Below are positions 1 through 64,000 of a stretch of DNA of 64,000 nucleotides, one piece after another. The stretch's first letter is position 1; every line of letters starts with the position of its first letter. The notes beneath the pieces are model-generated. The model had not been told where the DNA came from, searched no databases, and saw nothing but the letters and a program-made list of their open reading frames with translations. This DNA comes from Eledone cirrhosa (taxonomy: Eukaryota). A program made the position numbers and the translations under genes. Location: contig OZ024757.1 of NCBI GenBank assembly GCA_964016885.1, positions 8,618,001 to 8,682,000 of the forward strand, written 5' to 3'.

Positions 1-603
1 GATGTTGTAGTACCAACATAGCTTTACAGAGACACGGTGGTGTTGGTGGGAGTGGGAGGATGGAGTAGGGTGTGTGGGTTGGGGTGTATATTTGGTTAGG
101 AGGGGCCTACTGACTGTAGGTTAACTTTGCACGTATGGAAGGCAGGTCTTCTCTGTTACTGTGTGGCACCATAGATCTCGATCCAGTGACATTGTCTAAG
201 AGAGGTGTAAGTGTGCAAGGTTGGATTTTATGTCATCCCAGGTTTTTCTGGGTCTACCTACTCCATAACTTCCATCAATTTTGATATCCCTGCACTTTTT
301 TTTAAAGATGTCATCTTTCATGCGCATCACATGACCATACCAATGTAATCTTCTCTCAAGTAAACAGCATCTGATCCCTCTTATTCCTAATTCTCACTTA
401 GTTTGTTTATGTTTTGCCGTTCATGTATATTACAATTACACGTCCAACAGAGGATGCATGCTTCGTTCCTTTCCAATCTGTGCAGGTCCTCTGCACACAA
501 TGCCCATGTCTCACTGCCATGTAACATTGCTGTTCGTATGCACGCATCATACAACCTGCCTTTCATTTTTAGAGAAACTTTTTGTGTCCAGCAGCGGTAT
601 TAG
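1..603 (-). mobile_element. Decayed RTE LINE 3' portion (RT C-terminus and 3' UTR)
   Basis: Reverse complement matches the RTE 3' region and shares small deletions with the decayed copy at ~25630-26230. Confidence 0.85.
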
Positions 604-684
604 CTCATTGTGACATGTGAGAGAAACCATTCTCTTTGAATGTTACATTAACTACACACAAACATATACATAAAGCTCGGAAGC

Positions 685-1362
685 CATATCACTTTGATAT
701 ATTTGGTAAATCTTTCTCTAAATGTTGTGGCTTCACTAGACACTAACATATACAGGAGAGGAACTATATCACTGTGATGTCTGTGGTAAATGCTTCTCTA
801 AATTCTGTGACTTTACTACACACTAACATATACAGGAGAGGAACCATATCACTGTGGTGTCTGTGGTACCCCACTCTCTAAATGTTGTGGCTTCACTACA
901 CACTAACATATACAGGAGAGGAACTATATCACTGTGATATCTGTGGTACCTCACTCTCTAAAAGTTGTGGCTTCACTACATACTAACATATACAGGAGAG
1001 GAACCATATCACTGTGATGTCTGTGGTACCTCACTCTCTAAATTCTGTGACTTTACTACACACTAACATATACAGGAGAGGAACCATATCACTGTGGTGT
1101 CTGTGGTACCTCACTCTCTAAATGTTGTGGCTTCACTACACACTAACATATACAGGAGAGGAACTATATCACTGTGATATCTGTGGTACCTCACTCTCTA
1201 AATGTTGTGGCTTCACTACACACTAACATATACAGGTGAGGAACCATATCACTGTGATATCTGCGGTACCTCACTCTCTAAATGTTGTGGCTTCACTACA
1301 CACTAACATATACAGGAGAGGAACCATATCACTGTGATGTCTCTGGTACCTCACTCTCTAAA
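685..1362 (+). repeat. 80-bp minisatellite (~8.5 copies) derived from C2H2 zinc-finger coding sequence
   Basis: CTCTA recurs at 716, 796, 876 ... 1356. The unit contains ACAGGAGAGGAACCATATCACTGTGATATCTGTGGT (TGEEPYHCDICG-like). The period is not a multiple of 3. Confidence 0.85.
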
Positions 1363-2074
1363 ATTTGTTTGCTTTTAAGAAACCACTGGTAAATGAAATA
1401 ATTGCCTTATGTTGTTTATTACATAACTATTAAGCTCTGTTACCTACATAGAGCACTCTTTTTTCCTGGACTTTTCCGACGGAATTACTTCACATATATA
1501 TATATAAACGAAAAAATGAAACAAAATTTCATTTCCCACTCTTAGTACGGCTGTAACTTAAATATAAGTATGTATACGTACATACATATATGTATACAGA
1601 CGTACAGTAGTATGTATATATATATACATACATGCACACATATATATATGTACGTATGGATTCACCAAACATTCATTACAATGCTCGGTGTGTTTGTAAA
1701 CAAACATCCCGAATTAAGCCGTAGTGTCCAGCAACCATCGTTGCTCGTTTGTTCAACAGTGACAAAGGAACGCTGTACTAGTTTCAAGCTTGTTAGCTAT
1801 CGTCAGCAACGTATACCCTCCTGCTGATATGCAAATTGGGCTACTCAGCCGTTAATATGCATAAGGAAATTATATACCTTCGGACATTCAACCATCTGGC
1901 AGGAAGGTATACGTTGCAATTTGTATATAATAGGGGTTAATTTGAAGCAGAAAATGTTGGGGACCACTTAAGACAACAAATCGTCCTTTTTATTTAATAA
2001 CAATTATTATCATATATATATATATTTTAGTCTTCAAATTTATTATTATTTCTATATATATATATATATAGTAC

Positions 2075-2330
2075 AAATGAGGTCGTGTAGGTGTCACGAC
2101 AAAAAAAAAACACACAGTCCACGCTGTAATGTGACCGTGTAGGTAACATGGTAAAAACCTCCAGTTCCACACTGTAAATGTGGTTGGTGTTAGGAAGGGC
2201 ATCCAGCCGTAGAAAACCCGCCAGACAGTCCTATGTGAGCAAGACAACCACTCTTGCCTCAAGTGGGAAAACTCCTGTCCAAACCCATGCAAGCATGGAA
2301 TATGGACGTTAAACGATGATGATGATAGTA
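2075..2330 (+). mobile_element. RTE LINE 3' UTR fragment with (GAT)n tail
   Basis: Matches the 3' UTR at 8400-8778 and follows a (TA)n tract. Confidence 0.85.
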
Positions 2331-2483
2331 ATAATAATAAATGTGAAGACTAAAATCCAAAGAGAGCTCGATAAGGATAAATATATAAGAACCGTAGAGC
2401 AAATATTTCTTAAAATTTTTTCAGAAGATCCCATTAAGGGTGAAAGCAGCGATTCTTTGCTTAAACTTTAATCTGTTATTTTA

Positions 2484-2526
<43 letters not shown>

Positions 2527-2528
<2 letters not shown>

Positions 2529-2788
2529 GAGTTTATATTTAATTTGTTGGGATTCAACAAGCTTAAACTTTTTCATAACTGATATAAAGCACTCAACACT
2601 TAGTGGTGTAACTACACAATATATTAATAAATGGAAACTATATTTATAAAACCATATTTATTTTATTATACATATTTCAAGGGCCACTATGTCTTTTAGA
2701 GAAGAAGAGATCCTAAAGAATGTGGCCCTTGAAATATGTATAATAAAATAAATATGGTTTTATAAATATAGTTTCCATTTAGTAATAT

Positions 2789-2795
<7 letters not shown>
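2527..2795. repeat. Palindromic element (~72-bp arms, ~35-bp spacer, one-sided tail) in (TA)n
   Basis: 2615-2686 is the reverse complement of 2722-2794. Confidence 0.75.
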
Positions 2796-2878
<83 letters not shown>

Positions 2879-3134
2879 TATGCTGAAAGAATAACCATGT
2901 TGCTTGTGTTTCTTTCCATCTTCGGTTAGCTTTCCCCTGTGTTGTTTACTTGTCTCACTCGCTTTACGCGTTTCAATTGTCCTAATAACTTATTTTAGTT
3001 ATTTTCTCACCAACGTCAGGTATATGATTTTTAATGCGATGAAATACCAATGATCGTTGGCAAATCACTGATGAGGGACTCATTTTATAACATGTTATCC
3101 ATGTGCAACCATGCAGTATTCTTCTCCCCATTTT

Positions 3135-3177
<43 letters not shown>

Positions 3178-3182
<5 letters not shown>

Positions 3183-3505
3183 AAAAAGAGATGAAATCGA
3201 AAATGCAACTGAAGTCTTTTTTTTTTTTTAAATATATATATTTATTTGGTTCCTTTACCGGTTTCGCAGTTCTTCTGCTTTTCAAAAGGTGAGTTGAGAT
3301 GGAGGGTCTGTGGTTTTTCTCACATCTGGTTGGTCTCTGAATGTTACTTGTTTTATATGGAAAAAGTGGCTGGTACATTACTGGTACTTTTAAAAAAATA
3401 AGACTTCAGTTGCATTTTCGATTTCATCTCTTTTTCTTTATACTTTCACTCGTGTAGGACACCTCGGTTATTTTTCATTTTGTAAAAAAAACCCTCACTT
3501 TCTAA
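3178..3505 (+). mobile_element. Palindromic Penelope-pLTR-like element, same family as 8960-9308
   Basis: Shares arm and tail sequence with 8960-9308. A hammerhead-like motif lies on the minus strand at ~3250-3290. Flanked by (TA)n. Confidence 0.65.
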
Positions 3506-3527
3506 TATATATATATATATATATATA

Positions 3528-3700
3528 TGAAAGACGTAAAATACGAAAATTATAAAATTTAACTTAAAAAAGAGTGAAATTTTAGTAAGTAAGTTAATTT
3601 TTATAATTTTCTTATTTTACGTCTTTCATATAATTGTTCTGCATCCCCTTGCATTGAACCACAAAGTTACTAAGACAAAACCTATATATTTGCTAGCATA
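3528..3700. repeat. Short palindromic element with one-sided tail after (TA)n
   Basis: TATGAAAGACGTAAAATA...TATTTTACGTCTTTCATA inverted arms of ~45 bp. Confidence 0.6.
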
Positions 3701-3778
3701 GGTATGCATCTGTATATATATGTTGGTAGATATACTAATTCTTTATATATATATATATATGTATGTATATATACACAC

Positions 3779-3814
<36 letters not shown>

Positions 3815-4378
3815 ATGTGTGTGTGTACCCCTCATTCCGTTTTTAAAAATACACTCGTTGAACCACGTCATCCCCGTGGCAACACGTGGTTCAAATGCAA
3901 CACGTGGTTAAAATGATTTGCATATTTGCATTTACTGTGTAAACGCAGATGGTTATCTTCTTCTCCTTTGGTGAATATCCAAATATTTAACTGCTGTGAT
4001 TTACGGATTAATAGGTGAAATATATTTCTTACTTAAAGAAATATATACAAAGGAGATTAATCATTTTAAAAGGTATCTATATTTGAAGTTCTAGTCAAGC
4101 TTTAATTAGTTACCTACCTAGCTATGTGTGCCTACATTCTTTACAAATTATACCCTGTGATTGTTTCATGTATTTATTATATATATATATATCTCAATCT
4201 ATTTCTAGTTGATATGTAATGCTCGGATTTAATCTTTGAGCTTATTCTACGGTGGATATGGCGCATGTCTCTCAGACATGACAACCCTTAATTTTAATTT
4301 TGGATATATATACATATATATATACATATAACATATGTATATATACAAATATACATATAACATATATATATACACATA

Positions 4379-4419
<41 letters not shown>

Positions 4420-4465
4420 CGCTATTTCTGGGATGGCTGTTCCCTTCGGTATAAAGTAACGTTCA

Positions 4466-4870
4466 AATTTTTCTCGATTCTTCTCTCCATCCGAACCCAT
4501 TCATTCAATCACTTCTATGTCCTAATTTCACACTATATCATATTTTCACCATTATATATCATATCTTTTCTCTAAAAATCATACTTCCCCTACCACCGCA
4601 TTTTCTCTATCGTAATTTCTTAAACAAAACAAATCTTGTATTTTCGTTTATTGTTAAATTATGCCCAATTTCTTTCTCGATCCTTCTCTCCATCCGAACC
4701 CATTCATTCAATCACTTCTATGTCCTAATTTCACACTATATCATATTTTCACCATTATATATCATATCTTTTCTCTAAAAATCATACTTCCCCTATCACC
4801 GCATTTTCTCTATCGTAATTTCTTAAACAAAACAAATCTTGTATTTTCGTTTATTGTTAAATTATGCCCA
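4466..4870 (+). repeat. 203-bp tandem duplication in the RTE 5' region
   Basis: CCGAACC at 4491 and 4694; ATGCCCA at 4661 and 4864. Confidence 0.9.
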
Positions 4871-7800
4871 AAATACGGCGATCTTATCTTAAACCTTACA
4901 TTCTCGCTAACAACCCATCATCCCTCCCTCCCGCCCCCACGCACCACCATCCCTCCCTCCCGCACCCACGCACCACCATTATTACGTGGACCAATCATAA
5001 GTCAGAGGCCCATACTATCGCTTAACTGGTTGCTTTTCGATATGATGGATGGACTACGGAATTCTGGAGAGTTGAAGAGAGAAAAATGTGGACGCTCAGC
5101 GACAATGCCAAAGATAAAGCCAAATTCACCTCGTGGACGAGAATGCAAGCACTCCTCCTTGTTTCGGCCCAGGATGGCTAACATAACCCCATCCCCCCCC
5201 CCGCGCCCCCACCCTCCAAACGCAATCCAAAACTTCAGAGTTGGTACCATGAATGTAGGCACCTTAAAGGGTCGCTCTAACGAGGTTGTAGAAATGCTTG
5301 AACGTAATGAGGTCGATGTTTGTTGTATTCAAGAGACCAGGTGGAGGGGAGGGTCGGCTAGATTCATCGTGGGTAAAGAGCGATGCTATAAGCTTTTCTG
5401 GGTGGGAAATGACAATGGATTGGGTGGGGTAGGAATCATGGTAGCAGAAAAGTGGGCAGATAAGATAATAGACGTAAATAGAGTGAACGACAGAATAATT
5501 AAAATAAGACTTGTCCTCAATAAAACTACGGTGACAGTAATATCTGCGTACGCACCCCAATCCGGACAGCCCCGCGCTATAAAAGACAGATTCTACGAGA
5601 CACTGATGCTCGCTACCTCCCAAATAACCGACAATGACTATATAGTTATTGCAGGCGACCTAAATGGTCACGTTGGACAACATTGTGACGGCTATGACGG
5701 AATCCATGGAGGCTATGGGTTCGGTACTAGAAATGAGGAAGGCTCCACAATCCTGGAATTCTGCGACGCAAATAACTTAACTATCTGTAACACTAACTTC
5801 AAAAAACGAGACAATCACTTGATCACCTATAGATCGGGGGAACACACAAGCCAGGTAGATTATATCCTTACCAGAAGACGTGACAGAGTGTCTGTTGTTA
5901 ACACTAAATCCCACCCACATGAAGAATTCACCTCCCAACATAGACTGATAATTAGCGACCTCATAGTCAGGACGAGACGTACTAGACAGCGAAGGAGGAC
6001 TATCCTCAGGAGAAAAATATGGAAGCTAAAGGACCCCATAGCCAGAAATAAATTTCAAAGCAAATTACTTGACGCTTTCGACAGTAAGGAAGAGCAATTA
6101 GAGTCGTATAATATAGAGGAACAGTGGGAATTCCTGAGAGCAAACCTGCTGACGGCGGCAGACGAAGTCTGTGGCTGGAGCAGGCCTGTAGGTAGGAGGA
6201 GAGTAACATGGTGGTGGAACAGTAAGGTGGAGGAGTCAATTAAGGCCAAAAAGCAGGCTTGGAAAGTATGGCGGGATGGGGGAAGTAGAGAAGACTATCA
6301 AGTGGCCAGGAGGGAAGCTAGGAGACAAGTGTACTTCGCAAGAAGGGAAGCAGAGGAAAGAAAGTTCAAGCATGTTCTACAACGTGAGGACCAAAAACGT
6401 GAGGTGTTCAGGATTGCCAGGCAATGTGTCAAGGAAAACCGTGATATTGTCGGGGAGAAGTGTGTACTTAACGATGATGGCATACTTGCCATCACCGACG
6501 CTGATAAGAAGGTAGCTTGGAAGTGTCACTACGAAAGGCTTCTAAATGAGGAGAACAAATGGGAGAAAGACAGTCTCCCCCAGATCGATCCAATAGAGGG
6601 ACCAGCAGTGTTAGTTGAAGGTAGTATAATAAGTAAGGCAATCAAAGATATGAAGACGGGTAAGGCGGCTGGGCCTTCGGAAATAGTTGCTGAGATGCTG
6701 AAGGCATCTGGTTCGGTGGGACACACCATGGTCACCCGGATAGTTAACCAAGTCGTACAGAATGGGGTTGTTCCGAAGGAATGGCGTAGCAGCATCATCG
6801 TTAACTGCTATAAGGGAAAAGGAGATGCCCTAGATAGGAGTAACTATAGAGGCATTAAATTAATCGACCAGGTCATGAAGGTCACGGAAAAAGTAATAGC
6901 GCAACTAATCAGAGAGAGAATTGATCTAGATGAAATGCAGTTCGGGTTTGTGTCAGGCAAAAGTACCACAGACGCTCTTTTCATTGTACGACAACTACAG
7001 GAGAAGTACCTAGCTAAAAGTAAACCCCTATACTTAGCTTTTGTCGACTTGGAGAAAGCCTTCGACAGAGTCCCCCGTTCCATTATCTGGTGGTCTCTTA
7101 GAAAACTAGGTGTTGACGAATGGCTTGTGAGAGCTATACAAGCCATGTATAAAGAAACAGTCAGTAAGGTTAGAATTAACAACGAATATAGTGAAGAGTT
7201 TAGCGTAAAAGTTGGTGTCCATCAGGGCTCTGTACTTAGCCCCCTACTATTTATTATTGCCCTTCAGGCTATAACAGAGGAGTTCAAGACCGGCTGCCCA
7301 TGGGAACTCCTATACGCAGATGATCTAACGCTCATAGCTGAATCAATGACCGAACTAGAGAAGAAATTCCAAACGTGGAAGCACGGCCTAGAATCAAAAG
7401 GCCTTAAAATTAACCTGGCTAAGACTAAAGTTCTAGTTTGTAGGAAAGAAAATAAGGCGGCGGTCCCATCGGGGAAATGGCCATGCTCAGTGTGTAGGAA
7501 AGGCGTAGGTAGAAACTCCATTTTATGTCCCAAATGCAAAGTATGGGTGCATAAAAGATGTAGTGGGATCACAGGTAAGCTAACTAAGAACATAGATTTT
7601 ACATGTGGCCGGTGCTCTGGTGCAATAAGTAGCAGCAAGTGCCCACAAAATACTAGCTCCTTCAACTGCGCAGAGGGTTCTATAGAAATAGTGGACAGCT
7701 TCCGTTATCTGGGTGACAAAATCAGCAGTGGGGGAGGGTGCTCTGAAAGTACAGTAGCTAGAGTCAGAACTGGATGGAAAAAGTTCAGAGAGCTTATACC

Positions 7801-8269
7801 ACTATTAGCCGCTAGAGGGTTCTCCCTAAAAATGAAAGGCAGGTTATACGATGCCTGCATACGAACAGCAATGCTGCATGGCAGTGAGACCTGGGCATTG
7901 TGTGCAGAGGATATACGCAGACTAGAGAGGAACGAAGCTTGCATGCTCCGCTGGATGTGCAATAGTAATATACGTGAACGGCAAAGCATAAACGAACTAA
8001 GGAAAAAATTAGAAATAAGAGGGATCAGATGTTGTTTACTCGAGAGAAGGCTACGTTGGTACGGTCACGTGATGCGCATGAAAGACGACAGCTGTATAAC
8101 AAAGTGCAGGGCAATAAAGATAGACGGTAGCCACGGAGTAGGCAGACCCAGAAAAACATGGGACGAGCTGATAAATTCCGACCTCACACGCTTACACCTC
8201 TCCAAGACAATGTCACTGGACCGAGACCTTTGGCGGTACTCAGTAATAGAGAAGACCCGCCTTACTTAA
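4661..8269 (+). CDS. RTE LINE protein: AP endonuclease + reverse transcriptase + PHD-type finger (true start probably ~5042-5174)
   Basis: APE motifs (TMNVG, IQETRW, GDLNG, DYIL, SQH) and RT motifs (DLEKAFD, GVHQGSVLSP, YADD); GRPRKTW near the C-terminus. Confidence 0.93.
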   Translation: MPNFFLDPSLHPNPFIQSLLCPNFTLYHIFTIIYHIFSLKIILPLSPHFLYRNFLNKTNLVFSFIVKLCPKYGDLILNLTFSLTTHHPSLPPPRTTIPPSRTHAPPLLRGPIISQRPILSLNWLLFDMMDGLRNSGELKREKCGRSATMPKIKPNSPRGRECKHSSLFRPRMANITPSPPPRPHPPNAIQNFRVGTMNVGTLKGRSNEVVEMLERNEVDVCCIQETRWRGGSARFIVGKERCYKLFWVGNDNGLGGVGIMVAEKWADKIIDVNRVNDRIIKIRLVLNKTTVTVISAYAPQSGQPRAIKDRFYETLMLATSQITDNDYIVIAGDLNGHVGQHCDGYDGIHGGYGFGTRNEEGSTILEFCDANNLTICNTNFKKRDNHLITYRSGEHTSQVDYILTRRRDRVSVVNTKSHPHEEFTSQHRLIISDLIVRTRRTRQRRRTILRRKIWKLKDPIARNKFQSKLLDAFDSKEEQLESYNIEEQWEFLRANLLTAADEVCGWSRPVGRRRVTWWWNSKVEESIKAKKQAWKVWRDGGSREDYQVARREARRQVYFARREAEERKFKHVLQREDQKREVFRIARQCVKENRDIVGEKCVLNDDGILAITDADKKVAWKCHYERLLNEENKWEKDSLPQIDPIEGPAVLVEGSIISKAIKDMKTGKAAGPSEIVAEMLKASGSVGHTMVTRIVNQVVQNGVVPKEWRSSIIVNCYKGKGDALDRSNYRGIKLIDQVMKVTEKVIAQLIRERIDLDEMQFGFVSGKSTTDALFIVRQLQEKYLAKSKPLYLAFVDLEKAFDRVPRSIIWWSLRKLGVDEWLVRAIQAMYKETVSKVRINNEYSEEFSVKVGVHQGSVLSPLLFIIALQAITEEFKTGCPWELLYADDLTLIAESMTELEKKFQTWKHGLESKGLKINLAKTKVLVCRKENKAAVPSGKWPCSVCRKGVGRNSILCPKCKVWVHKRCSGITGKLTKNIDFTCGRCSGAISSSKCPQNTSSFNCAEGSIEIVDSFRYLGDKISSGGGCSESTVARVRTGWKKFRELIPLLAARGFSLKMKGRLYDACIRTAMLHGSETWALCAEDIRRLERNEACMLRWMCNSNIRERQSINELRKKLEIRGIRCCLLERRLRWYGHVMRMKDDSCITKCRAIKIDGSHGVGRPRKTWDELINSDLTRLHLSKTMSLDRDLWRYSVIEKTRLT

Positions 8270-8903
8270 ATACAAAGTAAAAACCTACTACAGTCAGTAG
8301 GCACCTCTATCAAAACACACCCCCGTCCCACCACCTCCACCCCACCCACACCGCCCCTTTCAATGTAAAGTTATGTTGGTCCCACAACATCCAGGCCGAA
8401 ACAAATGAGATCGTGTAGGTGTCACGACAAAAAACACACAGTCCACGCTGTAAATGTGGCCGTGTAGGCAACACGGTAAAAACCTCCCAGCCCCACACTG
8501 TAAATGTGGTTGGTGTTAGGAAGGGCATCCAGCTGTAGAAAACCCGCCAGACAGTCCACGCTGTAATGTGGCCGTGTAGGCAACACGGTAAAAACCTCCC
8601 AGCCCCACACTGTAAATGTGGTTGGTGTTAGGAAGGGCATCCAACTGTAGAAAACCCGCCAGACAGTCCTATGCGAGCAAGACAACCACTCTTGCCTCAA
8701 GTGGGAAAACCCCCGTCCAAACCCATGCAAGCGTGGAACACGGACGCTAAACCTGATGATGATGATGATGATGATGATATATATATATGTATGAGGTTGG
8801 TGTTAGGAAGGGCATCCAGCTGTAGAAATCAAGCCAGAATCAGTTCCTGTCCTACCCCTGCAAGCAGGGAATAACGGACGTAAAAGGATGATGATGATGA
8901 TAC

Positions 8904-8959
<56 letters not shown>

Positions 8960-8966
<7 letters not shown>

Positions 8967-9301
8967 GATGAAATCAAAAATGCAACTGGAGTCTTATTTA
9001 AAAAAAAATATATATATTTATTTGGTTCCTTTACCGGTTTCGCAGTTCTTCTGCTTTTCAAAATTAGAGTTGAGTTGGAGGTTCTGTGGTTTTCCTCACA
9101 AGAGAAAAACCACAGACCCTTCATCTCAACTCTACTTTTGAAAAGCAGAAGAACTGCGAAACCGGTAAAGGAACCAAATAAATATATATATATTTTTTTA
9201 AATAAGACTCCAGTTGCATTTTCGATTTCATCTTTTTTTCTTTATACTTTCACTCGTGTAGGACACCTCGGTTATTTTTCATTTTGTAAAAAAAACCTCA
9301 C

Positions 9302-9308
<7 letters not shown>
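8960..9308 (+). mobile_element. Palindromic Penelope-pLTR-like mini-element with hammerhead motif
   Basis: ~135-bp inverted arms centred at ~9100, a unique tail at 9243-9308, and (TA)n on both sides. Confidence 0.7.
9135..9170 (+). ncRNA. Candidate minimal type I hammerhead ribozyme, U3-A8 core variant
   Basis: CTT-TTGAAAA-GCAG-AAGAA-CTGC-GAAA-CCGG-TA-AAG: stem II GCAG/CTGC, palindromic stem III CCGG, short stem I. Confidence 0.6.
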
Positions 9309-9338
<30 letters not shown>

Positions 9339-9616
9339 GGAGGTGAGTTTTATTGTAGTACAATAAAGCAATGTAGATATCGGATAAGAAGCACTCTACA
9401 GTTTGTAGGACTGGAGTATACATAATATATAAGATATGTTGATTTAAAACTGCACTATCCACAAGTGTTTTTTAACCTTCATATCATGTCTTCCTATTTT
9501 ATCTTATGAAAACACAAATATTATTGCATGATGATGTTTGTTTTTGAAATGCACATAATAAAATACATGGAACTCTTTTAACCATCTTTTGATCTTATAT
9601 ATTATATATATATATA

Positions 9617-10035
9617 GTTAAAAGAATAGAGGTGTAACACACAAGTTATTATATATTGGTAAACGGAATAGAAAATGCTGACAAATTGTTCACAGTTGAA
9701 AAATGGTTTAATTAGGAATAAAAGAGTATTAGTGATTGTATGGGTTAGTATTCAGTTGTGGTTTTAAGTTTTTAAGTTTTTACCGGTTGCGCATTTCTAA
9801 ATGCTTTTCAAAAATAATTTTGAGATAGAGTGTCCGTGTTGATCAGAGCAAACAACACGGACACTCTATCTCAAAATTATTTTTGAAAAGCATTTAGGAA
9901 TGCGCAACCGGTAAAAACTTAAAAACTTAAAACCACAACTGAATACTAACCCATACAATCACTAATACTCTTTTATTCCTAATTAAACCATTTTTCAACT
10001 GTGAATAATTTGTCAGCATTTTCTATTCCGTTTAC

Positions 10036-10040
<5 letters not shown>
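9617..10040 (-). mobile_element. Long palindromic pLTR-like element (~190-bp arms)
   Basis: 9651-9841 is the reverse complement of ~9853-10042. Hammerhead-like TTGAAAA-GCATT..AATGC-GCAA-CCGG-TA. Tail at 9617-9650. Confidence 0.7.
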
Positions 10041-10068
<28 letters not shown>

Positions 10069-10719
10069 TATATATACACACACACACACACTCTCATGCA
10101 TATACATGTATACACACATTCATATTAATATATTTATATAGTAAAGCACTTTACTATTAGGATTATATATATCTATATATGTTGCCTTGGCTGCTATTTC
10201 TAGCGCTAAAATTAAAACCGGAAGTGGACAAGATGAAAAAGTTACCTAAAATTCAGTCTCAACTTTTTAAACAATAGATTTTTTTATGTCAACAAACGGA
10301 GAATATTTGGCAAGAAAGATAACTCTTGTCTTACTTAAAGCCGGAAATTGAGTTAAAAATTTTGCGGGTCTGCAGTTTATGTAAACCTTCTTATTTGGTC
10401 TTGTTAACTGGCATTTGACTGCTATTTCTAGCATATATTAATAGACACTTTAGAAATAGCAGCCAAAAGTCAGCTAACAACACTATAGGAAACACCAGAA
10501 AGAAGGACTCATGCACACACACACACATATATATATATATAAATGTGTGTGTGAATTATTTTTCCCACATCTTACGTTAACTATTTTCCCATTTTGACGC
10601 TATAGTCACTTATATATTATGGAATACTGTTGGCTTCTGGCTACCATAATTTCTATACTTTTCATATATATATATATATATACATGTACATGTACACACA
10701 CACAGACACGTGTGTGTGC

Positions 10720-10765
<46 letters not shown>

Positions 10766-10911
10766 GCGCACAAATATATTAAAATATGTGCGTATATATA
10801 TATAATATATGTATGTGTGTGTATATATGTGTATGTGTACTTATTCATACATACATATATATGTGTATATATATATATATACATATATATGTATATATAT
10901 ATATGTAAATA

Positions 10912-13900
10912 CATCATCATCATCATCATCATCACCGTTTTACGTTCATTCTTCCACGCTAGCATGGGTTAGACGGGTTGTCCTGTTGTGGGCAGTGTCT
11001 GGTCGGCTGACCATGCCTTGCTCATACAGGAACTGATCTGGCTTGATTTCTACAGCTGGATGCCCTTCCTAACACCAACCTCATTTACAGTGAGTGCTGG
11101 GTGCTTTTTCGTGGCGCCTACACGTCCACTTTACAGTGTGGGCTGGGTGCTTTTTTGCCGTGGCACCTCCACGACCACCTTGCGGTGGGGGGGGGGGGCA
11201 TATTGTTTATATGCTTCAGCATGTACCCATGGGAGGTCGGGTACCCTGTATTACTGCGTGACGCCAGAAGTCACGGTCGTGTGTCATTGACTTTGAGAGG
11301 TGTAGTTGGGTAAGGTCGGCTTTTATCACCTCATCCCAAGTCATCTTGGGTCTCCCCACTCCGCGGTTTCCATCAACTTCTAGTGCTCTGCACCTTTTTA
11401 TGCAGCTGTCATCCTTCATACGCATCACATGTCCATACCAGCGTAACCGCCTCTCCTGCACACAGCATTTGATTCCTCTTATGCTCAGTCTCTCTCTCAA
11501 TTCCTTTATGCTTTGTCGTTCACGTATATTACTGTTACACATCCATCGGAGCATGCAGGCTTCGTTTCTCTCTAATCTATGTAAGTCTTCCACCTTCAGC
11601 GCCCAGGTCTCACTACCATGCAACATCGCTGTTCGGATACACGCATCATACAGTCTGCCTTTCATTCTGAGGGAGAAGCCTTTTGCAGCTAGCAGTGGTA
11701 GTAGTTCCCTAAACTTCTTCCATCCCGTTCTTACCCTAGTTATTGTACTTTCTGAGCACCCACCTCCGTTGCTAATTCGGTCACCTAGGTAGCAGAAGCT
11801 GTCTACTGTTTCTACAGGGCCCTGCCAGAGATTGGTGGTACTTGTTTCCTGTGGCTGTTTGCTTGCTGTTTCAGCACAGCTGCTGCATGTGAATCCTACA
11901 TTCTTAATTAAGCTTCCTGAGATCCCGCTACATCTCTTGTGTACCCATTGTTTGCATTTGGGGCAGAGAATGGAGTTCCTACCTACACCTTTCCTACATA
12001 CTGAGCAAGGCCATTTCCCTGAGGGGATCTGGGTTCTGTTTTCTCGTCTACTTATAAGGACCTTAGTCTTTGTCATGTTGACTTTGAGGCCCTTTCTCTC
12101 TAGTCCCTGATTCCAGGTTTGGAATTTATTCTCTAGTTCGACCATAGATTCAGCTATGAGTGCGAGGTCATCAGCATACAGGAATTCCCATGGGCATCCG
12201 GTCTTAAACTCCTCCGTTATTGCCTGCAGGACTATGATGAACAGGAGAGGGCTAAGAACAGAGCCCTGGTGGACCCCAACCTGTACGCTAAATTCCTCCC
12301 TATACTCATTGCCAATCCTAACTTTGCTGACTGCTCCCCTATACATGGCTTGTACCGCTTTCACAAGCCATTCATCTACTCCTAGTTTTCTAAGAGCCCA
12401 CCAGATTACTGCACGTGGAACTCTGTCAAAGGCTTTCTCAAGGTCGACAAATGCCAAGTAGAGTGGCTTACTTTTAGCTAGGTACTTTTCCTGTAATTGC
12501 CTCACAAGGAAGAGGGCATCAGTGTTGCCTTTCCCTGGTACAAACCCAAATTGCATCTCGTCTATATTCACCCGGTCCCTAATCAGCTGTGCTATAACTC
12601 TTTCTGTTACTTTCATGACCTGGTCCATCAACTTTATACCTCTATAGTTTCCTCTATCTAGTGCATCACCTTTACCTTTGTAGCAGTTGACAATGATGCT
12701 ACTGCACCAATCTTTTGGTATGGCCCCCTCTAGTATTACCTGGTTAACGATACGTGTGGTTATAGTGTGACCTACAGACCCAGATGCCTTCAGCATCTCG
12801 GCAGCTATACCCGATGGACCGGTTGCCTTCCCTATCTTCATATCTCTGATTGCCTTACTTACTACGCTGCCGCTGACTTGTACTGCTGGTCCCTCTATAG
12901 GGTCTACGTGGGGTAGGGTCTCTTCTTCCCATGCATTCTCCTCATTTAGTAATCTATCATAATGACTCTTCCATGCATCTTTCTTCTCAGCACTTGTGAG
13001 CGCAAGCTCACCTTTATCATTCCGGATACACTTCTCTCCAATGACATCACAACTATCTCTGACACACTGCCTCGCAATCTTGAATACCTCCTGTTTCTGG
13101 TCCTCACGTTGTAAAACATGCTTGAATTTTCTATCCTCTGCTTCCCTCCTAGCTAAGTATACTTGTCGCCTAGCTTCCCTCTTGGTCTCTATGTAATGTA
13201 CCCTGCTCCACCCGTTCTTCCATTCTTTCCATGCCTGTCTCTTGGCCTTGACTGCTTCATCTACCTTATTGTTCCACCACCAAGTCACTCTCCTCCTGCT
13301 TGAGGTCTTACTCCAGCCACAAACCTCATCCGTCGCCTCTAGTAAGTTATTTTTTAGGAACTCCCAGTTCTCTTCTACGTTAAATGTCTCTATCTGTTCT
13401 TCTTTACTGTCGTAGGCGTTGAGTAAAATATCTTTAAGTCTGTTACTGGTTGAGGGGACTTTCAGCTTCCAGATCTTTCTTCTCCAGGTTGGCCTCTGTT
13501 TCAGGGCTCGTCTAGTTCTGACCGTGAGGTCACTGACAACTAAGCTATGTTGGGATGTACATTCCTCACTAGGGAAGGCTTTTGTGTTTACGACCGTCCA
13601 TCTGTCACGTCCTCTGATGAGGATAAAATCTAACTGACTAGAGTGCTCCCCTGATCTATAGGTGATCAGGTGGTTGTCGGGTTTTTTAAAGTTTGTGTTA
13701 CATATCGACATGTCATTGGCGTCGCAGAATTCTAGAAGTCTGAATCCTTCCTCATTTCTTGTGCCAACCCCATGGCCTCCATGTACTCTATTGAAGCCGT
13801 CGCAGTGTTTACCTACGTGTCCGTTAAAATCTCCTGCAATGATTAGGAAGTCCTTGTCGTCTGTTAGAGCAGTAGTGTGTATTAGGGACTCGTAAAACCT

Positions 13901-14340
13901 ATCCTTAAGTTCGTCTGGCAGCCCCGATTGGGGTGCGTAAGCTGATATTATTGTGGTAATTGTCTTATTCAGGACTAGTCTGAGTTTAATGATTCTTGCA
14001 TTTACCCTGTACACTGAGATTACTTTATCTACCCACTTGTCAGCTAATAGTATACCTACACCACCCATCCCATCGTCATTTCCCACCCAGAAAAATTTGT
14101 AGCACTGGCTTTTTCCTACAAGGACTCTAGCAGACCCTCCTCTCCATCTAGTCTCTTGCACACAGCATACATCAACTTCCTTTTGCTCTAGCATTTCTAC
14201 GATTTCTCCTGCTCTTCCTTTCATTGAGCCTACATTGATGGTACCAACTCGGAGTTTTGGGCATTTGTCGACACTCGTAGGGGAGGGTCTCTGGGTTGGC
14301 CCTTCACATGGGTGCTTGGTAGCTCGCAGATTCATATTTC
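10912..14340 (-). mobile_element. RTE-clade LINE, second subfamily, 5' UTR absent
   Basis: (CAT)n tail at 10912-10933, intact ORF, TA-rich flanks. Confidence 0.92.
11216..14335 (-). CDS. RTE LINE protein (APE + RT + PHD-type finger), 1039 aa
   Basis: TINVG, VQETRW, GDFNG, DLEKAFD and YADD motifs; colinear with 4661-8269 but clearly diverged. Confidence 0.93.
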   Translation of the reverse strand: MNLRATKHPCEGPTQRPSPTSVDKCPKLRVGTINVGSMKGRAGEIVEMLEQKEVDVCCVQETRWRGGSARVLVGKSQCYKFFWVGNDDGMGGVGILLADKWVDKVISVYRVNARIIKLRLVLNKTITTIISAYAPQSGLPDELKDRFYESLIHTTALTDDKDFLIIAGDFNGHVGKHCDGFNRVHGGHGVGTRNEEGFRLLEFCDANDMSICNTNFKKPDNHLITYRSGEHSSQLDFILIRGRDRWTVVNTKAFPSEECTSQHSLVVSDLTVRTRRALKQRPTWRRKIWKLKVPSTSNRLKDILLNAYDSKEEQIETFNVEENWEFLKNNLLEATDEVCGWSKTSSRRRVTWWWNNKVDEAVKAKRQAWKEWKNGWSRVHYIETKREARRQVYLARREAEDRKFKHVLQREDQKQEVFKIARQCVRDSCDVIGEKCIRNDKGELALTSAEKKDAWKSHYDRLLNEENAWEEETLPHVDPIEGPAVQVSGSVVSKAIRDMKIGKATGPSGIAAEMLKASGSVGHTITTRIVNQVILEGAIPKDWCSSIIVNCYKGKGDALDRGNYRGIKLMDQVMKVTERVIAQLIRDRVNIDEMQFGFVPGKGNTDALFLVRQLQEKYLAKSKPLYLAFVDLEKAFDRVPRAVIWWALRKLGVDEWLVKAVQAMYRGAVSKVRIGNEYREEFSVQVGVHQGSVLSPLLFIIVLQAITEEFKTGCPWEFLYADDLALIAESMVELENKFQTWNQGLERKGLKVNMTKTKVLISRRENRTQIPSGKWPCSVCRKGVGRNSILCPKCKQWVHKRCSGISGSLIKNVGFTCSSCAETASKQPQETSTTNLWQGPVETVDSFCYLGDRISNGGGCSESTITRVRTGWKKFRELLPLLAAKGFSLRMKGRLYDACIRTAMLHGSETWALKVEDLHRLERNEACMLRWMCNSNIRERQSIKELRERLSIRGIKCCVQERRLRWYGHVMRMKDDSCIKRCRALEVDGNRGVGRPKMTWDEVIKADLTQLHLSKSMTHDRDFWRHAVIQGTRPPMGTC

Positions 14341-14376
14341 ATATACATATATATATATATGTATATGTATGTATAT

Positions 14377-14520
14377 GGAGGCACATGGCTTAGTGGTTAG
14401 AGCATTGGGCTTGCAATCGAAAGGTTGTGAGTTGAATTCTCAGACCGTGTGATGTGTTGTTTCCTTGAGCAAGACACTTCATTTCACATTGCTCCAGTTT
14501 ACTCAGCTGTAGAAACGAGA
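14377..14520 (+). mobile_element. tRNA-derived SINE (CORE/Meta-like central domain)
   Basis: A box TGGCTTAGTGG, B-box-like GTTGAATTC, then TCCTTGAGCAAGACACTT. Confidence 0.75.
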
Positions 14521-14544
14521 TGATAGGACTGGGGTCCTTATCAT

Positions 14545-14765
14545 TCCACTGCAAAGTGGTCGTGGAGGTGCCACGGCAAAAATAGCACCCAGCCCACACT
14601 GTAAAGTGGACGTGTAGGCGCCACGGCAAAAAAGCACCCAGCACTCACTGTAAATGAGGTTGGTGTTAGGAAGGGCATCCAGCTGTAGAGATCAAGCCAG
14701 AATCAGTTCCCATCCCACCCTTGCAAGCAGGGAAAAGCGGATGTAAAATGATGATGATGATGATT
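14545..14765 (+). mobile_element. RTE 3' UTR fragment with (GAT)n tail
   Basis: Reverse complement of the 3' UTR at ~11030-11180. Confidence 0.8.
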
Positions 14766-15693
14766 GATGAACATTTATTATGGTGAAATATGTTGGAAAT
14801 CATTCTCAGATGTTTTGTATTGTAATTAACAAATACATCCTGTAGAAAGTACCCCTTCATATTACTTGTCATTAAGGGCTATTACAGAGACACAATCTCA
14901 TTTCATTGTTGAGGGTGGTGGATTGGCAGAATCAGTAGAGTGTCAGACGATATGTCATATAGTTACATCCCTTTACATTCTGAATTAAAATCCTACTGAG
15001 GTTAGCTTTAATTTTCTTCCTCACAGGTTCAGTAAAATAATTGTTTCTACTATTGGCACAAGGCCAGCAATTACCCAGTGCAATTCTGGTACTTTATTTT
15101 ATCGACCCCGTAAGGATGAGTTCATAGACTGACCAAGTTACTCTCATGGAATGAGACAATGTATACATACAAATATATACTATATATATGTATACAAACA
15201 CATATATATTGTATAGTGAAGTCATACAACATATGGTAATATCATGTTTTCAATTGTCAGTTAGGGAGGTACATTGTGTCCTTAAGCAAGACACATCATT
15301 CCACATGTCTCTAATCTCCACAGCTGAAAAAGACAAGTATCAGCTTTAGTTGGAGGTTTAGCATGGGTTGGATCATTCCCGGCCTCCAACATTTTCCCTG
15401 CAGCCACAAACCCAGGCTTTACTACCTGTAATATAAGAGAAGAGGGAGATAGTTAAATACCGGGGCCTGACAAACCACTTCCTCTTTGTCCCCACACTGC
15501 TGATTTCCTCCTCAAAATTAGAAAGACAGCAGACTACTTGAGGAAGTAGTCCCATGAGGTGGGGTGGATGTTGTAGTGGGTGTCTCTGGCTATTCTCTGT
15601 GGTAACACCTTTGCCATTTTGTCTGTAGGGTGGGGCTGAATCACAGCTCAGACTGAAATATAAAGTCTGTCCCTCTCCCGTTATTTTCGTTGC

Positions 15694-15873
15694 ATTGGCA
15701 GTATCGGTAGAGCGTTGGACGCCATGCTTTGTAGCATAGAGTTTCCTCCCTTTATGATCTGAGTTCAAATCCCGCCGAGGTTAACTTTGCGTTTCATCCT
15801 TACGAGGTCGATAAAATAAAGTACCAGTAATGCACTAGGATGATTGCTGGCCTTGTGCCAAAAGTAGAAACAA
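15694..15873 (+). mobile_element. Nin/Deu-domain SINE with TSD
   Basis: GTTCAAATCCCGCCGAGGTTAACTTTGCGTTTCATCC; TSD TTATTTTCGTTGC; empty site at ~23045. Confidence 0.85.
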
Positions 15874-16230
15874 TTATTTTCGTTGCTTGATTCGTTTGGT
15901 TTTTTTTTCCATTACTTAAATATTTTATTACCTTTAATAATGTGTTTTAGTTTAATATGAACAGTTATATAAAATTAATAATGTTATTTATTCAAATCTG
16001 AATAAAGTACTAGCATATCTATTGAACGTATGAATCTAAACTATAATAAAAGGAGGAGTGCGGGACTTGTACGGTTTATAAATTGTTATCCCATTAGTAA
16101 AATAAGTTGGATTACTTTGAATAAATAATGAATGAATATTACATAATTTATCTACTAAATTTCGTGGCTGTTGATTAAATATATTTTGTTTATTTAAAGA
16201 TTCACTTCTTTAAAATTTCTGAAATGTCAA

Positions 16231-16248
16231 CACTTCCGGTTGGCCATC
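16231..16248. promoter_or_regulatory. ETS motif (CACTTCCGG), candidate ZNF promoter
   Basis: CACTTCCGGTTGGCCAT lies ~1.6 kb upstream of the ZNF ATG and is identical at 27981 upstream of the paralog. Confidence 0.35.
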
Positions 16249-16403
16249 ACTTCAATAAACTATTAATTTTCTGTCACTAATTTTCTCCTAATGCAGTTTA
16301 TATATAATATCGTCTTTTTTAATGTATCATGGATTACGTTACTGATTACATAAGACAGTGTAACACAGTCTTCGTTCAATTTCTGTGTATTATATATTGT
16401 CAA

Positions 16404-16598
16404 GGCGGTGGATTGGCAGTATTGGCAGTATTGGTAGAGGGTCGGACGCCATGCTTTGACGCATAGAGTTACGGCCCTTACCATTCTGAGTTCAAATCCC
16501 ACAGAGGTTAACTTTGCCTTTCATCCTTACGGGGTCGATAACATAAAGTACCAGTAATGCACAGGGTATTTGCTGGCCTTGTGCCTAACGTAGAAACA
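16404..16598 (+). mobile_element. Nin/Deu-domain SINE with TSD
   Basis: TSD ATTATATATTGT(C/A)AA; empty site at ~28139 in the paralog. Confidence 0.85.
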
Positions 16599-17789
16599 AT
16601 TATATATTGTAAATTATGATTTTATTTGATGTATCATATCTACATGTATATATATATATACTTGCGTATAATATCAATATACACACTACACATGCTATCA
16701 GAAAACCACCCGAAGCTAGCATGTGTAGTGTGTATATTGATATTATACGCAGGTATATATATACATGTATCATATATACCTGCGTATAATATCAATATAC
16801 ACACTACACATGCTACCTTCGAGTGGTTTTCTGCAAGTTCATATAACGGAAGTTGTTTCTGAATGTATTAAATTATGTAGGGGACTTTTAAGTCATGACA
16901 CCGGTGTCAACTAGACGGTGAAATATTACCATTTATATCAGCTCCATTGTTACAACTTAAACCTCATCTAATTTTATCTTTTATGGTGATTATTTCATAT
17001 TAAGGTGGACGTTAATGTTTGTAAATAACATAAGGTGACTTATTTACCTTATAGTTGTTGTTTTATCACCTGTATTATTAAATATTGAAGGGGTTGTTCA
17101 ACATTTTACAGGACAGGAAAATATTATTTTAATCAGAAATCAGTGAACATTTAGTTTTTACTAACTTTTCTTGACTTTATATTTGGTCTTGACAACTAAA
17201 GTACGTATTATTTCCTTTTCCACCTCAACCCAAACATTGTGAACTTTTCTATCTGAAGTGAAATATCTTGATTTATTACAACACCTACACACATATTTCT
17301 ACACACACGTCTATTACTCTCTCTCATACCTACACACTGTATGTCTGTATATATATATATATATGTATATATATTAACCTTCTTTTGTAATTATGGATAT
17401 TAATTCTCTTGTCACCTGAACTGTCCTCAATAACAAGAACCTTAACTATAGAAGTCTTATTCGTCTGTTTTATGAGCTGAGGATTTTATTGTGAATAGTG
17501 CTTCTCTCACCTTAACAATAATAATAGTGGAATATTCCACAATAATCACACACACACACACACATATATATATATAAGCACTTGCCTTTTCTTCATCCAA
17601 GATCAGTCTTACGCTGACATATGTCTTATTACTTGTACCAACTAAATGCAACATTACAACTTTGTAGAAGAAGAAAGTGGACTTCTGCAGTCTTTTATGG
17701 ACACTCTGTATATTAGAATACATGGCATCTATTAACCATACCTACATATCTTAATGTATCAGTAAAAGTGGTCAGAATCCTTTATGTAA

Positions 17790-19059
<1,270 letters not shown>

Positions 19060-19154
19060 ACCCCATCACTGTGAAATGTGAAACACACATATACAGACAC
19101 ACTCTGGAAGGAAGAATATAAAATGTGAAGCTTGAAAAATCCTTATCTTATACT

Positions 19155-19600
19155 TATCATCATCACCGTTTTACGTCATGTGACCTCGTCTTGCTCGTAC
19201 GGGAACTGATTTTGGCTTGATTTCTACAACTTGATGTCCTTCTTAACACAAAACCTCATTTACTGTGTGTGCTAGGTGCTTTTTTTTACCATGGTGCCTA
19301 CACAGCCACTTTACTCTGGGGGCTGGGGGCTTTTTTGTTGACCACTTTGCAGTGGGTGGGGATGGGGACATATTTGTCTATATGCTTCAGCTTTGGCTTG
19401 TAGCCGTGTGAAGTCAGGTCTTCTGTATTACTGCATGATGCCAGAGGGCACCGTCCTGCGTCATCGCTTTTGAGAGGTGCAATTGGGCAAGGTCAGCTTT
19501 TATCACCTCATCCCGGGTCTTCCTGGATCTCCCCACTCCGTGGCTTCCAGCGACATTTAGTGCTCTGCACCTTTTAATGCAGCTGTCATCCTTCATACAC
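19155..19600 (-). mobile_element. RTE 3' fragment downstream of the ZNF gene
   Basis: MKDDSCIKRCRAL...GRSRKT translation and (CAT)n tail; paralog at 29905-30400. Confidence 0.8.
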
Positions 19601-20004
19601 ATCTATATATATATACTCTATCAAATGGAAGAAGTATACTGCCATATATTGAAGATTACTACAATAACTAGGGAGCGAAGGACAAGATATGCCAGACATT
19701 CCTACTGAAGAAGGGATGACCTGATGAGCTGGCTCCTGTGGTGGATACCTAAACATAGTAAGACCCTAGTGAGATGACTGAAAATGACCTACATAGATCA
19801 GATGTCTAGGGATGTTCAGGTAGGGATTAATGATCTCAAGAATGCCACGAAATAATATATATTAATGAACATTTATTATGGTGAAATATGTTGGAAATTA
19901 TTCTCAGGTTTTGTATTGTAATCCACAAATACACCCTGTAAAATGTTCTACTTCATATTTGTCATTAAGGTTTCTTATAGAGACACAATCTTATTTTATT
20001 GGTG

Positions 20005-20330
20005 ATGGTGGTGGTTTGGCAGAATCAGTAGAGTGTCAGACGATATGCTTTGTGTCATATAGTTACATCCCTTTACGTTCTGTATTAAAAACCTGCTGAG
20101 GTTAGCTTTACTCTTCTTCCTCAGGTTCAGTAAAATAAAGTACCAGTAATGCACTGGGGTTGAGTTAAAAGTAGAAACATTTATTTAAAGTCTATAAAAC
20201 AATGGATGGAATGCTTTCTGCCATATTTGTTCTGGTTCTCTGCTCTCTGAATTTAAATCCTGCTGAGGTCAACTTTGCCTTTCATCCATTCAAGGTTGAT
20301 AACAAAAAAGTACCAGTCTACCACTGGGGT
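20005..20330 (+). mobile_element. Two decayed Nin/Deu-domain SINEs
   Basis: TTGGCAGAATCAGTAGAG head and GAGGTCAACTTTGCCTTTCATCC core; paralogs at 30810-31130 and 56750-57075. Confidence 0.7.
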
Positions 20331-21069
20331 CTGTTCTTCCTCCCTATATTTCTTTCTCACATCCTCTCTCTCATTCTCTCTCCTCCTCTGGAAGAAATCA
20401 CCTGTCCCAACCTGGTGAGTGAAGGGTTCCACCAAGCTTCAAATGTCCACAGTGACACCCTTATAACTCCATCAGTGCAAGAAAAACAAAACAAGATTGA
20501 TGTGTTTATATGTGTTATTTTACAAACACTAACTGATTTATGTTTATATTTATGAAAAAAATATCCACATTTTTGTGTAAATAAAAACAATTTTATAACT
20601 TTAATATTTGTTGATGGTACTTTCATGACAGTTGAAATTATGACTTTTTTTTAGAAATAATTCACATTTGAAAATACTTTACAACTTTCTTCTCTTGCCA
20701 AACAAAGGTTTGGTAGGACCCTTCAGTTGTGTCAAAGACATGACAACCTCTTTAGTACTGGTGCCACAATAAAATACACTCAGTAGAATGTAGAATAACC
20801 ACTGCCCCCTGGTTTGTAAAGACCTGTCCCACCCTTGCTAGCAGGGAAAGTAGACATTAAATGATGATCTATGATGTCATTGGTGCCAAGCTGTTTCAGC
20901 TATTCCCTTGGACAACATTATATATAATGTGTATGTAGTATATTTATAGTTTATATGTAGCATATACTCTATATATGCAGTATTTATATATAGTGTATAT
21001 ATTGTGTATATGTAGCACATACACTCTATACATAGTATTTATATATATAGTGTATATTTTGTGTATCAT

Positions 21070-21660
21070 CATTACATCTGATATCCATGCTTGCATGGGT
21101 TGTACAGGTCCTTCTTAGCACGACTTCTCTCCACTAGATGCGTTCCAGTCTTCATGATTTGAGTTAAGCTCTCACAACATTTGCCCCTGATTTTCTTGGT
21201 CATCCTCTCCTGCAGCTTCCTTCCACTAGGATTTCCTCAGCTAGTCCAAGCTCTGTATTTCTCTAACATATACGTTGCAGATCCAACAAAACATGGCTGC
21301 TTCATTTTTCTCCAGCATAATAGTATCACCTGCAGTCAGGGCCATGTTTCTCTACCATGCAGTATTGTGCACTTCACACAGGCTTTATATACCCTTTCTT
21401 TTGTGTGTAGGGAGAAACCTTATGTTATCAGCAGTAGTAGTTCACTAAACTTCCATCCTATCCTTATTCAAGCCATCATACTCTTGGCACACCCTCCTCT
21501 GCTGCTGATTAGGTCACCTAGATAGCAGAAGCTATCAACCACATCTGTAGATCCTTCCTGTGACTGGAAACGGTTTATAACAGTAGCACTCTTCCTCTCA
21601 ATTTCTGCTGTGCCTCGTCTACATGCAAAGTTCTCCCTTCCTGTTAGACTACTCATTACA
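21070..21660 (-). mobile_element. Old decayed RTE fragment
   Basis: VVDSFCYLGDLISSRGGC translation is homologous to the RTE C-terminal region. Confidence 0.7.
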
Positions 21661-22059
21661 TCTTTTGCGTACTATATATACTGTATATATACATATGTGT
21701 GTATATATATGTATATGTGTAGCGAAATCTATCTACACGTTGATACCTGGGTCAGATTTAACGGTCAATTTCTGGGTTATCTCGTTTTGGCCATCAACAG
21801 GTCTGAGATTGGGCGACCTCAAAAGGTCAGCCCTTATTTTTCAAGCCTTGGAGACAGAGGACGTGACATAGATAAATAGTCTGCCTTAGATCAGGTCAAG
21901 CAGTTTAGAGCATTTCTTGATAGAGTAAACATGTAAACTATTGCTTTCCACAGACCCCTTTGGTCTCAGTGACTCTTACTCTCTCTCTTTCACCCAATCT
22001 CTCTCAACCCAGCCAGTGAAGTTCAGGAAGTTTTCTTGATAAATATATATATATATATG

Positions 22060-22482
22060 TAAAGACCTTCCTTCCCTACGTACAAAGCTAACCTACACTC
22101 AGTAGGCGCCTCTTAACCAAATATACACCCCAACCCACTACCCCTACTCCATTCTCCCACTCCCACCAACACCACCCTTTCTCTGTAAAGCTATGTTGGT
22201 ACCAGAACATCCCATCCAAACTAAAGTGGTCATGCAGGTGTCATGACTAAAATAACACCCAGTCCACACTGTAAAGTGGTCGTGTAGGATACACGGTAAA
22301 AAGGTTCCCAGTCTATACTGTAAATGTGGTTGGTGTCAGAAAGGGCATCCAGCCCTAGAAAACCTACCAGATACAGTCCTATACAAGAGAGACAGGGTCA
22401 CCCAATCAATCTTGCCACAAGTGGGACAATTCCCGCTTAACCCTTCCTAGCGTGGAAGATAGACGTTGAACGATGATGATGA

Positions 22483-22485
<3 letters not shown>
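22060..22485 (+). mobile_element. RTE 3' UTR fragment
   Basis: Matches the RTE 3' UTR, ends in (GAT)n, lies within (TA)n. Confidence 0.8.
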
Positions 22486-22535
<50 letters not shown>

Positions 22536-23269
22536 TATGTACTCACAAACATATTTATAAATGTGTATACAAACGCATATATATATATAGGGATGTCATA
22601 CATCCTATTATGTGTTCAATTCTCAGCTAGGGAGGTACTTTGTGTCCTTAAGCAAGACACATCATTCCACATGTCTCTAATCTCCACAGCTGAAAAAGAC
22701 AAGTATCAGCTTTAGTTGGAGGTTTAGCATGGGTTGGATCATTCTCTGCCTCCAACATTTTCCCTGCGACCACAAACCCTGGCTTCACTAACTGCAATAG
22801 AGAGAAGAGGGAGATAGTTAAATACTGGGGCCTGACTAACCACTTCCTATTTGTCCCCACACTGCTGATTTCCTTCTCAAAATTAGAAAGACAGCAGCCC
22901 CCTTGAGGAAGTAGTCCCATGAGGTGGGGTGGATGTTGTAGTGGGTGTTTCTGGCTATTCTCTGTGGTAACACATTTGCCTTTTTGTCTGTAGGGTGGGG
23001 CTGAATCACAGCTCGACTGGAATATAAAGTCTGTCCCTCTCCCGTTATTTTCATTGCTTGATTCGTTTTTTTTTCCATTATTTAAATATTTTATTACCTT
23101 TAATAATGTGTTTTGTTTTAATATGAACAGTTATATAAAATAATGTTATTTATACAAATCGAAATAAAGATGACCAATCTTGCCTCAAGTGGGACAATTC
23201 CCATCTAAACCCATGCTAGCCAGGAAGATAGACGTTAAACGATGATGATGATGATATATATATATATAT

Positions 23270-26200
23270 TCAAGAGAGTAGGTGGAGGGGGGGGTGTAGG
23301 TATAAACAATGCTATAAATTTTCTGGGTGGGAAATGACAAAGGGCTGGGTGGAGTAGGAATTGTTTTAGCAGAGAAATGGTTAGATAAGGTAATTACCGT
23401 AAATAGAGTGAACAACAGAATAATTAGAATAAGACTAATTCTAAATAGAACAACTATGACAATAATATCCACTTATGTACCCCAATCTGGTCTACTTGAC
23501 GTAATAAAAGACAGGTTCTATGAGTCGCTAATGCTCACTTCCTCCCAAATAACCGACAGTGACTGCATAATTATTGCTGGTGACCTAAATGATCATATTG
23601 GACAACATAGTGATGGCTATGATGGAATCCATGGAGGCTATGGGTTTGGTACTAGAAATGAGGAAGGCTTCAGACTCCTGGAATTTTGTGACACTAATAA
23701 CCTAACTATCTGTAACACAAACTTCAAAAAATGAGACAATGACTTGGTCACCTATAGATCACGGGAATACACCAGCCAGATATACGATATCCTTACTAGA
23801 AGACGTGGCAGAGTGTCTGTTGTAAACACTAAATCCCTCCCCCGTGAAGAATTCACCTCCCAACATAGCCTAGTAGTTAGTGACCTCATAGTCAGGAATA
23901 GACGTACTCGACGACAGAGGAGGACTATCTTGAGAAGATGGAAGTTAAAGGACCCCACAGCCAGTAACAAATTTAAAAGCATATTAGTTAATGCTTTTGA
24001 CAGTAAAGAGGTGCAATTAGAGACATACAATATAGAGGAACAGTGGCAATTATTGAAAGTTAACCTGCTGAAGGCGACAGATGAAATCTGTTGCTGGAGC
24101 AGACCTATAGGTAGGAGGAGAGTAACATGGAGGTGGAGGAGACAATCAGGCTTGGAAAGTATTGTGGGATGGGGAAAGTAGAGAACACTATTAGGTGGCT
24201 AGGAGACAATTGTACTTTGCAAGAAGGGAAGCAGAGAATAGAAAGTTCAAGCATGTTCTACAACGTAAGGTGTTCAGGATCGCAATACAAAGTGTCAAGG
24301 AAAACCGTGATATTGTCAGGGAGAAGTGTGTCTGTAATGATGATGGTGTACTTGCCCTCACTGATACTGATAAGAAGGTAGCTTGGTAGTGTCACTGCGA
24401 GAGACTACTAAATGAGGAGAATAAATCGGGAAAAAGATAGTCTGCCCCAAATCGATCCAATAGAAGGACCAGCAGTGCAAGTTAATGGTGGTATAGTAAG
24501 TAAGGCAATCAAAGATATGAAGACGGACAAGGAAGCTGGGCCTTTGGAGATAGTTGCCGAGATGTTGAAAGCATCTGGAATGGTGGGACATACTATGGTC
24601 ACCCAGACAGCAAACCAAATAATACAGAATGGAGTTATACCAGATGACTGGCGTAGAAGCATCATCATCAAATGCTACAAGGGTAAAGGGGATGCTCTAG
24701 ATAGTGGAAACTATAGAGGCATTAAGGTAGTTGACCAGGTCATGAAGGTCACAGAAAGAGTTATTACACAACTAAACAGAGACCGAATTGATCTAGATGT
24801 AATGCAGTTTGGGTTCATGCCAGGTAAAAGTACCACAGATGCTTTTTTTCCTTGTACAGCAACTACAGGCGAAGTAGCTAGTTAAAAGTAAACCCCTTAT
24901 ACTTAGCTTTTGTTGACTTGGAGAACGCCTTTGACAGTCCCCCGCTCCAGTATCTGGTGGGCCCTTAGAAATGTACGAGTAGATGAATGGCTTGTGAGAG
25001 CTATACAAGCCATGTATAAAGAAACAGTCAGCAAGGTTAGAATTAACAATGAATATAGTGTAAAAGTAGGTGTTCAGCAAGGCCCCATCCTTAGCTTCCT
25101 CCTGTTTATTATTGCCCTTCAAGCTATAACAAAGGGGTTTAAGACCAGCTGCCCACGGGAACTTCTATATTCAGATGATCTAACTCTCCTAGCCAAATCT
25201 ATGGCTGAACTACACAAGAAATTCCCAAAATGGAGGCATAGCCTTGAATCAAAAGGCCTTAAAGTTAACTTGTCTAAGACTAAAGGTCTAGTATGTAGAA
25301 AAGAAAATAGGGCACTGGTGCCATGCTCTGTGTGTAGGAAAGGAGTAGGTAGAAATTCCATTCTATGTCCCAAATGCAAACTATGGGTACATAAAAGATG
25401 TAGTGAGATCACAGGTAAGCTATCTAAGAATGTAGATTTTATATGTGGCCGATGCTGATGTGAAATAAGCAGCAAGTACCCACAGGATACTAGCACCTTC
25501 TACTGCCCAGATGGTTCTATAGAAATAGTGGACACTTTCTGTTGCCTGGATGACAAAATCAGCAGTGGAGGAGGGTGTTCTGAAAGTGTAGTAGCCAGAG
25601 TTAGAACGGGATGGAGAAAGTTCAGAGAGCTTATACCGCTGCTAGACACAAACATTTCTCTCTAAAAATGAAAGGCAGATTGTATGATGCTTGTATACGA
25701 ACAGCAATGTTACATGGCAGTGAGACATGGGCATTGTGTGCAGAGGACCTGCACAGATTGGAAAGGAATGAGGCATGCATGCTACATTGGACGTGTAATT
25801 GTAATATACATGAAAGGCAAAACATAATCGAACTAAGTGAGAATTAGGCATAAGAGGGATCAGATACTGTTTACTTGAGAGAAGATTACATTGGTATGGT
25901 CATGTGATGCGAATGAAAGATGACAGCTTTATAAAAATGTGCAGGGTGATCAAAATTGATGGAAGTTACGGAGTAGGTAGACCCAGAAAAACCTGGGACG
26001 ACATAAAATCCAACCTTGCACACTTACACCTCTCTTAGACAATGTCACTGGATCGAGATCTATGGCGCCACACAGTAACAGAGTAGACCTGCCTTCCCTA
26101 TGTGCAAAGTTAACCTACAGTCAGTAGGCCCCTTCTAACCAAATATACACCCCAACCCACAACCCCTACTCCATGCTCCCACTCCCACCAACACCACCCT

Positions 26201-26460
26201 GTCTCTGTAAAGCTATGTTGGTACCACAACATCCAGTCCAAACTAAAGAGGTCGTATAGGTGTCATCACGAAAAGGCTCCCAGTCCACACTGGAAATGTG
26301 GTTGGTGTTAGGAAGGGCATCCAGCTGTAGAAAACCTGCCAGATACAGTCCTATACGAGCGAGACACGGTCACCCGATTAATCTTGCCTCAAGTGGGACA
26401 CCTCCTGTCTAACCCATGCTAGCGTGGAAGACAGACATTAAATGATAATGATGATGTTGA
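23270..26460 (+). mobile_element. Decayed, nearly complete RTE LINE
   Basis: Fragmented ORFs (23327, 23744, 24412, 24910) are colinear with the intact RTE protein but carry many stops and frameshifts. Confidence 0.9.
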
Positions 26461-27234
26461 TATATAGTGTATATAATAGTTGTAATGTCACTGGTGCTGA
26501 TCTATATCAGCCTTTCCCTTGGACAACATGACATATAGTCTATATATATTGGACAATATTATATATAGTGTATATGTGGTGTATATAGTAGTTGTGACAA
26601 TATTCTATATACATATGTACACACACACTGACAAACATGTATATACTTATAGAAGGGTCGGATGAGGAATTCATAGACAGACCAAGTTAATCTCATGGAA
26701 TGAGACAATGTATACACACAAATATATACTATATATATGTATACAAACACATATATATTGTATAGTGAAGCCATACAACATATGGTAATATCATGTTTTC
26801 AATTGTCAGTTAGGGAGGTACATTGTGTCCTTAAGCAAGACACATCATTCCACATGTCTCTAATCTCCACAGCTGAAAAAGACAAGTATCAGCTTTAGTT
26901 GGAGGTTTAGCATGGGTTGTATCATTCTCTGCCTCCAACATTTTCCCTGCAGCCACAAACCCAGGCTTTACTACCTGCAATAGAGAGAAGAGGGAGATAG
27001 TTATATACTGGGGCCTGACAAACCACTTCCTATTTGTCCCCACACTGCTGATTTCTTCCTCAAAATTAGAAAGACAGCAGCCCCCTTGAGGAAGTAGTCC
27101 CATGAGGTGGGGTGGATGTTGTAGTGGGTGTCTCTGGCTATTCTCTGTGGTAACACCTTTGCCATTTTGTCTGTAGGGTGGGGCTGAATCACAGCTCAGA
27201 CTGAAATATAAAGTCTGTCCCTGTCCCGTTATTT

Positions 27235-27420
27235 TCGGTGGATTGGCAGTATCGGTAGAGTGTCGAACGCCATGCTTTGTAGCATAGAGTTACCTCCCTT
27301 TATGATCTGAGTTCAAATCCCGCCAGGGTTAACTTTGCCGTTCATCCTTACGAGGTCGATAACATAAAGTACCAGTAATACACTGCGATAATTACTCGCC
27401 TTGTGCCAAAAGTAGAAAAT
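27235..27420 (+). mobile_element. Nin/Deu-domain SINE, paralog of 15694-15873
   Basis: Same insertion site and sequence as in unit A. Confidence 0.8.
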
Positions 27421-27673
27421 TATTTTCGTTGTTTGATTCGTTTTTTTTTTTCCATTACTTAAATCTTTTATTACCTTTAATAATGTGTTTTGGTTTAATA
27501 TGAACAGTCATATAACATTAATAACGTTATTTATTCAAATCTGAATAAAGTACTAGCATATCTATTGAACGTATGAATCTAAACTATAATAAAAGGAGGA
27601 GCGTGGGACTGCGTACGGTTTATAATTGTTTATCCCATTAGTAACATAAGTTGGATTACTTTGAATAAATAAT

Positions 27674-27861
27674 TGTTTCTACTTTTGGCACAAGGCCAGC
27701 AATTATCGCAGTGTATTACTGGTACTTTATTTTATCGACCCCGTAAGGATGAAAGGCAAAGTTAACCTCGGCGGGATTTGAACTCAGATCATAAAGGGGG
27801 GTAACTCTATGCTTCAAAGCATGGCGTCCGACCCTTACCGATACTGCCAATCCACGGCCCT
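27674..27861 (-). mobile_element. Nin/Deu-domain SINE with 18-bp TSD
   Basis: TTACTTTGAATAAATAAT at 27656 and 27862; empty site at ~16112. Confidence 0.88.
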
Positions 27862-29204
27862 TTACTTTGAATAAATAATGAACGAATATTAGATAATTTA
27901 TCTACTAAATTTCGTGGCTGTTGATTAAATATATTTTGTTTATTTAAAGATTCATTTCTTTAAAATTTCTGAAATGCCAACACTTCCGGTTGGCCATCAC
28001 TTCAATAAACTATTAATTTTCTGTCACTAATTTTCTCCTAATGCAGTTTATATATAATATCGTCTTTTTTAATGTATCATGGATTACGTTACTGATTACA
28101 TAAGACAGTGTAACACAGTCTTCGTTCAATTTCTGTGTATTATAAATTGTCAATTACGATTTTATTTGATGTATCATATCTACATGTATATATACTTGCG
28201 TATAATATCAATATACACACTACACATGCTACCTTCGGGTGGTTTTCTGCTAGTTCATATAACGGAAGTTGTTTCTGAAGGTACTAAATTATGTGGGGGA
28301 CTTTTAAGTCATGACACCGGTGTTAACTAGACGGTGAAATATTACCATTTATATCAGCTCCATTGTTACAACTTAAACCTCGTCTAATTTTATCTTTTAT
28401 GGTGATTATTTCATATTAAGGTGGACGTTAATGTTTGTAAATAACATAAGGTGACTTATTTACCTTATAGTTGTTGTTTTATCACCTGTATTATTAAATA
28501 TTGAAGGGGTTGTTCAACATTTTACAGGACAGGAAAATATTATTTTAATCAGAAATCAGTGAATATTTAGTTTTTACTAACTTTTCTTGACTTTATATTT
28601 GGTCTTGAGAACTAAAGTACGTATTATTTCGTTTTCCACCACAACACAAACATTGTGAACTTTTCTATCTGAAGTGAAATATCTTGATTTATTACAACAC
28701 CTACACACATATTTCTACACACACACGTCTATTTATTTCTCTGATACCTACACACACTGTATGTCTGTATATATATATATGTATATATATTAACCTTCAT
28801 CTTTTGAAATCATGGATATTAATTCTCTTGCCCCCTGAACTGTCCTCAATAACAAGAACCTTAACTATAGAAGTCTTATTCGTCTGTTTTATGAGCTGAG
28901 GATTTTATTGTGAATAGAGCTTCTCTCACCTTAACAATAATAATAGTGGTATATTCCACAATAATCACACACACACACACATATATATATAAGCACTTGC
29001 CTTTTCTTCATCCAAGATCAGTCTTACACTGACATATGTCTTATTTCTTGTACCAATTAAATGCTACATTACAACTTGTAGAAGAAGAAAGTGGACTTCT
29101 GCAGTCTTTTATGGACACTCTGTATATTAGAATACATGGCATCATCTTAACAATATCTACATTTCTTAATGTATCAGTAAAAGTGGTGAGACTCCTTTAT
29201 GTAA

Positions 29205-29816
<612 letters not shown>

Positions 29817-31706
29817 ACCCCATCACTGTGAAATGTGAAACACACAACTATACAGACACACTCTGGAAGGAAGAATATACAATGTAAAGCTTGAAAAATC
29901 CTTATCATCATCATTATCAACACTGTTTTACGTCCATTCTTCCATGGGTTGTCCTGTTGTGGGCAATGCCAGGTCGGGTCGCCTTGTCTTGCTCATATGG
30001 GAACTGATTTTGGCTTGATTTCTACAGCTTGATGTCCTTCCTAACACGAAAGCTCATTTACTGTGAGTGCTAGGTGCTTTTTTTACCATGGTGTCTACAC
30101 AGCCACTTTACAATGTGGGCTGGGTGATATTTTGTCAACCACTTTTCAGTGGGTGGGGATACAGACATATTTGTCTATATGCTTCAGCTTCGGCTTGTAG
30201 CCGTGTGAAGTCAGGTCTTCTGTATTACTGCATGATGCCAGAGGGCACCGTCCTGCGTCATCGCTTTTGAGAGGTGCAATTGGGCAAGGTCAGCTTTTAT
30301 CACCTCATCCCGCGTCTTCCTGGATCTCCCCACTCCCTGGCTTCCAGCGACATTTAGTGCTCTGCACCTTTTAATGCAGCTGTCATCCTTCATATGCATC
30401 TATATATATATATACTCTATCAAATGGAAGAAGTATACTGCCATATATTGAAGATTACTACAATAACTAGGGAGCGAAGGACAAGATATGCCAGACATTC
30501 CTACTGAACAATGGATGACCTGATGAGCTGGCTCCTGTGGTGGATACCTAAACATAGTAAGACCCTAGTAAGATGACTGAAAATGACCTACATAGATCAG
30601 ATGTCTAGGGATGTTCAGGTAGGCATTAATGATCTCAAGAATGCCACGAAATAATAATATATATTAATGAACATTTATTATGGTGAAATATGTTGGAAAT
30701 TATTCTCAGGTTTTGTATTGTAATCCACAAATACACTCTGTAGAAAGTTCTACTTCATATTTGTCATTAAGGTTTCTTATAGAGACACAATCTTATTTTA
30801 TTGGTGATGGTGGTGGATTGGCAGAATCAGTAGAGTGTCAGACGATATGCTTTGTGTCATATAGTTACATCCCTTTACGTTCTGTATTAAAATGATGCTG
30901 AGGTTAGCTTTACTCTTCTTCCTCAGAGGTTCAGTAAAATAAAGTACCAGTAATGCACTAGGGTTGAGTTAAAAGTAGAAATATTTATTTAAAGTCTATA
31001 AAACAATGGATGGAATGCTTTCTGCCATATTTGTTCTGGTTCTCAGCTCTCTGAGTTTAAATCCTGCTGAGGTCAACTTTGCCTTTCATCCATTCAAGGT
31101 TGATAACAAAAAAGTACCAGTCTACCACAGGGGTCTGTTCATCCTCTGTATATTTCTATCTCACTTCCTCTCTCTCATTCTCTCTCCTTCTCTGGAAGAA
31201 ATCATCTGTTCCAACCTGGTGAGTGAAGGGCTCCACCAAGCTTCAAATGTCCACAGTGACACCCCTATGACTCCATCAGTGCAAGAAAAACAAAACAAGA
31301 TTGATGTGTTTATATGATGGAGTATAAACAGGTCCTTGACTGTAAAGATTAACATGAGTTAAGGTAAATATAATTGTAGATGTAAAATGTTAAGGTTTAT
31401 TCAATCTAAAGAGAAGAAAAAGGAATTCAAAGTCCAGTGAAACAAATTTACGTTTAAATACATAACAAAAGTCTCTCTTTCTCTAGAAAAAAAAACTTCT
31501 CCAGGTCGGAATAAAACAGATTTCTTCCAGAGAAAGACAGAGAGTGAGATATAGAGGAAGAATTAACCCCTAGTATTTGACTGGTACTTTATTATCAAAC
31601 CCGAATGGAAGAAAGGTAAAGTTGAACTCAGATTAAAGAACTGGAAAAAATACTACAAAGAATTCTATGTGATGTTCTAACAACTTTACCAGATTACCTT
31701 ATGTAT

Positions 31707-33880
31707 ATGATGATGGCATACTTGCCATCACCGACGCTGATAAGAAGGTAGCTTGGAAGTGTCACTATGAAAGGCTACTAAATGAGGAGAATAAATGGGA
31801 GAAAGACAGTCTCCCCCACATCGACCCAATAGAGGGACCAGCAGTGTTAGTCGAAGGTAGTATATTAAGTAAGGCAATCAAGGATATGAAGACGGGTAAG
31901 GCGGCTGGGCCTTCGGAAATAGTTGCTGAGATGCTGAAGGCATCTGGCACGGTGGGACACACCATGGTCACCCGGATAGTTAACCAAGTCGTACAGAATG
32001 GGGTTGTTCCAAAGGACTGGTATAGCAGCATCATCGTTAACTGTTATAAGGGTAAAGGAGATGCCCTAGATAGGAGTAACTATAGAGGCATTAAATTAAT
32101 CGACCAGGTCATGAAGGTCACGGAAAAAGTAATAGCGCAACTAATCAGAGAGAGAATTGACCTAGATGAAATGCAGTTCGGGTTTGTGTCAGGCAAAAGT
32201 ACCACAGACGCTCTTTTCATTGTACGACAACTACAGGAGAAGTACCTAGCTAAAGGTAAACCCCTCTACTTAGCTTTTGTCGACTTGGAGAAAGCCTTCG
32301 ACAGAATCCCCCATTCCATTATCTAGTGGGCCCTTAGAAAACTAGGTGTCGACGAATGGCTTGTGAGAGCTATACAAGCCATGTATAAAGAAACAGTCAG
32401 CAAGGTTAGAATTAACAACGAATATAGTGAAGAGTTTACCGTAAAAGTTGGCGTCCATCAGGGCTCTGTTCTCAGCCTCCTACTATTTATTATTGCCCTT
32501 CAGGCTATAACAGAGTAGTTCAAGACCGGCTGCCCATGGGAACTCCTATACGCAGACGACTGACACTCATAGCCGAATCAATGGCCGAGCTAGAGAAGAA
32601 ATTCCAAACATGGAAGCACGGCCTAGAATCAAAAGGCCTTAAAATTAACCTGGCTAAGACTAAAGTTCTAGTTTGTAGGAAAGAAAAGAAGGCGGCGGTC
32701 CCTTCCGGGAAATGGCCATGCTCAGTGTGTAGGAAAGGCGTAGGTAGAAACTCCATTTTATGTCCCAAATGCAAAGTATGGGTGCATAAAAGATGTAGTG
32801 GGATCACAGGTAAGCTAACTAAGAACATAGATTTTACATGTGGTCGGTGCTCTGGTGCAATAAGTAGCAGCAAGTGCCCACAAATACTAGCTCTTACAAC
32901 TGCGCAGAGGGCTCTATAGAAATAGTGGACAGCTTCCGTTACCTGGGTGACAAAATAAGCAGTGGGGGAGGGTGCTCTGAAAGTACAGTAGCTAGAGTCA
33001 GAACTGGATGGAAAAAGTTCAGAGAGCTTATACCACTATTAGCTGCTAAAGGGTTCTCCCTAAAAATGAAAGGCAGGTTGTATGATGCCTGCATACGAAC
33101 AGCAATGTTGCATGGCAGTGAGACCTGGGCATTGTGTGCAGAGGATATACGCAGACTAGAGAGGAACGAAGCTTGCATGCTCCGCTGGATGTGTAATAGT
33201 AATATACGTGAACGGCAAAGCATAAACGAACTTAGGAAAAAATTAGAAATAAGAGGGATCAGATGTTGTTTACTCGAGAGAAGGCTACGTTGGTATGGAC
33301 ACGTGATGCGCATGAAAGTCGATAGCTGTATAACAAAGTGCAGGGCAATAAAGATAGACGGTAGCCACGGAATAGGCAGATCTAGAAAAACCTGGGACAA
33401 GCTGATAAACTCCGACCTCACACCTCTCCAAGACAATGTCAGTGGACCGAGACCTTTGGCGGTACACAGTAATAGAGAAGACCCGCCTTACCTAAATACA
33501 TAGTAAAACCTACTACAGCCAGTAGGCATCTCTAACAAAATACACACCGTCCCACCACCCCCACCCCATCCACACCACCCCCTTCTATGTAAAGTTATGT
33601 TGGTGCCACAACATCCAGGCCGAAACAAATGAGGTCGTGTAGGTGTCACGACAAAAAAACACACAGTCCACGCTGTAATGTGGCCGTGTAGGCAACACGG
33701 TAAAAACCTCCCAGCCCCACACTGTAAATGTGGTTGGTGTTAGGAAGGGCATCCAACTGTAGAAAACCTGCCAGACAGTCCTATGCGAGCAAGACAACCA
33801 CTCTTGCCTCAAGTGGGAATACCCCCGTCCAAACCCATGCAAGCGTGGAACACGGACGTTAAACGTTGATGATGATGATA
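31707..33880 (+). mobile_element. 5'-truncated RTE LINE with stops and frameshifts
   Basis: Highly similar to 6473-8778, ends in (GAT)n; empty site at ~56165-56180. Confidence 0.92.
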
Positions 33881-34412
33881 TATATTTGTCTCTAGAGATA
33901 AGAAACACTGAAGAAGTTTAGTATGAACCCCCTTAGAGTATCTCCTGAGCAGGATTGAACCCCAGAGCAGGACCTCCACCATCTCTGGTATCTCCCACCA
34001 GACCACCATGAAGGTTATAAGAAACTACTGAAATTTAATATTCATAAACCTACTTTCAATATTGAAGTAATTAACATGTGGTGTTGTTCATGCCTTTCTT
34101 AATGTTATTGGTAAAAAATAAAGTATTTAAACCTGAAATTTTGTTATTCAAATAAGTAGATGCTTGCTTATGTAATTATAAATGTCGCAGAACACATATA
34201 TATATATGAAAATATTGAGGACCCCGACGGCTGAGCTCCGGCCGTTTCAACAGCTATATATATATCTTTAGTCTTAGGCCCACCAGAGCAGTCTCCAACG
34301 ATCACAACCAGCTTATTGTGCCCAGAGGAAGCACTTTAGTCTAATTATAACCCCAAGGATCACGATTTTTTCATGTCTGTGCTAAGTGAGGTTGACTGCC
34401 ATATATATATAT

Positions 34413-34980
34413 ATCATCATCATCATCATCATCTTCGTTTAACGTCCATCTTCCACGCTAGCATGGGTTAGACGGGAGTTGTCCCACTTGAGCAAGGTTG
34501 GGCGGATGACCGTGTCTCGCTCATATAGGACTATCTGTCAGGTTTTCTACGGCTGGATGCCCTTCCTAACACCAACCACATTTACAGTGTGGACTGGGAA
34601 CTTATTACTGTGTTACCTACACGGCCACATTACAGCGTGGACCGTGTGTTTTTTTGTCGTGACACCCACACGATCTCGATCTCATTATCTCATATATTTG
34701 GACTGGATGTTGTGCTACCAACTTTATAGAGAGAGGGTAGTGTTGGTGGGAGTGGGAGGATAGGGTAGGGGTAGTGGATTGGGGTGTATATTTGGTTAAG
34801 AGGTGCCTACTGACTGTAGGTTTCGCTTTGTACATAGGCAAGGCGGGTCTTCTGTATTACTGCGTAGCGCCAAAACTCCCGGTCCAGTGATATTGTCTTA
34901 GAGAGGTGCAAGTGTGTAAGGTCGGAATTTATCAGATCGTCCCAGGTTTTTCTGGGTCTACCTACTCCGTAACTACCATA
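34413..34980 (-). mobile_element. RTE 3' fragment (inverted paralog at 55072-55637)
   Basis: GRPRKTWDDLINSD translation, 3' UTR and (CAT)n tail. Confidence 0.85.
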
Positions 34981-35088
34981 ATATATATATATACATATAC
35001 ACACATGCTAGAATCCCAGAGAACAACAGAACAATGATGAGTTTAGAGTTTAAAAACAACAGAATGAAGGACATAAATAAATATATAT

Positions 35089-35239
35089 CAGTGGTCCCCA
35101 ACCTTTTCTGCACCATGCCCCACCTCAACATTTAAAATGTGTAACTGGAAGTTTGATCGTATTATATCACTTTCATATTGACCCCTATTATATTCAAATT
35201 GCTCCTTGTGGGGCGTGCACCCCTCGTTGGGAATCCCTG
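35089..35239. mobile_element. hAT-like MITE, internally deleted copy
   Basis: Imperfect TIRs CAGTGGTCCCCAAC / GTTGGGAATCCCTG with ATATATA flanks; a longer copy lies at 54605-54938. Confidence 0.65.
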
Positions 35240-35762
35240 ATATATAAATATATGTGTGTTGCTGTGACTGCTATTTCTAGCAGGTTTACTGCTGTCCTGT
35301 AGACGCACAACACAAACCGGAAGTGGCAGCCATTAAAAAACTTTGGATTAAAATCAGTGAAAATATTTTAAACAATAGAAAATTAAATGTAAAAAACCCA
35401 AGATTTTTGCCAAGAAAGGTAACTCTTGTCTTACTTAATCGCAAAAGTCGAGACAAAAATGTTGCGGGTGTGCAATTTGTTTGGTCTTGATTGTTGGTAT
35501 TTGAATGCTATTTCTAGCATGTATATCTGCCCTTCGTTTTTTTTTTTAAATATTTTATGTGATTTAGCTGCTCTTTCTAGCATGTTCTTCGTTTTTATAT
35601 CATTACAAATATTTTCAGCGTTTGCATTTTACACACTCAGACACACACTTTTGGAGAAGAATGGGAGCTCAAGAGAAAAGGAAGGACATATATATAAACA
35701 TGCTAGAGATATCAGCCATAGACGACATAAGAGGAAGAAGGACATATATATGTGTAAATATA

Positions 35763-35803
<41 letters not shown>

Positions 35804-35806
<3 letters not shown>

Positions 35807-36443
35807 GATAAATCTACCAAAATATACGGTAGTGTCCAATCCGTATGAAGAACTCAATGTAATCCAACTATAGAAGATATCATTAAAAGAGAAGATGCAT
35901 TCAAAAATTTAGGATAAAAGTCATAGGAAAACAGAGTCAAGATAAATTAATAAAAACAATGAAATAAAAACAAAGAACAAGTTCCTTATATTAAAAAATT
36001 CATCATTTTACAATCGTTTCTGGGATATATATTTGTGTGGTATGTATATCATGTTAAAGATCCATTTTAAAATATTACAAATTATCAGAGGAGATATACA
36101 TACTTTCACATATACATGCCGTCTTCAGAAATGGTGAGATGTGTTTATTGAAAAAAACAAAGAATTAATATAAAAAGTCTGTTTAGGAACAGGTTTTGAA
36201 TTGACCAACGGAAAAGAGTTAGAGGTCAAGTTGATAGGTGTTTTTTTCAATAAACATACTTCATCATTTCTGAAGATAGCATGTATGTGAAGGTATATTT
36301 CCTCTGATAATTTGTAATATTTTTACATAGATCTTTAACATGATATACATACCACACACATATATATCCCAGAAACGATCGTAAAATGATGAATTTTTTA
36401 ATATAAGGAATTGTTCTTTGTTTTTATTTCATTGTTTTTATTA

Positions 36444-36450
<7 letters not shown>
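35804..36450 (-). mobile_element. Palindromic pLTR-like element with hammerhead motifs in both arms
   Basis: Arms ~35943-36158 and ~36240-36450, tail 35804-35940, (TA)n flanks; inverted paralog at ~53415-54060. Confidence 0.72.
36262..36391 (+). ncRNA. Candidate type I hammerhead ribozyme with long stem II
   Basis: CATCATTT-CTGAAGA-(~95 nt)-GAAA-CGATCG-TA-AAATGATG: 8-bp stem I and palindromic stem III. Confidence 0.65.
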
Positions 36451-36478
<28 letters not shown>

Positions 36479-36650
36479 TTATGTAATAAACAACATAAGA
36501 TAATTATTTCATTTACCAGTGGTTTTTTGAAGGCAGATGTGTCTGTCTTCAGTCGTCGGAATAAATAACATGGTGTTTTTATTAAATATGGATTTGAAAA
36601 CAAAATTTAGGAAATATGAAAGTGAGGCTGAAAAAAACGGGCGAAAGGGA

Positions 36651-39600
36651 ATTTTGTAGAGGAGTAGGTATATTTTGTTGGAAGGAATAGGTATATTTTG
36701 TTGGAAGGAGTAGGTATATTTTGTTGGAAGGAGTAGGTATATTTTGTTGGAAAGAATAGGTATATTTTGTTGGAAGGAGTAGGTATATTTTGTTGGAAGG
36801 AGTAGGTATATTTTGTTGGAAGGAGTAGGTATATTTTGTTGGAAGGAATAGGTATATTTTGTTGGAAGGAGTAGGTATATTTTGTTGGAAGGAGTAGGTA
36901 TATTTTATTGGAAGGAGTAGGTATATTTTGTTGGAAGGAGTAGGTATATTTTGTTGGAAGGAGTAGGTATATTTTGTTGGAAGGAGTAGGTATATTTTGT
37001 AGAGGAGTAGGTATATTTTGTTGGAAGGAATAGGTATATTTTGTTGGAAGGAGTAGGTATATTTTGTTGGAAGGAGTAAGTATATTTTGTTGGAAGGAGT
37101 AGGTATATTTTGTTGGAAGGAATAGGTATATTTTGTTGGAAGGAGTAGGTATATTTTGTTGGAAGGAATAGGTATATTTTATTGGAAGGAGTAGGTATAT
37201 TTTGTTGGAAGGAGTAGGTATATTTTGTAGAGGAGTAGGTATATTTTGTTGGAAGGAATAGGTATATTTTGTTGGAAGGAGTAGGTATATTTTGTTGGTA
37301 TGAGTAGGTATATTTTGTTGGAAGGAGTAGGTATATTTTGTTGGAAGGAATAGGTATATTTTGTTGGAAGGAGTAGGTATATTTTGTTGGAAGGAATAGG
37401 TATATTTTGTTGGAAGGAGTAGGTATATTTTGTTGGAAGGAGTAGGTATATTTTGTTGGAAGGAGTAGGTATATTTTGTTGGAAGGAATAGGTATATTTT
37501 GTTGGAAGGAGTAGGTATATTTTGTTGGAAGGAGTAGGTATATTTTGTAGAGGAGTAGGTATATTTTGTTGGAAGGAATAGGTATATTTTGTTGGAAGGA
37601 GTAGGTATATTTTGTTGGAAGGAGTAGGTATATTTTGTTGGAAGGAGTAGGTATATTTTATTGGAAGGAGTAGGTATATTTTGTTGGAAGGAGTAGGTAT
37701 ATTTTGTTGGAAGGAGTAGGTATATTTTGTTGCAAGGAATAGGTATATTTTGTTGGAAGGAATAGGTATATTTTGTTGGAAGGAGTAGGTATATTTTATT
37801 GGAAGGAGTAGGTATATTTTGTTGGAAGGAGTAGGTATATTTTGTTGGAAGGAGTAGGTATATTTTGTTGGAAGGAGTAGGTATATTTTGTTGCAAGGAA
37901 TAGGTATATTTTGTTGGAAGGAATAGGTATATTTTGTTGGAAGGAGTAGGTATATTTTATTGGAAGGAGTAGGTATATTTTGTTGGAAGGAGTAGGTATA
38001 TTTTGTTGGAAGGGGTAGGTATATTTTGTTGGAAGGAGTAGGTATATTTTGTTGGAAGGAATAGGTATATTTTGTTGGAAGGAGTAGGTATATTTTGTTG
38101 GAAGGAGTAGGTATATTTTGTTGGAAGGAATAGGTATATTTTGTTGGAAGGAGTAGGTATATTTTGTTGGAAGGAGTAGGTATATTTTGTAGAGGAGTAG
38201 GTATATTTTGTTGGAAGGAATAGGTATATTTTGTTGGAAGGAGTAGGTATATTTTGTTGGAAGGAATAGGTATATTTTGTTGGAAGGAGTAGGTATATTT
38301 TGTTGGAAGGAGTAGGTATATTTTATTGGAAGGAGTAGGTATATTTTGTTGGAAGGAGTAGGTATATTTTGTTGGAAGGAGTAGGTATATTTTGTTGCAA
38401 GGAATAGGTATATTTTGTTGGAAGGAATAGGTATATTTTGTTGGAAGGAGTAGGTATATTTTATTGGAAGGAGTAGGTATATTTTGTTGGAAGGAGTAGG
38501 TATATTTTGTTGGAAGGAGTAGGTATATTTTGTTGGTAGGAGTAGGTATATTTTGTTGGAAGGAGTAGGTATATTTTGTTGGAAGGAGTAGGTATATTTT
38601 GTTGGAAGGAGTAGGTATATTTTGTTGGAAGGAATAGGTATATTTTGTTGGAAGGAGTAGGTATATTTTGTTGGAAGGAATAGGTATATTTTGTTGGAAG
38701 GAGTAGGTATATTTTGTTGGAAGGAGTAGGTATATTTTGTTGGAAGGAATAGGTATATTTTGTTGGAAGGAGTAGGTATATTTTGTTGGAAGGAGTAGGT
38801 ATATTTTGTAGAGGAGTAGGTATATTTTGTTGGAAGGAATAGGTATATTTTGTTGGAAGGAGTAGGTATATTTTGTTGCAAGGAATAGGTATATTTTGTT
38901 GGAAGGAATAGGTATATTTTTTGGAAGGAGTAGGTATATTTTATTGGAAGGAGTAGGTATATTTTGTTGGAAGGAGTAGGTATATTTTGTTGGAAGGAGT
39001 AGGTATATTTTGTTGGTAGGAGTAGGTATATTTTGTTGGAAGGAGTAGGTATATTTTGTTGGAAGGAGTAGGTATATTTTGTTGGAAGGAGTAGGTATAT
39101 TTTGTTGGAAGGAATAGGTATATTTTGTTGGAAGGAGTAGGTATATTTTGTTGGAAGGAATAGGTATATTTTGTTGGAAGGAGTAGGTATATTTTGTTGG
39201 AAGGAGTAGGTATATTTTGTTGGAAGGAGTAGGTATATTTTGTTGGAAGGAATAGGTATATTTTGTTGGAAGGAGTAGGTATATTTTGTTGGAAGGAGTA
39301 GGTATATTTTGTTGGAAGGAATAGGTATATTTTGTTGGAAGGAGTAGGTATATTTTGTTGGAAGGTGTAGGTATATTTTGTAGAGGAGTAGGTATATTTT
39401 GTTGGAAGGAATAGGTATATTTTGTTGGAAGGAGTAGGTATATTTTGTTGGAAGGAATAGGTATATTTTGTTGGAAGGAGTAGGTATATTTTGTTGGAAG
39501 GAGTAGGTATATTTTATTGGAAGGAGTAGGTATATTTTGTTGGAAGGAGTAGGTATATTTTGTTGGAAGGAGTAGGTATATTTTGTTGCAAGGAATAGGT

Positions 39601-42600
39601 ATATTTTGTTGGAAGGAATAGGTATATTTTGTTGGAAGGAGTAGGTATATTTTATTGGAAGGAGTAGGTATATTTTGTTGGAAGGAGTAGGTATATTTTG
39701 TTGGAAGGAGTAGGTATATTTTGTTGGAAGGAGTAGGTATATTTTGTTGCAAGGAATAGGTATATTTTGTTGGAAGGAATAGGTATATTTTGTTGGAAGG
39801 AGTAGGTATATTTTATTGGAAGGAGTAGGTATATTTTGTTGGAAGGAGTAGGTATATTTTGTTGGAAGGAGTAGGTATATTTTGTTGGAAGGAGTAGGTA
39901 TATTTTGTTGGAAGGAATAGGTATATTTTGTTGGAAGGAGTAGGTATATTTTGTTGGAAGGAGTAGGTATATTTTGTTGGAAGGAATAGGTATATTTTGT
40001 TGGAAGGAGTAGGTATATTTTGTTGGCAGGAGTAAGTATATTTTGTAGAGGAGTAGGTATATTTTGTTGGAAGGAATAGGTATATTTTGTTGGAAGAAGT
40101 AGGTATATTTTGTTGGAAGGAATAGGTATATTTTGTTGGAAGGAGTAGGTATATTTTGTTGGAAGGAGTAGGTATATTTTATTGGAAGGAGTAGGTATAT
40201 TTTGTTGGAAGGAGTAGGTATATTTTGTTGGAAGGAGTAGGTATATTTTGTTGCAAGGAATAGGTATATTTTGTTGGAAGGAATAGGTATATTTTGTTGG
40301 AAGGAGTAGGTATATTTTATTGGAAGGAGTAGGTATATTTTGTTGGAAGGAGTAGGTATATTTTGTTGGAAGGAGTAGGTATATTTTGTTGGTAGGAGTA
40401 GGTATATTTTGTTGGAAGGAGTAGGTATATTTTGTTGGAAGGAGTAGGTATATTTTGTTGGAAGGAGTAGGTATATTTTGTTGGAAGGAGTAGGTATATT
40501 TTGTTGGAAGGAGTAGGTATATTTTGTAGAGGAGTAGGTATATTTTGTTGGAAGGAATAGGTATATTTTGTTGGAAGGAGTAGGTATATTTTGTTGGAAG
40601 GAGTAGGTATATTTTGTTGGAAGGAGTAGGTATATTTTGTTGGAAGGAATAGGTATATTTTGTTGGAAGGAGTAGGTATATTTTGTTGGAAGGAATAGGT
40701 ATATTTTATTGGAAGGAGTAGGTATATTTTGTTGGAAGGAGTAGGTATATTTTGTAGAGGAGTAGGTATATTTTGTTGGAAGGAATAGGTATATTTTGTT
40801 GGAAGGAGTAGGTATATTTTGTTGGTAGGAGTAGGTATATTTTGTTGGAAGGAGTAGGTATATTTTGTTGGAAGGAATAGGTATATTTTGTTGGAAGGAG
40901 TAGGTATATTTTGTTGGAAGGAATAGGTATATTTAGTTGGAAGGAGTAGGTATATTTTGTTGGAAGGAGTAGGTATATTTTGTTGGAAGGAGTAGGTATA
41001 TTTTGTTGGAAGGAATAGGTATATTTTGTTGGAAGGAGTAGGTATATTTTGTTGGAAGGAGTAGGTATATTTTGTAGAGGAGTAGGTATATTTTGTTGGA
41101 AGGAATAGGTATATTTTGTTGGAAGGAGTAGGTATATTTTGTTGGAAGGAATAGGTATATTTTGTTGGAAGGAGTAGGTATATTTTGTTGGAAGGAGTAG
41201 GTATATTTTATTGGAAGGAGTAGGTATATTTTGTTGGAAGGAGTAGGTATATTTTGTTGGAAGGAGTAGGTATATTTTGTTGCAAGGAATAGGTATATTT
41301 TGTTGGAAGGAATAGGTATATTTTGTTGGAAGGAGTAGGTATATTTTATTGGAAGGAGTAGGTATATTTTGTTGGAAGGAGTAGGTATATTTTGTTGGAA
41401 GGAGTAGGTATATTTTGTTGGAAGGAGTAGGTATATTTTGTTGCAAGGAATAGGTATATTTTGTTGGAAGGAATAGGTATATTTTGTTGGAAGGAGTAGG
41501 TATATTTTATTGGAAGGAGTAGGTATATTTTGTTGGAAGGAGTAGGTATATTTTGTTGGAAGGGGTAGGTATATTTTGTTGGAAGGAGTAGGTATATTTT
41601 GTTGGAAGGAATAGGTATATTTTGTTGGAAGGAGTAGGTATATTTTGTTGGAAGGAGTAGGTATATTTTGTTGGAAGGAATAGGTATATTTTGTTGGAAG
41701 GAGTAGGTATATTTTGTTGGAAGGAGTAGGTATATTTTGTAGAGGAGTAGGTATATTTTGTTGGAAGGAATAGGTATATTTTGTTGGAAGGAGTAGGTAT
41801 ATTTTGTTGGAAGGAATAGGTATATTTTGTTGGAAGGAGTAGGTATATTTTGTTGGAAGGAGTAGGTATATTTTGTTGGAAGGAATAGGTATATTTTGTT
41901 GGAAGGAGTAGGTATATTTTGTTGGAAGGAGTAGGTATATTTTGTAGAGGAGTAGGTATATTTTGTTGGAAGGAATAGGTATATTTTGTTGGAAGGAGTA
42001 GGTATATTTTGTTGGAAGGAATAGGTATATTTTGTTGGAAGGAATAGGGATATTTTGTTGGAAGGAGTAGGTATATTTTATTGGAAGGAGTAGGTATATT
42101 TTGTTGGAAGGAGTAGGTATATTTTGTTGGAAGGAGTAGGTATATTTTGTTGCAAGGAATAGGTATATTTTGTTGGAAGGAATAGGTATATTTTGTTGGA
42201 AGGAGTAGGTATATTTTATTGGAAGGAGTAGGTATATTTTGTTGGAAGGAGTAGGTATATTTTGTTGGAAGGAGTAGGTATATTTTGTTGGAAGGAGTAG
42301 GTATATTTTGTTGCAAGGAATAGGTATATTTTGTTGGAAGGAATAGGTATATTTTGTTGGAAGGAGTAGGTATATTTTATTGGAAGGAGTAGGTATATTT
42401 TGTTGGAAGGAGTAGGTATATTTTGTTGGAAGGAGTAGGTATATTTTGTTGGAAGGAGTAGGTATATTTTGTTGGAAGGAATAGGTATATTTTGTTGGAA
42501 GGAGTAGGTATATTTTGTTGGAAGGAGTAGGTATATTTTGTTGGAAGGAATAGGTATATTTTGTTGGAAGGAGTAGGTATATTTTGTTGGCAGGAGTAAG

Positions 42601-43181
42601 TATATTTTGTAGAGGAGTAGGTATATTTTGTTGGAAGGAATAGGTATATTTTGTTGGAAGGAGTAGGTATATTTTGTTGGAAGGAATAGGTATATTTTGT
42701 TGGAAGGAGTAGGTATATTTTGTTGGAAGGAGTAGGTATATTTTATTGGAAGGAGTAGGTATATTTTGTTGGAAGGAGTAGGTATATTTTGTTGGAAGGA
42801 GTAGGTATATTTTGTTGCAAGGAATAGGTATATTTTGTTGGAAGGAATAGGTATATTTTGTTGGAAGGAGTAGGTATATTTTATTGGAAGGAGTAGGTAT
42901 ATTTTGTTGGAAGGAATAGGTATATTTTGTTGGAAGGAGTAGGTATATTTTGTTGGTAGGAGTAGGTATATTTTGTTGGAAGGAGTAGGTATATTTTGTT
43001 GGAAGGAGTAGGTATATTTTGTTGGAAGGAGTAGGTATATTTTGTTGGAAGGAGTAGGTATATTTTGTTGGAAGGAGTAGGTATATTTTGTTGGAAGGAG
43101 TAGGTATATTTTGTTGGAAGGAGTAGGTATATTTTGTTGGAAGGAGTAGGTATATTTTGTTGGAAGGAGTAGGTATATTTT
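36651..43181. repeat. 23-bp satellite (TATTTTGTTGGAAGGAGTAGGTA)n, ~280 copies
   Basis: Directly visible; the 23-aa period in the ORF track equals 3 units. Confidence 0.98.
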
Positions 43182-43184
43182 TCA

Positions 43185-43450
43185 TAGAATAATCCAATTC
43201 ACAAACGTCCATGGTGTATGTTGGTTAATTTCCTGAAACTGTAGAGTGCTCAACTTATCGGGCTGGAAGGTGCTAATCGTATATGTAATATAGAATATGC
43301 TTCGATCATTCCCGGTTGGAGCTGTATAAATGAAGTATTTCCGTCGGAAAGGTACAGGAGAAAAGAGTGCTCTATGTAGGCTACAGTAATAAGCTCTGTA
43401 GCCTACATAGAGCACTCTTTCCTCCTGTACCTTTCTGACGGAAATACTTC

Positions 43451-43455
<5 letters not shown>
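43185..43455. repeat. Palindromic element (~60-bp arms, loop TAATAAGCT) adjoining the satellite
   Basis: 43325-43386 is the reverse complement of 43396-43457. Paralog at 52380-52650; a related fragment at ~1430-1490. Confidence 0.75.
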
Positions 43456-43481
<26 letters not shown>

Positions 43482-43558
43482 CGTGGGTGTGTGTGTGTGT
43501 ATAAATATTCACACATGCTCATTCACACACACACACACATATATGTATATATATATAT

Positions 43559-43599
<41 letters not shown>

Positions 43600-43650
43600 C
43601 ATTTATATATACATATATATACATATACACACACATATATATACATATAC

Positions 43651-43685
<35 letters not shown>

Positions 43686-43852
43686 AATATACATATACAT
43701 ATATATATACATATACATATATATATACATATATATAAATATACATATATATACATATATATATACATATATTACCTGTACTAGACACAGAGCTCTGGTT
43801 AGATACCATTAACAACCAAAAACAAATCCTCCATTCCCATTATGCCAAACCC

Positions 43853-44743
43853 ATGACTTCCAAACATCTGATCCACCGAAACTCGGCCATTTCGGACCAT
43901 ACCAAAATCAACATACTGATTGCGGATTTGGTACGGGTGATGAGAAATGTGTCCCGCATGTGCAACCCTGAAGAACTAGAGAGACACATACAACACTTCA
44001 TCCACCGTATGCAGTTCTCTGGCTACAATCAGAGAGATAGAATCAGAGTGTATAGAGGATCCAGAACCAAATGGGAAAAAATGGTAAATAATGACATAAA
44101 TGGGACCTGCCCCTTGTATAGGAGCAAATTTTGGAATAGAATAGAAAGAACTAGGAACAAGGCCAATAGAATAAACTCATGGTATGATAGCAATAAATAC
44201 CAGAGTGTAATGTTCATCAATACAACCCCTAGAGGCGAACTAGCCTACAAATTTAGAAGGGCCCTAAATAAACATAATCTCAATATTAAGATAGTAGAAA
44301 GACCAGGTACCTCCGTAAAAACACTTATTAGCAAGACATACCCGTTCCAAAGACCCTCATGTATAGATAAGAAATGTATAATCTGTAAAATAAGCCCCCA
44401 TATTAACTGTAAAACTAGAAATGTAGTGTATAGCATAAGATGTACTGAAGGACAATGTAGAAACAAAAATATAGTGTACATAGGTGAGATAGCTCGTAGT
44501 ATAGGGGAACGAATAAATGAACACTGGCGAGACCTCCAAGATAATAAAGAATCATCTGTGCTCTACCAACATGCTAAGATAGAACACAGGGGTAGATTAG
44601 AGAGCATAGAAATAAAAATAGAATCCACACACAGAAAAGACGCAATGTTTAGGCAAATTACAGAGGCAGTAAGCATAAAAGAATTAAAACCAAAATTAAA
44701 TAGAAAATATGAGTGGAACAGCAACATCACAACTTACAATTAA
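43853..44743 (+). CDS. Penelope-like C-terminal fragment with Cys-rich linker and GIY-YIG endonuclease
   Basis: CIDKKCIIC...NCKTRNVVYSIRC...VYIGEIARSIGERINEH...RQITEA...LNRKYEW. Confidence 0.85.
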   Translation: MTSKHLIHRNSAISDHTKINILIADLVRVMRNVSRMCNPEELERHIQHFIHRMQFSGYNQRDRIRVYRGSRTKWEKMVNNDINGTCPLYRSKFWNRIERTRNKANRINSWYDSNKYQSVMFINTTPRGELAYKFRRALNKHNLNIKIVERPGTSVKTLISKTYPFQRPSCIDKKCIICKISPHINCKTRNVVYSIRCTEGQCRNKNIVYIGEIARSIGERINEHWRDLQDNKESSVLYQHAKIEHRGRLESIEIKIESTHRKDAMFRQITEAVSIKELKPKLNRKYEWNSNITTYN

Positions 44744-45018
44744 GGACAAAATGAAAACACACACACACATAGAACAAACAACTTACAATTAAGGACAAAA
44801 TGAAAATACACACAGGACAAAATGAAAACACACACACACATAGAACAAACAACCAACCAACAACATGTAAATAAATGAACAAATAGATAAATGAACACAA
44901 ACACACACAGACACCTGGATGTGGCGCATGCGCAAACTGAGCACACAACACACACACAGAAACAAAATAGCGTAGGATAGAAGAAAGGAAAGGCACAGAA
45001 ACAAAGAAAGGAATCCCC

Positions 45019-45063
45019 AGTCACTGAAGAGGTCACAGAGTGTGTGACGAAAGGACTATGACT
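45019..45063 (+). ncRNA. Candidate minimal type I hammerhead ribozyme in the Penelope pLTR
   Basis: AGTCA-CTGAAGA-G-GTCACA-GAGTG-TGTGAC-GAAA-GGAC-TA-TGACT. Confidence 0.72.
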
Positions 45064-45221
45064 ATATATAAACAACTATCTGGTTGTGGAACCAACCAAC
45101 CAACCAGAAATTTATAAGTTTGTAAATTTGTAAATTTGTAAATTTATAAATATATAATAAGTTGAAGTGAAAGCAACTGGTGCGTGTGTTTCTTATTGGC
45201 AACATGACCCTCCCAAAGTAT

Positions 45222-45272
<51 letters not shown>

Positions 45273-45274
45273 TA

Positions 45275-45625
45275 TTAGAAAATGAGATTTTTTTTACAAA
45301 GTGAAAAATAACCGAGGTGTCCTACACGAGTGAAAGTATAAAGAAAAAAAGATGAAATCGAAAATGCAACTGGAGTCTTATTAAAAAAAAATATATATAT
45401 TTATTTGGTTCCTTTACCGGTTTCGCAGTTCTTCTGCTTTTCAAAAGTAGAGTTGAGATGGAGGGTCTGTGGTTTTTCTCTTGTGAGGAAAACCACAGAA
45501 CCTCCATCTCAACTCTAATTTTGAAAAGCAGAAGAACTGCGAAACCGGTAAAGGAACCAAATAAATATATATATTTTTTTTTAATAAGACTCCAGTTGCA
45601 TTTTCGATTTCATCTTTTTTTCTGT
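45275..45625 (-). mobile_element. Inverted copy of the palindromic element at 8960-9308
   Basis: Near-identical reverse complement, including the adjacent RTE tail remnant. Confidence 0.8.
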
Positions 45626-45639
45626 ATATATATATGTGT

Positions 45640-45674
<35 letters not shown>

Positions 45675-45737
45675 TTTACGTCCATTTTTCCCTGGATGCC
45701 CTTCTACAGCTGGATGCCCTTCCTAAAACCAACCACC

Positions 45738-45775
<38 letters not shown>

Positions 45776-45809
45776 ATATGTATATATGTATATATACATA
45801 TGTTATATG

Positions 45810-45874
<65 letters not shown>

Positions 45875-46893
45875 GAAAAGCATTTAGAAATGCGCAACCG
45901 GTAAAAACTTAAAAACTTAAAACCACAACTGAATACTAACCCATACAATCACTAATACTCTTTTATTCCTAATTAAACCATTTTTCAACTGTGAACAATT
46001 TGTCAGCATTTTCTATTCCGTTTACCAATATATATATATATGTCCAAAATTAAAATTAAGGGTTGTCATGTCTGAGAGACATGCGCCATATCCACCGTAG
46101 AATAAGCTCAAAGATTAGATCCGAGCATTACATATCAACTAGAAATAGATTGACATATATATATATATAATAAATACATGAAACAATCACAGGGAATAAT
46201 TTGTAAAGAATGTAGGCACACATAGCTAGGTAGGAAACTAATTAAAGTTTAACTAGAACTTCAAATATAGATACCTTTTAAAATGATTAATCTCCTTTGT
46301 ATATATTTCTTTAAGTAAGAAATATATTTTGCCTTGGCTGCTATTTCTAGCGCTAAAATTAAAACCTGAAGTGGACAAGATGAAAAAGTTAGCTAAAATT
46401 CAGTCTCAACTTTTTAAACAATAGATTTTTTTCATGTCAACAAACGGAGAATATTTGGCAAGAAAGATAACTCTTGTCTTACTTAAAGCACGAAATTGAG
46501 TTACAAATTTTGCGGGTCTGCAGTTTATATAAACCTTCTTATTTGGTCTTGTTAACTGGCATTTGACTGCTATTTCTAGCATATATTAATAGACACTTTA
46601 GAAATAGCAGCCAAAAGTCAGCTAACAACACTATAGGAAACACCAGAAAGAAGGACTCATGCGCACACACACACGCATATATATATAAATGTACATGAGT
46701 GTGTGTGTGTGTATATATATACATGTACACACACACAGACGTGTGTGTGTGCGTTTATATATATATATATATATACACACACACGCACAAAGATATTAAT
46801 ATATGTGTGTATATATATATAATGTATGTATGCATGTGTGTATATATGTGTATGTATTCATACATACATATATATGTGTATATATATATATAT

Positions 46894-49800
46894 GCGAGAC
46901 AGATTGTGTTTAGACCGGGATTGTCCCTTTACCCATCTCCCGGGGACCCGTCGGACAAATGAAAATAAAATTAAAAATAAAAGCAAAAACAAAAACCATA
47001 ACCTACATAAAAATAACCACTACCACAGTCACCAACAGTCTTCTAAACAGGAAACTTCTTCCTCTTTTTTAGCCATAATGAATCTGGCAAAAGAACTGGA
47101 AAAAAACATTCGAGCTATCACCCAGCACCACCCTCCACTATCACCCCACTGCACAAACTCCCATTGCTGCCATTAACAAACAAACAAATTAACAACACAC
47201 CAAAACAATTAAAACCATCCACTCTCGCCTCTACATTTTTGCTTAACGCCCAAGGCATCAGCCCTTCCACCAATACTCAAAAATGGAAGATCAAATTCCT
47301 GGAGGACTGGATTGATGTCCATCCAAACCACATCCCTTTCTTCGTCCTCACTGAAACCCATCTCAGTAACCTCCACTTGGAAGCCGAGGTGAAAGTGAAA
47401 AATTTCAAAGCCAGCCGTGCTGATCGCGCTGGCAGAAGAAAGGGCGGAACTGCCATTTATGTCCATAATTCTTTCTCAACAGAGGCTATGAACATATTCA
47501 CTAATGGATACTGTGAGGCAGTCACTGTATTCAGTCAAACCAACAACCTAATAGTAGTTGGGCTCTATAGGCCACCCCAAACGCCTGTACCATGCTTCAA
47601 GGAATGCCTCAACAGCATAAAGTGTTTCATCCAAGAGTGTCACCCTGACAACATCTTAATGATGGGGGACTTCAACCTCCCCGGAGTTGACTGGTCCACA
47701 AACAGCCTGCCACCAGGTTCTTCTGCCTCAACCTCTGACAGGGAAGCAGTGGAATCGCTTCTTGACTTCATGGATGATTTCTTCCTATCCCAACTGGTGC
47801 TCGAACCAACGAGGTGCCACAAAAACGTCCTAGACTTAATTTTCAGCAATCACACTGACAATATCCACAATATTGCAGTGGAGAAAACTCTACTCTCTGA
47901 TCATGACATGGTTCTCTGTGATCTGAGATTCCACCGTCCAATATACAAACCCAATGTCATCTCTCCTGTCCATCCGTTTGACGCTATGGATTTCCACAAT
48001 GCAAACTGGGAAGCGATCAGTCATGATCTTGCACATGTCGACTGGTCCTTCACGCACACTCATACACCCACTAACATCAAAAAGTCCTGGCAGACATTTG
48101 TGGACACTGTTACAAACATATGTGCTAAACACACCCCATTAAGAACTATAAACAAATCTAAGAGCAGAATCCCTAGAAATAGAAAAACGCTCATCAGAAA
48201 AATTAAGAGAACGAACAAAAAAATCAACAAGCTGAAATACCGTCAGCAGCAACACATCAACTTGACTGCCATTTCATCACTAGAGATTAAAAAACATAAC
48301 CTCCAAAACAACATAATGTCCCTCATCAACGATCAGAGAAGAGCTGAAGAGGCCTGGGCCATTGAGAAGATCAAACTCAATCCCAAAGTGTTCTTTTCAT
48401 TTGCAAAAAAACACAAAATCACTGGCTCTACTGTTGGCCCTCTAATTGATGAAAATGGCACTCTTCAAGACAATGCTAAAACCATGGGTGAGATACTGCA
48501 GAAACAATACTGCTCTGTTTTCAGCAATCCTGATATGGCCGATCTGGGCTGTATCGGCGATGTTACTCCCCATTACACCTTATCGGACATAACGTTTGGC
48601 GCCCCTGATGTCTTAGCGGCAATAAAGGAAATCAAGCATAATTCAGCAGTAGGTCCCGATAGGTTCCCTGCTTGTGTCTTGAAGGCGTGTCAACACCAAC
48701 TTGCATCTCCTCTTGCCAATCTGTGGCGGAACTCACTGGATGCTGGATATGTGCCAGAAAACCTTCTATCCCAGTCTGTTGTCCCAGTTTTCAAAAAGGG
48801 AAACAAATCCCTTGCCGTGAATTACCGTCCAATCTCACTCACCTCTCATATCATTAAGGTATTTGAGAGAGTGGTGAGATCGCGAATGACCCACTTCCTT
48901 GAGAGTAACAATATGCTGAACTCCAACCAGCATGGATTCCGTAATGGAAGGGATTGCCTGACGCAGTTACTGCATCACTTTGATGACATTTTGAGAGCCT
49001 TGGGAGAGGGTTCCAACACTGATGTTATCTACCTTGATTTCAGCAAGGCCTTTGACAGGGTTGATCATAACATTCTACTGAGAAAGCTGTCCAATATTGG
49101 TGTCACTGGAAAGCTGCTGCAGTGGATCAAGAGCTTCCTGTCAAACAGAACCCAACATGTTGTAGTTGAAGGAGTCAAATCCAGCCCAGCCAAAGTCAGT
49201 AGTGGGGTCCCACAAGGCACTGTGTTGGGCCCACTTCTCTTCATCATCTATATTAATGACATCACTGACATCATCAAACACAGCAACATTAAAATTTTCG
49301 CTGATGATTCCAAGCTCCAAAAGGTCATCAATGGCGTGGATGACCGGATAAGCCTTCAGTCAGACCTACTGGCTGTTACCCAATGGGCGGAAAAGAACAA
49401 CATGTTACTGAACGAAGACAAATTCGAACTGATCCACTTTGGAAAAGAGGATGCTCTGAAGCTCCCGTACTCCCTTCCCTCCGGGGAAACTCTCGTGGCA
49501 TCTAACAACATCAGAGACTTGGGAGTAACCGTGGACAGCAACATAAGCTGGACCACGCATATAAGCAGCAAAGTTGACATGGCCCGCAGAATGTGTTCCT
49601 GGATCCTCAGAACCTTCCAGTCGAGAGATTCCCACACCATTATCCTTCTCTTCTCTACTTTTGCCCGACCACACCTTGAATACTGTTGTCCACTGTGGTC
49701 TCCCCACACGAAACAAAGTATCATGAAACTTGAAGCTCCTCAAAGGGCAATCACGAAAAAGATAGATGGCATGTCAGACCTTGACTACTGGGGTCGACTA

Positions 49801-50270
49801 GAAAACCTGAAACTTTACTCACTCCAACGTTGCCGTGAGCGTTATATTATCTGCATGATGTGGAAAATGTTCCATCACAACTGCCCAAATGATGTTGGAA
49901 TCGCCTTCAAGATACACCCAAGGCTTGGGCCCCGTGCTATCCGTCCCATACAAAAATCTAAATCGCAACTCATAACAACAATACGGCACAATTATTACAC
50001 CTCAATTGGCCCTGCTCTCTTCAACATCACACCAGGACACGTCAAAACAGAAACTGACCACACAAAATTCAAGAAGTCTTTGGACAAATTCCTCCAAGTA
50101 ATACCGGACAAACCACCCACACCCGGATATGTCTCCGCAAACAGTAATTCTCTTCTCGAATGGGCCATGGTGCCCAAATCCTGAATTGAAAGACTTCGCC
50201 AGGTGGTGCTATTAAGTTAGACATGGCCTGGGCCAATACTGGCCAAAACATTTCAAAGTTATTCAAAGTT
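46894..50270 (+). mobile_element. CR1-group LINE, truncated within ORF1
   Basis: ORF1 remnant (CLDRDCPFTH), intact ORF2, short 3' UTR ending (TTCAAAGTTA)2; (TA)n flanks. Confidence 0.85.
47164..50184 (+). CDS. LINE ORF2: AP endonuclease + reverse transcriptase (CR1/L2-group)
   Basis: LTETHL, YRPP, MGDFN, LDLIF, SDH; [37 protein letters not shown]. Confidence 0.92.
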
Positions 50271-50536
50271 ATATGTATATATATATATGTATATACATAT
50301 ACATACATATATATATGTATATATATGTATATGTATGTATATATATATATATATATACAGTATATGTGTGTATATGTATATATATGTATATGTATATATA
50401 TATACAGTATATGTATATATATGTATATGTGTGTGTGAATATTTATATACAACCCCCCCCACACACACACACACATATATATATATACATGATACACATA
50501 TATGTATAAACATATATATATATATACATATATATG

Positions 50537-50568
<32 letters not shown>

Positions 50569-51197
50569 TATGTATGCATGAATACATACACATACACACA
50601 CATGCATACATATATTATATATATATATATATATGCACATATATTAATATATTTGTGCGTGTGTGTGTATATATATATATATATATAAACGCACACACAC
50701 ACGTCTGTGTGTGTGTACATGTATATATATATACACACACACACTCATGTACATTTATATATATATGTGTGTGTGTACATGAGTCCTTCTTTCTGCTGTT
50801 TCCTATAGTGTTGTTAGCTGACTTTTGGCTGCTATTTCTAAAGTGTCTATTAATATATGCTAGAAACAGCAGTCAAATGCCAGTTAACAGACCAAATAAG
50901 AAGGTTTATATAAACCGCAGACCCGCAAAATTTGTAACTCAATTTCCGGCTTTAAGTAAGACAAGAGTTATCTTTCTTGCCAAATATTCTCCGTTTGTTG
51001 ACATAAAAAAATCTATTGTTTAAAAAGTTGAGACTGAATTTTAGCTAACTTTTTCATCTTGTCCACTTCCGGTTTTAATTTTAGCGCTAGAAATAGCAGC
51101 CAAGGCAACATATATAGATATATATAATCCTAATAGTAAAGTGCTTTACTATATAAATATATATATATGAATGTGTGTATCTGTGTGTATGCATGAG

Positions 51198-51246
<49 letters not shown>

Positions 51247-51659
51247 TCATCATCATTTTACGTCCGCTTTACGGGAACTGATTCTGGCTTGATTTCTACA
51301 GCTGGATGCCCTTCCTAACACCAACCTCCTACATATATATATATGTATATATATATATGTTATATGTATATATGTATATATATATATATGTTATATGTAT
51401 ATATGTATATATATATATGTTATATGTATATATATATGTATATATACACATATACACATACATACATATATATATATACATATTTATATATGTTATATGT
51501 ATATATATATATATGTGTGTGAGTGCGTATGTATGTACACATATTTGTATGTATGTGTATATATATGTGTATATATTTGTATATATGTATGTGTGTATTT
51601 ACCATTAAGTATGTGTGTGTGTGTGTGTGTGTGTAAGTGGGCGAGGGTGTGAATGTGTT

Positions 51660-51790
51660 TGTCGACACCTGGAGGATGAAAGGCAAAGTTAACCTCGGCG
51701 GGATTTGAACTCAGATCATAAAGGGACGTAACTCTATGCTTCAAAGCATGGTGTCCGACTCTCTACCGATACTGCCAATCCACCGCCCTA
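51660..51790 (-). mobile_element. Nin/Deu-domain SINE fragment
   Basis: Matches the SINE at 27674-27861. Confidence 0.8.
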
Positions 51791-51933
51791 TATATATATA
51801 ATATATACCGTGCGTATATATATATAATATATGTATGTATGTGTATATACGTGTGTGTGTGTATGTGTACGTATTCATACATACATATATATGTGTATAT
51901 ATATATACATATATATGTATATACATATATATG

Positions 51934-51994
<61 letters not shown>

Positions 51995-52045
51995 ATGTAT
52001 ATATATATATATATATGTATATATATACAAATATATGTATATACA

Positions 52046-52077
<32 letters not shown>

Positions 52078-52078
52078 C

Positions 52079-52181
<103 letters not shown>

Positions 52182-52224
52182 TGTGTGTGTGTGTGTGTGT
52201 GAATGAGCATGTGGGAATATTTAT

Positions 52225-52281
<57 letters not shown>

Positions 52282-52322
52282 TGTGTGTGTGTGTGTGTGA
52301 ATGAGCATGTGGGAATATTTAT

Positions 52323-52386
<64 letters not shown>

Positions 52387-52654
52387 GAAGTATTTCCGTC
52401 GGAAAGGTACAGGAAGAAAGAGTGCTCTATGTAGGCTACAGAGCTTATTACTGTAGCCTACATAGAGCACTCTTTTCTCCTGTTCTTTTCCGACGGAAAT
52501 ACTTCATTTATACAGCTCCAACCGGGAATGATCGAAACATATTCTATATTACATATACGATTAGCACCTTCCAGCCCGATAAGTTGAGCACTCTACAGTT
52601 TCAGGAAATTAACCAACATACACCATGGACGTTTGTGAATTGTATTATTCTATC

Positions 52655-53210
52655 AAAAATATACCTACTCCTTCCAACAAAATATACCTACTCCTTCCAA
52701 CAAAATATACCTACTCCTTCCAACAAGATATACCTACTCCTTCCAACAAAATATACCTACTCCTTCCATCAAAATATACCTACTCCTTCCAACAAAATAT
52801 ACCTACACCTTCCAACAAAATATACCTACTCCTTCCAACAAAATATACCTACGCCTTCCAACAAAATATAGCTACTCCTTCCAACAAAATATACCTACTC
52901 CTTCCAACAAAATATACCTACTCCTTCCAACAAAATATACCTACACCTTCCAACAAAATATACCTACTCCTTCCAACAAAATATACCTACACCTTCCAAC
53001 AAAATATACCTACTCCTTCCAACAAAATATACCTACACCTTCCAACAAAATATAGCTACTCCTTCCAACAAAATATACCTACTCCTTCCAACAAAATATA
53101 CCTACTCCTTCCAACAAAATATACCTACACCTTCCAACAAAATATACCTACTCCTTCCAACAAAATATACCTACACCTTCCAACAAAATATATCTGCTCC
53201 TCTACAAAAT
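52655..53210. repeat. Short inverted array of the 23-bp satellite (~24 copies)
   Basis: (CAAAATATACCTACTCCTTCCAA)n with the same flanks as the long array, in inverted orientation. Confidence 0.95.
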
Positions 53211-53382
53211 TCCTTTTTGCACCTTTTTTTCAGCCTCACTTTCATATTTCCTAAATTTTGTTTTCAAATCCATATTTAATAAAAACACCATCTTATTTAT
53301 TCCGACGATTGAAGACAGACACATCTGCCTTAAAAAAACCACTGGTAAATGAAATAATTATCTTATGTTGTTTATTACATAA

Positions 53383-53419
<37 letters not shown>

Positions 53420-54604
53420 TAATAAAAACAATGAAATAAAAACAAAGAACAATTCCTTATATTAAAAAATTCATCATTTTACGATCGTTTCTGGGATATA
53501 TATGTGTGTGGTATGTATAGCATGTTAAAGATCTATGTAAAAATATTACAAATTAACAGAGGAAATATCCCTTCACATACATGCTATCTTCAGAAATGAT
53601 GAAGTATGTTTATTGAAAAAAACACCTATCAACTTGACCTCTAACTCTTTTCCGTTGGTCAATTCAAAACCTGTTCCTAAAGAGACTTTTTATATTAATT
53701 CTTTGTTTTTTTCAATAAACACATCTCATCATTTCTGAAGACGGCATGTATATGTGAAAGTATGTATATCTCCTCTGATAATTTGTAATATTTTAAAATA
53801 GATCTTTAACATGATATACATACCACACAAATATATATCCCAGAAACGATTGTAAAATGAAGAATTTTTTAATATAAGGAACTTGTTCTTTGTTTTTATT
53901 TCATTGTTTTTATTAATTTATCTTGACTCTGTTTTCCTATGACTTTTATCCTAAATTTTTGAATGCATCTTCTCTTTTAATGATATCTTCTATATTTGGA
54001 TTACATTGAGTTCTTCATACGGATTGGACACTACCGTATATTTTGGTAGATTTATCTACATATATATATATATATATATATATTTACACATATATATGTC
54101 CTTCTTCCTCTTATGTCGTCTATGGCTGATATCTCTAGCATGTTTATATATATGTCCATCATTTTCTCTTGAGCTCCCGTTCTCCTCCAAAAGTGTGTGT
54201 GTCTGTGTGTGTAAAATGCAAACCCTGAAAATATTTGTAATGATATAAAAACGAAGGACATGCTAGAAACAGCAGCTAAATCACATAAAATATTTAAAAA
54301 AAAAAAACGAAAGGCAGATATACATGCTAGAAATAGCAGTCAAATACCAACAATCAAGACCAAACAAATTGCACACCCGCAACATTTTTGTCTCGACTTT
54401 TGCGATTAAGTAAGACAAGAGTTACCTTTCTTGGCAAAAATCTCGTGTTTTTTCCATTTAATTTTCTATTGTTTAAAATATTTTCACTGATTTTAAGCCA
54501 AAGTTTTTTAATGGCTGCCACTTCCGGTTTGTGTTGTGCGTCTACAGGACAACAGTAAACCTGCTAGAAATAGCAGTCACAGCAACACACATATATTTAT
54601 ATAT

Positions 54605-54938
54605 CAGGGATTCCCAACGAGGGGTGCACGCCCCACAAGGAGCAATTTGAATATAATAGGGGTCAATATGAAAGTGATATAATACGACCAAACTTCCAGT
54701 TACACTTTGTCTACACATGTTATCGTGTATCGGGCAGCACCTACGAGAAGTTTGTTTAGATTTTGGAGATTGTTTTGATCATCGCTGCATCGTAGCATTG
54801 TTTAAATAAAGGGTTTCTACTTTATATTACAGTAATAATACCTTTATAAGACTCATATTGTTTTTATATTAAAGGGGGACATAAACATATTTTAAATGTT
54901 GAGGTGGGGCATGGTGCAGAAAAGGTTGGGGACCACTG
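54605..54938. mobile_element. hAT-like MITE, longer copy
   Basis: CAGGGATTCCCAAC ... GTTGGGGACCACTG termini. Confidence 0.65.
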
Positions 54939-55028
54939 ATATATATTTATTTATGTCCTTCTTTCTGTTGTTTTTTAAACTCTAAACTCATCATTGTTCT
55001 GTTGTTCTCTGGGATTCTAGCATGTGTG

Positions 55029-55074
<46 letters not shown>

Positions 55075-57575
55075 GGTAGTTACGGAGTAGGTAGACCCAG
55101 AAAAACCTGGGACGATCTGATAAATTCCGACCTTACACACTTGCACCTCTCTAAGACAATATCACTGGACCGGGAGTTTTGGCGCTACGCAGTAATACAG
55201 AAGACCCGCCTTGCCTATGTACAAAGCGAAACCTACAGTCAGTAGGCACCTCTTAACCAAATATACACCCCAATCCACTACCCCTTACCTATCCTCCCAC
55301 TCCCACCAACACGACCCTCTCTCTGTAAAGTTGGTACCACAACATCCAGTCCAAATATATGAGATAATGAGATCGAGATCATGTGGGTGTCACGACAAAA
55401 AAACACACGGTCCACGCTGTAATGTGGCCGTGTAGGTAACACAGTAATAAATTCCCAGTCCACACTGTAAATGTGGTTGGTGTTAGGAAGGGCATCCAGC
55501 CGTAGAAAACCTGACAGATAGTCCTATATGAGCGAGACACGGTCATCCGCCCAACCTTGCTCAAGTGGAACAACTCCCGTCTAACCCATGCTAGCGTGGA
55601 AGATGGACGTTAAACGATGATGATGATGATGATGATATATATATATATATGGCAGTCAACCTCACTTAGCACAGACATGAAAAAATCGTGATCCTTGGGG
55701 TTATAATTAGACTAAAGTGCTTCCTCTGGGCACAATAAGCTGGTTGTGATCGTTGGAGACTGCTCTGGTGGGCCTAAGACTAAAGATATATATATAGCTG
55801 TTGAAACGGCCGGAGCTCAGCCGTTGGGGTCCTGCATATTTTCATATATATATATATATGTTCTGCAACATTTATAATTACATAAGCAAGCATCTAATTA
55901 TTTGAATAACAAAATTTCAGGTTTAAATACTTTATTTTTTACCAATAACATTAAGAAAGGCATGAACAACACCACATGTTAATTACTCCATATTGAAAGT
56001 AGGTTTATGAATATTAAATTTCTGTAGTTTCTTATAACCTTCATGGTGGTCTGGTGGGAGATACCAGAGATGGTGGAGGTCCTGCTCTGGGGTTCAATCC
56101 TGCTCAGGAGATACTCTAAGGGGGTTCATACTAAACTTCTTCAGTGTTTCCTATCTCTAGAGACAAATATATATATATAAGGTAATCTGGTAAAGTTGTT
56201 AGAACATCACATAGAATTCTTTGTAGTATTTTTTCCAGTTCTTTAATCTGAGTTCAACTTTACTTTTCTTCCATTCGGGGTTGATAATAAAGTACCAGTC
56301 AAATACTAGGGGTTAATTCTTCCTCTATATCTCACTCTCTGTCTTTCTCTGGAAGAAATCTGTTTTATTCCGACCTGGAGAAGTTTTTTTTTCTAGAGAG
56401 AAAGAGAGACTTTTGTTATGTATTTAAACGTAACTTTTTTTCACTGAACTTTGAATTCCTTTTTCTTCTCTTTAGATTGAATAAACCTTAACATTTTACG
56501 TCTACAATTATATTTACCTTAACTCATGTTAATCTTTACAGTCAAGGACCTGTTTATACTCCATCATATAAACACATCAATCTTGTTTTGTTTTTCTTGC
56601 ACTGATGGAGTCATAGGGGTGTCACTGTGGACATTTGAAGCTTGGTGGAGCCCTTCACTCACCAGGTTGGAACAGATGATTTCTTCCAGAGAAGGAGAGA
56701 GAATGAGAGAGAGGAAGTGAGAAAGAAATATAGGGAGGAAGAACAGACCCCAGTGGCAGACTGGTACTTTTTTGTTATCAACCTTGAATGGATGAAAGGC
56801 AAAGTTGACCTCAGCAGGATTTAAACCCAGAGAGCAGAGAACCAGAACAAATATGGCAGAAAGCATTCTATCTATTGTTTTATAGACTTTAAATAAATGT
56901 TTCTACTTTTAACTCAACCCCAGTGTATTACTGGTACTTTATTTTACTGAACCTCTGAGGAAGAAGAGTAAAGCTAACCTCAGCAGGATTTTAATACAGA
57001 ACGTAAAGGGATGTAACTATATGACACAAAGCATATCGTCTGACACTCTACTGATTCTGCCAATCCACCACCATCACCAATAAAATAAAATTGTGTCTCT
57101 AAAAGAAACCTTAATGACAAATAATATGAAGTAGAACTTTCTACAGAGTGTATTTGTGGATTACAATACAAAACCTCTGAGAATGATTTCTAACATATTT
57201 CACCATAATAAATGTTCATTAATATATATTATTATAATTATCATATATTAGGTCAGGTGGATTGGCCAGAACAATTCTACACTTCTTTTTTAGATGTCAT
57301 GATCTTCCATGGCATTCCTGAGATCATTAATCTCCAGCTGGACATCCTGAGACATCTGATCTATGTAGGTCAATCTCAGTCATCCCACTAGGGTCTTACT
57401 ATGTTTAGGTATCCACCACAGGAAACAGCTCATCAGGTCATCCTCCCCTCAGTAACAATATATATATATATCTATAGACACACAGACAGACACACATATA
57501 TATATTTATTTTCTTCTTTCCAGAGTGTGTCTGTATATTTGTGTGTTTCACATTTCACAGTGATGGGGTTTATCA

Positions 57576-57995
57576 CTAGTGTTGACTACATTTGTGAACA
57601 ACCAGCGAAGAATTCCATGTGAAAGATTTCTCACATATTTCATAATGGAACGGTTTTTCTCCAGTGTGACTCCGTATGTGGATGACAAGATTAGAATTAT
57701 AAGTGAAAGATTTCCCACATATTTCACAATGGAAGGGTTTCTCTCCAGTGTGACTCCGTATGTGGATGACAAGATTAGAATTATAAGTGAAAGATTTCCC
57801 ACATATTTCACAATGGAAGGGTTTCTCTCCAGTGTGACTCCGTATGTGGATGACAAGATTAGAATTATAAGTGAAAGATTTCCCACATATATCACAGTGG
57901 AAGGGTTTTTCTCCTGTGTGTATTTTCCCATGTGAGGTTAGTTTCAGTTTTGAAGAGAAAGTTTTCCTGCAAATCTCACAGCTATATTCAGACAT
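57576..57995 (-). CDS. C2H2 zinc-finger protein, 4 fingers plus 1 degenerate finger
   Basis: MSEYSC start; three near-identical TYNSNLVIH fingers; the last finger lacks its first Cys. Confidence 0.8.
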   Translation of the reverse strand: MSEYSCEICRKTFSSKLKLTSHGKIHTGEKPFHCDICGKSFTYNSNLVIHIRSHTGEKPFHCEICGKSFTYNSNLVIHIRSHTGEKPFHCEICGKSFTYNSNLVIHIRSHTGEKPFHYEICEKSFTWNSSLVVHKCSQH

Positions 57996-58239
57996 ATTTC
58001 TAGGTAGTGATCTTTACATAAAGGATTCTCACCACTTCTACTGATACATTAAGATATGTAGATATGGTTAATAGATGCCATGTAGTCTAATATACAGAGT
58101 GTCCATAAAAGACTGCAGAACTCCGCTTTCTTCTTCTACAAAGTTGTAATGTAGCATTCAGTTGGTACAAGTAATAAGACATATGACAGTGTAAGACTGA
58201 TCTTGGATGAAGAAAAAGCAAGTGCTTATATATATATAT

Positions 58240-58428
58240 ATCATCATCATCATCACCGTTTTAGGTCCGTTCTTCCATTCTAGCATGGGTTAGATGTGTT
58301 GTCCTGTTGTGGGCAGTGTCCGGTCAGCTGACCTTGTCTTGCTCATACGGGAACTGATTCTGGCTTGATTTCTACAGATGGATGCCCTTCCTAACACCAA
58401 CCTCATTTACAGTGAGTGCTGGGTGCTT
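58240..58428 (-). mobile_element. RTE 3' tail fragment in (TA)n upstream of the third ZNF
   Basis: (CAT)n plus 3' UTR; empty sites at ~17565 and ~28985. Confidence 0.8.
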
Positions 58429-58430
58429 TA

Positions 58431-58462
<32 letters not shown>

Positions 58463-58921
58463 CATATATATAAGTGATTATTGTGGAGTATACCACTATT
58501 AATTTTGCTAAAGTGAGAGAAGCTCTATTCATACTAAAATCCTCACCTCCCAAAACCGACGAATAAACTTCTATAGTTAAGGTTCTTGTTATTGGGGACA
58601 GTTCAGGTGACAAGAGAATTAATATCCATAATTTCAAAAGATGAAGGTTAATATATATACACATATATATATATATATACAGACATACAGTGTTTACGTA
58701 TGAGAGAGAGAAATAGACGTGTGTGTAGAAATATGTGTGTACGCATTGTAATAATCAAGATATTTCACTTTAGATACTAAAAAGTTCACAATGTTTGTGT
58801 TGTGATGGAAAATGAAATAATACGTACTTTAGTTGTCAAATAAAGTCAAGAAAATTTAGTAAAAACTAATTATTCACAGATTTCTGATTAAAAAAACATT
58901 TTCCTGTCCTGTAAAATGATC

Positions 58922-59230
58922 AGATGGCAGAAGTTGGGCAGCCTGCTGTTTCTTGTTATGTAATTCTACCAGAATCTCTTCAGGAGCCTTCGAGATGTTG
59001 GTCCAGGCAGTGTTGGTCTGGTTCTCTATCAGTGTGGGTGTAATTCGAGTGATGTCCGAGTACAGACTGTCATAGTTGAGATATTGGTGGGCTCGGTTGT
59101 TGTAGGCCTCTCTGGTAATAACACAAAACTATTTTCCCTTGTCCGATGAGAGGTATACAAGGTTCTTAGATCTGAGGTTAACTTAGGGTAGCGAGTTGTG
59201 GTCTGGAAAGGTTGTGGTGAGTATGTGTGT
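58922..59230 (-). mobile_element. Decayed Penelope-like RT fragment
   Basis: Manual translation NLVYLSSDKGK*FCVITREAYNNRAHQYLNYDSLY resembles the PLE 'DKG..V....Y' motif. Confidence 0.55.
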
Positions 59231-59489
59231 GTTTTTGTAGGATCTCGAGAATAAACTCTCACAGTTAAACTTACCATGACTAACATCCTACAAAAACACA
59301 CACATACTCCCCACAACCTCTCCAGAGGTGAAAGCAGTGATTCTTTGCTTAAACTTTAATCTGTTCTTATAATATATATATAATCAAGTGGAAAGATATA
59401 TACATATATCTTTTCACTTGGTTATATATAGAGAGAGAAAGAGCCAAATATCGTATAAGATATATGATATATGGCTCTTTCTCATTCTC

Positions 59490-59762
59490 TCTATATATAT
59501 CTTTGTATTTGGTTGTTATGTCTCTCTCTCTCTATATATATATATATATCTTTGTATTTGGTTGTTATGTCTCTCTCTATATATATATATCTTTGTATTT
59601 GGTTGTTATGTCTCTCTCTCTCTATATATATATATATATCTTTGTATTTGGTTGTTATGTCTCTCTCTATATATATATATCTTTGTATTTGGTTGTTATG
59701 TCTCTCTCTCTATATATATATCTTTGTATTTGGTTGTTATGTCTCTCTCTATATATATATAT
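59490..59762 (+). repeat. Compound minisatellite TCTTTGTATTTGGTTGTTATG(TC)n(TA)n
   Basis: About 6 visible units; the array resumes at 62447-62710. Confidence 0.9.
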
Positions 59763-62447
59763 AACATGGTGGTGGAACAGTAAGGTGGAGGAGTCAATTA
59801 AGGCCAAAAAGCAGGCTTGGAAAGTATGGCGGGATGGGGGAAGCAGAGAAGACTATCAAGTGGCCAGGAGGGAGGCTAGGAGACAAGTGTACTTCGCAAG
59901 AAAGGAAGCAGAGGAAAGAAAGTTCAAGCATGTTCTACAACGTGAGGACCAAAAACGTGAGGTGTTCAGGATTACTAGGCAATGTGTCAAGGAAAACCGT
60001 GATATTGTCGGGGAGAAGTGTGTACTTAACGATGATGGCATACTTGCCATCACCGACGCTGATAAGAAGGTAGCTTGGAAGTGTCACTACGAAAGGCTAA
60101 TAAATGAGGAGAACAAATGGGAGAAAGACAGTCTCCCCCACATCGACCCAATAGAGGGACCAGCGATGTTAGTCCAGGGTAGTACAATAAGCAAGGCAAT
60201 CAAAGATATGAAGACGGGTAAGGCGGCTGGTCCTTCGGAAATAGTTGCTGAGATGCTGAAGGCATCTGGTTCGGTGGGACACACCATGGTCACCCGGATA
60301 GTTAACCAAGTCGTACAGAATGGGGTTGTTCCGAAGGACTGGCGTAGCAGCATCATCGTTAACTGCTATAAGGGAAAAGGAGATGCCCTAGATAGGAGTA
60401 ACTATAGAGGCATTAAATTAATCGACCAGGTCATGAAGGTCACGGAAAAAGTAATAGCGCAACTAATCAGAGAGAGAATTGATCTAGATGAAATGCAGTT
60501 CGGGTTTGTGTCAGGCAAAAGTACCACAGACGCTCTTTTCATTGTACGACAACTACAGGAGAAGTACCTAGCTAAAAGTAAACCCCTATACTTAGCTTTC
60601 GTCGACTTGGAGAAGGCCTTCGACAGAGTCCCCCGTTCCATTATCTGGTGGTCTCTTAGAAAACTAGGTGTTGACGAATGGCTTGTGAGAGCTATACAAG
60701 CCATGTATAAAGAAACAGTCAGTAAGGTTAGAATTAACAACGAATATAGTGAAGAGTTTAGCGTAAAAGTTGGTGTCCATCAGGGCTCTGTTCTTAGCCC
60801 CCTACTATTTATTATTGCCCTACAGGCTATAACAGAGGAGTTCAAGACCGGCTGCCCATGGGAACTCCTATACGCAGATGATCTAACGCTCATAGCTGAA
60901 TCAATGACCGAACTAGAGAAGAAATTCCAAACATGGAAGCACGGCCTAGAATCAAAAGGCCTTAAAATTAACCTGGCTAAGACTAAAGTTCTAGTTTGTA
61001 GGAAAGAAAATAAGGCGGCGGTCCCATCTGGGAAATGGCCATGCTCAGTGTGTAGGAAAGGCGTAGGTAGAAACTCCATTTTATGTCCCAAATGCAAAGT
61101 ATGGGTGCATAAAAGATGTAGTGGGATCACAGGTAAGCTAACTAAGAACATAGATTTTACATGTGGCCGGTGCTCTGGTGCAATAAGTAGCAGCAAGTGC
61201 CCACAAAATACTAGCTCCTTCAACTGCGCAGAGGGTTCTATAGAAATAGTGGACAGCTTCCGTTACCTGGGTGACAAAATCAGCAGTGGGGGAGGGTGCT
61301 CTGAAAGTACAGTAGCTAGAGTCAGAACTGGATGGAAAAAGTTCAGAGAGCTTATACCACTATTAGCCGCTAGAGGGTTCTCCCTAAAAATGAAAGGCAG
61401 GTTATACGATGCCTGCATACGAACAGCAATGCTGCATGGCAGTGAGACCTGGGCATTGTGTGCAGAGGATATACGCAGACTAGAGAGGAACGAAGCTTGC
61501 ATGCTCCGCTGGATGTGCAATAGTAATATACGTGAACGGCAAAGCATAAACGAACTAAGGAAAAAATTAGAAATAAGAGGGATCAGATGTTGTTTACTCA
61601 AGAGAAGGCTACGTTGGTACGGTCACGTGATGCGCATGAAAGACGACAGCTGTATAACAAAGTGCAGGGCAATAAAGATAGACGGTAGCCACGGAGTAGG
61701 CAGACCCAGAAAAACATGGGACGAGCTGATAAATTCCGACCTCACACGCTTACACCTCTCCAAGACAATGTCACTGGACCGAGACCTTTGGCGGTACTCA
61801 GTAATAGAGAAGACCCGCCTTACCTAAATACAAAGTAAAAACCTACTACAGTCAGTAGGCATCTCTATCAAAACACACCCCCGTCCCACCACCTCCACCC
61901 CATCCACACCGCCCCTTTCAATGTAAAGTTATGTTGGTCCCACAACATCCAGGCCGAAACAAATGAGATCGTGCAGGTGTCACGACAAAAAAACACACAG
62001 TCCACGCTGTAAATGTGGCCGTGTAGGCAACACGGTAAAAACCTCCCAGTCCCACACTGTAAATGTGGTTGGTGTTAGGAAGGGCATCCAGCTGTAGAAA
62101 ACCCGCCAGACAGTCCACGCTGTAATGTGGCCGTGTAGGCAACACGGTAAAAACCTCCCAGTCCCACACTGTAAATGTGGTTGGTGTTAGGAAGGGCATC
62201 CAGCTGTAGAAAACCCGCCAGACAGTCCACGCTGTAATGTGGCCGTGTAGGCAACACGGTAAAAACCTCCCAGACCCACACTGTAAATGTGGTTGGTGTT
62301 AGGAAGGGCATCCAACTGTAGAAAACCCGTCAGACAGTCCTATGCGAGCAAGACAACCACACTTGCCTCAAGTGGGAAAACCCCCGTCCAAACCCATGCA
62401 AGCGTGGAACACCGGACGCTAAACCTGATGATGATGATGATGATGAT
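59762..62447 (+). mobile_element. 5'-truncated young RTE LINE with uninterrupted RT frame
   Basis: Nearly identical to 6204-8778; lacks the endonuclease; (GAT)n tail. Confidence 0.93.
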
Positions 62448-62467
62448 CTCTGTATTTGGTTGTTATG

Positions 62468-62500
<33 letters not shown>

Positions 62501-62520
62501 CTTTGTATTTGGTTGTTATG

Positions 62521-62553
<33 letters not shown>

Positions 62554-62739
62554 CTTTATATTTGGTTGTTATGTCTCTCTCTCTCTCTATATATATATCT
62601 ATATATATCTTTGTATTTGGTTGTTATGTCTCTCTCTCTCTATATATATATCTATATATATATATATCTATATATATATATATATATATATCTTTGTAAT
62701 TGGTTATGATGGCTCTAGATAAAATATATATATATATAT

Positions 62740-63345
62740 GGTGGCTGCCAACTCGTTTTCGAGTACGGCCACTACTTTATATCCATCTAGGAGAACCCCT
62801 ACCAATGCGCTGAACGAGTGTGACATTTTAGTCCAGCCAGCGACTTGAAAACTCTGGCACAAACACTACACCTGTGACAATTATTGACACAGTGCTGGGC
62901 CCATGGTACCATGTGACGACAAGTGCAGAGATCTCCAGATATAAAGCAATGCCTGTGCCGTGAAGATTTTATAGTGAGCAAAGGCACTGCTCAAAGTCAG
63001 TCCCACTCTCTTAACCAAGATGATATTTACCAAAAAGAAGAACAAGTCAACATCATTGGATACCATCAGGGTTGCAGGTGTTATATCAGAGTTTTCCTTC
63101 TCCTATAATTCTGTCTTGACAAAGGCTAAGGGGTCATCTCTCCCAGTGATTTTGGATGGCTATTGACTCTTAAGAGCCCCTTTGCCTTTTGACAGGTTTT
63201 GTTTTTAGTCCTGCAGGATGTCCAAAGTCACCCTCCTCACCAAGAAACCTTGGTGGGGTTGCCAGTTTAGTCGCCAACGACCCGACCATGGGACATGTTG
63301 TACTGGGATACATGTTACCAGTAGCACCAGCTGGTGACCTGACTC
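62740..63345 (-). mobile_element. Probable internally deleted RTE derivative of a different family
   Basis: C-terminal CSVCARVFKSLAGLKCHTRSAH finger and a short 3' UTR running into (TA)n, plus a GC-richer 5'-UTR-like end also abutting (TA)n. Confidence 0.5.
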
Positions 63346-64000
63346 ATATATGTATATATATATGCCTGGTGGTCATCGATCTGTACAGTTCGTTTGTCTA
63401 CCAACATATCAGGAAAAAATTATACATTTTCTCTGTATTTTCTCCAAGGAGAACATGTGTTGCTTCCTGTTATACATAAAACTTTGCATCTTCGAAATAT
63501 ATATTATGAAATAAATAGAGATGCTATATATATCGTCCGTTTATTACTAATATTATATATATATATATATATACACACACACATGCATATGCCATTATAG
63601 TTTATTGTCACGGCAGGAAAACCTTTAATTATAAGTTTACCTGACCATACCAACATGGGACTTAATTTAAGCCAGGCGGTGTTGTCTCCCTTAGCACTAA
63701 TCACTGAATTAATATCCAGTAACGTCTGCTTTTCTTCTAGGTTTAGTTAAGCCTTTATCATTAACGTTACTCTATATTTACTGTCATATTTTCTCAGTAA
63801 ACATAATTATCTCACAAAATATTGAATCTATGAGATATATTTTGGGAACAATACCTTAACATCAGCATGAGCGGCCTGTTAGGGCCAGTTAGAACAGAAA
63901 ATGTCAGAGAATTCTGGCCAGATACGGACGGTTTAAATAAATGATTTAATAAATAACAGCTGTATTGAAACACTACTGTGTTGTTCTGAGATGATTTCAG

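Follow-up and report, generated by a model that had tools for sequence, protein, structure and literature searches.

A palindromic hammerhead repeat in (TA)n arrays of Eledone cirrhosa almost certainly derives from the ends of an autonomous Penelope-like retrotransposon

Introduction

The closest described counterparts of the repeat reported here are the hammerhead motifs of the Cercyon Penelope-like element (PLE) of S. mansoni. The U3-A8 descriptor of Cervera and de la Pena (2014) gave ~1,300 matches in that species, and the available text of their paper describes pairs of motifs on opposite strands at distances of 100-700 bp, a small palindromic helix III and low, dimer-only activity (PMC4209133). 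Dimer cleavage is also covered, as far as its accessible text goes, by a 2019 ribozyme review. Furthermore, Craig et al. (2021) described inverted truncated copies, one-sided tails, microsatellite targets and the linker in PLEs (PMC8557442). In the published work on Neptune/Nematis-type elements, an optional ORF1 with a frameshift appears in a figure legend, and TATA and Inr-like motifs have been noted in a rotifer pLTR (PMC8557442, PMC3846280). The promoter in the pLTR of D. virilis Penelope was described as TATA-less (Schostak et al. 2008).

The origin of inverted PLE copies has been addressed by Arkhipova et al. (2013), who attributed the palindromes of rotifer Penelopes to self-priming on an antisense template and did not consider the matter settled (PMC3846280). 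In vitro, the protein of PAc (Poseidon, Anolis carolinensis) cuts and extends both strands, prefers uncleaved RNA and starts internally at two tail-defining sites; the hammerhead lies upstream of these sites and is dispensable for in vitro insertion (PMC11167929). A 2026 paper on Octopus vulgaris repeats lists active Penelope families, and the word hammerhead is absent from the part of its text that was available. Here, we describe a palindromic repeat in a stretch of 64,000 nt of the Eledone cirrhosa assembly GCA_964016885.1 (contig OZ024757.1, positions 8,618,001 to 8,682,000; the whole stretch is hereafter called the window).

Results

Anatomy of the palindrome and its neighbors

Inverted-repeat detection in the window identified two arms, 8953-9097 and 9102-9246, of 145 nt each and 93% complementary, separated by a 4-nt loop. 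The resulting palindrome (8953-9246) is followed by a one-sided tail of 61 nt and has (TA)n on either side (Table 1). Both the inverted pair and the TA arrays bear out the layout proposed for 8960..9308 by a first-pass annotation of the window, namely (TA)n, inverted arm, loop, arm, unique tail and (TA)n, and descriptor matches on the two strands confirmed its placing of a hammerhead in each arm. In full-length copies, the tail continues to the ORF1 start codon, ~22 nt beyond the second end point; the palindrome product has neither promoter nor ORF. An Rfam scan returned no hammerhead family among 150 of 294 matches listed, which were mostly sub-threshold miRNA hairpins.

Table 1. Coordinates of the palindrome and of related copies in the window
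Feature	Position	Strand	Evidence and details
Left (TA)n target array	8900..8962	.	Repeat detection
Left arm, inverted PLE leader copy without tail	8963..9100	-	Begins ~39 nt upstream of its own hammerhead core; terminates at the short (+108-type) end
Left U3-A8 minimal hammerhead motif	9061-9032	-	Descriptor match; stem I down to 2 bp
Right arm, a PLE leader copy that begins ~36 nt upstream of the core and terminates at the first end point	9102..9246	+	First end point at TATA microhomology, 9243-9246
Right U3-A8 minimal hammerhead motif	9138..9167	+	Descriptor match; predicted cut after A9167; 4-bp stem II, palindromic ACCGGU stem III, 3-bp stem I
One-sided tail to the second (+178-type) end point	9247..9307	+	
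Right (TA)n target array	9308..9335	.	Repeat detection
Independent insertion of the same PLE family (family 1)	3178..3505	.	Hammerhead descriptor and sequence comparison; - strand: long arm (3373 to 3178), TATA box 3357-3351 and the only hammerhead (3285-3256), whose stem I has 4 bp; + strand: short partner arm and tail
Copy sharing its junction with 8960-9308	45275..45625	-	Hammerheads - 45444-45415 and + 45521-45550
Palindrome of family 2, a PLE family related to family 1	9650..10044	.	U3-A8 hammerheads + 9883 and - 9811; GCAA core; stem II contains U-A
Solo family-2 arm	45868..46030	+	Hammerhead core at 45873

Two of these copies had been annotated as relatives of the palindrome. For 3178-3505, the 4-bp stem I was found as described, and the palindrome with two hammerheads was not, this copy having unequal arms and one hammerhead. 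Since its center junction is identical to that of 8960-9308 and the same SINE-like fragment adjoins both, the copy at 45275-45625 most likely represents a segmental duplicate of one insertion and not a separate insertion.

The window is an animal region rich in C2H2 zinc-finger and AT-microsatellite sequence. In the TA array of the palindrome, positions 9337-9600 hold another repeat end, whose tail-like terminus resembles PLE tails and which is probably a third PLE family. Tandem C2H2 zinc-finger-like repeats of 84 bp (and 80 bp) lie at 17960-18937, 29294-29776, 57619-57920 and 651-1362, within segmentally duplicated blocks. A 23-bp satellite (285 copies, 95% identity, extreme GC skew) spans 36660-43181, with a shorter inverted array at 52656-53201, and further inverted repeats occur at 16696-16832 and 27259-27835.

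The hammerhead motif

By descriptor scan, the motif has the minimal type-I hammerhead core, with the 3-8 pair, stem II, a palindromic stem III and stem I; a run allowing U3-A8 recovered the U3-A8 core and palindromic stem III that had been proposed at 8960..9308. Comparison of families 1 and 2 shows conservation of the core, CCGG and UA, with stem II changing from G-C to U-A and stem I from C-G to U-A. The covariation expected in stem II is thus seen between the two families, in few independent events and without a formal statistic. In family 2, thousands of hammerhead copies read GCAA in place of GAAA, which puts C at core position 13, and their stem I consists of A-U pairs throughout. Further minimal hammerheads with other stems were found at L091:1954, L064:56, L068:40 and L048:1073, two of them C3-G8 types, one with a 7-bp stem I, and two U3-A8 types.

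As described in the available text on Cercyon (PMC4209133), the motifs of that element share with ours the U3-A8 core, short helix I, G10.1-C11.1, palindromic helix III, pLTR location, opposite-strand pairs and the truncation of most copies. Our motifs depart from those of Cercyon in a stem II of 4-5 bp, in lacking an extra base between 9 and 10.1, in a 6-nt palindrome as stem III and, for family 2, in a C at position 13; their copy number (11,539 exact cores) is also ~tenfold higher. The view that standard CUGANGA searches would miss this family was overstated, as the U3-A8 variant had been published with its own descriptor.

The monomer folded no better than shuffled sequences (z -0.2 to -0.7), and two copies were predicted to cofold via ACCGGU with stem II intact. 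The read-through RNA of the palindrome was predicted to form one long hairpin (-204.7 kcal/mol) with the hammerhead buried. The suggestion that the hammerhead acts as a dimer agrees with the two-copy cofold but fails within a single palindrome, whose two hammerheads lie on opposite strands and therefore cannot dimerize in cis. Because of this orientation and of the hairpin modeled for its RNA, ribozyme activity is unlikely for the 8960..9308 copy; it is predicted as likely for the motif of the parent element. In a search for a genomic footprint of cleavage, the parent sequence was lost just before the cut site in 187 arms versus 105 at a control position 7 nt upstream, a comparison in which over half of the 100 matches listed look, by eye, like small indels. 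The TA-matched cut-site test gave 22 versus 8 (p 0.35), with a control valid for ~55% of copies.

The parent element

The parent was traced by a stepwise genome walk upstream from the longer arm at 3255-3395, which crossed ~1.4 kb of 3' UTR and then reached a GIY-YIG domain. At locus L061, a 777-aa open RT+GIY-YIG frame with a DKG motif lies ~1.4 kb upstream of a family-1 3' end. Protein P0001 carries RVT_1 at 297-444 (E 5.9e-6, below the gathering score) and GIY-YIG at 684-772 (E 2.4e-6, above it), and its linker before EN, C-x4-C-x2-C, fits CX2-5CxxC. It has 2,538 homologs at E<=1e-20, the best-scoring of which carry the same RT and GIY-YIG domains. A PDB search for relatives gave 0 matches, and a metagenome scan for RT relatives gave 97 pattern matches, 0 of them confirmed. 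Some PLE RT-EN homologs (P0013, P0041, P0042, P0059 and P0121) are labeled as bacterial gill-symbiont proteins and probably represent host DNA in those assemblies.

The parent, of ~4.8-5 kb, is ordered as a promoter-like 3' UTR, hammerhead, tail, ORF1, overlapping RT-EN ORF2, 3' UTR and hammerhead. In walked copies, ORF1 (~400 aa) starts at an ATG beyond the tail. Hammerheads both before ORF1 and after ORF2 were found in 4 of 16 regions chosen as likely long copies, three of family 1 (L139, L140 and L141) and one of family 2 (L134). The full-length L134 has the layout of family 1; between the families, RT is ~55% identical and ORF1 46%. Where ORF1 and ORF2 overlap, the heptamer U UUU UUA is retained in both families (L138 3071-3125, L143, L134 ~4773-4707), from which we infer that ORF2 would be expressed via a -1 frameshift. 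An A-rich heptamer was dropped as a candidate frameshift site, U UUU UUA being the one kept in both families. In L140, one extra T at the overlap heptamer is accompanied by a long fused frame (938 aa). Additionally, other Penelope-like ORFs are nested in a family-1 copy (L063:3589-4989 and 6565-8729).

The parent is an EN+ PLE, putatively of Neptune type by its CX2-5CxxC linker, a trait found in Nematis as well. In the accessible descriptions of Neptune/Nematis-type EN+ PLEs (PMC8557442, PMC3846280), the shared traits are RT, the linker, GIY-YIG, the DKG motif, pLTRs, an inverted 5'-truncated copy, the one-sided tail and microsatellite targets. Differences lie in the tail (~70 nt in family 1 and ~40 in family 2, versus 30-40 typically), in the ~1.4 kb 3' UTR and in the single upstream edge at which more than half of the arms stop.

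The genome-wide check thus confirmed the linkage of the arm to a PLE RT/GIY-YIG ORF that the annotation had proposed looking for. Its reading of 8960..9308 as a separate non-coding ribozyme-bearing family was not sustained, because the same sequence forms the pLTR, or 5' leader, of autonomous RT-GIY-YIG elements in this genome. The palindrome is almost certainly of PLE origin: two pLTR end copies lie back to back within (TA)n, and were probably left there as a dead by-product when the parent integrated.

Copy number and pairing

The exact 30-nt core has 11,539 copies in the 3.0-Gb genome and the reversed control 0, so the match is not due to chance; a looser pattern that takes in family 2 gave 25,253 genome matches. 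Among the first 100 consecutive exact cores on C1, 26 neighbors lay within 6 kb, 24 of them head-to-head with gaps of 21-3,512 nt, the 3,512-nt pair being two separate insertions. One same-strand pair was found within 6 kb, 3,039 nt apart, and no short same-strand tandem occurred in this sample. In true pairs, the hammerhead-to-hammerhead distance ranges from 21 to 1,498 nt, which speaks against propagation as a palindromic unit.

Exactly one tail was present in 49 of 52 inverted pairs (none in two, both in one), a set in which 23 pairs had been chosen by likeness to 8960..9308 or as long copies. These 52 pairs remain from 59 rows after removal of four joining different insertions (L023-1426, L025-1459, L027-834 and L102-1407) and three duplicates (L090, L025-76 and L005). 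Furthermore, both arms agreed at the -5/-4 variant in all 27 scorable pairs of the 29 in the C1 sample (6 of one type and 21 of the other); discordant arms were seen by eye in L213 and perhaps in L030.

The upstream edge

On C1, 53 of the 100 consecutive exact-core arms start at -44..-30, counted from the core. None start at -50..-45, 7 at -99..-51 and 8 nearer the core, and 32 start further up, an approximate count because alignments break off at repeats. The hard upstream edge lies at -43/-42. In the whole genome, the parent sequence disappears immediately before -42/-41 in 1,129 arms. Solo copies directly joined to (TA)n show the same edge, which is thus not a fold-back artifact. On the downstream side, arms terminate at two fixed positions relative to the core, +108 and +178, both coinciding with TA microhomology. 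Loose ends of independent sequencing contigs coincide with the upstream edge and the two downstream ends (L138 1683-1686, 1833-1836 and 1904) in four contig sets from at most 3 samples and 2 studies, which are not on record as RNA. By summed contig depth, a rough measure, the leader is ~400-fold more abundant than ORF1.

TATAAAA lies 30 nt before A(-42), and further upstream are words that we take to be CCAAT-, E-box- and E2F-like. Family 2 retains a TATA-like box and CAGAT, and 5 of its 8 arms, a small sample, start at -42..-30, with one at -48. At (TA)n joins, an untemplated G is frequent before A(-42), with 37 G versus 11 T among the 100 matches listed out of 170. A second junction set gave 12 G versus 4 A among the 100 matches listed out of 314, three of the 12 being tandem duplicates. 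Both counts were made by eye, and their p values (~2e-4 each) are against the flank composition of the retrieved DNA. An untemplated G is the expected trace of copying a cap. Among edges joined to (TA)n, ~40% also carry the templated C(-43), which would imply a mixed start site. In ORF1-bearing copies, the upstream pLTR extends beyond the TATA box in 7 of 10, starts at the edge in 1 and below it in 2. Although CAG/ATG at the edge resembles a splice acceptor, this candidate was not favored, as no common upstream exon was found in the loose ends (agreement 0.47-0.61) or in the flanks.

Discussion

The hard edge, the extra G and the one-tail rule suggest how the short copies arise. Most probably, they result from twin internal priming on one sense RNA, with synthesis running to its capped 5' end. 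Transcription would start at A(-42), 30 nt below the TATA box, and the endonuclease would cut both (TA)n strands. The 3'-OH on either strand would then prime reverse transcription internally on one and the same sense RNA, at +178 in one case and at +108 in the other. Synthesis of both cDNAs would proceed as far as the cap, and their ends would be joined head-to-head. The hammerhead would work in the RNA of the parent only, as a dimer via ACCGGU or with the protein of the element, and would probably be uncleaved in the copied RNA. As reported in the accessible text for PAc (PMC11167929), two internal RT start sites likewise bracket the tail, targets are AT-rich and both strands are extended. 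PAc belongs to a different clade, its ends are not homologous to the target whereas both ends here lie at TA microhomology, and here the hammerhead and tail precede the ATG instead of lying within the ORF. Against twin priming, it must be considered that the start site and the cap are inferred from DNA only. Moreover, since 7 of 10 ORF1-bearing copies reach beyond the TATA box, template jumps or multimeric read-through RNA would be needed for these, and the shared haplotype of the arms could also be due to fold-back synthesis or later gene conversion.

A less probable origin from the same PLE is fold-back, in which one cDNA would prime itself, or formation of the palindrome on an antisense template; the edge would then be a pause or processing site. 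In its favor are arms with a common haplotype and break points that are often near-symmetric even in long arms (-148/-148, -62/-66). Junctions at microhomologies and the weak hairpin predicted as possible at the leader 5' end also agree with it, and head-to-head palindromes were so interpreted by Arkhipova et al. (2013), as far as the consulted text shows (PMC3846280). Against it, solo copies share the edge, and some of them end at +108 without a partner, which makes +108 a start of its own. In L094 and L230 the partner is a tail alone, as fits twin priming, and the TATA spacing in two families together with the G excess points to a capped sense 5' end.

Two further explanations concern the nature of the repeat itself. 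That a non-coding, ribozyme-bearing mini-retroelement, similar to a retrozyme or a SINE, propagates as a palindromic unit seems very unlikely to us: short forms far outnumber ORF1-bearing ones by the rough depth measure and certain junctions recur, but the spacing of the pairs varies widely over many different junctions, and copies near the window that have an identical junction also have flanks in common, as would be expected of duplicates. Such a unit would also be without a TATA box and would make the long hairpin RNA that buries the hammerhead. As described in the available text (bioRxiv 10.64898/2026.07.22.740005), non-LTR (animal) retrozymes are likewise non-coding, have a type-I hammerhead and are proposed to derive from PLE pLTRs. 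However, they form head-to-tail tandem arrays with same-strand hammerheads, in contrast to the head-to-head pairs or solos found here, which are unable to self-process; among the 100 C1 cores, the single same-strand pair within 6 kb and the absence of short tandems speak against a non-LTR retrozyme. Hardly any weight can be given to a Tc1/mariner-type MITE with TA target duplication and an incidental hammerhead match. Inverted arms with TA on their flanks are what such an element would show, yet the ends are asymmetric, with a tail on one side in nearly all pairs, arm length varies instead of forming fixed-length symmetric terminal inverted repeats, stems II and I covary between families, and parent copies encode RT-GIY-YIG, not a transposase. 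The annotation had likewise favored a retroelement over a MITE, and in this it was right.

Returning to priming within the sense leader, we give even chances to a broader proposal. Palindromes, tails and solo pLTRs may all be strong-stop products, primed by both strands of a cut (TA)n site at +108 and +178 in the capped leader of one sense RNA and stopped at the transcription start. Full-length and tandem copies would then require a template jump, as in retroviruses, onto the 3' repeat of the RNA, and the downstream hammerhead may define where that repeat ends. Our literature search returned no paper stating this or an A13C PLE hammerhead in the text that was available; entries for this family or close ones may exist in the supplements to the Cervera 2014 and Craig 2021 papers.

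Regarded as a ribozyme, the locus offers little that is unusual: both the variant and its occurrence in PLEs are known, and U3-A8 hammerheads, opposite-strand pairs and one-sided tails are already published in the accessible text of PMC4209133 and PMC8557442. Family 2 adds a natural A13C core variant, and the >25,000 cores in this genome are open to mis-annotation as MITEs or miRNA hairpins. The value of these copies lies in a natural data set on PLE replication, covering the formation of tandem and inverted copies, the use of a sense or antisense template and the role of the hammerhead; the edge at TATA distance, the cap-like extra G and the one-tail-per-pair rule lead to specific predictions. 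With thousands of young copies in this genome, the strong-stop proposal is directly testable. If true, it would replace the antisense-template account of PLE inversions and would give the PLE hammerhead a job.
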